DNA of 64,000 bases, taken from the NCBI GenBank assembly GCA_977017575.1, contig CDRNVI010000009.1, forward strand, positions 620,001 to 684,000. The letters run 5' to 3'. The stretch comes from Paramoeba atlantica. Taxonomy: Eukaryota; Protista; Discosea. The position numbers were made by a program, and so were the translations under genes. The notes below the pieces were generated by a model. That model saw only the letters and a list, made by a program, of their open reading frames with translations. It made no database searches and was not told where the DNA came from. This document shows positions 1 through 64,000 of this stretch, one piece after another; the stretch's first letter is position 1, and each line of letters opens with the position of its first letter.

Positions 1-262
1 TCCAATTCATGTGCGGTGCCATATTATTGCGATTTATGACAGTTTCAATGGGTACGTGTCTCAAGTTTTAAAAGATATCATAAAGAAATTTAAGTATCGT
101 CTATGTGAACATTTGAAAACTTTTTTTAACCCGTAGACGCATGTCTTCAGCTTATAGTACCCCATTGGGGTAGAAAGGAATCTTCTTAGGCAATAAAGAT
201 ACCGTTTCTGTAACAGTTCGTTCCCTCGCTTTTTTGGCGACGGATCCCCCGAGATATCTGTC

Positions 263-371
263 GCACTTTGACCCCCCTAGTTATCTGTCACACCCCTACC
301 CCCCCCCCCCCCCAAGTTGTCTGCCACCTTTTCTCGAAAAGTAGAGACAGATAACTAAGGGGAGTGCAGTA
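263..371. mobile_element. Small foldback MITE-like element (family also at 2365-2613 and 8161-8260)
   Basis: Inverted arms GCACT..CCCC.TAGTTATCTGTC / GACAGATAACTAAGGGGAGTGC around a CTTTTCTCGAAAAG palindrome; ends in CAGTA like the other family members. Confidence 0.45.
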
Positions 372-608
372 TTTATAAGCGAGGGGGGGTTACATATTCT
401 ATCATAATTAGTGGCTTTTCTTTGCAATCGAAACTCGCACTTTATATGGCCGTTTTGGATGCCTTACCAGTAGGGGCAGGAGGCGAATCTGTCGCAAAAA
501 ACGTCGCAGAATAGTAGCTGAGGTCCAAAACTTAAAATACGTTTTAGGAATCGATTTTGGAAAAATATTATTTTTAACCCGGGGAACGGTATGTTATTCA
601 AATCGGAA

Positions 609-908
609 TTTGAATAATATTGTGTTATTTGAATAATATAGTGCTATGCCGCTCTATTTGAATAATATAGCGGTATTTGAATAATATAGTGTTAATTTGA
701 ATAATATAGTGTTAATTTGAATATTATAGTGTCAATTTGAATAAAGTAGCGCCCTGAGTAGCGAAAAATGCGATTTTGTTGGATGATAAAGCAAAGGTTT
801 GTCTAAAATCCGGTTCATCCTTCCAAAAGTTGGCGATTTGAATATTATAGTGTTATGTGAATAATATAGTGTTAATTTGAATAATATAGTGTAATTTGAA
901 TAATATAG
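609..908. repeat. Dispersed tandem array of TTTGAATAATATAG motif
   Basis: About 10 copies of TTTGAATA(A/T)TATAG with short variable spacers. Confidence 0.85.
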
Positions 909-1000
909 CAAGGTTCGCAGAAACTATAAAACTATCAATATAGTACTATATAGTTACTATAAACGTTTTTTAGAAACTATAAAAAACTATATTTTTTTGT
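909..1000. mobile_element. hAT-type terminal/subterminal sequence
   Basis: CAAGGTTCGCAGAAACTATAAAACTATCAATATAGTACT aligns with CAGGGTTCGCGGAAACTTTAAAACTTTCAAGAAAGTACT at 46955, which precedes a hAT transposase. Confidence 0.55.
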
Positions 1001-1528
1001 TTCACTTTTTAAGTACTCTTGAGCTCACCCACACGCCATAAATACACAGAAAATTTATTTGTGTGCGATTTTTCTTATTTTTAAACCCGAAAATTGATGC
1101 CCGAAATAAAAGTTAAGTGGGGTAATTTCTGCAAAGATTATTTTATTGAAGTGTAGCGCACGGAGGGAAGTAAGCAAACGGTTGAATGTAACTTTAGTCA
1201 GAAGGGGACGTGCCCCAGCCCCATGTGGCCTTGACAAATTGCCTTATGCGAATCTTGCGTCCCGAACATCTCACTGCATCGCTGTCGCCGTGCAGTGGCT
1301 GAAGCCGCCGACCATATGTCTTAGGACAGAACAACTGCTGTTCACAATTTTATGAGTTTGAATAAATTACGCCGTGTGTTGTGCGGTGAAGAGTGTGTGT
1401 TTCATATCGGCACTCCTTCCGCATGCGTTTCATCGCTATTTCTGAGGAGATGACGCACTAGTTGATGGTATTTTTCGTCGGTGATGGAACCGCGGGGAAC
1501 AGGTATCTTAACTGAACGAAACTTCAGT

Positions 1529-1583
1529 GTAGGTAGGTAGGTAGGTAGGTAGGTAGGTAGGTAGGTAGGTAGGTAGGTAGGTA
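1529..1583. repeat. (GGTA)n microsatellite
   Basis: About 13-14 perfect GTAG units. Confidence 0.97.
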
Positions 1584-1825
1584 CGTTTTGATATCTGTGT
1601 AACCCAGGCTAAAGTGGACGAGGGAGGTTCTAAAACCACCTTTGAACCACCACGAAAATGGATTGATATCTCCCGGTTTGTAAAGGATTCCGATGTGACA
1701 AAAGAATGTTTAAGGGACCAGCTCTTCCATTTTTGTGGTGGTTTGCCAAAAGTACTTTTAGTATCTTGGCAGCCACTGGCAGTCGCTGGCAGTCACTGGA
1801 GGTCACAGGAGTCCACATGCGACCT

Positions 1826-2000
1826 TCAGAAAAGCTGTTTTACCGACTCTCCAATGCACTTGTCGAGCAAGTACTCCTCCATGCGGTCCAAAATTTCTGT
1901 GCAAAAGTGTCTGACCCGCGTGCGCAACCGCTCGTAGCCCGCGGACGAGGCCGTGATGTAAGAATAAGTGTTTTCAACGAACACTGTGTCGTCAGGGGGA
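1826..2000 (-). pseudogene. hAT transposase C-terminal dimerization-domain remnant
   Basis: YITASSAGYERLRTRVRHFCTEILDRM resembles the hAT motif (S/A)IPATSA.SER.FS...H..T..RNRL; stops follow. Confidence 0.45.
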
Positions 2001-2364
2001 AGGTCGTCCTGCACAGATGATGGGAATGATAAATTCGAAAAGATATAGAAGACAAGCGTTTTTTTCAAATGATGTACGCATTGAAAAAATCGTTATTGTT
2101 TTGACACAACGGCAAGGAGCTCATGTTACAGTACATAAATACATACACGAAAAAACAGAAAAACGAATAAAAAGGACGAATAAATAACCTAAATAATTAG
2201 CAGAAGGGGAATAGATTGCGCCAGGCGAACCGAGGCGAACCGACCCTGAACCTGAATGGTTTTGCCCCTCTTAGATGATTGATTTTTAGCTAGAATAATA
2301 GAAAACCTGCGCCGCGAAGCGGCGCATTTTTTTTTGCCCCTTTTACAAAAACATTTGTTTCGCG

Positions 2365-2613
2365 GGTTTTTCGAAAAATCAGACCCCCCCCTTTATACTT
2401 CCAAAAGTCAGACCCCCCCCTTTATATTTACGAAAGTCAGACCCCCCCTTTATACAATACCCCCCCTACATAATTGTCAGTCAGGCGAAACAGGCGCCGC
2501 GAAGCTTTTTTCCCGACTTGTGTCAAAAAAAAAGTTTTATTGTCCCACTACACACCATTTAACTTACAAAAGTACCGAAACCGGCGGAGGTATAAAGGGG
2601 GGGGGTGACAGTA
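2365..2613. mobile_element. MITE-like element with internal CAGACCCCCCCCTTTATA repeats
   Basis: Three CAGACCCCCCC(C)TTTATA repeats are inverted relative to terminal TATAAAGGGGGGGGGTGACAG|TA; TTTTTCGAAAAA palindrome shared with 263-371 and 8161-8260. Confidence 0.45.
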
Positions 2614-3054
2614 GTTGATATAGGATAAATGGGGAGGGCACCCCACCTATATTACAAGACCCATAGAAATATTCAAATTCGTCCACAGCACCGTTTTCTA
2701 TTATTTGTCGTATCTAAGAGGGTTGAAACCTGTCAGGTTTTGCCGGGTTTTGCCAGGTTTTGCCTGGACACATATTTTGGGGGGTCACTTTGGGAGGCGT
2801 GCCACGGCTTCAAGAAGGGGTATTTTGTGAAAACAGCGGCGTAGAAAGCTAGTAAAGGTCCCAAACTCTCAAAACACAGTATGTGAAACGATTTTGAAAA
2901 ACTCTTTTTTATGTCATGGTTTTTGCGAAGTTGATTTGTTTTTCTTTTCAGAAAGTATCCGAACTTGGCGGAATATATGAAATGGCGCTATATGACTGAT
3001 AGTTCGTATTCATTTCTTTCAAACTAAGTGATCATGTTGGAGGGCCAAAGTAAA

Positions 3055-3148
3055 GGAATATTGCATAAGTCAAGGAATACTGCATAAGTCAAGGAATATT
3101 GCATAAGTCAAGGAATATTGCATAAGCCAGGGAATATTGGATAAGTCT
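3055..3148. repeat. Left Merlin TIR: 19-bp tandem array GGAATATTGCATAAGTCAA
   Basis: About 5 units, inverted relative to 4743-4890. Confidence 0.9.
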
Positions 3149-3167
3149 AGAAGCACTTCTGTCCTGC

Positions 3168-3588
3168 TCCCGGTGAGGCCCCGGAGTTGCGAGAGGCCTC
3201 CATACCCCACAACTACCACCTTCCCCCCCTATTTAGCGGGATTCGCGCGAGCTACCCCTGATAAATGGGGGGAAGGTGGTAGTTGTTTTGGGGAATATGA
3301 GAGGCCGAACGCACGGAGGGGCCGGCCGGGCCAATGTACCCCGACCTTGTTTACCCGTCTACGACAGAAACCGGCGAATGCTAGGCGTAACATTAAGCTG
3401 AGAAACCCAAGTCAATTCACCTTGGTCCCGGTGAGGCCCCGGAGTTGCGAGAGGCCTCCATACCCCACAACTACCACCTTCCCCCCCTATTTAGCGGGGG
3501 TCGCGCGAACGACCCCTGATAAATGGGGGGAAGGTGGTAGTTTTGGGGAATATGAGAGGCCGAACGCACGGAGGGGCCGGCCGGGCCA
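3168..3588. repeat. Two direct copies (3168-3333, 3426-3588) of a ~165-bp imperfect palindrome
   Basis: Near-identical units, each folding GGCCTC-CATA-CCCC-CAACTACCACCTTCCCCCC-TATTTA ... TAAAT-GGGGGG-AAGGTGGTAGTT-GGGG-TATG-GAGGCC. Confidence 0.9.
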
Positions 3589-3700
3589 CTGAGGTAGGAC
3601 AGTCCTAGGACCTCCTATGTTACTTCTAGCATGTCAACACGTACAACCGTTATATGAGAAATACTTTTATAAGATAGGGGAATGTAATATCTTGCAAATA

Positions 3701-4660
3701 CTAGTGTAGAAGAATATGAGTGTTGCTAACGTGGACAATTCTGGAAGAAACAATTCTGGAAGGAGTAGCATCCGATTCATCTGTTTCCTCTTCGTCGTCC
3801 CGGAAAAAACATACCTGGGCGCAAATCATGCGAATGTCTTGGAAGATGCGACGAATACGGGAGTTGCCATTGACCGTTAGAGAACCATTCGCAAGTTCAG
3901 CAAAGAGCTTCATGCGGTTGGTGCGGACGTCCTCTGCATTGCCAAGGCGACCGCCCCGACTTTTTAGCTCCTTGTTGAAACTTGAATTAGCTGCCTCCAC
4001 GGTGTTCGTGTGAACACCAGTTGCAGCAACCCACTCCTTCTTGTGGTTTACTACACCATGGCGCCACTCTCTACTTAGGTACTTGCTTGCTGCGGCACCT
4101 CCGGTGGTATCAAGCACTTGATCACAATTCACAAGTGTATGGTACCAGGAAGATCCGTCACGACGTACTCTTTTCCCTTTCCCACATCCCATGCGTTTAA
4201 TCTTGGAAGCGCAAGTCTCGTCTTTTTGCATAAAGACTACCATGCCTTCGGCCGCATCAAAACGCATGTCGTGCGCCATGGCAATTATGAACTCAAGCAT
4301 TTGCGTGACAGCCATAACAGTCACTCTACTCGGCGTACTTTCGCGCAAAATATGCTTGACTGCTATTCCTTGCGGCAAACTGTATAGGATCTGCAAAGTG
4401 TCTTTGATGCCCCGTTTGCTCTTCTGACTAAAAAGGGGTTCCATGATGCTGTACCGAGCCTGGCAACCGTTGGTCTCCAGGTCAGGGCAATACCAAAACT
4501 CTCCGTCGCAGACGCAAAATAACTCCTTATTTATTTACCATGGTACTTTTTTTTGTTACACCAGACCTGTTGTGCCACCAGCCGATGATTCCGCAACCAA
4601 CGAGCTACGATTTCTTCACTCTAGTCCCCAAAATTAATGAAAGACAGATACTCAATGCAA
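3701..4660 (-). pseudogene. Merlin/ISXO2-like transposase with disrupted N-terminus
   Basis: ORF 4444-3701 has QKDET and GVVNHKKEWVAATGVHTNTVEAANSSF (ISXO2 VNH...GVHTNTIE motif); in-frame upstream FCVCDGEFWYC..GCQARYSI zinc ribbon; stop and frameshift near 4535-4555, and TAG at 4621-4623. Confidence 0.8.
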
Positions 4661-4742
4661 ATAAAGTCGTCACAAGCCTCACAAAACCAGTTCACACTAC
4701 GCTGAGGCATAAAAGAAAAGAAATAACACACATTACGGCTAT

Positions 4743-4890
4743 ACAATATTCCTTGACTTTTGCAATATTCCTTGACTTTTGCAATATTCCTTGACTTATG
4801 CAATATTCCTTGACTTATGCAATATTCCTTGACCTATGCAATATTCCTTGGCTTATGCAATATTCCTTGACTTATGCAATATTCCTTGAC
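4743..4890. repeat. Right Merlin TIR: 19-bp tandem array GCAATATTCCTTGACTTAT
   Basis: About 8 units; reverse complement of the 3055-3148 unit. Confidence 0.92.
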
Positions 4891-4897
4891 TTTCCCC

Positions 4898-5347
4898 ATG
4901 TTGGAGTATGACTTTCCTCCGGGGGACGATGAGTACATTGAGGAAGGAATCGACTCCCCTGACTCTGAAAAGTATGCACCCCTGCGGAAATGGGTGTCGT
5001 ATACGATGCGACATACCTTTCGAATACCCTTGAAGAGGTCAGAAACTTCTCTCGAATGGCTACGCAAGAGTAGTGTCGAGAAGAATACCATCAAATACGC
5101 CCCGGACCGTCTTCCCCCCCCTGATCTTACCCAGCGAATGGAGGATAACATCATTGAGATGTGCGCACAGTGGATAACTACGCGCATTCGCCAACTCTCT
5201 GATCCGGAGAGCAATGTTCTCAAGTCATTATGCAATGTCCCAATCGACATTGACATTTTGTTGCAGGGACTCCTCCTTTTGACGAAGGCGCGAGAAGCAG
5301 GACTTCTTTTTTTAAAGACGCCGAAAAGTCGGAAATACATGGCGTGA
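4898..5347 (+). CDS. Harbinger-internal ORF A (149 aa, unknown function); ATG lies in the Merlin TSD
   Basis: MLEYDFPPGDDEY...; open frame inside Harbinger TIRs, no recognised domain. Confidence 0.45.
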   Translation: MLEYDFPPGDDEYIEEGIDSPDSEKYAPLRKWVSYTMRHTFRIPLKRSETSLEWLRKSSVEKNTIKYAPDRLPPPDLTQRMEDNIIEMCAQWITTRIRQLSDPESNVLKSLCNVPIDIDILLQGLLLLTKAREAGLLFLKTPKSRKYMA

Positions 5348-5357
5348 AGAAGCGGAA

Positions 5358-5831
5358 ATGCCCGGACACTGGCGCTGGAATCAGACGAAACAGACCTGGA
5401 ACTTAGGTGTCAGTGAGGTTCCTTTTGATGCCATCACAAATCATATGATGGAATTTTTGAAAAAGTGTTATGGTGGGGTATATGAAGATAGCAAGCGGGA
5501 TCGGGAGGTTGTGATTCAATGGTTCAAGACGATGTGGCGTGGTCTACGAGGTGGGACTATTGAATATGGCAGAGTGCACCGCGATCGCAGTAAAAATCTT
5601 AAGGAGAAGGTGCAAGAAACTTGTAGCCGCACGGATGAGATTCTTGTAGAGTTCAAGAAGGTGCAAAGAGAGGTCGGAGAATTGCGGGATGAAGTACTTG
5701 CTCTACAGAAAAAAGTGATCCATCTTGAAATTCTGAGTATCAAGAAGACGACTGAAAGCATGGGTGAAGTCCATAGGGAAGGAATGAAGGTGAAGAAGCG
5801 AAAGTCTTACGATCCTACGGGATTACAATAA
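5358..5831 (+). CDS. Harbinger-internal ORF B (157 aa), Trp-containing N-half plus coiled coil; candidate accessory DNA-binding protein
   Basis: ORF track; heptad-like EFKKVQREVGELRDEVLALQKKV; basic C-terminus KVKKRK. Confidence 0.45.
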   Translation: MPGHWRWNQTKQTWNLGVSEVPFDAITNHMMEFLKKCYGGVYEDSKRDREVVIQWFKTMWRGLRGGTIEYGRVHRDRSKNLKEKVQETCSRTDEILVEFKKVQREVGELRDEVLALQKKVIHLEILSIKKTTESMGEVHREGMKVKKRKSYDPTGLQ

Positions 5832-6008
5832 ATTTGAACGCATAGTACAGTAAAGAAAGCGGGAAATGAAGGACGTAACGTAAGCTCATACTTTTGTCTC
5901 AATGTATTTCTATGTTTCCTACTATATTTCTATCATCCTATGTTTGTATACTCTATTTTTCTATTTCTTCCTATAATTTATGGCATTTATTAGCTTTATA
6001 TCTTCACG

Positions 6009-7116
6009 ATGTCACAGATTTGCCTTCTTCCTTGGTCTAACGTTGCACATGGATTTACTGGATATTCCCCGGAAGTTATTTCGCAACTTGCGTCTCGGCT
6101 TAATTGCACTAATGTTCAAGTTTTTAGTGCACTTACGATGCTGCATTTGAATCTAACGCACGAGCAAACAGCTGACGTTCTCATACCATATTTGGGTAAG
6201 CATTATTCCTCTACGTACGTGTGGAAAAAGTTTATTCGGCCTGTGTTGAATGCATCTGACATTGCAGGCAACCTTGCTGAAACAGAGCGACGCTTTTTGG
6301 TCCGTGAACCACACTTTGTTCTGTGCACATCAATACCGGACGGAGTTCCCATGTACAGTAGGGGACCAAAAGAACTCTACAATGGAAAGCACTCGGCTAA
6401 ATACTGGACTTTTCAAGTTTTAATTATGATGGACGGGTGTCCTTTAGCATGGAGCGGACCATTTGAAGGGCGGATGCACGATAGCGAATGTTTCGCAAAC
6501 TCTTCGATCCTTGGATTTTCGCATAAAAAAGATGAGTTAATGATGGCCGATAAGGCATATAAACGTACGAAAGGGTAATGACATTGATGAACAATTCGAT
6601 ATGGAGTTTCGGCGAATAAGAAATCGGATCGAACGCTTTTTTGCTCATATAGATCACCACAAAATTCTTCACTATAATCAACACCGCATCGATTTTGTCA
6701 AATCCGGCTTTGGACTGCTTTGGAATGCAGAATGCTTTCGGTGGAAATTTTGCAAGCGAGAATTGTACCGCGACACGGTGGTTATGTTGGATGCTGAGTC
6801 GAAGTTTGTAAACGAGTGGAAATCTAGGCCAGATTGTTGTACATTTTTTAAGGATGATGCTAGAGACAAAGAAGTAATAAAAGATTACCGCGATAGTATA
6901 AAGCGAGAACTTTACATTTCTGGGATCAGTAATGTAGGAAAGTGCCCAGCACATGCCAAGAAATCGGTTGTAGCATATACAAAGCTAACGAAAAGTGAAA
7001 TTCAGAGGAAAAACGAAAAGTTGAAACTCATACACGATGAAGAACAAACTTCCAAGAGAAAGTTTCGCAAATATTCCAATCGGTTGGACAAGAAAATGTT
7101 TAATCAGAACGAATAA
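6009..7116 (+). pseudogene. PIF/Harbinger (DDE_Tnp_4 family) transposase, frameshifted near 6560-6580
   Basis: Motifs PDGVP, YNGKHS..WTFQVLIMMDG..W.GPFEGRMHDS, MADKAY, then in another frame RKGNDIDEQFDMEFRRIRNRIERFF. Confidence 0.8.
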
Positions 7117-7150
7117 TTTATTCGTTCATTATTATAATGTTATCAGAATC

Positions 7151-7206
7151 CGTGATACTATCCTCAGCGGTAAAAGAGTGGAGGAAGGCGGGTGTCCGCT
7201 AATTAT
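7151..7206 (+). mobile_element. 56-bp extreme 3' fragment of the CRE-like retrotransposon
   Basis: CGTGATACTATCCTCAGCGGTAAAAGAGTGGAGGAAGGCGGGTGTCCGCTAATTAT matches 9734-9789 with 2 mismatches. Confidence 0.85.
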
Positions 7207-7489
7207 TAGATAGGGTGATTTTTACTGAGAAAAAAGAATATCAGAATAATTTCAGTAAGGGCACGACGGAGGTCAACTATTCTTCACTATTTTTGACTAA
7301 GTACTTTTCTTCACTACGTCAGAGTGGACTTCGCGGGTTTTGCCAGGTTTTGCCTTTCGTAGGCTTCAACCCTCTAAGCATTCTGTGGTTTTACTTAGTG
7401 ACTTGCAAGCCCTCGCTAGGTATTTCAAATTTACCAAACTAAATTTATCGCATATCATATGATATGGGAACAATAATTTTTTTGGTTAG

Positions 7490-7631
7490 TGTTTTTTACC
7501 GTATGCTTTAATTTCTATTTAGTTTCTAGTTACACTGTTTTTTACCGTATGCTTTAATTTCTATTTAGTTTCTAGTTACACTGTTTTTTACCGTATGCTT
7601 TAATTTCTATTTAGTTTCTAGTTACACTGTT
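7490..7631. repeat. 46-bp tandem repeat, three copies
   Basis: TGTTTTTTACCGTATGCTTTAATTTCTATTTAGTTTCTAGTTACAC repeated head to tail. Confidence 0.95.
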
Positions 7632-7847
7632 TCGGAAATGAATAAGAAGGCACTACGTCTCGTCTGAGTCAAATTAGTCAACAATACTTTACTGTAATTA
7701 GTAACAAGATTGCGTCGACAAGATTGTACTGCAAACGCATTTACACCCCGCATTCCATCCCTTATCCCTTATCCCACATCCTCCTCGACCAGCAATTGCT
7801 CAACCAGAAAATTCTTAACATAACGTCACTTGTTCCAAACTCACTTG

Positions 7848-7955
7848 TATAGCGAGTACATACCTGCTGGAAGCGAGTACGGCGAGTACGGTACTCCGAG
7901 TAATTACTCGCTGTACTTACTCGGGTGAGTACACGAGTACCGTACTCGCTTCATG
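7848..7955. repeat. CGAGTAC/GTACTCG-rich palindromic repeat
   Basis: GAAGCGAGTACGG ... CCGTACTCGCTTC arms; related motifs at 31645-31700 and 32136-32170. Confidence 0.65.
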
Positions 7956-8047
7956 TATGATACTACTACCATAACCTTTTTTCTCTATCGCAAAGTTTTG
8001 ACTATTGCAAAATTAAAGTGGGCTTGCTTCTGGGCGCAACCCAAAAT

Positions 8048-8120
8048 GGGGAAGTAAGGTCGGGATCTCCTCGTGGTCTTCCCTGGTACTGCTATCTTAC
8101 TGATGGTACTAACGCTGACC
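8048..8120 (+). ncRNA. HDV-like self-cleaving ribozyme
   Basis: P1 GGGGAAG/CTTCCCT (G-U at +1), P2 GGTCGG/CTGACC, P3 ATC/GGT, L3 TCCTCGT, P1.1 CC/GG, P4 TGCTATC/GATGGTA, J4/2 CTAA with the catalytic C. Confidence 0.85.
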
Positions 8121-8160
8121 TAAGAACATTCATAAGCAGATATTTTTGAAGTATGCACGA

Positions 8161-8260
8161 ACTGTAACCCCCCCACTTAATTGTGATAGCTCCACCCCCT
8201 CTACTTATTTGTCCTTTTTTCGAAAAAGGGGTGACAAATAAGTTGGGGGGGGGCACAGTA
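8161..8260. mobile_element. Foldback MITE abutting the truncated RT
   Basis: ACTGTAACCCCCCCACTTA ... TAAGTTGGGGGGGGGCACAG|TA arms; central TTTTTTCGAAAAAG. Confidence 0.55.
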
Positions 8261-8261
8261 T

Positions 8262-9785
8262 GTGTATGGGGCTCCAACTACGATATTTAACTCGTCGTGT
8301 TCGCCGACTAAGGTTCTGAGGGGAGTCCGACAAGGCGACCCATTAGGACCGTTACTGTTTTCTCTCGGCTTGCACCAAATTCTTGGAAAATTGAAGGATG
8401 AGTTCAGTGATCTGACGCTTTGGGCTTACCTAGACGACCTTTCAATCATCGGCCCGGCAGAACGTGTCGCACAGGCGTTTGGCGCTCTCTATGATCACTC
8501 TTCGGGAATAGGACTGGAGGTACATCCGGCCAAATGTAAGCTTTCGACGCATTTCAATGACCAGTACGCTCCTTTCAGAGGCATGAACATAGAGCATGCG
8601 GAGCAAGGACAAAAGCTCCTAGGCGCATTCGTCTCCAAGGAAGGCGCGGATGAAACCAGATGGGTAGTCAACCCAATGCCTAAATTGCAGACATTCCTGG
8701 ATCGGCTGCAACATCTCTCGTTACAAAGTGCTTACATTTTGCTGAAGAGATGTGGAGTCCCCCGGTGGGACTACCTAATGAGGTGTCACGAGCCGGAGGT
8801 AACGGCAAAAGCGAACGTGTTAGCGGACAAGGCCATACAGGAGTGTTCCTCAGAGCTGCTAGGAGGCTTCGAAGACCTGGAAAAGAACCCGTTTCACAGT
8901 ACTCTCATGACGGGCGACCATTTGGGGGCGAAACCTTTTGCGCAGCAAGCGGCAACTCTGTATTCTCGCACAGAAGCTGAGGTATTAGGGTGTATGGAAA
9001 GACGACGTTCTGCCTTGACAAGATATGAAGAGTCGAAGTCAGCAGTGCGTAAAGAAACCAGCGAACTACATGACGTCCATTCACTTCAGTTGATGGACAA
9101 GAGAACGCGCAATTGGACAGAGACGCGTAGGAATCGGAGTGAGTACTTCACGCGCGACGCAGAATGGCAAACAGCCATGCGCATGCGATACTTGATAGCC
9201 CCTACTTCGGACCCTTTCGCACAATGTGAGTGCGGAGACATCCTCTCAAACAAAGATTTTGTTGTGCACGCCCTTGACTGCAATAAAGTCAAAGGCGACA
9301 CCGCGGCCACTCGCCACAAAATTGTTAAGAATGCCTTCGTGCACTTGCTACGACAGTACGGATTCACTCCTGACAATCATGAACCCCGATTCTCCGATGG
9401 TCAGGGCCCCGACGTCTGCTTTATGCTGGGAGGAAAGATATGTCTGGTGGACGTGACCGTCGTTAACCCTCTCGCCCCTTCTTATGTTACGGCCGAACGG
9501 GTAGCGCCTGGCAACACCCTAGAAAGGGTGGAAAGCTTGAAAGTAAAAGCGCACAGTGACATGGCCACGAAAAGGGGTATGCATTTCTACCCGCTTGCAG
9601 CTACCGTTTTTGGTGAGGCAGGGAAGCGCACCGTACTCCTCCTAAAGGAGATCGCAAGGTATACGTATGACAGGAAAGGTTTCCTGCGTCATGCACTACA
9701 AGCCATTGATGTTGCTGTTCAAAAAGGCAACGCCGCGATACTATCCTCCGCGGTAAAAGAGTGGAGGAAGGCGGGTGTCCGCTAA
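8262..9785 (+). CDS. CRE-clade non-LTR retrotransposon RT plus restriction-like endonuclease, N-terminally truncated
   Basis: RT motifs GVRQGDPLGPLLFS, AYLDD, GLEVHPAKC; CECG...HALDC zinc knuckle; RLE RHKIV...EPRFSDGQGPD...DVTVVNP...K...FYPLA..VFG. Confidence 0.9.
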   Translation: MYGAPTTIFNSSCSPTKVLRGVRQGDPLGPLLFSLGLHQILGKLKDEFSDLTLWAYLDDLSIIGPAERVAQAFGALYDHSSGIGLEVHPAKCKLSTHFNDQYAPFRGMNIEHAEQGQKLLGAFVSKEGADETRWVVNPMPKLQTFLDRLQHLSLQSAYILLKRCGVPRWDYLMRCHEPEVTAKANVLADKAIQECSSELLGGFEDLEKNPFHSTLMTGDHLGAKPFAQQAATLYSRTEAEVLGCMERRRSALTRYEESKSAVRKETSELHDVHSLQLMDKRTRNWTETRRNRSEYFTRDAEWQTAMRMRYLIAPTSDPFAQCECGDILSNKDFVVHALDCNKVKGDTAATRHKIVKNAFVHLLRQYGFTPDNHEPRFSDGQGPDVCFMLGGKICLVDVTVVNPLAPSYVTAERVAPGNTLERVESLKVKAHSDMATKRGMHFYPLAATVFGEAGKRTVLLLKEIARYTYDRKGFLRHALQAIDVAVQKGNAAILSSAVKEWRKAGVR

Positions 9786-9912
9786 TTATACTTATAAACG
9801 CTAGCAAAAGGTGTCTTTCTCTTTATATTTTCACAATTATTAATACTTAATTAAAAGTAATAGAAAACAAAGAAAAAGGCATGCCGTTTCTCCCTCACAC
9901 TTACCTCTACTT

Positions 9913-9992
9913 CCTTCTCCCTTACACTTCGTCGCTCATGCACATGAGGACGACGCCGGGCCTGGGACCGGTTACTAGCGTGTTTTGGAAGG
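9913..9992 (-). ncRNA. Twister ribozyme (type P1 with P5), copy B, general-base G appears mutated to A
   Basis: CCTTCC-AAA-ACAC-GC-TAGTA-A-CCGG-TCCCAGGC-CCGG-[P5 hairpin]-A-GTGT-AA-GGG-AGAAGG matches the O. sativa twister layout element by element. Confidence 0.85.
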
Positions 9993-10291
9993 CGTGATAA
10001 TGTATCTTTATCGTTAAAGATGACAAAAAGGTAGTGCAGTGAGTATGACAATCCAGGTAGTGCTGTATGAAGAAATACTACCAAGAGAGCAGGAAAAACA
10101 ACATCTGAGTATCCTGACGAAAGAAAAAAAATAGAAAGATTCCCACGGGAAAAACTCTTCAAAACTAACACCATGTGTATCGACGCTATGCGTATGAGTA
10201 TACAAACTTACTGAGTATACACTTCAACCTTACTGATTATACACTTCAACGAACAAGCGCTACAGTATTATGATTTTTGTTTTTACAATAA

Positions 10292-10582
10292 CTAGATTCT
10301 CATTATTATCAATGCCAGTACGACGCTAATGTAAAGGGCGCCTCTGTTTAAGCAAAACAAGAACAATCTGAATGCACGCACAAGGTGACAACCATGAAAC
10401 ACAAGGTCAATAATATTAGCGAAGGGGCTGCTGCTAGGGCAATCTCTTTGAAAATGTCCTTTTCCTTGACATGAATGACATGTCACTGCGGCACCACGAT
10501 ACTTATCGCGGGACACACACCACTTCGACGAGTGGCCATGACAAACCTCGCAACGAAGACTTCTCTCTGTCGTAGAGGCTTT
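10292..10582 (-). pseudogene. gag-like double zinc-knuckle remnant
   Basis: Open frame KASTTERSLR-CEVCHGHSSKWC-VSRDKYRGAAVT-CHSCQGKGHFQRDC (CX2CX4HX4C); in-frame TGA immediately upstream. Confidence 0.7.
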
Positions 10583-11101
10583 TCAAGGGAAGATATACTG
10601 TTCGCCTGAGTTCTGATACCCAGACGTGGGATAACCTTTCGGATGACCAATCGCCATCGGAGACGGAATCGCCTCGGAACCATCAGATGGTTTTGATGTT
10701 CATGTTTTGATGTTCATGCGCTCGTTGGCGCAGAGATACAGCCCTTGATGCGACAGCCGATATCATCGGCACAATCCGTAATGACGGATGTCGCACCAAG
10801 GGGGTTTAGCTCGGACTCTGTCGGTAGAGGGGGTCCAGGCAACTCGCCCTCTCTTTACGCAGCCGGAGGGGCGCACTGCAACCGACCGCTGCCTCGCGAT
10901 AAGACGAGGCAGAGCCACGCCCAGTGGTGCTCAAGGGAGGCCACCATGGCGCATGGCTCCCCGGGAAGGAAAGGGCGCGAAGGGAAGAAAGCCGGGGAGG
11001 GAAGAAAACCCACTCAAAGAGTGAGCCGGGGAGGGGTGATGGGGTGGAAGCGCGTCCGCTACTTCGCCGAGAAAGAGGGACAGTTTCGGCCTTAGTGCCG
11101 G

Positions 11102-11143
11102 CCGGCAACGGGCATATAACAGTAAGACTATGCCCGTTGCCGG
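11102..11143. other. Perfect 15-bp stem-loop
   Basis: CCGGCAACGGGCATA / TATGCCCGTTGCCGG with a 12-nt loop. Confidence 0.85.
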
Positions 11144-11171
11144 GGAAAGAAAAGATCAACTAAAGGAAAAT

Positions 11172-11214
11172 GTACCAACAAGGTACAGAAACTGTATCTT
11201 TTTTGCGTACCAAC
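11172..11214 (-). ncRNA. Spliced-leader (mini-exon)-like sequence with donor junction
   Basis: GTTGGTACGCAAAAAAGATACAGTTTCTGTACCTTGTTG|GTAC; the 16-nt GATACAGTTTCTGTAC core is followed 7 nt later by TTG|GTA, as in the 39-nt trypanosomatid SL exon. Confidence 0.65.
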
Positions 11215-11470
11215 TCCATAACGTCGAAACATCAAATCAAGTTTTCCACGATTTACATAGTCCGCCAAAACCTCTGGCTCTCCGAACACTATTGTACTTT
11301 ATGCACCGGTGCATCACACCCTAGAGGAGACAGTGATCCTCCAGAAAAACTATCCTCATCCTAGGGCTCGTTAGAGCACACTAGGGCCTTAGCCATAAAG
11401 GCCTCGGATAACAACACAAGATCCGGAGGTCACCTAGGGCTCGTAAAAGCGCACTAGGGATCATCACCAA

Positions 11471-11542
11471 ACTTCACCCTCAGACTTCGTCGCGGGGCGA
11501 CGATGCCGGGCTTGGGACTGGTGACAAGCGTATTTGTGAAGT
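11471..11542 (-). ncRNA. Twister ribozyme (type P1 with P5), copy A
   Basis: ACTTCA-CAA-ATAC-GC-TTGTC-A-CCAG-TCCCAAGC-CCGG-[P5]-A-GTCT-GA-GGG-TGAAGT; catalytic GA-GGG intact, one mismatch each in P2 and P4. Confidence 0.88.
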
Positions 11543-12075
11543 CCGTGATAATGTATCTTTATCGTTAAAGATACAGTTAAAGATAGTTAAAGACCGTGGC
11601 CTCTGCATGGTTCACTTCATACTTGAAGTCTGGAGGCCAAGAGCCACCTGTAATCTAGACCTGTTCGTCATCTAGGTACAGCTCCGCCCCCCATCCTTTA
11701 CTCGACGCATCAGTATCCAGGGGGGGTCACGAATTTCCGGGGGGTCTAAAATTTGTGTCGTGAGAGATTTTTTCGGGCGAACTATTTTAGTATTGAACCC
11801 TAAGAAAGACCCTAAATCAGTTTATGGTGTTGCCTTTGATTCTTTGCGACAAAAACATTTTCCGGTAAATTTTTTGTCGACCAAATTTCGGGCGAAATAT
11901 CGGGCCAAATTTTATTAATATGTGATAGCGAGGGAGTAGTATCTCCCTCAATAAGTAAATAGCCGTACCCCGGGTTATTAAGTCCTTTTGATTTTTCTTT
12001 AGCTTCTTATTCACCGATACTTTTGATCGTATCACGGAGCGATAAAAGGAACCTGACGCCCCCTTTTTTTCAGAA

Positions 12076-14487
12076 ATGCTACGCACCCGACTATGCTCCC
12101 GTCATCGCCACACCCCTCCAACCACCCTGGACCCCGCCCTCAAGCACCTTCGCAAAACCCTCGGGATCCGTTCCCTCACCCGCCAAGGCCTCTTCAAAAC
12201 CCGCGAAGGGGAGAGTGCCGGTCAATTCGGCCACGACCCCTACAACCGCCCCTACCCCATGATGACCCACACCGACTTTGGTTTCTTCGAACACGCCGCG
12301 GACACCCACCATGCCGAAATGGGCGCCATGCTCCCCCGTAAAGGTAAAGGTCTCCCCCCATGGTACCGTGGCGCGGACACCTACTCCCCCCTCTACAGTG
12401 AACAAGCCCGCTGGGAGGTCCACCGTCACACCATGGTAGCCCGCCACCCCCGGGAGTACAAACACCTCTTCCTGTTCTACCTCTCCCGCATCCGCCAGCC
12501 CTACCACGCCCCCCACTACCTCCCGCAGCAGTCCCTGCACTGGCTGCTCCGCATGCTCGTCGACAACCTCCCCCCGCAGCACATCCACTACCAGTCCGCC
12601 ATGGAGTGTCTCATGCACTTTGGGGAGTACGACATGGCCGTGGACGTGTGGCGGACCATGGAGCGCCAGCAGACCTGGCCCGAGGATAAGCTCATCGGGC
12701 TCTACCTCCAGCTGTGCGCGCTGGTCCGGGGCGCCGGGATGGCCCTGGAGTGCTGGAACCGGTACGCCAGCGAGAAGCGGTTTCTGGAGACCCACGAGGT
12801 GGATCCGAAGCCGGTGTCGCGGGTGCCGTTTGCGCTAACCCGGGAGGAGCTGTTTCATTTGCCAAAGTGGAAGAAGCATTTCGAGCATGACCCGAATCAG
12901 GATGTGGTGGACTTGAACCGGTTTAACACGACACGGAATATTTACCGGTGGATGTGTGCGGCGCTGTTAAGTGCGGGGGAGACGAAGCTGATGGAGGGGT
13001 TTCTGGGGGAGCTGGAGGAGAAACTGCTCGAGACCCCCACGCCGGTGCCCGAGCCCCCGAATCCGAGGATGCTCCCCCATCGGGAGACGTGGAGTCCGTA
13101 TCTGGAGCAAAAGCATATGGAGAACCCGACGTGGCGGTTTGAGGATGGCTACACCGCGGGTAAGGGTCTGGGGCCGCAGCGGCCGGAGCTCCGGGAGACC
13201 CACAGTAGGTTTCTCTCCAATGAGCAGTACCTGCTGCGGACGTACTGTACGCTGCTGGAAATGATCTATCGGCATGCTCCACGAAAAAAGGACAAGGAAG
13301 GGCGCTCTAAAAATTCAACACTACCGGTAGGGAATTCCACGCAGTTTTGTGAGAAAGGGATCGAGCGGTTTGCGGCGAATATTCCCGATCCCTACCAGTT
13401 TGGTGTTCGTCTGATGCAACGCTGTGAGAAGGTACTCGGTGAGGATCGGCTGCGAACACTCGACCTGCGACGGTATCTCCAAACCTGCCTGCGTCATCAT
13501 CGAGAACTGGGGAATGTCTCCGCGACCGAGCTCCACGATATTGCCCACGGGTTGTTACGTCCACGGCAGGAATCCCTTCATGGGGCACATTACTTGGAGC
13601 TGCTGCTTGGGATTGTGAATGAGGCCGAGAGCCAAGGGCCTCTGGAGGCGAGCGCGTGTCGGGAGCTTCTTCAAACCCTCATTCGACTTCTCCGGGAAAT
13701 GAATACCGCCCCGGGGATGACCTGGACCCTCGCGCACCATATGGCCGTACTCCGGGTTCTCGTGGGTTGTCGTACCGGCAAAGCCAATGCCTATTTTGTA
13801 CAAAACGTGCTACGAAAGTTTAAATGGACCGATGAGGCGATTGTGGTGCTCTACCGGGAGTACAAGCTCCATCCCGATGTGAATTCCTGGGCAGAGCACA
13901 CGAAACGCGCCCTGATCTGGGCCGCGCGGTATAATGTGCGGGTCTCCGAAACCACACGTCGTCTGATTGAGGAGGACTATGAGGTAATTGGGGTACAGAT
14001 GCGTACGACCCAGGAGTTGATGACCTTCGCGTACCGAAGTAAAAGTGAGGAGAAGCAGAGAGCGGACCCGAGCGCACAGCTGCCGAATCCCGTGATGGAT
14101 CGTGTGGTGCACGCGCTGCCGTTTCCCGACCGCGATACCGGGTTTATGAACGAATACGGAGAGCTTGGACAATGGAGGAGCCCAAATGTCGGGACCGGGG
14201 CGAAAGGACCGGGGTACTGGGCTCCTCGGATGTATGGGGAACACCAGCAGGGGTACCACGCGGAGTGGAGGGACCGCAGCGACCCGATGTGCCCCGTGAA
14301 ACTCCCCTCCCCGTTTGATCGTAAGTACAAGGCGTTTGCCCGGGGCAAGCACCCGAGTTATGACATGACGTATGCCGGACCGCATCCAGAAATCTTTCCT
14401 GACCGGCATAATTGGAGACGACGGACGCGGTGGGACTTCCAGGATGTGCATAAGCAGGGGAAGTTCCGCATGCATGGACCGTATTAA
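12076..14487 (+). CDS. Mitochondrion-targeted helical-repeat (PPR-like) protein, possibly a kinetoplastid mitoribosomal or RNA-binding protein
   Basis: 803 aa; Arg-rich MLRTRLCSRH presequence; PPR-like YQSAMECLMHFGEYDMAVDVWRTME; aromatic/Pro-rich C-terminus. Confidence 0.55.
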   Translation: MLRTRLCSRHRHTPPTTLDPALKHLRKTLGIRSLTRQGLFKTREGESAGQFGHDPYNRPYPMMTHTDFGFFEHAADTHHAEMGAMLPRKGKGLPPWYRGADTYSPLYSEQARWEVHRHTMVARHPREYKHLFLFYLSRIRQPYHAPHYLPQQSLHWLLRMLVDNLPPQHIHYQSAMECLMHFGEYDMAVDVWRTMERQQTWPEDKLIGLYLQLCALVRGAGMALECWNRYASEKRFLETHEVDPKPVSRVPFALTREELFHLPKWKKHFEHDPNQDVVDLNRFNTTRNIYRWMCAALLSAGETKLMEGFLGELEEKLLETPTPVPEPPNPRMLPHRETWSPYLEQKHMENPTWRFEDGYTAGKGLGPQRPELRETHSRFLSNEQYLLRTYCTLLEMIYRHAPRKKDKEGRSKNSTLPVGNSTQFCEKGIERFAANIPDPYQFGVRLMQRCEKVLGEDRLRTLDLRRYLQTCLRHHRELGNVSATELHDIAHGLLRPRQESLHGAHYLELLLGIVNEAESQGPLEASACRELLQTLIRLLREMNTAPGMTWTLAHHMAVLRVLVGCRTGKANAYFVQNVLRKFKWTDEAIVVLYREYKLHPDVNSWAEHTKRALIWAARYNVRVSETTRRLIEEDYEVIGVQMRTTQELMTFAYRSKSEEKQRADPSAQLPNPVMDRVVHALPFPDRDTGFMNEYGELGQWRSPNVGTGAKGPGYWAPRMYGEHQQGYHAEWRDRSDPMCPVKLPSPFDRKYKAFARGKHPSYDMTYAGPHPEIFPDRHNWRRRTRWDFQDVHKQGKFRMHGPY

Positions 14488-14699
14488 GGAACGGGGTCGG
14501 GAAGGGGGAGTTGTAGATGTAGTCGTAGTTTACTGAACCCCATAGGTACGTGTGTGTAGAAGTGTAAATTGGGGGTAGGTGAGTTTAATGATAGTAAAAA
14601 AAGAGACGTAGATTTGTTAAAATTTCGCGCGTTGTTTTCATGCGTTTTTTTGTAACGAAATTTGGAGTACAAAAGACTACAAAACCCAGCCTTTCCCCC

Positions 14700-16322
14700 A
14701 TGACCTGCCCCCGTCGTCGTTGTTTCTACGACGTCCTTAACGTCACCTCCTTCGCCACCGCTTCCGAAATCCAAACCGCGTACCGCCAACTCGCGCTGCT
14801 GTGGCACCCCGACAAGAACCCCCACCGGGTCGCCCAGGCGGAGGCCATGTTTAAGGAACTCGCCCACGCCTACGGGGTGCTGTCGAACCCCCCGGAGCGC
14901 GCGTGGTACGATAACCACAAGGAACAAATCTTAAACCCGAGTTATGATGAAACGAATTCGAAGAACCATAAAAATAGAGAAGATGACGACCTGGAGGCTC
15001 AGCTCTATCGCTATTTCAGTGAGGCCTGCTATACCGGATATGGGGACGACAATGAAAAAGGGTTTTATGCGGTTTACCGGTGTGTGTTTGAGGAGATTGC
15101 GAAACGAGAGCGTGAGGGAGGAGGGGGAGGAGGCAAAGCGGCGAGAGGAGGAAAAACGGCAAACGCGAGTACGGATTCAACGGTATTGCCCTCGTTTGGG
15201 GATACCACAACGCCGGGACATGAAACTTTGTTTTTTTACAACGCCTGGGAAGATTTTACGACGCGTTTATCGTTTGCGCACTGTGAGGAGCATAAAGAGT
15301 TTGAGGCCAGCTGCCGACAAGAGCGTAAGGCGATGGCAAGAGAAAATGCGCGACTCCGAGGGGAAGCCCAGCGGTCGTATTCCACAACCGTCCGAATGTT
15401 ACGGCGATACGTGATGACATTAGACCCGCGGGTCGGGGAGGCACAAAAAGAACAGCAGAAGAAAAGAGAAGAAAAATTAGCCATCGCTGAGGTGTTGAGG
15501 TTAGAAAAGTTACAAAGACATGCCGAGAGTGTAGCAGCGGATTTGGAAGCAAAATCGGCCGAGGAGTTGCATGAGGAGGAGATGCGATTTCAGGAACATG
15601 AGGCGTTGTATGAAGCTTTAATGGAGCAACAAAGTGAGGGGAGAAGAAAAGGAAGGGGAAGACGAGGGAAAGGGAAGGAAAATGATACGCAGAGTAGTCA
15701 CAATACGACAGAGGGTGAAAAGGGAGAAGAGAAGGAAGGGGTAGAACCGGAAGAGGGAGATGTTGCAAATGGAGAGAATGATAGTGTCTGTGAAAACAAG
15801 GAGATAAACGCAGCAAATGAGACTGAACTGGTCTCCGAGGCGAAATCGGTGGTAACCCAAGAGGACACCACAACTAGTTCTTTTGATTGTAGACCTTGTA
15901 AAAAGTTTTTTAAGTCGATGAATTCTTATCAAACGCACCTACAATCTTCCAAACACAAGGCCACGATGCGAGCCATGGAGAACGACAAGACTACGAATTG
16001 CAGTTCTGGGATGGCTGATGATATGACGCACCGTACCACATCTCTTCACAAACTAACGTTAACTTCTGAATCGAGCAATTCTTCACAGAGTCATTCGCAA
16101 GGAGCAAGGAATGGAAGGCCCAATACATCGAATATTCATTCTGAAAGCACCAAAAACGACAGTAAGAAGAACGTGACACACGGTCCGAAACCCCATAAAA
16201 ATCCTAAGAATAAAACAAAAGTACCCAAAGAACAAAATATACGAGACAACAATGTGGGAAGAGAATCGGGGACTGAAGATGAGAGCATTGAGGATGAGGG
16301 AGCACGTTGTTCTATTTTCTAG
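14700..16322 (+). CDS. DNAJC21: J-domain protein with C2H2 zinc finger (DNAJC21/Jjj1 family)
   Basis: J domain with WHPDKNP, ERAWYDNHKEQIL, FYNAWEDFTT, C-terminal FDCRPCKKFFKSMNSYQTHLQSSKH. Confidence 0.85.
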   Translation: MTCPRRRCFYDVLNVTSFATASEIQTAYRQLALLWHPDKNPHRVAQAEAMFKELAHAYGVLSNPPERAWYDNHKEQILNPSYDETNSKNHKNREDDDLEAQLYRYFSEACYTGYGDDNEKGFYAVYRCVFEEIAKREREGGGGGGKAARGGKTANASTDSTVLPSFGDTTTPGHETLFFYNAWEDFTTRLSFAHCEEHKEFEASCRQERKAMARENARLRGEAQRSYSTTVRMLRRYVMTLDPRVGEAQKEQQKKREEKLAIAEVLRLEKLQRHAESVAADLEAKSAEELHEEEMRFQEHEALYEALMEQQSEGRRKGRGRRGKGKENDTQSSHNTTEGEKGEEKEGVEPEEGDVANGENDSVCENKEINAANETELVSEAKSVVTQEDTTTSSFDCRPCKKFFKSMNSYQTHLQSSKHKATMRAMENDKTTNCSSGMADDMTHRTTSLHKLTLTSESSNSSQSHSQGARNGRPNTSNIHSESTKNDSKKNVTHGPKPHKNPKNKTKVPKEQNIRDNNVGRESGTEDESIEDEGARCSIF

Positions 16323-16460
16323 CTCCTTTCATAATGCCAACCTTGTGTAGAACTTTATACTTTTAGCCTCATTTCAGTCAACGATGCTTTGTGAAGTAAA
16401 CCCTTTTTATTCTTTGATTCGGTCATCTTTTCATTGATTCTTACCTCACCACATACACAC

Positions 16461-17651
16461 ATGCGGCACTTCACCCCCACCACCGTATTTCATACAGAAA
16501 ACCCACTGGAGTCTCTCATCAATCTCGACGCCCTTCCAAAGCTTCCCCTCTCACCTCCACATGCCATCGGTGAGGAAGAATTTGACGACTTGTCCGATCA
16601 CACCTCCGATCACCCCAACCACCCAATGTGCAACAAAAACGATGAGGATACGGAAAACACCCTTACCCACCCTTTCCAACACCTCCACATATCCCCCCAT
16701 CCCCATTCTTCCCCTTCTTCCTCCTTTATCCCCAAAACCTCATCCTCTCGACTCCCTTTGTCCGATTCCACGAATCTCAATCATGTCGCATCCCACCCTA
16801 CCCGAATGCTTCCCCCAAAGCCGGTCCTCTCCAAACACCCTTCCCCCCTTTCTACCCTTTCTAATCTTTCCCCTCTTTCTTCTTCCTCTTTTTCCCCCTA
16901 TCCCCCCTCTTCTTTTTATTCTTCTTCCTCTTCCTCTTCCTTTTCTTCATCCCCTTATTTGCCCCATCCCCTGCGTTCTCTTCTATCGTACCACACCATT
17001 GCTGTGGGGTTCAAATACGGAAGCACGCGGTACTATCCCAGTCCCTCCCCTCTGCCCTGCGGGGCCTACGTGTTGGTGGATGCCGACCGGGGGGTGGATT
17101 TAGGGAGAGTTACGCATTTAGGGGATAAGAAAAGCAATAATAATAAGAATAATAATGAGAAGAATGAGCATAAAGAGGAAAAGAATATGAATAAGAATGA
17201 AGAAAAGAGTGAAAATAGAATGGGGAGAATGGAGGAGGGGAATTGGGAGAACCAAAGTTGTAATGTTCCTATTCCGGTGCATCCGTTAATGTCGAAAACG
17301 ATGAATCAAGAAAAATTTCCCGATTCTAGAAATATTAAAATCGAATCGGGTCGAATTTTACGTTTAGCGACATTGGAGGAGTGCAAACAATTTCAGAATG
17401 AGGTCTGTATTTTGGAATACCATGCAGCTCGGATCTGTGCGGAATATGCGTTAACCTATCGCTTACCGTTGCTGGTGTTGGGTTGCGCCTACCAGTATGA
17501 CCGAAAGAAGGTTACGTTTTATTTCTATGCGGAGCACGGGTTGGATTTCCGATCTCTGATTCGGGAACTGTTTCGTGTATTTGGGTCTCGGATTTGGCTG
17601 CAGAACGTCAATGGGAATGCCCCGGGGTGGGGAGGAGGGAAGGAGGTGTAG
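16461..17651 (+). CDS. PSP1 C-terminal domain protein
   Basis: YVLVDADRGVDLGRV ... ILRLAT ... AYQYDRKKVTFYFYAEHGLDFRSLIRELFRVFGSRIWLQNV. Confidence 0.85.
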   Translation: MRHFTPTTVFHTENPLESLINLDALPKLPLSPPHAIGEEEFDDLSDHTSDHPNHPMCNKNDEDTENTLTHPFQHLHISPHPHSSPSSSFIPKTSSSRLPLSDSTNLNHVASHPTRMLPPKPVLSKHPSPLSTLSNLSPLSSSSFSPYPPSSFYSSSSSSSFSSSPYLPHPLRSLLSYHTIAVGFKYGSTRYYPSPSPLPCGAYVLVDADRGVDLGRVTHLGDKKSNNNKNNNEKNEHKEEKNMNKNEEKSENRMGRMEEGNWENQSCNVPIPVHPLMSKTMNQEKFPDSRNIKIESGRILRLATLEECKQFQNEVCILEYHAARICAEYALTYRLPLLVLGCAYQYDRKKVTFYFYAEHGLDFRSLIRELFRVFGSRIWLQNVNGNAPGWGGGKEV

Positions 17652-18236
17652 GGGGATGTTTTTTGGCTAAGTTTATTTTCTTGCAAATTTACTCTTCATT
17701 TGTTTTTTTTCTTCGATCACCTTCACTCACTTTACTTGCTGTTATTTGATTCTTGCTTTTTTCTGTTTTGCTTTACTCACTTTAAATCATTAAAGTAACG
17801 TGTATTGCTGTTGATGGATCCACAATTAAAGTATGCCAGTTTTTCATCTGTCTCACGTTATTGTTTCTATTTACTTTGCTTTGAAATTTTGTGAATTGTT
17901 GTCTATAATCATAGAAGCTGGTAAGCTATTCGTGATTAGTTTTGCCAATAGAATGCAGTTGACTTTTCAGAGTGTCGAATTTATCTTTACATACAGTATA
18001 GGAAAATATTTATTCCTGGCATTTTCGACCACTTGCTCTTTTTTCAATAGAATTCCACTTCTTTAATATTACCGGATAAGAGATTAAAGATACTTTGTAT
18101 ACGCGATTCGTGTTTCCCTATTTCATTAAATTTCCACCATAACTCCCGTCCTTTCAACTTGTTTCTCAACCTTTATTCTATACATTATTCTTATACATTA
18201 TTTTACGACTCTCCTAAATACCGCTTTCCTACCCCT

Positions 18237-18506
18237 ATGTCTCGTAAAGAGAAAGACCTCTCCAACAAGAAAGAGGACGTTGTGCTCCAGCAAGGAGACC
18301 ACGCGCGACTGGCGCAGGTTATTGAGGTTCTGGGCCGTACGGGAAGTCGCGGGGGTGTCACCCAAGTACGCGTCAGACTCCTTGCCGAGGATGGATCGTT
18401 ACAGGAGAGCGGACGCACGATTATTCGAAACGTGAAAGGGCCATGTCGAAAAGACGACGTGTTGGCACTCATGGAAACTGACCGAGAGGCACGGAGGTTA
18501 AGGTAA
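18237..18506 (+). CDS. RPS28: 40S ribosomal protein S28 (eS28)
   Basis: [22 protein letters not shown]...[10 protein letters not shown]...[16 protein letters not shown], with a kinetoplastid-style insertion. Confidence 0.95.
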
Positions 18507-18803
18507 AAAAGGTAAGGGACTAAAACACACAGAACGTTGAAGAAACGGAAAGGACTCACCGAGGAAGGTAAGAAAAGGAGGCGTGTTTTGCCTGTCGAAA
18601 AAATGATTTTTGTTGCGTGATCTGAAGCGTAAGAATCATGTGACATTTAATAAAATGTAAAAATTATCTAAAAATGATTTACAAATGAGCATTTAAGCTG
18701 CATGGTATGTAGTTGCATTGATTTTTAAAAACAATGAAAACAATGTAGAACCGTACATTTTACTGCACTTAGGTTTCTATTTTATTTCGCATAGAGAAAT
18801 TTT

Positions 18804-19505
18804 ATGCTTGAAGCCGGGAATACTACCTTGAAGCCGGGAATACAGCTCTGTACGTCACCTAAAAATGGGGACTCTGAGATTAAAAATTCCCCACAGATAG
18901 TGCCATCACAATCTACGACGACGACAAGTGAAGCCCTTCGATCCCACATTGCTTCGTCTTGGACTTTGGAAAAGGACGCTCAGGATTCTACCCCAAACAC
19001 CAATGATTTATTTTCACGCCTTCAGCACGCTTACGAACAAGTAGTAAATCTTTTGTTCAGGTACGACGGAACTTTGCTTACAGAACAAGATACTACGGGC
19101 ACTGTTTTTGTTAATCAACTGGAGCAGGGGGTAGAATTACTCGAATCAACATTAAAACAGGTTGCACACCATCATTTGACGCGGCCTTTACAATTGTCCC
19201 CTGCTTCACACGAAGGAACTGACAAACACGCCAAAGACAGCACTACGCCTGAACAACAAGAGCTCCTACAACAGGTGAGACATCTTGTTACGTTTTTAGA
19301 GGGCAACTGCAACGAAGTGCAGGCACTCGTGGATGGGGTGACTGCGTTTTCACCAGTGGCAGGTGCAGCCGAACGTGTTGGTTCACCAGAAAATCTCTCA
19401 TCCAGACATTACACCTCACACGGCCGTCGCACCACAGAGAATCAAGATTTTACCCCAGGACCCCTACGACATCCCCATTTGTCACGCAGCCAGGGTTATT
19501 TTTGA
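18804..19505 (+). CDS. Hypothetical protein (233 aa), partly helical
   Basis: Long ORF in the + strand cluster; no motif recognised. Confidence 0.5.
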   Translation: MLEAGNTTLKPGIQLCTSPKNGDSEIKNSPQIVPSQSTTTTSEALRSHIASSWTLEKDAQDSTPNTNDLFSRLQHAYEQVVNLLFRYDGTLLTEQDTTGTVFVNQLEQGVELLESTLKQVAHHHLTRPLQLSPASHEGTDKHAKDSTTPEQQELLQQVRHLVTFLEGNCNEVQALVDGVTAFSPVAGAAERVGSPENLSSRHYTSHGRRTTENQDFTPGPLRHPHLSRSQGYF

Positions 19506-19660
19506 ATAAGATCCATAAATATTTATTTTGAATCCTTTATCAGCAACAAACAGTATTTCCTTCCTTATGACAAAACCAATGCCCGACGAATTCAAAAACG
19601 AACCACCTTTTTTCGCTTAACTTACCTTTTTTTACCCTACATCCTTCTCTTCCCCCTTTC

Positions 19661-22600
19661 ATGAGCACTCCAATCTACCCTACCGACACAACAAAAAAAT
19701 CATCCCCATCCCATACCCCATACCAAGAAACCAATCCAAACAACAACAGCAACCACAACCCGCCCATCAACAACAAAAAGGAAAAGAACCACAAAACGAG
19801 TCCCCCATCCCAGGAGAACACAACCCCACAAAACAGCAACCCCAGCAACCCCAACAACCCCCACAACCCCCACAACCCCAGCAACCCCAGCAACCCCCAC
19901 AAAACCGTAACCCCCCCCGACCCCCCCCCCGACCCCCACCCCCCCCTCGTCCCCTTCCTCTCCCTCTTCCGCCACCGCGACCCCACGGACACCGCGCTGC
20001 TCGCGCTCGCCTCCGCCGCCGCCCTGGCCAACGGGGCCGCCATCCCCGCCTTCTCCGAGATCTTCGGCCACCTCCTCGACGAGCTCGCGGGGACCCACTC
20101 GCTCGCAGAGGTCGGGCCCCGCGTCTCCGCGTGGTCCGGGCTCCTCGCGGCCGTCGGCGCCACCACCTTCGTGCTCTCCTTCATGGAGGTGGGGCTGTTC
20201 ATGCTCGCCGCGGAGCGACAGATCCGCCGGGTCCGGCAGCGCTACCTCCAGGTCGCCCTGCGACAGGACATGGCCTTCTTTGATGCGGTCACCCCGGGGG
20301 AGATCGGGTCCCGGCTCGCGGGGGACACGAGGCTGATGCAGGCCGGGATGGGGGAGAAGGTGGGGCATGTGATTCACCACGGGGCGACGTGTGGGTTCGC
20401 GCTGGCGTTTGGGTTTGTAAAATGCTGGCCGCTGGCGTTGATTGTGTTGTCGATGATGCCGCTGCTTGCGGGATCCGGTGCGGCGCTGGGGAAGGTGATC
20501 TCGCGGATGTCGAAACAGTCCCAGGAGGCGTTTGCGCAGGCGGGGACGGTGGCGACGCAGGCGATGGAGAACATTCGTACCGTGCACGCGTTTAATGCGG
20601 TTCCGTGGGAGATGGCGCGATTTCGAGCCCATTTGCGGAAGGCGCGAAAGCATGGGATACGGAAGAACATTTTCACGGGTCTCACCTCCGGGATGGTGTA
20701 CTTTATTATCTTCAGCTCCTACGCGCTGGCGTTTTGGTACTGCACCCGACTGATTCGCGATCAACGCTACACTCTGGGGGAGATCGTCGCGTGCTTCTTT
20801 TCTGTTGTCATTGGTTCGTTTGCGATTGGCATGATGGCACCTCCGATGACAGATATTGCCACAGCCCGTGGCGCCGCGTTCCGTATTTTCGAGACTCTGG
20901 CACGCCAGCCGGCGATTCGTGTGGAGGAGGATCCGCACTCCAAAGAGGAAAACGTCAGAAAGGTCCTTCCCGAGCTCCAGGGACGTATCCGTTTTAAAGA
21001 TGTGCAGTTTGCCTACCCCTCCCGACCTACACAAACCATTTTTGCAAGCCTCAACCTTGACATCCCGGCGGGATCTTCCATTGCACTGGTTGGACCCTCA
21101 GGCACCGGTAAATCCTCCATCGTGAGTTTAGTCCAACGTTTCTATGACCCCCAGGGCGGGGAAATTTTGATTGATGACATCGCGCTACCCGAACTCCCTT
21201 TGCGTGCGTGGCGCGGTCATGTCGGGGTGGTCTCCCAGGAGCCTTCCTTATTTTCCGGGACCATCCGAGAAAACATCCTCGCAGGTCGTCCCGATGTCAC
21301 GAATGAGCAACTTATGGATGTGTGCAAGCAGGCGTACATCCATGACACCATTATGAAACTCCCATCACAGTATAACACTTTGGTAGGCTCACTAGGCTCC
21401 CAGCTCTCTGGGGGACAGAAGCAGCGCATCGCGATTGCTCGAGCGCTGTTAACAAAACCGAAAGTGCTGCTGCTCGATGAGGCGACCAGCGCGTTAGATC
21501 GTCGCAGTGAGGTTATTGTGCAAAAAGCGATTGACACGCTAATGGCGAGTACCCAATGTACCCGTGTGGTGGTCGCCCATCGACTGGCTACGATTAAGGA
21601 TTGCGATCATATTTATGTGTTTGATCGGGTGAGTACACCAGCCGCGGGGGTAGAAAAGGATAAAGAGGGGATGGAAGACACGGAGGAACTCAAGACAATA
21701 AGCTCTACGGAAATTGTCGAACATGGAACCTACGTGGAGTTGCTGGAAAAAGGCGGTGTGTTCGCGGCAATGGTTCATGCACAAACGAAATCGGATGCAA
21801 GACGGGATCGTATGGAGCAAACAACAGCACAAACTCAACCGGTTCAAAAAATCGTTGAAACAGCGAAGGAAATAGTCGCAGAACAAAAGAAAGAAGAAGG
21901 AGAAGAAAACGATCTTCTGGAGGAAACCTGCGAGGAGTCGTCTGCTAAATCAATGGCTCCTCCCCAACCGAAATTTTCTATTCCTTATCTTCGCATCGCG
22001 CGTCTGTGCCGTCCCGAGTGGTGGGCCCTTTCACTTGGAAGTCTCGGCGCCCTTGTCGGCGGGGCCGTCTACCCCTTCTACGCCGTGATCTTTAGCCAAA
22101 TGATGACGGTGCTCTCCCAAAAGCAAGGCGCAGAGCTCGAGCGTGAGGGTCCGTTCTGGGCGATGCTCTTTTTAACCATTGCAGGTGGCAGTCTCTTCGC
22201 CCATTCCTTCCAATTTGGCTTCTTCGGCTATGCCGGGGAGAAGCTCACCGAGCGACTTCGTATTTCGTTATTACGAGCTCTTCTCCACGCGGAGGTTTCA
22301 TTCTTTGACACCCCTGGGCATGAGCCCGGGGCTCTGGGAGCGATTCTGGCCGGGGATACGGAGTCCATTCACTCGTTATTTGGTCCCGCAATCGGGTTAC
22401 GGATAAGTATGGCCTCTACGCTCGCGTGTAGTCTTGGGATTGCATTTTACTACTCGTGGAAACTTGCGCTCGTTTGTATGGCCATGGTCCCTGCCGTTGT
22501 GGTGGCCGGACTCGCTAATATGGCTATGGTCGGGAGTTCATACGATTCGGGGGACCAGGACGCGTTGGAGAAGGCAGGCACGATTGCGCATGAGTCCACA

Positions 22601-23866
22601 GCCAATATTCGCACCGTACAAGCGTTTAATATGTATGGCTGGGCGCATGACAAATACGCAAAATGTGTGGCAGAGCGCGAGCGCATTGGAAAACGCAGCG
22701 CGCTGTTCGCGGGGGGAATGTTTGCGTTTGGTCAGTTTGTGATGTTTGCTGCGTTCGCAATGTCGTTCTGGTATGGCGGAAAGCTGATCTCGGCCGGGGA
22801 GAAGGATTTCCGGGCCGTGATGATTTGTTCCATGGCGATTGTGATGGGTGCCATGGGTATGGGGGAGAACTCTGCATTGGCGACCAAGCACAAGGATGCA
22901 GAGGGATCGGCTCGAAAAGTGTTTGGGTTGATTGACAGGAATCAAGGTTTGTCTGAGATTTCAGGAGAATCAGCGAAGGAAAAGGAGGGCACTGATAAAC
23001 TATTGGATAGCGAGGAGAGTAAGATTGAATTTTGTAATGTTCACTTTGCCTACCCTGCACGTCCAGAAACCCCTGTGCTACGCGGCATATCCTTTTCTAT
23101 TCCTCGCGGAAAGCATTTAGGTATTATCGGTGCCACGGGATGCGGTAAATCCACGATTGTTCAGCTGTTAATGCGTTTCTATGAGCCTTGTCTGGCGCGA
23201 GGCAAAGGGGCGCAGCAAGCAATAACGGAATCAGCCTCGAAAAGCGACAACCTGCCGGACTTTTCCGGACGTATTCAACTCAAGGACTGTAATTTGCGTG
23301 AGCTCAACCGAACTTGGTGGAGGGAACACATTGCCATGGTAAATCAGGAACCTGCTCTTTTCGAGGGGTCGATCCGAGACAATATTGCCTATGGTGCCCG
23401 TGAGAACACCGATCTGAGTCACGTCTCTTTGGAAGAAATACAAAAAGCAGCGCGAATTGCACAATTACATGAGGAAATCATGGCCATGCCGGAGCAATAT
23501 AACACCTTAGTCGGCACACGCGGCTCAAAACTCTCAGGGGGACAGAAACAGCGAGTTGCTGTGGCTCGTGCGTTAATACGTCACCCCAGTATTCTTGTGT
23601 TAGATGAGGCCACTAGCGCGCTGGACAGCTCAAGCGAGGCAAAAGTCCAGCAAGCGTTAGAGGCCGCAAGAGCAGAATTAGGGCTCACGGTGGTCACTAT
23701 TGCCCATCGTCTCACGACAGTACGCAGTGCTGACTGGCTGATCGTGCTGGAGCAGGGGGTTATTATCGAGCAGGGGACACATGAGCAGCTCATGGCGCGA
23801 CGGGGTGATTACTATGAGAGGTATGTGCAGTACCACACAGCTCCTGGGACCCCGCAACATAAGTGA
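19661..23866 (+). CDS. ABCB1: ABCB full transporter (P-glycoprotein/MDR1-like)
   Basis: Two TMD-NBD halves; Walker A GPSGTGKS and GATGCGKS; LSGGQKQR signatures; LLDEATSALD. Confidence 0.95.
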   Translation: MSTPIYPTDTTKKSSPSHTPYQETNPNNNSNHNPPINNKKEKNHKTSPPSQENTTPQNSNPSNPNNPHNPHNPSNPSNPHKTVTPPDPPPDPHPPLVPFLSLFRHRDPTDTALLALASAAALANGAAIPAFSEIFGHLLDELAGTHSLAEVGPRVSAWSGLLAAVGATTFVLSFMEVGLFMLAAERQIRRVRQRYLQVALRQDMAFFDAVTPGEIGSRLAGDTRLMQAGMGEKVGHVIHHGATCGFALAFGFVKCWPLALIVLSMMPLLAGSGAALGKVISRMSKQSQEAFAQAGTVATQAMENIRTVHAFNAVPWEMARFRAHLRKARKHGIRKNIFTGLTSGMVYFIIFSSYALAFWYCTRLIRDQRYTLGEIVACFFSVVIGSFAIGMMAPPMTDIATARGAAFRIFETLARQPAIRVEEDPHSKEENVRKVLPELQGRIRFKDVQFAYPSRPTQTIFASLNLDIPAGSSIALVGPSGTGKSSIVSLVQRFYDPQGGEILIDDIALPELPLRAWRGHVGVVSQEPSLFSGTIRENILAGRPDVTNEQLMDVCKQAYIHDTIMKLPSQYNTLVGSLGSQLSGGQKQRIAIARALLTKPKVLLLDEATSALDRRSEVIVQKAIDTLMASTQCTRVVVAHRLATIKDCDHIYVFDRVSTPAAGVEKDKEGMEDTEELKTISSTEIVEHGTYVELLEKGGVFAAMVHAQTKSDARRDRMEQTTAQTQPVQKIVETAKEIVAEQKKEEGEENDLLEETCEESSAKSMAPPQPKFSIPYLRIARLCRPEWWALSLGSLGALVGGAVYPFYAVIFSQMMTVLSQKQGAELEREGPFWAMLFLTIAGGSLFAHSFQFGFFGYAGEKLTERLRISLLRALLHAEVSFFDTPGHEPGALGAILAGDTESIHSLFGPAIGLRISMASTLACSLGIAFYYSWKLALVCMAMVPAVVVAGLANMAMVGSSYDSGDQDALEKAGTIAHESTANIRTVQAFNMYGWAHDKYAKCVAERERIGKRSALFAGGMFAFGQFVMFAAFAMSFWYGGKLISAGEKDFRAVMICSMAIVMGAMGMGENSALATKHKDAEGSARKVFGLIDRNQGLSEISGESAKEKEGTDKLLDSEESKIEFCNVHFAYPARPETPVLRGISFSIPRGKHLGIIGATGCGKSTIVQLLMRFYEPCLARGKGAQQAITESASKSDNLPDFSGRIQLKDCNLRELNRTWWREHIAMVNQEPALFEGSIRDNIAYGARENTDLSHVSLEEIQKAARIAQLHEEIMAMPEQYNTLVGTRGSKLSGGQKQRVAVARALIRHPSILVLDEATSALDSSSEAKVQQALEAARAELGLTVVTIAHRLTTVRSADWLIVLEQGVIIEQGTHEQLMARRGDYYERYVQYHTAPGTPQHK

Positions 23867-24282
23867 ACGACATGAACAAATGTTACACGTCTCACATTTT
23901 GAGGGCAATCTTCTAAAAATTCTTCTTTTTATTGAATCTTTTTTGGCAACAATGTTTCAGAAGAACTTCAATGTTTTTGATATTTTACGAACTTCATTAT
24001 TTCGACTAGTTTTTGCTTCAGTGCTCTTTTGCTTGTTTTCTTCTTCTTGAAACATGGAAGTTTCGTATACTTGAACCCCCCAAGTGCGGACACCCCGCTT
24101 TTTTATAAGAATGATAAAAGAATTTTATTCGCTGCATAGTTTAAGCCTTTTCTTCATGCAATGTGCTAATTAATTTCAAGATGTGCTCTGTTTTAAAAAG
24201 GAACGACACCAAACAGGTCATAAAAAGATATTTGGATAATATTTCCTATAGTTTCAAGGGGTGTTAAAACTCTTTCCACTAA

Positions 24283-27222
24283 ATGCGAAACTATAGTGCC
24301 TTTGAATTTCTAGAATGGGCTTCCAATTCTCGTGACTCGAAACCATTTGAGTTCCTTGCTAATGACTTAGCGAATCAGTCGGAGATCTTACACTCATTGC
24401 TGGACGTATTGTCTACGAGGGACCTTCCACCCGAATGTGAGCGAACAGCAGAATCTAGTTGGACGAATTACCGTCAACTATCTGGGTTGATTTTAAAGAA
24501 CCTCGTGAACACATGTTCTACAAACCTACCAAACGAGGTTTTACCCTGTCTTGGAACAACTGCACTTCATTTATTACAATCTGACACGCCTTTACCCGTG
24601 TTAAAGTCAGTTGCTCAACTTATTGTTGCATTGACGAAGAAATGCGGAACGGATTACTGGAGGTCATTACAACCATCTATTGACTTGCCTCAGGTAATTT
24701 GTGCGAAAGTAGCCTCAGAAGCGTTTCATGTATATCCTGTGATTCGCTATCTTTTGGAGGATTGTCATGAACAGCTCGGAATACAGTGTCGTAGTTTACT
24801 CTTTAAATTACGTGATCAGATCTATCTATTGGATTACAAGGCGCTTGAAGTTCTGGAAGCCGCTTTTGAAGCTGCAAACGACTTATTTTGGCCCGAGCTT
24901 CGGGATGAGTATTCACCTTTTCAAAGATGCGTTTCAGAGGTGTCTGTAGGGTGCGCCAGTGCGCTCAGTCCTATTCTGCAGGATCCTCGCATACCATTTC
25001 TGACCCGTCGTTCAGTTCTGAAGCTCATGACTGGAATTTTACCCTTTCGGGACATTATTTCTGTCTCACCTGAGCATGCTGCGCTATGGACTCTATTCGC
25101 TAAAGCTCATGCGGAATATACTGCGGAAGACGAGTTTCCATTTTATATTGAAGCGTGTGGGTTTATCACTCAAGTGGCAGAACATATTCAGAATTTTGAA
25201 GAAGATCCATCGCAGGCACTACATGACCCCTTTTTTCGCGCCTTGACACCCGACATCATCAAGGAACTGATTCCGACACTGTTATCTCGGATTCCCTTTC
25301 TTGAAGATGAGGTAGAGGAACTTTTGGAAGCCGATAGCGCGGACATTCGAGACAGTATGATCGACGCCAGCGGTCGTGAAGACAGCCAAGCTCATGACAG
25401 TAAGTTCACCATTGGCGAAGTTGAAAGCAGCACCCTTCGACGTCAAAGTCTTCGCACACTCGAGGCACTTACGTTCGCCAATCCTCCGGCCGCATACTCC
25501 GCACTGTTTCCCACGACGCTTGAAAAGCTGTTTTCTATCCCTTTGTCGGATTGGTTGGCTTTAGAAACCTGTATTATCATCTTGTGTTCTTCTCTACAAG
25601 GTTGCTACGCATTTCTTCGCCCTTCCTTACCCCGTGTGATCGATCGACTCTGTGAGCTCGCCGTCGCAGACCTCTCCCCTCTACTTCGTTGTTCGGCCTG
25701 TTCCGCTCTTTCTTGTTCCATAGATTACTTCCTCTCCGATGGCCAGCCACAACTGCCGCATTTGTTTTCCGTTCTCCTACAATGTGCCTCCTCACAAAGC
25801 AAGCGATTACAACGCACCGCCCTGGCTGCTCTGACCCACGCCATCCTAAAACTGACCCATCACAACCCCTCGTTGCTCCCCTCCACGAACCTGTGCAGCG
25901 CCATTTTAACCCAACTCCCCCCCCTGGTACTCCACTACCCCACCAACAGTCTGTTCCACGCCTTCACGCTCCTCGAGACGATTTTACAATTGTACCCCTC
26001 CTATACCGAAACACAAACGACGCGCGAAATCCTCAACGCTCTTTTCCAACGTATCGAGACCGCGCAACATGAATTTTCGCGTAACCCCGAGTCGCTGCAG
26101 GTCACGGAAATGCTACGCACCATGGGACCCCTTTCACGGTTGCTCCAATCGCGCCTTCCCCTCCCGGATTCCCACCCACTCGAGCCACTGCTTCAGACCT
26201 GCTACCGTTGTATCTTTTTTCACCACAGTAGGAATCCACAAGAGAACCCTAAAAACGAAATCAGTAATAAAAAAGAACAACGACAGGTGGACACCGATTA
26301 CCTCACCTATCCGTTACGTGTGGCCTCCGTGGTTTTGCGAACCCGGCCGGGGGAATTCTTAAATATGAATCAAAATAAGAATCATAATAATAAGAATCAT
26401 AATAATAAGAATCATAACATTCAAAATAACAATCCCAACACCGTTGTGATGGATGAAACCCTCCATGACCAGGTCCTTCGCTATGCGTTACAACAAGAGG
26501 ATCCGAAGGGTTGGGTCGAGGGGTTTCGCTATCTTACAGCCTTATGTGCGAACGACACCCCGAATGAGTTTTTCGTTAAAAACTTTGTCCACGACGACAT
26601 CGAACGCAATCGGCCCTCCTACGTCGCGCTGCTACGGGGGTGTATGACCCGCGACGGGGGGTACGCGATGGGGGAGGCAGTCGGGTGTCTGGTGGAGTGC
26701 TGTCGCGGGTTGCGGGGGAAACTCCCGAGCGGGTTTGTGGTGGCCGTTGTGGAGCCGCTTTTCCGGGTTCTCACGGAACATAGCGGAAAGAAGGATGCGG
26801 CGCTGGAGACGTGGATTCCGGCCTGTGCGCAGAGCTTTCTCGCGGTTCCGGAGGAAGATTTGGGGAAATGGGTGCGTGCTAGCCCCGAGGGTTCGGGAAT
26901 GTGGCAACTTCGGGTGCTGTTGCTCAACCGTGTGTTGGTACAACTTCCGAATGATCGGGAAAAAGGTGATGCGGTGCGAGGGGTGGTGACGTTGTTGCCC
27001 TACCTCTCGCTACAAGACCAAAAGGGCGTGCTTCGTTCGATGCTTCTTGTGGCACTTTCTTTTCATAGTTCTATTCAAGCGTTTCCGGATTTGCGGCAAA
27101 GCATCGCAAGGTATGTATCCCTTTTGATCGAGCATCCTGTGATGAGTAGTTTCGCGCGTGAGGAGGTAGCGAGATGCTCGAGTAAGAGCTTTGAAATACA
27201 GCAAATGTATGGTCTGAGATGA
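24283..27222 (+). CDS. Importin-beta family HEAT protein, transportin-1 (karyopherin beta2)-like
   Basis: Acidic loop EDEVEELLEADSADIRD, then LRRQSLRTLEAL and DWLALETCIIILCSSLQGC, similar to transportin WNLRKCSAAALD and W..RE.GILALGAIAEGC. Confidence 0.7.
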   Translation: MRNYSAFEFLEWASNSRDSKPFEFLANDLANQSEILHSLLDVLSTRDLPPECERTAESSWTNYRQLSGLILKNLVNTCSTNLPNEVLPCLGTTALHLLQSDTPLPVLKSVAQLIVALTKKCGTDYWRSLQPSIDLPQVICAKVASEAFHVYPVIRYLLEDCHEQLGIQCRSLLFKLRDQIYLLDYKALEVLEAAFEAANDLFWPELRDEYSPFQRCVSEVSVGCASALSPILQDPRIPFLTRRSVLKLMTGILPFRDIISVSPEHAALWTLFAKAHAEYTAEDEFPFYIEACGFITQVAEHIQNFEEDPSQALHDPFFRALTPDIIKELIPTLLSRIPFLEDEVEELLEADSADIRDSMIDASGREDSQAHDSKFTIGEVESSTLRRQSLRTLEALTFANPPAAYSALFPTTLEKLFSIPLSDWLALETCIIILCSSLQGCYAFLRPSLPRVIDRLCELAVADLSPLLRCSACSALSCSIDYFLSDGQPQLPHLFSVLLQCASSQSKRLQRTALAALTHAILKLTHHNPSLLPSTNLCSAILTQLPPLVLHYPTNSLFHAFTLLETILQLYPSYTETQTTREILNALFQRIETAQHEFSRNPESLQVTEMLRTMGPLSRLLQSRLPLPDSHPLEPLLQTCYRCIFFHHSRNPQENPKNEISNKKEQRQVDTDYLTYPLRVASVVLRTRPGEFLNMNQNKNHNNKNHNNKNHNIQNNNPNTVVMDETLHDQVLRYALQQEDPKGWVEGFRYLTALCANDTPNEFFVKNFVHDDIERNRPSYVALLRGCMTRDGGYAMGEAVGCLVECCRGLRGKLPSGFVVAVVEPLFRVLTEHSGKKDAALETWIPACAQSFLAVPEEDLGKWVRASPEGSGMWQLRVLLLNRVLVQLPNDREKGDAVRGVVTLLPYLSLQDQKGVLRSMLLVALSFHSSIQAFPDLRQSIARYVSLLIEHPVMSSFAREEVARCSSKSFEIQQMYGLR

Positions 27223-27371
27223 ATGCAAAAGATGCATCCGCGGAGCTTGCTGAGTGTATTCAGTAGGTGTTTAGTTGATATCTGAAATTTCATGTATGTG
27301 GTATAAAGATGTCCAAGTATTATGGTAGAGTATAGTTTTTCGCATGAATCATAGGACACTATGCAGTTGTC

Positions 27372-27995
27372 CATTGCCATCCGGTGCCATGCGCTGCCAT
27401 CCAGTGCCATCCAGTGCCATCCAAAACGGAGATATGAGCGAGGACCGAAGACCTTTTTTTTGATTTTGAGGACCGAAGAACTTTCCATTTCCGCCAGATG
27501 TTGTAGGACAAGTGATGGCCATGATACAGTATGAAAAAGCGGCTAATGTCGGATTCAATTGTACTCATTTTTCAAAAACACGTCTTTTCCTTTCCTTTTG
27601 TAAAATAAGATATTTTCTCGGTCTCTTCTTGCGCGTTCTCTGTCATGTACATGTGCGGACCTGAGTTGAATTTTAAAGTGAAAGCATGATGGAGACACAC
27701 CAAAAACTTTTGAAGATTTTTTGCGTTGTGACCGAAGAGAAATGTCTTCACGATCACGAGGGTGGGAAAGTTCTTGACTCTGTTTCCAGTATTTGTCGGA
27801 GGCGATGTAAGCACGTAAGTTTCAGAAAAAGATTGTCTCGATTACTTCCTTACTTTTATTCAGATGTGCGCAAACCGTCCCACAAATTTTAGTTTTGGTT
27901 ACTTGTAGTGCACAAGTTTTTTAGTACACAAGTACATAACTTTTTTGGACACAAAAATTAGTCATCCAGTGCCATCCGCTGCCATCCAGTGCCAT
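27372..27995. repeat. Two clusters of 10-bp GCCATCCAGT repeats bracketing ~540 bp
   Basis: About 5 units at 27372-27423 and about 3 units at 27960-27995, same orientation. Confidence 0.7.
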
Positions 27996-28169
27996 ACAAA
28001 TCTTCATAGTGTCCATAGAAATAAAAATTAACTCGTGTGAGCGGCCCATACATTATAAATTATAATGTAAGGTATTATAATAATATATATTATACATATA
28101 ATGTATGGTATTATAATAATACCATCAGCGCAATACTTTTTGATTTTACACTTTATCACCGAATTTCGT

Positions 28170-30719
28170 ATGTTGAGCACTGAATCTTGTCGGCCCGCAA
28201 CAGCAGATGAAACTAATGCATTTTATTTACACGGCTGGACACTTTTTGAAGAGTTGAATCACGACCGTTCTGCACTAGAGTCTACTACGTGGCAGAATGC
28301 TGCTGGAGATGCCACAGCCGTTTCAACGACACTTCGAGGGGAAGAAAACAAGATTGCGCTAGCGAGTAACAAACTTGAGAGTACAATTAAGGGATTGCAC
28401 CAAAGTGCGAAATACCGAGGGCTAGTTAATACCGATCTCGTACCGCTATTGAAAATGAAAATGATGAACCAAGGAAATCAAACTGCTGTGTTGTCAGTCA
28501 GCGTTGGGGAGAAGGAATTGCAATCTGTGAAGAACGTTCTTCAAGGCTGGGATTTATTCGATGTCTTGCGCTGGCTAGTCTCACCAAGTCATGCATCTCG
28601 GAGTACTCTATGTGACAATCCTTTAGCAATGTGGCTTATCGTTGACTGGCATCGTCGCTGCTACCCCACTGAGGAAGTTTTTGAATCTGAGCAGAACTGG
28701 AACAGCCATTTGGCTAAATTTATTTGTTCTGCACTTCATGGCGAAGCAGAGCAGTGTCGAGCCTTACTGGGCTATCTGGAAAAGGATATCAGTGAATTAT
28801 TAGGTGAGGAGTCTACGAGTTTGGATGCTTTTACCACTTTTCTGCGCATTGGAGAGCATCTATCGATATCCCCTATTCGTTCTATGAGCGCAACGTTTCC
28901 TGATGGGATTCCGAAAACAGATCCCTTGCAACCCGATTCTTTAAAAAAGGCTGATCTCTATTGTTCTCATATAGAGGATCTGATTTTGTGGCAAAATAAA
29001 GGAAAAAATATGCACAGCGATCTGATGTCATTGGAGGCTTCCTTGCATGACGACGAATTTATTGCCGGCAGCAGCAACAAGGAAAACAGAGAGCAGTTTG
29101 CGCAGTGTTTCTCCGCACTTTTTAAAGTTCTGGAAGCGGTATCCGGAGATTCCAATGCAATGATTACGGTAATAAATGAAATGTCGTTGGACGTGTACTG
29201 GTGGCTCTGCGGCTATCTTCTCTACATCAACGGGACCAAAAGAGACCTAACACCCCGTAGTGTGCACAAGGCACTGACTACAATGCGCCCCCAATTACAA
29301 TGCGGATGCGATACCGAGGATACCTCCCTACACCGACTGTTGGATGTGGTTCTGAGTCAGGGGTGTGAATCTTCTCTCTCTGCCGCTAACGTGCAACTCC
29401 TGTTTGATGCACTTCAAACTTATGTTAAGGAAGATAAGACTGGAATAGAACCCGAACCGATGACCCAACCGAAGGAGGCTTCGGAGAATTTACCACCCAA
29501 TCTTCCCTCGTGGTACTTTTGGATTCGAGCACACTGGATCAACGCACTTATCGACCCTGTTGCTCCAAAGACCTGTGAGCGGTCTCGTCTGCACGATATT
29601 GCTATTACCGAGTTTGCTCATAGTATTCCCTCTGCCTCCTGTGGGGTAGCATTTGATTATCTTTCTTTGGCTCCTACGATTGACTGCCGCAAAGAACTCA
29701 CAGCACGGGTTGATAATTGGAGTTTGGAAACCACAAGAAACAGTTGCGTGATGGATTCTATTCGAAACGCCGAACTCTTTGTTCAACGACTGCATTATGG
29801 CTGGAAATCCACCAGCGAACGACAACTTGCCGTGCGTCAACGCTATCGAAAGTTCCTAGGGGAGCGCCACGAGAAGTGGGAGGCGGTGGTACGGATTGGC
29901 GACCTCACTGTGGATGTCTTATCCGACCGTATACCCCGTGCAGCGGTCGAAGCACTTTTGCAGGGGTCGATCGATCCATTTTCGTTGGTTACTGTAGAGG
30001 AATATGTTGTTTCGCTGGCACGCACAACGTATACGTGTGAAGCACGTACATTAGCGGACAAGAAAATTCTTGGTATCCTTCACGTACTAAACGCTGCTTT
30101 CTCGAAAGGATCACCGTTGAACGAAGCTGAGGACAGTGTCCATGACAAGAATTGGGACATACGAGTGGGAGGCTATCGGCGCCTGTCCGAAACGTGCAAG
30201 CATCTACCAAAATCAGTCATTACCTATCTCAGCAATGTATTACCCAATCAAGCAGGCACCCATTTGGAAAACATTGGCCGGGCAGTGAGTTTATTCCTTA
30301 TTCCAAAAGTATCATTCGATGGCATGCATTTGTCGGTACGAACAATCCTTCAGTACTGCCAGAACCTATACACAATTCGCATGCTGCTAAGACAAAGATC
30401 GAGTGTTGCGCCATTGGGGAATGAAGAAAGTAGCGCCGCAAATCAGCCCGACACTTCAGAAGAAGCTGCTTCGGGGGATGTATCCCATAATAATCTATCT
30501 GGGATGTTGGTTGAAAGCGTACAGCAACTTCTATTCAGCTCTTGCTTGTGCAGTAGGATAGCTCAGACACTTATCCGTGAACTCATTTCCTGTGCATCTT
30601 ACAGTGACACAAAGGAAGCTGCAGAACTGCATCGTTTGCTCAAAAGAAAAGTATTTTCTCTTCAATCTCAAGGGATTCTCGTTGAAGAGAGTTTACTTGA
30701 AGTTTTGAAACATTTTTGA
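28170..30719 (+). CDS. Nup85-like nucleoporin (alpha-solenoid)
   Basis: SWYFWIRAHWINAL...ITEFAHSI...VAFDYLSLAP resembles Nup85 NWWFVAHLTDLL...LLEYAS.L...GVDYFDYCP. Confidence 0.5.
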   Translation: MLSTESCRPATADETNAFYLHGWTLFEELNHDRSALESTTWQNAAGDATAVSTTLRGEENKIALASNKLESTIKGLHQSAKYRGLVNTDLVPLLKMKMMNQGNQTAVLSVSVGEKELQSVKNVLQGWDLFDVLRWLVSPSHASRSTLCDNPLAMWLIVDWHRRCYPTEEVFESEQNWNSHLAKFICSALHGEAEQCRALLGYLEKDISELLGEESTSLDAFTTFLRIGEHLSISPIRSMSATFPDGIPKTDPLQPDSLKKADLYCSHIEDLILWQNKGKNMHSDLMSLEASLHDDEFIAGSSNKENREQFAQCFSALFKVLEAVSGDSNAMITVINEMSLDVYWWLCGYLLYINGTKRDLTPRSVHKALTTMRPQLQCGCDTEDTSLHRLLDVVLSQGCESSLSAANVQLLFDALQTYVKEDKTGIEPEPMTQPKEASENLPPNLPSWYFWIRAHWINALIDPVAPKTCERSRLHDIAITEFAHSIPSASCGVAFDYLSLAPTIDCRKELTARVDNWSLETTRNSCVMDSIRNAELFVQRLHYGWKSTSERQLAVRQRYRKFLGERHEKWEAVVRIGDLTVDVLSDRIPRAAVEALLQGSIDPFSLVTVEEYVVSLARTTYTCEARTLADKKILGILHVLNAAFSKGSPLNEAEDSVHDKNWDIRVGGYRRLSETCKHLPKSVITYLSNVLPNQAGTHLENIGRAVSLFLIPKVSFDGMHLSVRTILQYCQNLYTIRMLLRQRSSVAPLGNEESSAANQPDTSEEAASGDVSHNNLSGMLVESVQQLLFSSCLCSRIAQTLIRELISCASYSDTKEAAELHRLLKRKVFSLQSQGILVEESLLEVLKHF

Positions 30720-30925
30720 GGTTTTGCTCATTGAATAATTAACATGCGCTCGATAATGCATATCGAGTGAGAAAGAAGTCACTATACGTAAGTTGGGGGG
30801 ATCACAATAAGTATTTTAAAGCATAGACTCTGTTATGCTCTTCATGCGGCGTTCCTAGGATTATCATCACTTCCATTTATCGCCCTGTCCTTATTTCTAT
30901 TCGTGTACAATTTCTAAAATAATTC

Positions 30926-31546
30926 ATGAGCAGGTGTTTAAACTTTGTAAAAGGCGCAGACGCAGTGGTCAAGTCTACCGTTCTGGGAAAGGCTCGCCGT
31001 TTCACTCTCCCACAAGAGTTGGTAATGGAAAAATTTATCCAAGGAATACAAAATCCAGACGATTCGTGGAAGGTTGATAAGCCCGTCTCTACATGGAAGG
31101 GTGTAAATTGCGAAGAGCATGGAGAGATCACGTCAATTAGTTGGCCTGGTGAAGCGTTAAAAGGCACCGTCTCTTTCCAGGATCTTCCCCAAACCTTACT
31201 CGAGCTGAATCTTGCGGACCGCGTGTTTCATTGTGGGGAACTTGAAAATTTCTTTGAGGGAGAGGTACCTTTTGACAAGTTGCCACCCGGGCTCATCAAG
31301 TTTGACCTCGGCAACAACCTCTTTTCTGGGAGTGTAAACTTGGTTCATCTTCCTGAGTCTTTGGAAGACTTGCGTCTAAATCACAATAAATTTAGTGGAC
31401 TTGTTGAATTCCACTCTCTTCCACCTGCTCTCTCTGTGCTTTATTTGGAATGGAACATAGGCTTATACGGGCTTATAAATAAAAGGGTTTTGCCTGTATC
31501 ATTACAAAGGTACGATATCGGGAACACTGGGATTATTGCTGCGTAG
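30926..31546 (+). CDS. Leucine-rich repeat protein (lineage-expanded family)
   Basis: N-cap WKGVNC..GEITSISW, then LP..L..L.L..N.FSG.V repeats. Confidence 0.85.
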   Translation: MSRCLNFVKGADAVVKSTVLGKARRFTLPQELVMEKFIQGIQNPDDSWKVDKPVSTWKGVNCEEHGEITSISWPGEALKGTVSFQDLPQTLLELNLADRVFHCGELENFFEGEVPFDKLPPGLIKFDLGNNLFSGSVNLVHLPESLEDLRLNHNKFSGLVEFHSLPPALSVLYLEWNIGLYGLINKRVLPVSLQRYDIGNTGIIAA

Positions 31547-31774
31547 GGTGGCTTCTCTCAAGAAAATTGCAGGATCATGCCTATTTATATACAGGTATTT
31601 TAGCTTTAATTATCTTGTGCATAAAACATGTACATGTGCCGAGCGTACATGTTTCCGATAAAACATGTATTGTCCGAGTAAGCGAGTACGGTGCTCTAGT
31701 ACTCTACTCAAACGATAAAGATACCGTTTCTTTAAAAAGGTACCTTCTTCAAATGTTGGACACAACCCCGTAAT

Positions 31775-31825
31775 GGGGAAGTAAGTTCGGAACCTCTTCC
31801 TGGTCCTAACAACATTCATAAAAAA
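31775..31825 (+). ncRNA. Decayed copy of the HDV-like ribozyme / element 5' end
   Basis: GGGGAAGTAAGTTCGGAACCTCTTCCTGGTCCTAACAACATTCATAA aligns with 8048-8135 but lacks L3/P3' and P4. Confidence 0.55.
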
Positions 31826-32222
31826 GCTATTTTCGTGTGTCGGATGACGATGCTAGTTGTAAATTACATTCTTGCATTGTAAGCCACCCTTTCCTCTGTG
31901 CAACTGCTATAAACAAAGTGAAAAATTGATTATACCAAAAAAATGTTAAAATGTCACTTTACGGGAAAACTGAAAGTTACCCTCCCTCGCAAACGAGTAC
32001 AATGGGGTTGTCATGGCAAAAAATATTTTTCCTGAAAAGAACTCTTCCTAGAAACGCCGAATAACCACTTTTTATACAGTTTCAAGCATTTTTTCGAGGT
32101 GCATAATACAGGGCAAAACAGGGTGAACGGGGGTGTACTGTACTCGCCGTACTCAGAGTAAGCGAATACGTAGTCGCTTAATAAACAGAAAATGTAGAAA
32201 ATAGGGATGATATACACTAAAC

Positions 32223-32838
32223 AGCGGCGCGGATACGCTATATGATTGCCCCCGTTTCGAGCCCTATAGTGCAATGCATATGCGGGGAAACGTTAGCAAA
32301 CGCACAGTACGTTGTTCATGCACTAGACTGTCATAAAGTCAAAGAGGCCACCGCTGCCACTCGTCACAAGATGGTGAAGGAGGTCTTCACTCGAATATTA
32401 AAGAAATATGGGTTCTGCCCTGACTTACATGAGCCCCGATTCTCTGACGGAAAGGGTCCGGACGTTTGTTTCGCGATGGGCAGTAAGCTATGCGTTGTAG
32501 ACGTCACAATCTGCAATCCGCTGGCTCCCTCCTACGTGGAAGCGGAACTAAAAACTCCCGGAAAAACACTTGAAAGCACTGAGGCAAAAAAAGGGGAAGT
32601 GCACGGGGACATGGCGGCGAGCCGAAATGTAAGCTTTTTCCCTTTGGCGTTCACGGTGTTCGGAGTCGCGGGGAAAGAGACAATGCTGTTTCTTAAAAGA
32701 ATTGCCCGCACAACGTCAGACCGGTACGGTTTCGTGAGGCACGTGGTGATGGCGATAGGAATCGCCATCCAAAAGGGCAATTCCGCCATTCTTACGTCGG
32801 CGGTCCAGCATTGGAGGGCAGCCGGCATTAGGGCTTAA
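32223..32838 (+). mobile_element. 5'-truncated CRE-like retrotransposon (second subfamily): zinc knuckle plus RLE domain
   Basis: TAARIRYMIAP..QCICG...VVHALDC...TRHK...EPRFSDGKGPDVC...DVTICNPLAPSY...QKGNSAIL is colinear with the C-terminus of 8262-9785. Confidence 0.88.
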
Positions 32839-33179
32839 AGACCTTTACTTTTATTTAAATTAAATCTTTTTAGAAATTCTTAAAAATGACATCAAAATCA
32901 GTCCACCAAAACGTTACACGAAAATACTGTTACGTAGTCTCTAATGCGCAACTTTTAACCATGCGATTGTTTTAAATACACTATACTTTAGACATTACTT
33001 TTCTAAATCTGCATATTCCCGCTATTGTTTGCTTTTTAGAATGTCTTTTTAGAATTTTCCCGGCTAGGACTAGTCGTCTTTGCGCTATTATAGTAATTAA
33101 ATGCAGACTTCGAATGCAATGAAAAAACACACTCCTTATGTTTTTATGAACACTAGTGAAAAAGATTTTAATTGCCTTT

Positions 33180-33953
33180 ATGAACATGTCCGATCAAGCT
33201 GCTCCTCAAGCTGAGCCTTCCTACGGGGAACAAGAGATGAGTATGGACAATCAACAGGGTTCAGGACCCACATCCCCCATGTACAATGCCGGTGTTGAGC
33301 AGAATGTGCAGCAAAACGGCACTATCTCTAACGTGTCCGCTTACGTCGGCAATCTCCACCCTACTACTACGAAAGAAGACCTTGAGTCACACTTTGCAAG
33401 CTGTGGTGCAATCAAGCGCGTTGCCGTTCCGGTTCATCCCACGGGTCAAATCAAAGGCTGTGCGTACGTTGAGTTTGAAGAGCCCGATGGCCTGCAGCGT
33501 GCGATTCAGCTACACAACACGACAGTGAAGGGCAATACCATTGATGTCTTTGCGAAGCGTGACACCGTGCGTGACTACCGAGGACGTGGTCGAGGCTTTG
33601 GCCGTGGCCGTGGCTATGGCATGTATGGTACCCCGTACAACCGTGGGGGAATGATGCCCTACGGACGTGGCATGTCTCCCTATGGCAACCCCGGCTATGG
33701 GGGATACGGCAACGCCTACGGAGGCTACGGGTACAATGCCGCGTACGGCCGTGGTGGCTCCATGGGTGGAGCCTATGGCACAGCGTACGGCGGCTACCAG
33801 CAGCCCTCGGTGTACAACCCGTATGGGGCTAACGCCGCGAGTGCGAGTGCCGGTATGGGGACCACTGCCGCGTATGGCAACGTGGGCGGAGCCCCGTCCG
33901 CCTATGGACGCGGTGGAGGTGCAGTAGCCGGGCGTGGAGGGTATGGATACTAA
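33180..33953 (+). CDS. RRM plus Gly/Tyr/Arg-rich protein, nuclear poly(A)-binding protein (PABPN1/PABP2)-like, copy 1
   Basis: AYVGNL...LESHFASCGAIKRV...KGCAYVEF..KR..V; RGRGRG tail. Confidence 0.75.
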   Translation: MNMSDQAAPQAEPSYGEQEMSMDNQQGSGPTSPMYNAGVEQNVQQNGTISNVSAYVGNLHPTTTKEDLESHFASCGAIKRVAVPVHPTGQIKGCAYVEFEEPDGLQRAIQLHNTTVKGNTIDVFAKRDTVRDYRGRGRGFGRGRGYGMYGTPYNRGGMMPYGRGMSPYGNPGYGGYGNAYGGYGYNAAYGRGGSMGGAYGTAYGGYQQPSVYNPYGANAASASAGMGTTAAYGNVGGAPSAYGRGGGAVAGRGGYGY

Positions 33954-34343
33954 ATATTCGCAGAAAAAAGAAAGAATGAAAAAGAATACAAGTAACATAA
34001 GCAAGTAAAAGATATTGTGAGTTTTCGTCAGAATCAAAGAGAACTCATTGATGTGTAGGAAGAATGAAAGAACTTTGAAAATTCATTTTATTGATTGTGC
34101 TTTTTTCTATGGGTCGCGGAAAAACATTGATAAAGAACTTATTTACTTGAATATTGAACTTACAAGACAAGATTATTGTATTTATGGTAGCGCTTATACT
34201 TAAACAAGACTTATACACGTATTGTGCATTTTGTAGGTGAGTTGTGTATTTTACAATTGGACGAATAAAACATGACGTAATTACTCTGAATTGAAAATAG
34301 AGTTTTATGATATTTTAAACGACAAAAATCTATCCAAATTAAT

Positions 34344-35093
34344 ATGCAGGAAGCAAGTACCGTATCTAACTACTACAACCAGCAAGAGCAGAGCGCATCC
34401 CCGACTTATGCCGACGAAAGCCAACAGCAAGCTTCTGCCAATGATCAGGCACAGAATGGAACTATCTCCAACGTATCGGCCTATGTGGGTAATCTCCACC
34501 CTACTACTACGAAAGAAGACCTTGAGTCACACTTTGCAAGCTGTGGTGCAATCAAGCGCGTTGCCGTTCCCGTTTTATCTACCGGAGAGATCAAAGGCTG
34601 TGCGTACGTTGAGTTTGAAGAGCCCGATGGCTTGCAGCGTGCGATTCAGCTACACAACACGACAGTGAAGGGCAACACCGTTGATGTCTTTGCGAAGCGT
34701 GACACCGTGCGTGACTACCGAGGACGTGGTCGAGGCTTTGGCCGTGGCCGTGGCTATGGCATGTATGGTACCCCGTACAACCGTGGGGGAATGATGCCCT
34801 ACGGACGTGGCATGTCTCCCTATGGCAACCCCGGCTATGGGGGATACGGCAACGCCTACGGTGGCTACGGGTACAATGCCGCGTACGGCCGTGGTGGCTC
34901 CATGGGTGGAGCCTATGGCACAGCGTACGGTGGCTACCAGCAGCCCTCGGTGTACAACCCGTATGGGGCTAACGCCGCGAGTGCGGGTGCCGGTATGGGG
35001 ACCACTGCCGCGTATGGCAATGTGGGCGGAGCCCCGTCCGCCTATGGACGCGGTGGAGGTGCAGTAGCCGGGCGTGGAGGGTATGGATACTAA
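34344..35093 (+). CDS. PABPN1-like RRM protein, tandem copy 2
   Basis: Near-identical to 33180-33953 from the RRM onward; different N-terminus. Confidence 0.75.
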   Translation: MQEASTVSNYYNQQEQSASPTYADESQQQASANDQAQNGTISNVSAYVGNLHPTTTKEDLESHFASCGAIKRVAVPVLSTGEIKGCAYVEFEEPDGLQRAIQLHNTTVKGNTVDVFAKRDTVRDYRGRGRGFGRGRGYGMYGTPYNRGGMMPYGRGMSPYGNPGYGGYGNAYGGYGYNAAYGRGGSMGGAYGTAYGGYQQPSVYNPYGANAASAGAGMGTTAAYGNVGGAPSAYGRGGGAVAGRGGYGY

Positions 35094-35586
35094 GTTTCAT
35101 TTCAATTAAGATTGTTAATGTTTTCCTTATCAATGTAGGGCGCATATAGTTTGTTGTAATAAAAATGTTAAACAAAATATAGGGTGATTTATGCTCAGTT
35201 GTTAGTATAAAAATTGGGTCAGTTGATTAGAGGTCTACAAACAAGGGTATGATTTTGTTCGTGAATTATCGAAAATTTGTTCGTTGTGAGTAATAATTAT
35301 TTCAATGAAGTTGAAATTTCTATTTTGATAATTTCTTTTTGTTTTCCTTTGATGTTACATTTTAGAAACTAGACCCTTTCTGAGAATTCTGTCTTGCCGA
35401 TGAAAATGGTTTTTTAACTACGAATTAGGTTAACTTGATTTAGTATTCTTTTGTTATCTAATCCGAACACATATAGCGCAATAAAGAGCGGCGTCAATGC
35501 CTGCATATTGGTGTACATGAACTGTTACGATGACGCCAAATAAAAGAATTCTGGAGGTGGACGTCTTAGACTGCCCTTAGATTGGC

Positions 35587-36501
35587 ATGTGCGACCTACA
35601 ATTAGAACGCAAACGCTTTGAATCAGCTAACGCACGGCGGGATCAAACCCGCGTCCCGTATCGAAGAGCCCTTCAAAGAAATTATAGAATTCGCGAAGTA
35701 TATGAAACAATTGCTATGCGTGCATACGGCCTCTTCGAACTAATGGCTCTATTCTTAGCCTTATTATTGATTCGTAAGTGCCGCCACAACATATCCGTCC
35801 ATAAAAAGAATCACATGACTTCGGAGGTTCGCAAGAAACTATCTATGGAATTATTCAGGGAACGTGTGTTGCGACGAAGAGAAATTTATCTGCTGGTTTT
35901 TCCAGTGCTATGCTGCAGTATCGTCGCCTTTTGTATGTATGCTGTATGGTCAGGGATGCTTTACTCCGGCTATTCCCATGCAGTAGACTACCTAAAGTAT
36001 TGTTTTCAAAATAATTTTTTGCTCAAGATCCCCTTTGCTTCACAACTCATTCGAGCGTACCAAATTTTGGTTGACCGTTTGATGTCATATGCTCGCCAAC
36101 TTTTTCAAATATCTTTACTATGGGTCGGCTTGATTGATCATGGAGTTCCGATTCGCGACACAGCGTCAGTAACTCAAAACATTTTTCGACTCCCCACTGA
36201 TGCATTTAAATTGTCTTATTTAATTCCACAGATCTTTGGCTTGCGAACGAGCCTTGCTGGTACATTTTACTCGATTCTGCGGCCATGGATACATATTTTC
36301 ATGCTGCTGACGGCTAGTGTACTTTTCGCCATCTGGTTGCCCGTGCTAGAGCTGCGTCTACGTCGTATGGAGCGCTATACAAGGATGAAGCATTTTATCG
36401 ACCTTTTTGAAAGCATAGCACCCGACGAATCTAACCTATTACAATCCACTCCCAAACCACTCATCGAAGACGTCCGCTCTTCTAAGGAAATGAAACATTG
36501 A
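35587..36501 (+). CDS. Hypothetical multi-pass membrane protein (304 aa)
   Basis: Several hydrophobic segments (LFELMALFLALLLI, IYLLVFPVLCCSIVAFCMYAVW, IHIFMLLTASVLFAIWLPVL). Confidence 0.55.
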   Translation: MCDLQLERKRFESANARRDQTRVPYRRALQRNYRIREVYETIAMRAYGLFELMALFLALLLIRKCRHNISVHKKNHMTSEVRKKLSMELFRERVLRRREIYLLVFPVLCCSIVAFCMYAVWSGMLYSGYSHAVDYLKYCFQNNFLLKIPFASQLIRAYQILVDRLMSYARQLFQISLLWVGLIDHGVPIRDTASVTQNIFRLPTDAFKLSYLIPQIFGLRTSLAGTFYSILRPWIHIFMLLTASVLFAIWLPVLELRLRRMERYTRMKHFIDLFESIAPDESNLLQSTPKPLIEDVRSSKEMKH

Positions 36502-36711
36502 ATAATAAGCCGGTAATCTAAGAGTAAACCTTATCATGAAACGTTGCGCATAGGATATGATGTGCACGCGAAAGTGTAAGGCTTTTAGGGAAATACTAAG
36601 ACTCTTAACAAACTTGCTACAAAAATGTTAACAAACTACAAAATGGTGGAAGATACTCTGGGGACTATACTCTGGGTAATATACGGTAATGTGCAGCGTC
36701 CCTTACCCCCA

Positions 36712-37621
36712 CCCCTACAGGTCTTGTATTTTGTCCGATTTTGGAGATATTTGGTATACCACCGTTTTTTACCCCAATCGTTCCGAATCCGCGGTCCTTT
36801 TCACTCGAGCGACCTCCTACCCCCATAGCCAGGTAGGGGTCAAAAAAGCTAAATACATCTTTTTTGGGGGTAAGTCTCCTAATTTCTCGGATAAAGATCA
36901 GTACTAAGAGGGTTGAAACCTGTTAAGTTTTGCCGGGTTTCGCCAGGTTTTGCCAGGGTTTGCCAGGACACCTATTTTTTGGGGCGTCATTTTGGGAGAC
37001 GTGTCACGGCTTCAAGAAGGGATATCTTGTGAAAACAACGACGTAGAAAACTAGTATAGGTCTCAAACTCTCAAACTACTATAGGTGAACGATTTTGGAA
37101 AACTATTTTTTAGGCCCTGTTTTTCGCCAAGTTGACTTTTTTCAAATTTCATTTCATAAAAAACCGAACTTGGTGGCCCCGCCCTGTTGATACCATGGGG
37201 AGTCGTCCCCGAGTACTGGGGTGGAAAATGTGCGCCAAGACCTCGGCTACCCTGTCTGGGGCTTTATTTCGAACGACATTTTTTTCAAAATTTTCGTTTT
37301 TTGTGGCGCGAAAATGTTTTGCAGCGCACGATGGAGACCAACTATGTTCTTAACTATTTTTGACAAAGTGCTTTTCTTCGTCACTTCAATGAGGAATATG
37401 CGTTTTTTGCCTTTCATAGGTTCAACCCTGTGAATTACGTCAGAAGACATGGAAAAAGAGTGCGAAGTAAACCTTTGGCCGTGACCAAAAGTAAACAATT
37501 ACGATAGTTCCGGAAGATATTCTGAAACGTTTCCGGTTGAGTGAAAAGGACCTCGGATTCGAAAAGCACTCCCATACAAAATATTTCCAAAATCGGACAA
37601 AATACAAGACCTATAGGGGGG
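36712..37621. mobile_element. Non-autonomous element with ~100-bp imperfect TIRs, hosting a Harbinger MITE
   Basis: CCCCTACAGGTCTTGTATTTTGTCCGATTTTGG and CGAATCCGCGGTCCTTTTCACTC on the left match the reverse complement of 37537-37621. Confidence 0.7.
36908..37430 (+). mobile_element. Non-autonomous derivative (MITE) of the 2718-7374 Harbinger family
   Basis: TAA|GAGGGTTGAAACCTG start, ~270 bp colinear with 2718-2970, end TTGCCTTTCATAGGTTCAACCCTG|TGA similar to 7350-7377. Confidence 0.8.
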
Positions 37622-37978
37622 ATGCGCCAAAAGACGCTGAACACTGTTGTACAACGCTAAAATTGTACAGCGATTAAATTCCTTTATTGCGGTGGTTGTA
37701 TAACTACTGCTCTACCCTCGATTATCACAAAAAAAAGTGAACAAAAACAGTGAAAGTCTAGATTAATTAAAAAGCAATTGCTAACTAAATACATATTTTG
37801 TTTTTGAAACGGACATTGTTCTTTGCATGTCATTGTTATAAAGTGCTTCACTGGTACTGCAGACATTTTCTAAAAACCTTTATCCAAAAAAAAGCGCATC
37901 CCTTATTTTTCCCTCCATGTCCTAACCCCTCCCCTCCCCAAATCCAATCCAACCCAATTCCATCCTCTCCCACCCCTC

Positions 37979-39457
37979 ATGCCCTGGGACCTCCTCCAAC
38001 CCCCCCACAACCTCCTCTCCACCCCACGAGCCGCCCACACCTGTTCCCTCATCTACCCCACCCCCCCTATCCCCCCCTCCCCCGTTTCCTCCCCCCCTCC
38101 CCCCCGACCCACCCTCCTCTTCATCGGGGGCACCCCCTCCTCTACCTCCGAAGCGGGGGGAGGCCTCCCCCTTCTCGAGGCCCTCGACCTCCCCTCCCTC
38201 TCCTGGACCCCCCTCCCCTCCCCCTCCCCCCTGCTCCCCCCCCTCGCCCACCACACCGCGGTCGTGTGTCCCCCCCACACCGTGCTGGTGTTCGGGGGAA
38301 GGGACCCATCGGGGGGGGATGTGTTCAGCACACTGTGGGAGATTTCCCCCGGGGAACACGGGAGGGGGTTCGAGAGTGTGAGGAGAGGGGAGGGACAGGA
38401 GGGGGTAGAGGGGGAGGGGAGGGGGTATGAGAGTGATGCGGGGAAGGGGGTGGGGAGAGCGGACTCGGTGAGGGATAAGTATGGGCATCCCTATCCCGGG
38501 GGACGGTTCCGTCATAGTGCAGTGTTGGTGGGGAGAGAAGAGATGGTGGGGGGTTTGGGGGGGTTGGGGGAGGATTCGAGAGAGTCGATTATGGTGGTGA
38601 TGGGGGGTGAGTCGGCGTATGGGGAGGTGTTGGATGAGCTGTGGATGTTACATGTGGGGTCGAATACGTGGAGGAGACTGGACGGGGAGAACCGCGGGGT
38701 TTGGGCCCGCAGTGGGCACAGTTGCTGTGTGAGCAACGGAAGGGTGTTTGTGGCCGGTGGGACGTGGCAGGGGGAGCACCATTTTGTGATAGCCCGGCTT
38801 AGTTTACCCGTCGGAGTGGTTTCCCCGTTTCCTGAGGTGATTCTGGAACGCGGCGTGAGGTTTGAGATTCCTGCTTCTCCATGGTTTGGGCACAGCTCGG
38901 TGTTGATGCCGGAGACCCAGATGTGGGTTCACGTCGGGGGGTCGAGGCAGTGGGACCGAATGAGTCCGGTGGAACATGGCACACAGGGCGAACAGTGCTC
39001 TTGTTACCGATTTAGATCGGAGGACGTGCTTTCAGGTTCCGGAAATGCGGATCAGAGCAGTCGGATTGTAATGGAACTCTGTAGCGGGATGCCTAAGGAA
39101 CAGGAAAACGATCTTAACTGCCCGGTTGACGCGCTGTATCAACCCCGTTCGCAGTGTTTCGGAATTTATCCGAACATCTCCTGGTGTTGGATGCCAGTAA
39201 ATGTTTGTCCGTCACCTCGGCAGCACGCCTCGGCGACTCTTGTTGAAGGTTGTTTGTTTCTCTACGGTGGAGAGAATGGTGATTTACAAAACGACATGTA
39301 TGTGCGCTGGATGCCACAAGAACCGGAAAATGTAGATCTGTCCCATATCCCGCGAAGGCCTTGCGTACGAGAGAGCGAGGACGGGAATGCGGCGTGTGGT
39401 GAGAACACTGCCTCAGGCTCGCGTTTTCGTCTCTTTCTTAATAAGCGGGAAGGGTGA
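37979..39457 (+). CDS. Kelch-repeat protein
   Basis: GG..W spaced blades: LFIGG, HHTAVV..VLVFGG, GRFRHSAV..VMGG..DELW, ARSGHSC..FVAGG, PRQHASAT..FLYGG. Confidence 0.85.
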   Translation: MPWDLLQPPHNLLSTPRAAHTCSLIYPTPPIPPSPVSSPPPPRPTLLFIGGTPSSTSEAGGGLPLLEALDLPSLSWTPLPSPSPLLPPLAHHTAVVCPPHTVLVFGGRDPSGGDVFSTLWEISPGEHGRGFESVRRGEGQEGVEGEGRGYESDAGKGVGRADSVRDKYGHPYPGGRFRHSAVLVGREEMVGGLGGLGEDSRESIMVVMGGESAYGEVLDELWMLHVGSNTWRRLDGENRGVWARSGHSCCVSNGRVFVAGGTWQGEHHFVIARLSLPVGVVSPFPEVILERGVRFEIPASPWFGHSSVLMPETQMWVHVGGSRQWDRMSPVEHGTQGEQCSCYRFRSEDVLSGSGNADQSSRIVMELCSGMPKEQENDLNCPVDALYQPRSQCFGIYPNISWCWMPVNVCPSPRQHASATLVEGCLFLYGGENGDLQNDMYVRWMPQEPENVDLSHIPRRPCVRESEDGNAACGENTASGSRFRLFLNKREG

Positions 39458-39710
39458 AGATTGTGATCTTTTTTAGTGGGATGTTGCCGCACCATACTAC
39501 AAAGATCGTCCGCTAGATAGGAAGGAAGCAGCAAAGACGTCGTTACACATACGCTTTAAATAACTAATTTTCCCGCAGAATAATCCTCTACGTTTTTGCA
39601 TCTCAAACTGTATGATTTATTCTTTAAATCTAGGGTTCACCTTGTTGGTCTAGCAACGTATTTTTTTCCAAAACAAAATTGTGTAGACTTCTGTCGTATT
39701 TAACCTGTGA

Positions 39711-40766
39711 ATGTTCGAAATAAATATGAAGCCCATAAAAGGGAATTCCACGTCTTCGTTCGACTTATCGTTGCGTAGGTACGTCAATGGTGCAGAAATC
39801 CATTTTGGATCCAAAAGAAATGGAATCATGCCTGACGATCACTTTGTACCACCTTATGTTGTGAAAAATCGTCGAGGCGAGGAAATAGAAGTGCATTGGA
39901 ATAACCTCCACGCCGTATGCTGGGGAATGAGAACTTCCCCTTTGTCAGGGGTTCTATGTTGGCCGGCCCTACCTTTGTCACTGGTTGTCCTTGATATCAG
40001 TTCCAACAAGCTGGAGGGCAAGGTAGTGCTGCCGAAACTACCAAATTTGCAAACTCTGAACATCTCTTCCAATCATTTTTCCGGAAATTTCGACTGCACC
40101 CGTCTGCCTCCTCGTTTACTTACCTTGAATGCATCGGATAATAAATTTGACGGCCTAATTGATCTCTCAGCACTCCCTCTAGGACTTCAGGAGATCAACT
40201 TGAGCGGCAATGCTTTTCAAGGCCCAGTGCAGCTAGATTGCATTAACCCATGTTTAGTCCGACTGGATCTTTCGAGCAATCGTCTCACAGGAGGTCTATG
40301 TTTGGGGGCAATACAACAAAATTACCGCTACGACAAAGTCCGACACAAGCTAACACGCTCTATGTCAAATGCAGATGGAGAAGTACTGCCCGTGTGCTTA
40401 CGTGACCTCAACTTAAGTGACAATAACTTAGATGGTGTATTGCGCCTCTCCGATCTCCCGACCAGTCTGGAAAGCCTTGACGTCAGTAAGAACCACTTTG
40501 ATAAGGAACTTGTTATAAAAAAGTTACCACCCTTTCTGAAGGAAGTGAACGCGAGCGATAATCAGTTAAATGGCATTGCTAATCTGGAGGGATTCGCACC
40601 TGAAACACACATTAAGCTATCAAACAACGTGTTTTCTCGATTCATCTTTCCAGCACAGTCCTTGAATGTTGATTTATATCCTCAGCGGTCCGTATTGAGT
40701 CTATGCGACCCGCTCGCCACAGTAGTGAAGAAATTGACAGTAAACAAGCTATTTCACAATAGTTGA
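39711..40766 (+). CDS. Leucine-rich repeat protein
   Basis: Repeated LP..L..L(D/N)(I/L)S.N...G units. Confidence 0.88.
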   Translation: MFEINMKPIKGNSTSSFDLSLRRYVNGAEIHFGSKRNGIMPDDHFVPPYVVKNRRGEEIEVHWNNLHAVCWGMRTSPLSGVLCWPALPLSLVVLDISSNKLEGKVVLPKLPNLQTLNISSNHFSGNFDCTRLPPRLLTLNASDNKFDGLIDLSALPLGLQEINLSGNAFQGPVQLDCINPCLVRLDLSSNRLTGGLCLGAIQQNYRYDKVRHKLTRSMSNADGEVLPVCLRDLNLSDNNLDGVLRLSDLPTSLESLDVSKNHFDKELVIKKLPPFLKEVNASDNQLNGIANLEGFAPETHIKLSNNVFSRFIFPAQSLNVDLYPQRSVLSLCDPLATVVKKLTVNKLFHNS

Positions 40767-40769
40767 GAT

Positions 40770-41564
40770 GTCCGCCTGAAAAGTAGCACGGAGAAATGTA
40801 GATTATCCGTTTTAGACTAAGCAGTTTTGTCAAATCTTTACAGATGGAAGGCGCACCTTCCCCAACATTACGGCAAAATAGTCTTTGCACACTACTTACA
40901 CGCAGAGGAAAGCTTCATCGTAGTCGGGTTTGGATAAACCATTGACCTTCCTACAAAATTTCACTATTTCTAAAGGAAGTAACTTATGCGCAGGTGTCAA
41001 TGACGAGAAAAAGTGGTCTCGTCACTTCTAACGGAGGCTACATTTCGTAGTCCTTCAGGGAAGGAGTTCTCTGCAGTAGAATAAGTAATGGTGTCTGAGT
41101 ACGAAACACCGTCATTAAAGGAGAAATAATCTCAAACGTTGAGATTTCGTCCACTTCTTTTAGAATGAAAGTTAGGAACTTTGATTGAGGGCAGGTATCA
41201 GAATTTTACACTCACTTGTGTATATTGATGTCGGGGGTCTATGTTTTTGCATTTTTTCTGTTCCAAATAACATTGCATTTGCTATGATTTTGATTTTTTT
41301 TAATGTTTTAATGTACGAAACACATGTAATTGAGATGGGTGGGAGAACAAGGTGTCTTTTGATTCTGCTTTTTACTTCAGGGCTCAGAGTATAAACATTT
41401 TCAGGCGAATTGCTTTTCAAATATTTTCGAATATGTTTCACATTGACATTAAACTCGCAGGCTACTTGCCTTATCGCAACCCCTTGGCCAAGCCTCATGC
41501 GCAATAACACTTTTCCACTTTCTGTAAGACCACCTCTGGGGAGTCGATACGTATTTCTTGGCAT
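40770..41564 (-). pseudogene. Degenerate IS630/Tc1-like transposase
   Basis: N-terminal HTH LGQGVAIRQVACEFNVNVKHIRKYLK; downstream fragments RPLFLVIDTCA (LDNA.H-like) and IIYISPCYFSGGHLNYCE (LPPY.P.LNPIE-like) across stops and frameshifts. Confidence 0.45.
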
Positions 41565-41925
41565 GAAAAGTGATTTTTTTTAAGATATAAATTCAACATT
41601 TTTTTATTTTTCGAAATGACCTAAAGACAACGGGAACGAACAGATCTCAAAAATTTGCACGATAAAGTGGTGCGATAACCCCCCTAGCCCCCCTCGTGCA
41701 AAAAATAAGGGTGGGTGCCTTTTTGATGCGGAGGGGTTTACATTGAAAATTATACCGCAAATATTTGAAGCCTTTTTTACAGGACTATTGCTGCGTTGAG
41801 GTACGCTAAAAGAAGAATTCGTTTCAAGGTCTCTTTAGTTTTACATGTAGTACAGTAGTCTGTATATGGAAGTCTGTAAAGTCTGAAGTACAGAAGTCTG
41901 TATATGTACTTGCATATGACCAATA

Positions 41926-42603
41926 ATGGAACACATTGCTCATTATTTGAGAATGTCTGCCGCTGCTGTGGAATTCGGAGATGTTGATTTATCTCGAGAG
42001 TATGGAAGAGAACTTCGGAATGCCCTTCTGCCAATAATTGCAGAAAAATACGAATATCCCAACACGTCGGATTTTGATGTGCTTTCTAGTTTACATAAAG
42101 CGCGTACACACACCAGACGTAAATACGGAAAGAAAGTGCGAAAAACAAAACAAGCTCAATCTCTTGCCACTGTCAGCCGAGAAGCTTTCTATGAAGCACT
42201 TCGAGGAAATTTTCATGATGCGTTCGATTCGTCCGAATTGCCGAATAAAGCTGGTACGCACACTAACCGAACAACACCAGCAAATAAAAGTGAACCGCTT
42301 GGTCCATCGAGTGGTTCGGACTTTAGTAAGCGAAATGAGGCAAACAAACTCTTGACTTCGAATGAGTCAAGTTTAGCGTCTAAGATTGATCCTTTGTATG
42401 TCCTTTCTTTGCTTTGTCCACGATGTTTATGTTTTTTGAGGGTTGGAAGAAGTGCCACGGTGAAGATTCAAAAAGTCGCGAAACCGTATAAAGAAGAAAA
42501 ATCTGATCAAAATTCTTCCAATTCTTCAACCATAGTATCCTACGAATGCAGCACATGCGTGTCTAGTCCTGGACAAACCGCGCGAAAGAAAACCAAAAAG
42601 TGA
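41926..42603 (+). CDS. Rpr2/Rpp21/Snm1-like zinc-binding protein
   Basis: HYLRMSAAAV...LSREYGRELR N-terminus; LCPRCLCFLRVG.SATVKI ... SYECSTC four-cysteine motif; basic tail. Confidence 0.55.
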   Translation: MEHIAHYLRMSAAAVEFGDVDLSREYGRELRNALLPIIAEKYEYPNTSDFDVLSSLHKARTHTRRKYGKKVRKTKQAQSLATVSREAFYEALRGNFHDAFDSSELPNKAGTHTNRTTPANKSEPLGPSSGSDFSKRNEANKLLTSNESSLASKIDPLYVLSLLCPRCLCFLRVGRSATVKIQKVAKPYKEEKSDQNSSNSSTIVSYECSTCVSSPGQTARKKTKK

Positions 42604-42789
42604 ACTTGTAGGACATGATAGCCACATTTTTAAAAGCAAGAAATACACAATCAGACTGTATGTCTGCGTATTCGTCCAGCATGTTGTGTATTCGACATGA
42701 CCAATATTTTGTTCCCCACCCCGTTTTACGTTTTCCCACTTTTTCCGAATACGTCTAGATTTTCATTTTTCTCATTGTTAAACTGAACG

Positions 42790-43191
42790 ATGAAGATTCT
42801 TAAGCCAGGAAAGGTCGTACTGATGCTCCAGGGCCGACACGCGGGAAAGAAAGGTGTGGTGGTACAAACAACTGAACGCGGTACCAAGAGCCGACCCTAC
42901 GGACACGCCGTTATTGTCGGAGTCTCCGAATATCCCCGTAAAGTACACAAGCGCATGAGCCGCAAAACGATTGCCAACCGCAGTCGCGTAAAGCCGTTCG
43001 TCCGAGTGGTGAACCACAATCACATTTTCCCTACTCGATACAACATGGAGATTGTGGGCGAGCTGAAGGGAAAGATTAACTTGACGGACGAAACGCATCG
43101 GAAAGACACACGCCGTGATGTACGTGCGGTTTTGGAGGAGCGCTACAAGAGCGGACGCAACCAGTGGTTTTTCCAAGCCCTCAGGTTTTAG
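42790..43191 (+). CDS. RPL27: 60S ribosomal protein L27 (eL27)
   Basis: MKILKPGKVVLMLQGRHAGKK...RPYGHA...YPRKV...KPFVRVVNHNHIFPTRY...NQWFFQALRF. Confidence 0.97.
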   Translation: MKILKPGKVVLMLQGRHAGKKGVVVQTTERGTKSRPYGHAVIVGVSEYPRKVHKRMSRKTIANRSRVKPFVRVVNHNHIFPTRYNMEIVGELKGKINLTDETHRKDTRRDVRAVLEERYKSGRNQWFFQALRF

Positions 43192-43450
43192 AAGTGAAAG
43201 AGCAAGTGGAAGGAATGTTGTGTAAAAATAAGTGCTGAAATACTTGTAGTCCAAAGAGAATTTATGCGTGAAGAAAAGTGATTCTCTATTGACAGAATTT
43301 GACGTTGAGTACCATAAAATGAATTGAACAGAAAACTTGATTGTGTGCAATTTACCTCCAAATATAGAAAAAGAACTGCACTACTCCGTAATCAATCCGC
43401 ACAATTTCTCAAGACCTTTTTATTCCCCTCATCCACCACTTTCACTTCCC

Positions 43451-44803
43451 ATGTCCTCCTTCCACAAACTACGTAACCTGCCTCTCCGTACCCAACCCCC
43501 CTCCCCCCGTTTCTTTTCTCACCCCTTTCCTACCACAACCTCCTCTTCCTCCTCCTCCCTGGGTCAAATTTTCACCCTCACCTCCCCGTCCCCAACCCCT
43601 ACACAGTTACACGTACACTCCACCACGCCCTACCATCCCTGCTACCGTACGCTACACACCACAACCACAACCCCTCCCCACTCTTCCCCCTCCCAACCCC
43701 CCGACACCCCCGTACTCCCCCTCACCTCTTTCAACATTGAAAAAGAACTTCTCCGCAGTCCCACCCCTACGGTACTCCTTCTCTACGCCGAGAGCTCCCC
43801 GGAATGTCTTCTCTACTTCAAAGAGCTCAAACAAGCCATCCACACGCTGCGTGAAAACTCATCCCGCGAAGCCCCTCTTCGCCTGGCCACGATCAACTGC
43901 GAACGGGAGGGCCAGCTCGCCCGACAGTTCGGGGCGGACCGCCTGGGGGTCCCGATGACCTTCTTTGTGTACAAAGGGCAGGTCGTGGATCGGGCCCCCG
44001 GGGTGATGAAGGAGAGGCAGATCGGGGAGGCGTTGCGGGGGTTTCAGCGGGTGCTGCGGGAGCAGTATGGCTGGGTGGTGGGGAGAGAGGGGAGCGGGGG
44101 AAGTGCCGAAAGGGGTAAAACAGAAAAAGAAAATGGACCGTTGGGGGTGGTGGCGGAGGCGAAACGGTGTGGTGAGGTGGAGGAGGCGATGAAGGCGTGT
44201 AAAAAGGTGTTTGAGATGTGTGAGGGACCGATTGAGGAGCTGAAAAAGGGTCTGGGGGTTGGGGTGAAAAAGATTTCGCAGGATATAACGAATAAAATGA
44301 AGGAAAATGAGCATATGCAGGCGACGGCGCAAGCCCACGCGTTGTTGTGCCGCTTGTATGGTCAGAAAGGGGAGAAGGAGAAGGCAGCCGAGCACGCGAA
44401 AGTTCTGCGTAGCGAGTTGTCATGGGCGCTGAAGGATGACCGAGAAATCGCACAAACGATTGCCGACTTTGAGATTCGATCAATCGTAGAGTTTGACCCA
44501 GACAAACATTCGGTGGCCTATTTGAAAGGCCTGCCGGCAGACTCTGCAAAGGATCCGGATGAGTACTATCTCACACACCTACGATTGTCCGTAGCGTTCT
44601 ACACATGCGGTCAAATGCAGGAAGCCATCGACGAGCTGCTCTCGCTCATTCGTCTTGAGCCCAGACTTCATAAGGCACCCAAGTCCCGACAAGAGAGCAC
44701 TCCAGCACGACGAATGATTCTATTACTCTTTGAGATGGAGGGCGCGGAAAGCGAGATCGTTCAGAAGGCACGGAGGAAGCTATCGGCGTTGTTGTTTTGC
44801 TGA
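43451..44803 (+). CDS. Thioredoxin-fold plus TPR protein (CnoX/YbbN-like), likely mitochondrial
   Basis: TVLLLYAESSPEC...LATINCERE.QLA.QFG...VP, C-terminal ARRMILLLFE..G....VQKARRKLSALLF. Confidence 0.8.
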   Translation: MSSFHKLRNLPLRTQPPSPRFFSHPFPTTTSSSSSSLGQIFTLTSPSPTPTQLHVHSTTPYHPCYRTLHTTTTTPPHSSPSQPPDTPVLPLTSFNIEKELLRSPTPTVLLLYAESSPECLLYFKELKQAIHTLRENSSREAPLRLATINCEREGQLARQFGADRLGVPMTFFVYKGQVVDRAPGVMKERQIGEALRGFQRVLREQYGWVVGREGSGGSAERGKTEKENGPLGVVAEAKRCGEVEEAMKACKKVFEMCEGPIEELKKGLGVGVKKISQDITNKMKENEHMQATAQAHALLCRLYGQKGEKEKAAEHAKVLRSELSWALKDDREIAQTIADFEIRSIVEFDPDKHSVAYLKGLPADSAKDPDEYYLTHLRLSVAFYTCGQMQEAIDELLSLIRLEPRLHKAPKSRQESTPARRMILLLFEMEGAESEIVQKARRKLSALLFC

Positions 44804-45130
44804 GTATCCCCAAACAACCAATTTTTATTCGACCAACGGAGAAACCTTATTCAGTAGGATCCCAATTTTGCTTGATTTATTCAATGAAGTGACCGGCAAG
44901 GGTACCTCAAATGCCTACAAAAGTTTTGTATTACTATGCTAGATCACGCTTTTCTATACATGAACGAGGAATATATTGAGCACTCACATGTTCGTTTCAT
45001 TTTCACGAATCAATTTCATCCGTTTCTTATTTCAACCAAAACTACATACATGTGCTCTCAGACTATACCTCTCACACTAGTGATTTTTAACCCTAGAAAA
45101 CCCCTTTCCACCCCTTCCCACCCCCTCTCC

Positions 45131-45694
45131 ATGCCCTTCTTCAACCTCCTCCTCACCTTTGCATCCGAATCCATCACCTCCCTCCACCCCGACACCTCCT
45201 CCTCCCCTTCCTCCCCCCCCACCTACGCCCTCACCCTACGCTGTTCCCACTGTCACACCCCCCACCCCCGGGACGTGGTGCTCGACCCCCGCACCCCCCC
45301 CGCACCCCCCTCCCCCTCTCGAGCCCACCTCTCCTGGAGATGTGACTTTTGTAAACGAGAGGGGACCGTACGGATGGTGCCGGAAAGTCGGAGCACAACA
45401 CAGAATACGAGCCGTGCGAATAAGAGTCCTAAGAAGTATAAGACGGCCGAATCCGTATCGAACGTGGTCGACGGGGGTAACCGGCTCCTGGTGTGCCGCG
45501 TAGAGGCCAGGGGGAGTGCGGAGGTGACGGGGTGGGACCCCACCCGCACGGTGTGGCAGCTGGGGAGTGCGACAGGGGGGGAGTGGGGCGGGGTGGGGGT
45601 GGGGGAACAAGGGGAGTGGGTGGAGTATGATGAAAAAGAGGGGTGTGTGGTGTCGGTTTCGGAAATCAAGGGTGTGGTGGAGAGGGAGAGGTAG
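45131..45694 (+). CDS. DUF866 / CXXC zinc-binding protein (CZIB-like)
   Basis: LRCSHC..H...AHLSWRCDFCKREG...WVEYDEKEG..VSVSEI. Confidence 0.8.
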   Translation: MPFFNLLLTFASESITSLHPDTSSSPSSPPTYALTLRCSHCHTPHPRDVVLDPRTPPAPPSPSRAHLSWRCDFCKREGTVRMVPESRSTTQNTSRANKSPKKYKTAESVSNVVDGGNRLLVCRVEARGSAEVTGWDPTRTVWQLGSATGGEWGGVGVGEQGEWVEYDEKEGCVVSVSEIKGVVERER

Positions 45695-45900
45695 GAGGAA
45701 AAGGGGGGCTACGTTTCGTGGGGGTACGGGGGGAACACGTCGCCGTTTTTGCTTGCTCTCTGTGGCGTGCAATGTGTGTATTTAAGGTAAATGCATCGAT
45801 AATAAGGATTTTAAGGATTTTAAGATGTACAGGTCATGGAGTCATCCAGGCTTCACACACAATAAAAATTATTATTGTTCTCCCTTAAACTATTGCACTT

Positions 45901-46594
45901 ATGCAAGATCTGGAACCTCGTGAGTCGGCTCCTGCACGGACGCGCGGGGCTATACTTCCCCATGAATTCGATCTCCTTCGCTTTCTGGCTGATGTGCAAC
46001 AGGACGAGCCTACCTGGAATATGAACACAGCAGCTTGTTCATGGAACGGTGTTATGTGTAATATGAAAGGAGAGAATCTGGAATGCCAAACTTCTCACCG
46101 GTATTTTACATTGGCGACATCTTCCCGCCTCTGTTGAAGAGGTAGCAGTTGGCCAGAATTCCCTGGTCGGACGCTTGCCACTTGAGGATATTCATTCGAA
46201 CTTCAAAACGCTCCATACTTACGAGAATAAGATGAATGAGTCCCTCACATTTTCCCTTTTCTCCCGTAGAATGGAGTACATTAACATTGCGCGGAACCGG
46301 CACACGGATGGGGCTGACTTAAGTGTCTTGCCTCAAACGCTAACACAATTAGATATTAGTTTCAATGAGTTTGAAGGCTCTCTTGAACTCCGATTCCTTC
46401 CCTCTGGTCTTGTGGAATTTTATGCAACCAATAATCTTTTTAGTGGAGAAGTATTCCTCGATCGTCTGCCCCTAGGTCTGCGATATTTCGAAGTACAATC
46501 GAATCCCCATTTGAGAGGGGTCATAAATCTCATGAAACTGCCACCTCATCTCGGCTTCCCTCGCTGGGAACAAACAATGATAACTACAAAATAG
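45901..46594 (+). pseudogene. LRR family gene with frameshift near 46075
   Basis: N-cap CSWNGVMCN in the 45901 frame; IWNAKLLTGILHWRHLPASVEEVAVGQNSL and LRR units in the 46175 frame. Confidence 0.7.
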
Positions 46595-46644
46595 ACTGAA
46601 AAAAACTACAACGCTCGTAAAAAATTATGGAATATTTGTTTTTA

Positions 46645-46907
46645 AACGGGGGTTCCGTTTAGCATACCCCCCGGTAGGGTACGAGGTCACAGGTATGGTA
46701 ACAGGTTACAGGTAGATAAATAGTGAATAAAACAAACGAATAATGCTTTATAGAGTTATGATGCACGTGGGCCACCTCGAACAAGAAGTCGACATCACAC
46801 CTTTTCTGCCTCAAAAACCAGGGGGGGTATGCTATTTACCCTGGGTCACGATACCATACCCCCCGGTATGGTACGAGATAACAGCTATGCTAAACCGGAC
46901 CCCCGTT
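46645..46907. mobile_element. MITE with ~22-bp TIRs, TA-flanked
   Basis: TA|AACGGGGGTTCCGTTTAGCATA ... TATGCTAAACCGGACCCCCGTT|TA; internal CCCCCCGGTA(G/T)GGTACGAG repeat. Confidence 0.75.
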
Positions 46908-46954
46908 TAGTAATGGCTACAACAATGTTTTTAGCGAAATTTTAAGGTAAATTG

Positions 46955-48354
46955 CAGGGTTCGCGGAAACTTTAAAACTTTCAAGAAAGTACTTTAAAGT
47001 TACTTTATTTTTTTCTAAAAACTTTCAAAAACTTTTTTTTCTTCGTATACTTTAAAATCGCGAAAATTTCTTTCGTCATGATTTTGATTCGTCTGTATTC
47101 ATTACAGTTCATTATTAGGCCTCTATACAAGACACGATACTTTTTTTCCGATGGAAAAGCTCACCCGGGGCACTTTTTGTAAAGATTTCTTTACTCATGT
47201 ACCTAATGCAGAGTGCGACAAGCAGATGGTGGAGTGCAAATTGTGTCCTGAGAATGGCAAAAAACGTTTTTTTGACGGCAAGAGGTCTGCAGACCGATTA
47301 CATATCGGCAGAAAGGCATCTTCGAAAACACGATAAAAGTTATGATGCGTGGTGCACGGAGCAAAGGGAGAAATATCGCCGAGAAAATCCAACGTTGCAC
47401 GTAAGTTCCCAAACCGCGACGCCTGAGCACCACAAGGATGTTATAATCTGGAAATCGGAATGTGGCATTCCAACCTCGGCCCTTGAACACCCAATATTTC
47501 GTCACAAAATTGTACGTGGAATGTGCCCCACCCCACCTCGAAGAGAAAAGCTTAACGAACTTACTATTGAGTACGCCAAACAACTGCGTACCAAAACGTG
47601 CATTGACTTTGGATTTAAATTTTCGGATGTAAGTGTATGTATGGACACATCCATTATTCACCACCGCACGACATGTGCCGTGACACTTGTACACAAAGGA
47701 ATCTCGATGTGTTGGGCTATCAAGCCTATGTCATCAACTGACGCCACCGCATTCAAGCTTCTGCTTGAGGAAACAGTCGATGAACTTCGATCTGAGCGCA
47801 TCTTTGCTGTTCACGTCGTGTCAGATGCGGGAACAGGAATAAAAAAGGGGTTGATGATGACTGCCGATGAAAACGGAATTGCGTATACTGTGTGTTTTGT
47901 GCATTCACTTCAACTCTGCATGGGGAACATCATGAGCATAGAGGATACGAGTGCTATTCTAGAGCTCGGGAAAACCTATGAAAAGTGGCGAGCCCCTTGT
48001 CCAACACGTTGGTGGTCTACTTTGGACATTGTGGAACGTGCTCTTAGTGATCCTGCATGGGAATCATTTTCCACGAAGGCAAAAATGTATGTGTGGATCG
48101 AAAAGCTGCTAGTGTATCGCGTTGTAGGGAAACTTATCGAACGCGATGATTGCACTGTGTCCTCAGCGCTTCGAATGTGGATTCGTCTAATTGATGAGGC
48201 ACCAAGGCCATATTGCATGGTCTTGATGGATTGTCTTATGCGAACATTGAGTTCTGTGCATTTGCTTGGTAAACAAGCAAATGCACAGACACAATGCACA
48301 GAGAAACAATTTACTAAATTGTTTACCCGAATTTTTCCTCAGATATTTCCATAG
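46955..48354 (+). mobile_element. 5' part of a hAT transposon: terminus plus BED finger (frameshifted) plus DDE core, C-terminus missing
   Basis: CAGGGTTCGC end; CKLC...AERHLRKH BED finger split over two frames; VCMDT, VVSDAG, CFVHSLQL, PTRWWST motifs. Confidence 0.8.
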
Positions 48355-48557
48355 TCCACTCCACGTAATACATAAATCTGTACATAAATTTTACCCTTCC
48401 CTATCCCACCTCGCATCCTTTCACGCCCTTACCCTCTTTTCTACCCTCCTCTACCTTCCCCCAACCTACCTTTCCCACCCCTCCACCCATGACACCCTCC
48501 ACCCCACCCCCTCCCCACCCCCTCCCACCCCCCTCTCCCCTCGTTTCCGCCTAAACC

Positions 48558-48612
48558 CCCCAACTCCCCCCAACTCCCCCCAACTCCCCCCAACTCCCCC
48601 CAACTCCCCACA
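48558..48612. repeat. 10-bp tandem repeat AACTCCCCCC, about 5 copies (G-quadruplex potential on the minus strand)
   Basis: Direct reading of the sequence. Confidence 0.85.
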
Positions 48613-48627
48613 CCCCCTCCCCCCCCC

Positions 48628-51600
48628 ATGCTCCCCTCCCCGCCCCCTCCCCACGTCCCCACCGCCCGTCTCGCCCTCGGCCTCATCCCCGCCCAGGCCC
48701 TCCCGCTCTGCCTGCGCCGCCTCGAGTCCCCCCTCCACTTCCTCCCCCCCTCCGCCCCCCGCACCTCCGCGGAGCTCGAGGCCCGCGCGCTGCTCCTCGC
48801 GGGCAGCGCCCACGGCGCCCGCCCCCACCACGCCCCCGACCCCGGCACCGTCGCCGCGGTCGCCCGCGACGTGCTCCCGCGGGCCTGGCGCTGGCCCGGG
48901 GTCGCGCGGCTCGCGGTGGCCCACAGCCTCGTGAGGGCCCTGGGCCCCCGGGTCGTGCTCCCGCTGCGGGGGGGGCCGCCGGGGGGGACCCGTTTGGGCG
49001 CGTGGTCGGGTACGGACATCGCGGGGAGGGGGGGGGTGGTGAGCAGAGTGAAGTGATCGTTCCCAGCAGTGAGGCCTGGGCAAGGGGGTGGAACCCGGAG
49101 GTGGCGGGGTTGCTGTGTGAGAAGACCGAGGCGTTGGTGGCGTCGCATCTAGGGAGCCGGCTTGGGCTGGGGACGGCGTCGTATGGGCGGTTGGATGCGT
49201 TGCCGAGTCAAATGTTTGAGGGTACCACGAGTGAGGAGTTGTTGGGGAACTTGAGCCCTTTTGGGGTGCTGGTGTGGCAGGCGGTGACGCGGCTGTTGTT
49301 TCGGCTCAGTGGGTGGGGTGTGGTGGTGCCGGATGAGGTCGCACCGCACCTGATACGTGGGGTGGTGAGGCACCACCTGAAACTTGAGCTCGGCCTGCAC
49401 ACGGTGCTACCTTCTACTCCGGAGGAGAGCCATCTGCCGTTGGAGGTGCGGAAACCCGCTATCGCGTTCATGGAGAGCATTTTGGAGTTTGTGCCTTTTG
49501 CCGCCTATACCACGAGCAATAGGTTGCGACTTTTTGACACGCTGTGTTACCAGGTCGCCTTAGAAGTAAGAACTATGAATCGAAGGGAAAATCAAGAAAA
49601 TGGTTTTATTAACCCGACGGCAAGCGCAGAAAGCAACGGGCAACCTTCACCCATAGGAGATTCCGAGATGCGGTGGTTGCTCGCACACAATCCCCGGGAG
49701 TTATCTAAGGATGGGGAAGTGACTATTCCGCAAGGCTCATCAGAAGAAGGGGTAGCCAAGGCTGTTCTGCAACTGGTGTTCACCGGGGTATGCGAACTCT
49801 CCTTGGTACTCGACCACATGGGAGGAATGAGAACACTTCTTCCGGCCATCAACACAATAGCATGCAACGTGGCCTACGACAAGTTATGTCAACCCTATGG
49901 CAAAACAATTCTGGACTCTATCAAGAGAGAGAGGTGTAAAAAACTATGGAGAGTAAATAAAATGATTGTGGCGGAGCTTCATCGCCATGGATGTGATGCC
50001 GGGAGGATAAACGCGGTGGCCCGGTACATGTGTAAACAGGTGTTCGAGATTCTTACGGACTGCTTCGAACGGGGCACACTAGGTCTGTTTCCACTCATGG
50101 CGAAAGGTCACTGGTCCACTACTCTGTTGTACTTTCGGGAAGTGAAACGAGCCATTAAAATTAACTTGCACTACCCAGTTCAACTGAAGCACCAGCAGTG
50201 GACCAGCGAACGTGAAAGTGGTTCCCCATTCCTCGAGCTATCAGGTGGGATGATCATTCGTTCCAGTGCAGGGCTTTTAGCGCCCAACGAACCGATGAAC
50301 CTCGATGAAAAGGAAATTATGCGATCGTTTCTGAATTATATGGGATCCATTCCCTTTTCCCTGAACAAGTACGCGATCCAAGTACAAGAAGAGGGTCTGC
50401 GTTCTGGGTATCGTATAGACCGTGTGACACAAGGCTTTGTTCCGTGGAAAACGACCCCATCGGAAGATGGTAGAAAGCACTCAAGTTATTGGAAAAGTCA
50501 AATACGACAAGAAAAGTGTAACCGGGATTGGTATCGGTATGTCCTACGCGAGCTTCGTCACCTTACAGGAGTAGACGAATTCTACATCCCCCACCATTTG
50601 GACTTTAGAGGGCGAGTGTATCCTATGTCAACAGTGTTTAGCATTGCTTCCATCCGGGAGGTTCGTTCGGTCCTTCGCTTTGCGAGGCCAATACCGTTGG
50701 GTCCCGACGGGTTGCGCTGGTTAAAAATCCATGCGGCTAACATGTACGGCATGACAAAGCGAAACTTTGACGATCGTGTTCAGTTTATTGACAGCCATAT
50801 TGATGCGGTCGTGTCAGTAGCGGAGAAGCCGTACGGAACACAAATGGAATTTTGGGCTGTGGCCGAGAATGCATTTGAATTTATTGTGGCATGCAAGGAG
50901 ATTGCCGATGCACTACGGTATCCGAACCCGGAGGAGTTTCCTTCTTCCTTGCCTGTACAGGTCGATGGGACGGCCAACGGGCTTCAACATTACTCCGCCA
51001 TCTCAAGAGACCCCTTGGGTGCCCGCGCAGTAAACCTTGTTCCTGCAGCAGAACCGCAAGATCTTTATAACACTGTTTTGGATGAGATGCACAAACAGAT
51101 CTTTGCCCGAGTCTCACACGAACGCCTGGCTGGTCTTCTTGTCTATACGGAAGATGGACGACAGCGCTGTCACATTCGGAGGTCGACGATAAAGCGAGCC
51201 GTGATGACCCAAGTGTATGGCGTCACAGAATACGGAATGCGTCGAATGCTACGGGAAACGCTTATTGAACAAAATATGAAGATACAGGCGTGGACAGAGC
51301 AGCAAGTCGGATCGCTCGCACCCTACTTAGTCACTATTTTAAAGCGCTCTCTCGGTACCGTTTTCTCCGAATGTATCCGTGCACGGGCGTGGCTCAAAAG
51401 CACAGCTGAACTGGCGTACTACATACAGCCCGCTCACGAGCGTCGGCCGTTGTCTTTTCACACCCCTCTGCAGTTCCACGTAGTCCCGCCCTACCGGGAA
51501 CGCAAACACACCGTGTTGTTCGATTACCAGCGTGGACCCGTTCGTGTACACACGAAGAAAAACCAGCCTAGTAAAAAACACATCTCCTCGTTTTGTGCTA

Positions 51601-51917
51601 ACTTTATTCACAGTCTGGATGCGACCCATTTAGCACTCACGGCGCTACGTATGCGTAACGAGGGTCTTCCTATGGCCTCTGTTCACGATTCTTACTGGTG
51701 CCACGCGGCGAACATGTCCTCCCTGTCACGTATTCTGCGAGAGGAGTTCTACAACCTATACTCCGAGATGAACCCCTTGGAGATACTTCGCCAGGAGTGG
51801 AATACGCAGTACGCAGATGACCTGAGCCGACATGGCCTGACATGCTTCCCACCGCCTCCTCCATGTGGAAGTTCTAACTTACGTGAGGTTCTGAACTCCG
51901 AGTATTTCTTCTCATAG
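48628..51917 (+). CDS. RPO41: Single-subunit T3/T7-type mitochondrial RNA polymerase, with an apparent frameshift in a G-run at ~49020-49045
   Basis: DFRGRVYP, GLRWLKIHAAN, PVQVDGTANGLQHY, KRAVMTQVYGVT.YG, ANFIHSLDATHL, SVHDSYW. Confidence 0.92.
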
Positions 51918-52270
51918 TTTATGTCCTCATAAGGTTTCCATTCATCGTTATAAAAGCTGCTACGCGCAACGAACTCCACTACAAGCGAGTCCCGCACCTG
52001 TTGGCAATCAGATAACGTCTACAAGTTGACGTCTCGAGTGCTCTCGGGAAAGAAATAGAAACACCCGGTTCATTCTTTCATACAGTAACATTTTAGTAAC
52101 ATTTTCTTTTGGAAACGTGGGTTTCTCTTTTTTAAAGATAATTTCTTTTGCACACATGAATCGATTTTGAATTCAACCCACATGATTTCTTCTCTCTTTA
52201 ACCAATAAAATAATTTTCAAACAAGAATTTTTGGATTTTTTTATTTCCTCTTCCCGCATATTTTTCACCC

Positions 52271-52558
52271 ATGACTAAGGGAACCACCTCTATGGGAGAG
52301 CGTCGGGGACGCACCCACGACCTGTGCCCACGCTGTGGTCGTCACGCTTACCACACCAGCAAGAAAGTCTGCGGAGCGTGTGCCTACCCCCGCCCGAAGC
52401 GACGACGTTATAACTGGAGCGTAAAAGCGATCGAGCGAAAGACAACAGGAACCGGAGGCTGCCGGCATTTAAAAATTGTCCAACGCCGCTTTCGCAATGG
52501 ATTTCGTGAGGGGACGGTTGCCCGAACCCCGTCACACCGAAGCTACGCAAAGGCGTAA
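52271..52558 (+). CDS. RPL37: 60S ribosomal protein L37 (eL37)
   Basis: [30 protein letters not shown]...R.YNWS.KA..RKTTGTG..RHLK. Confidence 0.97.
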
Positions 52559-52868
52559 AGGAACGTGCGAGAGGTGTTTTGATTTTGGGGGTTGGGTATC
52601 GGGACGTGATAAAGAATAAGGGTACGAATGAAATGAAAACATTCCTGAGCATGAAGTGATACCTTCCCAAAGTTGAAAGAATAAAGTAGGAAGAAAGAAA
52701 GTGGATGCAATTGGTTTGTATTGTAGAATGTAAACGATAAAATAACTTGCGGTCTGTGCAACTGATGTTACAATTCATAGAAGTAGAACTCTGTATTGTT
52801 CACCTAACTCTTCATACTCTCGATACTACATCTTAGAATTTGTTTCATAAATAACGAACGCACAAACA

Positions 52869-53303
52869 ATGTCTGGTTGGCCCTATGGAGCCGTTTTAAG
52901 CCTCGCCACTGGGGTTTCCTATCCTATGTATAAAACATTGAGTTTGCTCCAGGAAAGGTACGACTCGGAAGAGTTAAGTGACACACATGCTACACCTGTA
53001 CGTCCCTCTCAAGGGCACTCTATTGGAAAACTGTCATCTCGGAGAATTTCGGAACAGAAGGTTCAGTGGCTTTCCTATTGGATTCTTTTCTCCTTGTGGC
53101 ACACATTCGAGTACGGATGGTTGGCGTCTTGCATGTTTTATGCATCTTCTGAAGCAATGCATTGGTTTGTTGCGGCAATCAGGATTGCAGTGCTTTTATG
53201 GCTACAGGCATCTTACACGGAGGGAGCACGGTACATGTATTTATTGTACCTGAAGCCCTTGGCCAAGATTTGCGCCCCCAAAAAGGAGGCAAAAGAAGAT
53301 TAA
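52869..53303 (+). CDS. TB2/DP1/HVA22 (REEP/Yop1) family membrane protein
   Basis: GVSYPMYKT...QWLSYWILFSL...LLWLQ....EGARYMY..YLKP. Confidence 0.85.
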   Translation: MSGWPYGAVLSLATGVSYPMYKTLSLLQERYDSEELSDTHATPVRPSQGHSIGKLSSRRISEQKVQWLSYWILFSLWHTFEYGWLASCMFYASSEAMHWFVAAIRIAVLLWLQASYTEGARYMYLLYLKPLAKICAPKKEAKED

Positions 53304-53585
53304 TGCCCACGGAGATAAATTTATTGCTCCGTTTCAACGCACTAAAGTATGTCGTTCGTCTTACGCTGCATATACGAATACCTAGACACGTTATAGTGAC
53401 ATATTCTTAGGATAAAAAGATAGGAAAATGAATCAAAGAACTAGAGTATGGAACATAGTGCATATTACCTAAAACTATTTGTTGGTAGATTGACAAATTT
53501 CTGTATTGATGCAAAAAAAGTTCTATGACTAATTCATTTTCTTTGCACTTCTAGACCACAAATAACTTTGTTTAATTTTGTTCTC

Positions 53586-56501
53586 ATGCCTGCATCTTTG
53601 ATTACAAGTAGCGCTGCGTATGATCCATACGACACCACGCCGGTGCTACTCAAAGGCTGTGTTCCGGTTAGGCGAAACGTTATTGCTGATCCACGCAAAC
53701 CAAGTGGCACATCAGCAGGGAAGGAAAAAGTAGATGCCATGTCATATATGATCCCACCACAAATTCTGTCGTCTAGTCAAATCAAATTTGCACTATCCCT
53801 GGCCAAGGATGTTCTCAGTCAGGCGTTGCGGGAAATTTTATACACCGATGCCTTCACCTCGCGTAAGCAGCGGGTATACGAAAGTGTCCAAGCGGTTCTA
53901 AAGGGGAAATCAATTGTCGCTCTTGAATTTTTGCGTGACGTAGCCAAGGATATTGTGGCCGAATACCTTGCAGTAACGTTAAAGGAAGATGCGAAAGCAG
54001 ATGACTGGATATGCAGTTGGGAGGTATTGAACAACGGAGTTGGACCAGCTTCACAGCTTTTTCCACAGCTCAATTTTAAGTCTATAGTCGAGGATAGCAT
54101 CCGACTCTACTTCATGTCCTCTACAGGTTCTTTATTATCGCTCAGTGATCTTCCCACCCGATCACAAGTTTTGCTTCATTTTTTCATTGACACACTACAT
54201 CAGTATCGAGGCTGTGATTCGGAACCCTTGGCTCGACGACTTCGTACGGGTATATCATCCCTTGCACGCTTAATAAGATTTGCTCACATAGACAGCACCT
54301 CTTATCGAGACCTACTGAGAATCTCATGCCGCGAATTTTACAAGAAACGCGCTGATCAGTTCATGTTAGAGTCAAACGCTGTATGTCCCGTACAATATTT
54401 GATGGAGATCGTAATGCCTTCAGTCTTTGTTGAGGCCTCTTTGTATTTTCATAACATTGTGCCTGACCAAGCCATGGTAACGGAATGTATTCAAACCTTG
54501 TTTGAACCCCAACACAGTGTTTTCTGTCCCTCTTTTATTGCACAACTCTATCGCTATAAAACTTCGACTCCAGATGCTGTATTGAGACGAGTGCAGCAGA
54601 GCTTCAAAGTAGGTATGGCGTACTTAGGCCTGCCTTATAGCAAGACGTTTAAGAAAACAGGTGTGAATGAGGTATTTCAGCGCATCGTTGGTGTGTGGAG
54701 TATACTACTTGACACGGAAGCAAACGTCCCTTCTTCCGACGCCGAGTCCGTAGACAGAAAATGGCTACTGCGAACGGAACATAAACTTTTACGTGCGGGG
54801 CAACAAGCGCGGCAAAAAATTCTACAGAAGGACAGTATTCCGATTCATGTAAGTGCACTCTACGTGTTAGTGAAGTGTTTGCAGCTTTTTCCACAAGTGG
54901 AGCAGGATGTAGAGAAGACCTCGTCCTTGGATACGCCGCCGAAACCTGATTTGATCCCTCCGCACCCCATGTCGTTGCTTGAGAGCATTTGGAAAGACTA
55001 TCTTGAAGAAAAATTGAACTCTCTTGCATCGAGTCGTACTTCGTTAAACTGCTACATACAAGCTCTGCTTCAATTCTTTCGCTATCAACATGGATTAGTG
55101 CTTGGCGTGGCCTTTTGTAAGGCTCCGAATGCACCGTCACTAGCAAATGCATTTCGAGATATCCTAGAGCGTAGCTTGAACCCTTATTTAAGTCGTGTTT
55201 CCCATGGGCTTGCTGTTGCCGCAGATGCAAAACTACGATTCGGGCGCAGCAAACATTATGACCCCAACAGTGTGTTAGAGAAGGAAGATCCCGTTCTTGA
55301 GATTCTAAAGTGCTTGAAGAGCAAGGAGATCTTTGAGAGTTACCATTTATTGTTTTTGGCCCAACGATTACTGTTGGGCATATTAGAGGAAACTACCCAG
55401 GACTGTTTCGTGTTCAAAGCTATAGCGGACGAGCGCGCTGTTTTAACATTCCTACTTCCCGAGCTTGGTTCAAATTTTTGTCAGAAAGCGGAACTCATGT
55501 TACGAGATGTAGAATGCAGCGAAGAAACGTCTTATGAATTTAAAAAAATAAAGAGAAAGGTGCAGCGCTCCACGCAGGTTTATGTAGCATCTGTTCATAA
55601 TGTATTATGGCCTCGAATGGGACCCAATTGGGAAAAGTTGCCCTCTGGACTTTCTGCGATCGCCTCCGAATACACCAAGTTTTATAGCAAAAAATGGTCA
55701 CACGAGAGCCGCACTTTAGAGTGGAACCACTGCTTGAGCACTGCAGTGATACGTTTCTTGCTACCCCCGAAACGAGGAAAAGCAAAAGCTGCTAACGAGC
55801 ATAGATACATCCAGCTCACGGGAAGCCTTCATCAGGCTTTGGTGTTGGATGCGATTCAAGATAACTCACTTTCTTTGGAACAAGTGTTCCAAGCCATCAC
55901 GCACTCTAAGTTTCGTTCCACAGAGAATGATTCCCACGATATGGAATGCGATGACGTTCCAAAAAATACAGATAAATCCAGCGCACTTCCTGCTGTGAAC
56001 AATGGCTGCGGACCACTGTATGCATCCTTTATGCTGGGTCTGGATTCGGCGTCAATGATACGGGATTACGTTCAAGACGTAATTCAAAGCCTTATCGAGG
56101 CTGAAATTTTGAGCGTCGTGCCCTGTCATGGGTCGACTAGAACGGAGATATTCTGTGTAAATCTAGACTATGTACCCCCAGGTCGACAAAAGGGAAACAT
56201 TCTCCGACTTCCAACCACACGAGGGAGTGCTCCGTTACTCTTTCGTGAGACCACCGAAGAGTTCGAGCTTGGAGACGTTGCCCCCTCACCAAAAACATTT
56301 GAAAGCGTGTACAGTGTGGATGCCGCTATTGTTCGTACCATCAAACCGCTAGGGTCACTTAGCAAATCTGAATTAACGGAGCGTGTTCAAACGAATCTTC
56401 CCTTGACAACGACCGCAGTCATTGATGCTCGACTCGAATCACTGGTTGATAGAGAATTTCTAACGGTAGAAAATTCGAATGAGTATAAATATGTACCGTG
56501 A
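53586..56501 (+). CDS. Divergent cullin family protein
   Basis: KEIFESYH..FLAQRLL, KAELMLRDV.CS, VHNVLWP, RTLEWNH.LSTA, C-terminal DAAIVR..K...L....L...V.......ID.RLESLVDREFL. Confidence 0.8.
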   Translation: MPASLITSSAAYDPYDTTPVLLKGCVPVRRNVIADPRKPSGTSAGKEKVDAMSYMIPPQILSSSQIKFALSLAKDVLSQALREILYTDAFTSRKQRVYESVQAVLKGKSIVALEFLRDVAKDIVAEYLAVTLKEDAKADDWICSWEVLNNGVGPASQLFPQLNFKSIVEDSIRLYFMSSTGSLLSLSDLPTRSQVLLHFFIDTLHQYRGCDSEPLARRLRTGISSLARLIRFAHIDSTSYRDLLRISCREFYKKRADQFMLESNAVCPVQYLMEIVMPSVFVEASLYFHNIVPDQAMVTECIQTLFEPQHSVFCPSFIAQLYRYKTSTPDAVLRRVQQSFKVGMAYLGLPYSKTFKKTGVNEVFQRIVGVWSILLDTEANVPSSDAESVDRKWLLRTEHKLLRAGQQARQKILQKDSIPIHVSALYVLVKCLQLFPQVEQDVEKTSSLDTPPKPDLIPPHPMSLLESIWKDYLEEKLNSLASSRTSLNCYIQALLQFFRYQHGLVLGVAFCKAPNAPSLANAFRDILERSLNPYLSRVSHGLAVAADAKLRFGRSKHYDPNSVLEKEDPVLEILKCLKSKEIFESYHLLFLAQRLLLGILEETTQDCFVFKAIADERAVLTFLLPELGSNFCQKAELMLRDVECSEETSYEFKKIKRKVQRSTQVYVASVHNVLWPRMGPNWEKLPSGLSAIASEYTKFYSKKWSHESRTLEWNHCLSTAVIRFLLPPKRGKAKAANEHRYIQLTGSLHQALVLDAIQDNSLSLEQVFQAITHSKFRSTENDSHDMECDDVPKNTDKSSALPAVNNGCGPLYASFMLGLDSASMIRDYVQDVIQSLIEAEILSVVPCHGSTRTEIFCVNLDYVPPGRQKGNILRLPTTRGSAPLLFRETTEEFELGDVAPSPKTFESVYSVDAAIVRTIKPLGSLSKSELTERVQTNLPLTTTAVIDARLESLVDREFLTVENSNEYKYVP

Positions 56502-56758
56502 AAGTGACTTTACTTGGCTTGTTACCAGAAAAACGACCTCGAAGAATATTTTTAGCTGCGGTATACTTGTATACCGTATTAATAGTATTAATACTCTTTG
56601 CATGCTTGGTAAAACAAATGGCTATATTACACTATCATTCCACGTTTGAGTAACGAACATAGCAGCTATTGTTTTCAACCATCTGTTATTGTACGTAACA
56701 AATATACAGTATGTACTAGACACTTTTTTACCACGTTATAGTCTCAGAAGACTCCTTA

Positions 56759-59700
56759 ATGAGCTTGTCCACTACGGTGTTCAAGCATGTTCGGAGGAAG
56801 ATACTAGAGATTGCCGAATTGAACACAGATTTGGAGGAAAAGCTTCAAGTTTTCAGTGAGGAATTCAACGACGACGAAAATTCGTTTGGTGGAGACGTAC
56901 AGAGATCGATTCTTCATATACTGCTAAGCGAAACGCAAGATTTCATCAGCAAAACTACCGCCGAAGACAAGGAAAAATTCATGCTTCATGCGCTTCGTGC
57001 TTCTTTTGCAGCCCTCGATCACGATTCCACCAGTATCCTAACAGAGTTGAGTTGGAGCATAGAAGCCTTGCGTTACTGTGTTGCGAATGCTGAATTTTCC
57101 GTACAATTGTCGGCTCTTCTAAAATTTATCCATCATGAAAATGAAGCTCTCCGTCGTGAGTCTTACGTACTGCTTCAAGAATTAGTCGCCCCGAAATTCT
57201 TGGACTCTAAATGGTCTCAAGCGCCAAAAAAACTACGTTTGTCTTTCGAGACACTGATACAAGATGGCACAGACGAATGTCCCGAATTTTTATCTTTAAA
57301 AGATGCGACCATGCCCGTTTTGAAAACAGAATCCGAGTCACCTCAGGCAATGCAGATTCCAGTGCCTCGGCTTGATGGACTATTACAAGAGCTTGGGCCT
57401 CCCCTTCTTCAACATCGTGATCTTTTAATGAGCTACCTAGCAACTCTACCTCAATCAAGTTTAACTGAAAAGCAGCTAGCCTCAGTTATAGGGCTTATAA
57501 TAAATCCGTACGAAATTCCATCCAATGCTTCTCTTTCAATGCTTTCTGAACGTCTTGAATCCCTCTCGTTGCTTACAGGGTCTCAACTTAGCAATGACAA
57601 AGCAAACAATACGACTCACTCATCGGATGCGTGGGATTTAAAAGCTTTTTGTGAGATTTTTCTACCCCACATATCTCACTTGTCGCCTCAAAAGGTCCTC
57701 TCCAGTCTGGATTACGTTGGATTCTTCCCATCTTCGAATCGAGCGATTCTGAATCTGATAAAACTCTATCAAATCCTTTTTAACGAGTCGTTTCTACCCG
57801 TAGACCCGTTTCTGAACTTATGGGAGAACACCGAGGGCCAATTAAAATGCATCACGTATCTGTTACGATGCCCTCCGACAGTTGTGAAATATCCCGAAGG
57901 TGCTGACGTCCCCCATTGTGATCAAAGAGTACTGAAAGCGTTGTTGCGACTAGGGGCATCTGCTAAGCAGTATCGTGAAGTTCTTGATCTGCTGCAAGAT
58001 CCCATTTGTTCGCATGCCCAAGATTTGCTCCGAACGGTGCAGTTAGTCTTCAACGAGCCTATAGAGAGCGCCCAATATTACGAATTCGGGTGCGAATGTA
58101 CTTATCTTCTTCTCACACATTTACGCAGCTCGAATGACGAAACATCAGCAGAGGAAAACAAACTCTTAATGGAGGTTAATCCCACATTGATCTCAGATGC
58201 TATCATCAACGCTTGCGAAAAGGACAAGCCAAGATTTGAATACTACGCCGAAGATGTCGATTTTTGCGGTACGAAAGTTATGACGAGCTTTCTAGATAAC
58301 GCAACATTCGTTCCAGCCGTTAATGCCGTCATTAAATTGTGTCATCCATACTTTCACGAGACACCTTGGAGTTCGTTCCGCAAATGGATTAGTTCCGTAC
58401 TGCACAATCAAACACCTGTAAAGTTTAGTGCCCCTGACTTATGCGCATCTATCGTACAGAATCTTGACGATTTCGTCTTGGAATTTCGGGATAGGATCGC
58501 TCATGGGAATCAAAAAAGTTCAGAATCACCAACATGTGCAACTGATTGGGGCTCTAAGATAAATCTCATGAATAGCTTATTATGCGGTCTCCGTAGTGCT
58601 CCGATACCTGTTTTATTATCTAAAGCTCTCACTCTCATTTCTGAGGAATTAAGCCCCTTAATGGGTTCAACAGAAAACGACCAACCTGTATCCAAGACCA
58701 AGTCGATTATAGACGACCTTCGAGATAAAGGACATGATGAATCTGCTGCTAAACTTGTAAAGGAAAGATTATTGGAGCATTATGTTACAGTCGACGAAAC
58801 TGTTTCTCTTCTTGAAGAGCATGCGAAACATTCTTCAGCTGAAGACTGCCACTTCGTGTTGCATTTCTCAGAAGTCTTACTTTCCGACACTCGTCGATGT
58901 AAAGCTTGGACCCCTTCTCAGCGTAGTCAAGTTGCCAAAATATTAGGGATTCTTGTTGTCGATAACCTGCTTCCCATATCTGGTGGAAGTGCTGGTCTAG
59001 GAGCGATCCTGAAGTTCGTCCTACAAGGCATTGTACGGCCATCATCTAAGGAGGTTCAAGAGCTTTCAATATCTGTACTAGATGCTTTTAAACATCGACT
59101 ATCAGAATGGCCCCAGTATTGCCTTCATTTGCTACCGGCTGTACCAGAGATAGTGAAATCGATTCCCGACATAACTCAATATCTTGGGGAAAATGCTCTG
59201 AAGTCTTTATCAGGAGAGGATGTACCACCTCCAAGAGAACTGCAGGACCGTGTTGCCTTTCTATTCAATAACTTGGATACGCATAACATTGAAATGTTTA
59301 GTAAAGAATTGTCAGAAAAGATAACACCGCCAACCTATCGATTCTTTGCTGACTATTTGATCAACAAGCGCATTAAGCTTGAACCCAATTATCACCGAAA
59401 TTACGTGCGCGTGTTAGAAAGAATGAACCGACACAGCTTCGACACTATTTTGCTCCACCTGTCTTATGCCTCCGTATGTCAATATATAGATTCCGAGAAA
59501 ATTCGACTTGTTTCGAACGAGCGAACTATTCTAAAAAATCTTGGAGCATGGATAGGTTTGTTGACTCTGGCACGGGACAAGCCTATTTTAGCTAAAGACT
59601 TACACATTCAAGAGTTGCTTTTGCAAACAATGCGCGACGGAAAATTGATAGCGTCCGTTCCTTTCGTGGCCAAAATTCTCGACAGCGTCCCGCTGAGCCG

Positions 59701-62700
59701 CATATTTCACAGTCGTAATCCCTGGGTTCTGAGCGTTTTAAACGTTTTAGCCGAGCTGTATCAGCTACCAGATCTTCGTCTAACACTGCGCTTCGAAATT
59801 GAAGTTTTATGCAACAGAATTAAGACCACGGTTCAGGCCTTAGTAGAGCGAAGCAAGACACATTCTCCGGACTTTCGCTCAAAGATTTCCATGATTTACA
59901 AGAATCTAGATTTATCGAACTCAGTTGACTTCCATGCTGCCTCGGGTGCACGCATACGCAGTTCCTCTTCTGATGAATCATACGAGATGCGTGCTGATGG
60001 AACAGAAGCCCCCTCAAACGTGATAGACCCGAATGTGGGTAGTCTCGCAGCGATGCAGAACTCGCCAGCTATCGCGCAGAATATTTCCACGGCTCACTCG
60101 ACAGGCATTACCAATCGAGCGGAATATGCAGCCCCGGCCTTAGCCGCCTCTCAAGGTCCCACCACTCGCCCCTTTGGGACTGCCAAAGTAGTCCCCTTGG
60201 CACCAGGACCGAAACACACCCACATTGATCCCGGAAAATTTCACTTGCCTATGTATCGTGCCTCGACAAAGTCATTAGCGTTGAAACCTGGTGTGGATAC
60301 CATGATTCATCAAACCCTTGAAAACACGTTCCGTGAAGTCATCCATCCCATCCTCGAGAAAACCCTGACCGTAATTGGTCACACCACTCGTGAAGTAACG
60401 TCAAAAGATTTTCAACGTGACCCAGACGACGGCTCACTACGACGGTATGCTCAGTTAATGGCGAGACATCTCACATGCAGCCTCGGTTTAGTCTCCTGTA
60501 GAGAACCCTTTCTAGCAGCAGCACGTAAAAACCTCTTCGCCCTCCTAACGCAAAACTTTCCACGTGAGTCGAATTCAACAGTGTGTGAGTTAGTGGATAG
60601 TATCCTTTCAGAAAACATACAAGGTTGCATGGAGGTCGTGCAAGAAATAGCGACGGAAAGTGCGAGCTCACTAACAGAGACCATCATGCGTCCAGTATTT
60701 GAGAAAAGAAGAATGCAGAAAGCATCCGGTACGTTTCCGGAGCAGCAAGTACTTGAAGAGCGCTCGATGCGATGCATAACTACTCTCCCGGACGTTCTTT
60801 GCCCGCGTGAAGGATTGCAAGGTCTTCATAAACGTGTCTATGACGGGTTCGGTAGGATAGACTCTAGTAAGATTATTACATCCCAAATATCATCAAGCGT
60901 GGATCAACTGAACAATCTCACGTCAGACATTGAAGCTGAAGCGATCAAACACTATCTACAACAGCCTGACTGTCACCTTGGCTTAACGCATCAAAATTTT
61001 GCTTCCAGCACACTTAGCCCACAACACAAGCGTATTAAACAATGGCTTTGCCGCATTCCGTCTATGATATCCGCGTCCAGCGCTCTTCAAGTCACGCGGC
61101 ATGTATTTCAGAAAATTGTAGCTTTAGGGGGCGCCTTGCCGAAGAATGCTGACCCCGCACAAAGCCGCGCTCTACAGCTCATCTCGGAAACGTATTTACT
61201 CATTTTGCAATCTGCACGAGATAAGGACCCCAAGGTAGTGGAAGAACTTACATATCTGCTCTTAAAACACGAAAAACTTTGGTCGTTGAAAGAAATTACG
61301 GTAAGTTTTATCCGTTTGCGACTTATTAACATTGAAGAGCTTGATCGTCACCTAACTCGGACATTGAACGCCTCATCGGATCTCTCACGGGGCAGAAGCG
61401 TCGTCGAATTTACGGGCACCATTGTTCAACGTTGCTTGGTCGACGAAAAACTGGCGTCGCAGAAAAATTTGAAATCAACGTTGGAAGCTTTGGAAAAGAT
61501 TGCTCAAATGGCTCGAGAGAAAACAGGACCTGCTGCGGAACAAATGAAAACTAAGGAAAAGATGCATGAGTCTTCAAAGTTGTCGCGCGACATGAATGAT
61601 CAAACAGGTGATAGTTATGGTTCCAAACGTCGTGTTCGCATTCCGTCTGGTGTGCGTGATCCGGAATTTCGACACAAATGTCGTACATATTTTCGTGAAT
61701 GGATGCACATATGCGCCAAAAAGGCTCTTCTTTCTACCGGTGCATCAAGCGAAGAAGGGTCAAGCCCACAGCCGACGCCCCAGCAACAGGCAATGACATT
61801 TGTCGGAAAATTGCAACGAAACGGGATGCTAAAAGCGGACTATCGGCTAGAGGCGTTCCTGACTGTATTGCTCGAATATTGTGTTGAAAACTGTCTCACG
61901 ACTCTGTGTTACTCAGCGCGCACGGATTCTGAGAACCAAGATGGGAAGAACGGTGGAGTATCGGACTCAATGCCTTCGAATAAAGAATTCACTAACAAAG
62001 CATACATGAGCATTGATGCTTATACGGACCTCATCGTCCTGCTCATAAAATGTTGTGGTTGGGGCGCTCAAACGACAGAAAAAGATTTGTCAACTGTGGA
62101 CCAAAAGGTTGCAGAGTCAACCGGCGAAACTGAAAAGCCTGACAGCGCCCGAATGCAATGCCTGCAAGCAGAAGTAGCTCTTGTGAGTCGTACTCTCGAC
62201 GCGATTCAGAAAGTTTTATTGCGAAACCACAGCTACTTCGCTTCCAGAAGCTCGTCTCGAGATATTCCTGAAATGAGTTCTGCGCACGAGATGCAGCAAG
62301 AGTTTCAACAGCAACCCTATTTTCGCATGCTGTCAAACCTATTCATTGTTCTGTTCACTCAAAGTGCGACCTCTCGAACCGACGAGTTTCGATCCTCTAC
62401 AGTACAAAGGTACTTAAATGCAACAGTTGACACCTTGGTGAACCTTTCGCCACAAAGAGTTCCCGGGTTTGCGTTCGGATGGCTCGAGCTTGTATCTCAT
62501 CGGTGCTTCTTGCCCAAGCTGCTCAGCGTGTCTCAGAAAGGTGTTTCGGAAACTGTCGTGCGCAGCTCTCGCGATCGATGCACGACGTTGCTCCGCGAGG
62601 CTTTGACGTTTCTCAGCACAATGTCTCCCGTCCTACAAGATGGTACCATTTCCAATGGGTTTCGCCTTTTCCACAAGGCACTGCTTCGTACTCTTCTCAT

Positions 62701-63595
62701 TCTCCTGCACGATTTTCCAAACTACATGTACACCTGTGGTGTTGCGCTGGCGGAGGTCATACCCAACGAGTGCATCCAACTCCGAAACATTCCTTTGGCT
62801 GCGTTTCCTCGGACGCTTAAGCTGCCCGATCCCTTCACCGTGAAGCTTTTTGCTGACCAGGAACTTCCAGAAATGCGAACGTTACTCCCCTTTCCAGCAC
62901 ACTACGGCACTCTGTTGCAATCCTCCAAGTCCGAGGCCTTGAATGTCACACTCTCTACCGAAATACAGAAATTCATTACCGAGAAACAGCCTGAGAATCT
63001 CCCACAGAAGTTAGCGCTGCTTTTTCGTGAGCACATGGGCGGTGAGTACGGGGCCCATCCCCAGTCCCGCTCCTTCCTCCCCGAGGCTGTGATTTCACGT
63101 CTCGTGCACCACGTGGCTGAGGTTTTCGTTCACGTCGCTCAAAACAAGGAGGAGGCTAGCCGCCGGTTAACCTTGTCCAGCGCAATCCAGAATGCAGTAG
63201 TGCTACTGGCCTCGGTGACATCCCGAATGGTCGCCTATGAGCGCTATGGTGTGTTCTGTGCTCTGGCCAACCACCTGCGGTATCCCTGTTCCCAGACCTA
63301 TGTGGCCTCCCGGCTAATTTTAAGTTTATATGAAAATTCTAGTCCTGTTTTGGCGAAGGAAAAAAATTCAGATGCCTTGCTGTACCGCGAGCAGCTCACC
63401 CGGGTGTTGCTGGAACGGGTCCTGGTGCACCGTCCCCATCCCTGGGGTCTGCTGGTGACGTTTGTAGAGCTCACAGGAAATCGTGCACAGTATGAGTTTT
63501 GGACCCAGCCCGCGCTACAGGCGATTCCAGAGATGGTGAAGTTACTGGATGCTGTGGGACGTAGAACGGGCACCGCGGCGAAGCGATCGACATAA
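56759..63595 (+). CDS. CNOT1: CCR4-NOT complex scaffold subunit NOT1
   Basis: DRVAFLFNNL, KRIKLEPNYH, ERTILKNLGAWIGLLTLARDKPI, VPFVAKIL, NPWV..VL..LAELY, FAFGWLELVSHR, LANHLRYPCSQT, RPHPWGLLVTFVEL. Confidence 0.95.
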   Translation: MSLSTTVFKHVRRKILEIAELNTDLEEKLQVFSEEFNDDENSFGGDVQRSILHILLSETQDFISKTTAEDKEKFMLHALRASFAALDHDSTSILTELSWSIEALRYCVANAEFSVQLSALLKFIHHENEALRRESYVLLQELVAPKFLDSKWSQAPKKLRLSFETLIQDGTDECPEFLSLKDATMPVLKTESESPQAMQIPVPRLDGLLQELGPPLLQHRDLLMSYLATLPQSSLTEKQLASVIGLIINPYEIPSNASLSMLSERLESLSLLTGSQLSNDKANNTTHSSDAWDLKAFCEIFLPHISHLSPQKVLSSLDYVGFFPSSNRAILNLIKLYQILFNESFLPVDPFLNLWENTEGQLKCITYLLRCPPTVVKYPEGADVPHCDQRVLKALLRLGASAKQYREVLDLLQDPICSHAQDLLRTVQLVFNEPIESAQYYEFGCECTYLLLTHLRSSNDETSAEENKLLMEVNPTLISDAIINACEKDKPRFEYYAEDVDFCGTKVMTSFLDNATFVPAVNAVIKLCHPYFHETPWSSFRKWISSVLHNQTPVKFSAPDLCASIVQNLDDFVLEFRDRIAHGNQKSSESPTCATDWGSKINLMNSLLCGLRSAPIPVLLSKALTLISEELSPLMGSTENDQPVSKTKSIIDDLRDKGHDESAAKLVKERLLEHYVTVDETVSLLEEHAKHSSAEDCHFVLHFSEVLLSDTRRCKAWTPSQRSQVAKILGILVVDNLLPISGGSAGLGAILKFVLQGIVRPSSKEVQELSISVLDAFKHRLSEWPQYCLHLLPAVPEIVKSIPDITQYLGENALKSLSGEDVPPPRELQDRVAFLFNNLDTHNIEMFSKELSEKITPPTYRFFADYLINKRIKLEPNYHRNYVRVLERMNRHSFDTILLHLSYASVCQYIDSEKIRLVSNERTILKNLGAWIGLLTLARDKPILAKDLHIQELLLQTMRDGKLIASVPFVAKILDSVPLSRIFHSRNPWVLSVLNVLAELYQLPDLRLTLRFEIEVLCNRIKTTVQALVERSKTHSPDFRSKISMIYKNLDLSNSVDFHAASGARIRSSSSDESYEMRADGTEAPSNVIDPNVGSLAAMQNSPAIAQNISTAHSTGITNRAEYAAPALAASQGPTTRPFGTAKVVPLAPGPKHTHIDPGKFHLPMYRASTKSLALKPGVDTMIHQTLENTFREVIHPILEKTLTVIGHTTREVTSKDFQRDPDDGSLRRYAQLMARHLTCSLGLVSCREPFLAAARKNLFALLTQNFPRESNSTVCELVDSILSENIQGCMEVVQEIATESASSLTETIMRPVFEKRRMQKASGTFPEQQVLEERSMRCITTLPDVLCPREGLQGLHKRVYDGFGRIDSSKIITSQISSSVDQLNNLTSDIEAEAIKHYLQQPDCHLGLTHQNFASSTLSPQHKRIKQWLCRIPSMISASSALQVTRHVFQKIVALGGALPKNADPAQSRALQLISETYLLILQSARDKDPKVVEELTYLLLKHEKLWSLKEITVSFIRLRLINIEELDRHLTRTLNASSDLSRGRSVVEFTGTIVQRCLVDEKLASQKNLKSTLEALEKIAQMAREKTGPAAEQMKTKEKMHESSKLSRDMNDQTGDSYGSKRRVRIPSGVRDPEFRHKCRTYFREWMHICAKKALLSTGASSEEGSSPQPTPQQQAMTFVGKLQRNGMLKADYRLEAFLTVLLEYCVENCLTTLCYSARTDSENQDGKNGGVSDSMPSNKEFTNKAYMSIDAYTDLIVLLIKCCGWGAQTTEKDLSTVDQKVAESTGETEKPDSARMQCLQAEVALVSRTLDAIQKVLLRNHSYFASRSSSRDIPEMSSAHEMQQEFQQQPYFRMLSNLFIVLFTQSATSRTDEFRSSTVQRYLNATVDTLVNLSPQRVPGFAFGWLELVSHRCFLPKLLSVSQKGVSETVVRSSRDRCTTLLREALTFLSTMSPVLQDGTISNGFRLFHKALLRTLLILLHDFPNYMYTCGVALAEVIPNECIQLRNIPLAAFPRTLKLPDPFTVKLFADQELPEMRTLLPFPAHYGTLLQSSKSEALNVTLSTEIQKFITEKQPENLPQKLALLFREHMGGEYGAHPQSRSFLPEAVISRLVHHVAEVFVHVAQNKEEASRRLTLSSAIQNAVVLLASVTSRMVAYERYGVFCALANHLRYPCSQTYVASRLILSLYENSSPVLAKEKNSDALLYREQLTRVLLERVLVHRPHPWGLLVTFVELTGNRAQYEFWTQPALQAIPEMVKLLDAVGRRTGTAAKRST

Positions 63596-64000
63596 AAAAT
63601 CTGGCACGAAGCGTCAGGATCATGAATATGAAAGTGGACGTGCGCATTTCTAGCTTTCAAAAGGGAAAAAATATTTTATGAGCGGCATGGAACCATTTCG
63701 CTTTGTGCGGAGCTGAGCAAAGAATCGCCCTATGTTACCCTGTCATGTGTAGGCTTACAGGTACTTCAAAGGGTTCTATCACTATTTTACTACAGACCTT
63801 TATTTCTGTTATTGATAGATTACGTTGACCATATTGTATTTGTGTTGAGTTCTTTTTAATAGATTTGTTAACAGGACGAAAAAGCGAGCATTAAATGAGA
63901 AATCGACCTCAATGCCTCTGTACAAATTCTATCCAAGTCTCCACACACAATACAGCAACGTCGTTTTTTGAGCATTAGAAAGTTTTCTTATGTGTGTATA

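Follow-up and report, generated by a model that had tools for sequence, protein, structure and literature searches.

The minus strand of the 64,000-nt stretch of Paramoeba atlantica DNA analysed here, referred to as the window, bears two twister ribozyme motifs whose predicted cuts lie 1550 nt apart. On this strand, positions 9858–11572 likely contain two unlike and incomplete mobile elements, each represented by its twister-bearing 5' head, that came to stand 1.55 kb apart by chance within a transposon-rich island. The interval between them would then have arisen through nesting and truncation and would not replicate as a unit. An initial annotation of this DNA had described the interval as a retrozyme-like unit bounded by the two twisters and mobilised by the adjacent reverse transcriptase. 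As set out below, the ribozyme motifs stand, and neither the unit nor its mobilisation is supported.

Detection and structure of the twister family

A covariance model, R1, was built from an alignment of 25 distinct genomic twister copies, and a search of the whole 45.7-Mb genome with this model returned at least 105 twisters at E≤0.01. The core 13-mer GTCCCARGCCCGG is found 42 times in the 45.7-Mb genome, versus no occurrence of the reversed control. Across the 25 copies the twister structure including both pseudoknots (P1, P2, P4, P5, T1 and T2) is paired in 90.9% of the cells of the alignment, while sliding the pairing partners by 1–3 columns as a control left 34–46% of the cells paired. 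Two-sided changes were identified at eight pairs in this alignment, six of the seven pairs of P5 and two of P1. Note that P5 and P1 covary and that P2, P4, T1 and T2 are nearly invariant across the family; such scarce variation of these four elements is in line with the expectation for a catalytic core. The pseudoknots T1 (CCC/GGG) and T2 (GC/GC) are paired in 96% of the cells across the family, and the conserved loop UCCCAAGC is present. The helix order P1-P2-P4 and the N-AA at the predicted cut site are those of a type P1 twister (Rfam CL00120), and the minimum-energy folds of one F1 copy, one F2 copy and window copy B yield the P1-P2-P4-P5 junction unaided.

Against the Rfam model twister-P1 (RF03160), preserved copies from five families align over the full length with 28–36 bits and E values down to 9e-5. 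The Rfam scores span 16.3–36.4 bits and all remain below the gathering score of 67.2 bits, which the printed alignments trace to a missing P3 and an inserted P5 and not to an absence of resemblance. The covariance check that the initial annotation had proposed thus came out in two halves, with an end-to-end alignment to twister-P1 and 105 matches to the model built here on the one side, and a score short of the gathering value on the other. A chance or low-complexity resemblance to twister, with no ribozyme behind it, would agree with scores below gathering and with E values of 0.2 and 5.1 in the window. Such a reading would nevertheless have to account for the core motif count of 42 against none in the reversed control, for the 105 genome-wide matches to R1, for compensatory changes in P5 and P1 between families, and for the full-length alignment of the best copies to the Rfam model at E values down to 9e-5, and we give it next to no chance of being right. 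Judged by their sequence, the motifs are genuine members of the twister ribozyme family, associated with mobile elements and predicted to cleave themselves.

The two twisters of the window

Twister A occupies positions 11545–11469 of the minus strand, with a predicted cut at 11536/11535, and twister B positions 9995–9911 of the same strand, with a predicted cut at 9986/9985. Both cuts had been predicted at these positions, and they agree with the sequence, as does the distance of 1550 nt between them. The alignments to twister-P1 cover the complete model from position 1 to 68 in both cases, for A at 11540–11473 with 21.2 bits and for B at 9990–9915 with 16.3 bits, and the R1 scores are 82.9 bits for A and 78.4 bits for B. 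In a scan of the window at Rfam gathering scores no family passes anywhere, and the permissive scan alone reveals the twisters. With full-length Rfam alignments, R1 matches and the pairing across 25 copies, the two minus-strand motifs of the initial annotation are confirmed where they had been placed.

Read from 5' to 3', the common order begins with a 21-nt match to the start of the spliced leader (SL), a TTATCAC box, the 5' strand of P1, the N-AA and a 4-nt strand of P2. This is followed by GC, a short linker, CCGG-UCCCA(A/G)GC-CCGG forming P4 and its loop, the P5 hairpin and an A, and it closes with the 3' strand of P2, (G/A)AGGG and the 3' strand of P1. The box and twister A together extend over 11469–11551 and contain P1, P2, P4 and P5, with P3 absent; the box and twister B extend over 9911–10000, with an extended P5. 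The leader of A (11552–11572) corresponds over 21 nt to approximately the first 21 nt of the SL gene, with 19 consecutive identities to the SL genes at loci L058 and L059, and the 21-nt SL-like leader of B (10001–10021) is identical to that of A. Immediately upstream of the leader of A, three stuttered copies of TCTTTAAC are present at 11573–11600 on the minus strand, as if the 5' end of the SL had been copied repeatedly.

Both cores deviate from the family. Twister A contains two mismatches, U.C in P2 and A.C in P4, and the two sides of the P2 pair are both altered with respect to the family without restoring the pairing. Twister B departs from near-invariant letters of the family in two places, with an A for G in GAGGG and a G for A in the UCCCAAGC P4 loop; GAGGG is retained in the duplicate of twister B on contig C4. 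The mismatches in A and the A for G in B had already been listed, and the substitution in the loop of B is additional to them. The minimum-energy fold of twister A is misfolded, with P2 and P4 not formed, and twister B as well as its version on C4 yield the three-way junction.

The direct repeats of about 110 bp in the initial annotation are to be corrected: the leaders form part of a 29-nt exact repeat that includes a shared departure from the SL sequence, and the twister modules themselves are just 65.9% identical over 86 alignment columns. The nearest relative of B is a B-family copy on C4 (90.7% identity), and the nearest relatives of A are L038 and the copies on C51 and C60 (L063), with 82–83%. 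Downstream of A and downstream of B, the sequences are unrelated. We assign A and B to different subfamilies or families and do not regard them as LTR-like duplicates of one another. The identical 29-nt leaders nevertheless hint at some link between the two heads.

Elements headed by the twister module

Throughout the families F1, F2, F3 and B, the upstream flanks of the twisters vary by locus. Downstream, members of one family share their sequence, and no relationship is seen from one family to the next. BLAST homology between families is confined to approximately 97 nt comprising leader and twister, and the module is thus the common 5' head of several repeat families, which upholds the initially annotated tie between twisters and mobile elements. 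Within families, homology extends over more than 1.5 kb in F1 and over 2.5–2.9 kb in F2, and the ribozyme lies at the 5' boundary of the element in F1, F2, F3 and B. The conserved module of approximately 100 nt consists of the SL-like leader and the box CATTATCAC, followed by a type P1 twister with P5 and without P3. P1 belongs to the element, and its two strands covary within each family. No reverse transcriptase was seen within 1.5–4 kb downstream of the twisters in the loci examined.

In F1, F2, F3, F4 and B, the 17–18 nt upstream of the cut recur as an internal inverted copy 0.25–1.6 kb downstream. This stretch combines CATTATCAC with the family's own P1 5' strand and the N that precedes the cut. 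Its inverted counterpart begins exactly at the cut site and is specific for each of the five families. The likely service of the twister would be to release the RNA of the element from a polycistronic readthrough transcript, in the way of HDV-like ribozymes for R2 and L1Tc and of twister variants for Perere-3. In a type P1 twister the cut falls after the 5' strand of P1, so that 17–18 nt of the element would be lost with each cleavage, and the inverted copy probably allows the lost end to be rebuilt, or else controls folding.

Three observations on individual families may be added. In the F2 elements at L066 (1553–4048) and L067 (1161–4048), both on the minus strand and of 2.5–2.9 kb in length, GCGTGTTTA is found near the 3' end as the complement of the first bases left after the predicted cut, and this represents a second terminus-complementary box beside the internal inverted copy. 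The A-type twisters at L063 and L068 (C51 and C60) contain a duplicated stretch in the region of P1 and P2 and are located approximately 0.7 kb upstream of an ORF for a leucine-rich-repeat protein of 641 aa on the same strand. At L065 (C53:204.9k), a DDE_3 transposase ORF of the Tc1/mariner type, probably a separate insertion, stands within 1–2 kb downstream of an F3 twister.

For A as for B, the window contains no inverted counterpart of the stretch removed by the cut, and both window copies are thus incomplete. Their downstream family homology is also short. Behind twister A (11202–11468), the first 106 nt or so are common to three other A-type copies with 81–82% identity, and the remainder is unique to the locus. 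Behind twister B, homology to other B copies covers 9858–9910 and stops at approximately 9858, leaving copy B as a 5' stump of about 165 nt. With both cores mutated and neither copy accompanied by its inverted counterpart, we consider the locus decayed, as had been suspected initially from the altered conserved core positions in both copies. Since both are damaged as well as incomplete, no working cycle is to be expected in the window.

Composition and copy number of the interval

The sequence between the two heads is a mosaic. A complete SL-headed retroposon of the approximately 580-nt type, with discrete ends, is nested at 10702–11201 on the minus strand. The SL-like exon that had been annotated within the interval is real, and it belongs to this insertion. 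Between the retroposon and the leader of B follows a single-copy stretch (10022–10701, minus strand) that is found here and in the C4 duplicate only and includes the remnant of an ORF at 10295–10582. Its CCHC zinc knuckle, noted before, is corroborated by a match to zf-CCHC with E=1.2e-5; in the genome the ORF forms no multi-copy family and has only two weak relatives with 35–38% identity.

In a genome search with the whole unit, many relatives were obtained only for interior positions 272–771, corresponding to 11201–10702 of the window. The remaining parts, 11472–11202 and 10701–10022, occur elsewhere only at C4:128426–129876, apart from the first 106 nt shared with A-type copies. This one further copy is part of a duplicated region exceeding 13 kb, C4:118000–131485, that is collinear with 8413–21757 of the window at 98–99.5% identity, and it therefore does not represent an independent insertion. 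The search for intact copies of the 1.55-kb unit suggested with the initial annotation accordingly ended with this locus and the duplicated block on C4. Many twister loci form near-identical pairs on different contigs, an observation that suggests haplotigs or a large assembly duplication. In DNA contigs from public runs, 10055–10693 and 11262–11474 are present at single-copy depth equal to that of the flanks, and the contig of the nested retroposon reaches approximately 100–200 times the depth of the flanks. The single run presumed to be RNA placed no contigs at the locus, and the other four consist of DNA contigs.

A repeat comparison of the window revealed no repeat flanking the unit and no TSD pattern. 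A search for a 3' end module common to the window unit and the elements of family F2 matched the twister modules alone. No other same-strand pair among the 105 hits shows a spacing of 1550 nt, and the remaining pairs are found at C8:78190–78394, 111 nt apart, and at C25:113184–117669, 4.4 kb apart. In the proposed history of the locus, copy A would have retained its head and some length of its body and would then have been invaded by the approximately 580-nt SL-headed retroposon, and copy B would remain as the short stump described above. Minus-strand transcription together with cleavage at both sites would release an RNA of 1550 nt, as an accident of position.

The adjacent reverse transcriptase and the retrozyme hypothesis

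The reverse transcriptase next to copy B is part of a partial element on the plus strand (8262–9790; RVT_1, E=1.3e-10) with its 3' end at 9787–9790. At least 25 other copies of this element end at the same place with no twister beyond, and a recurrent junction between this 3' end and an antisense twister was therefore rejected. The reverse transcriptase lies on the strand opposite to the twisters, with a spacer of 67 nt of unique DNA between its 3' end and the copy-B fragment. We regard the adjacent reverse transcriptase as unrelated to the twisters, and on these three points its proposed role in mobilising them finds no support. The window also contains a fragment of a DDE_Tnp_4 transposase of the Harbinger type at 6009–6578 on the plus strand. 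A stretch at 8031–8126, for which an HDV-like ribozyme had been noted earlier, matches another locus with 86% identity and no Rfam family at gathering score. From 12076 onward, all genes of the window are on the plus strand.

These data bear on a retrozyme-like cycle, in which a 1550-nt RNA released by transcription through both twisters would be circularised, copied by the neighbouring reverse transcriptase and inserted anew. Plant retrozymes combine LTRs of 300–400 bp carrying hammerheads with 4-bp TSDs, a PBS, a PPT, many copies and circular RNA (PMC4918200), and animal retrozymes are of a tandem type (PMC7229834). The likeness consists in two self-cleaving ribozyme motifs on the same strand that bound an interval of approximately 1 kb, and the correct folds of copy B and of its C4 version also speak for such a cycle. 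In contrast to retrozymes, the motif here is a twister and not a hammerhead, and the repeats are approximately 100 nt long and 66% identical instead of reaching LTR length. A pattern of PBS, PPT and TSD like that known from retrozymes (PMC4918200) was not apparent either. The interval exists as one locus that is not repeated, its sole other copy being part of the duplicated block, and its interior is chimeric and contains a coding remnant. Furthermore, A and B are not each other's closest relatives, both cores are mutated, and the junction with the oppositely oriented reverse transcriptase does not recur. All retrozyme features that could be tested fail at this locus, and we consider a retrozyme-like cycle very improbable.

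Spliced-leader sequences and the twister leader

The true SL RNA genes are arranged as tandem units of 1454 bp (L058 and L059, at C3:780747 and C3:782201) on a contig other than that of the window. Their SL exon ends in ...CAGTTTCTGTACCTTGTTG and continues with GTATGAG..., as opposed to GTACATTTT... after the SL in the dispersed retroposons. The SL-headed retroposon has a length of approximately 580 nt and discrete ends, and it starts with positions ~10–38 of the SL (L053–L062). By its SL junction pattern, with 237 hits, the retroposon has at least 237 genomic copies, tens of which are 92–98% identical; most copies contain a 77-nt internal duplication that is missing from the window copy. In both window copies the twister leader covers positions ~1–21 of the SL, and in other twister copies it starts at ~8–13, a range that coincides with that of the SL head in the abundant retroposon.

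A comparison of L016 (C30:769.5k) with L056 (C3:184.4k) is instructive with regard to the origin of this leader. Both loci have a flank of 1503 nt in common, with 99.4% identity up to position ~21 of the SL, beyond which L016 continues into a twister element of family F1 and L056 into the SL-headed retroposon. The two may represent a filled and an empty site, that is, integration at an SL position, or else a recombination between SL-like leaders. The SL-like leader could in principle be the footprint of a target, with elements entering at position ~21/22 of SL genes or of the SL heads of retroposons and the twister freeing the RNA from a capped SL stub; in that case A and B would represent two such hits, and a 1.55-kb RNA might incidentally arise from readthrough. 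Just three sites in the genome contain the 3' half of the SL with the 5' part missing, none of them near the test locus, and neither the SL junction nor this 3' half directly follows another twister element among the twister loci examined. The empty-site test with the flank of L007 led to a partner locus that also bears a twister. As the searches for the SL 3' half and the SL junction and the L007-flank test provided no support for integration at the SL, we regard this model as unlikely.

The same comparison bears on a tandem integration, in which the interval would be one complete, non-autonomous element of the A type with the retroposon nested inside, and B the head of a second element directly behind it, brought there by entry at the SL-like leader or by recombination between leaders. 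It is consistent with the 29-nt leader borne by both heads, with the shared flank and subsequent divergence of L016 and L056, and with the existence of further close twister pairs on C8 and C25. On the other hand, the inverted cut-off copy is missing, although complete elements of five families have one, 951 nt within the interval are unique genome-wide, and among the loci examined no further twister element was directly followed by an SL 3' half. We hold a tandem integration to be quite unlikely and retain the reading as two different incomplete heads in chance proximity.

Comparison with known ribozyme-bearing elements

DIRS-type retroelements possess an internal complementary region, and in a similar manner the complete twister-headed elements described here hold an internal stretch complementary to their terminus, which the window copies are without.

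Among twisters, the one at the 5' end of Perere-3 of Schistosoma mansoni is the nearest published parallel and the only one with an experimentally supported role so far; there the target-site duplication supplies the P1 5' strand, whose sequence differs between insertion sites (PMC8501958). In both systems dispersed retroelements begin with a twister at their extreme 5' end, for which release of the element RNA from a co-transcript is proposed. In contrast to Perere-3, the P1 5' strand and the CATTATCAC box are conserved here, with P1 strands that covary within a family; moreover, an SL-like sequence precedes the twister, an internal inverted copy mirrors the head, and no reverse transcriptase is located within 1.5–4 kb downstream in the loci examined. 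HDV-like ribozymes head R2 and the trypanosomatid L1Tc/ingi elements (PMC4035085, PMC3383444), and with R2 and L1Tc the present elements have in common a self-cleaving RNA, here a predicted one, at the head of a retroelement in a polycistronically transcribed genome. The HDV-like ribozymes cut at their own 5' edge with no loss to the element, whereas a type P1 twister would send 17–18 nt along with the upstream fragment.

The initial annotation knew of no such element in kinetoplastids, and a literature search combining twister with trypanosomatid, kinetoplastid, Bodo, euglenozoan and diplonemid likewise found no relevant paper that reports twisters from kinetoplastids or other euglenozoans. 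The window locus itself adds little, being in our reading a decayed and accidental pairing, and the retrozyme idea does not appear worth carrying on. The significance lies with the genomic family of at least 105 twisters, which show a different arrangement, with a conserved SL-like head, a P1 5' strand of the element's own and an inverted spare in the complete copies. This family would provide a second, independent system for twister function in mobile elements, in a lineage with long readthrough transcription units.
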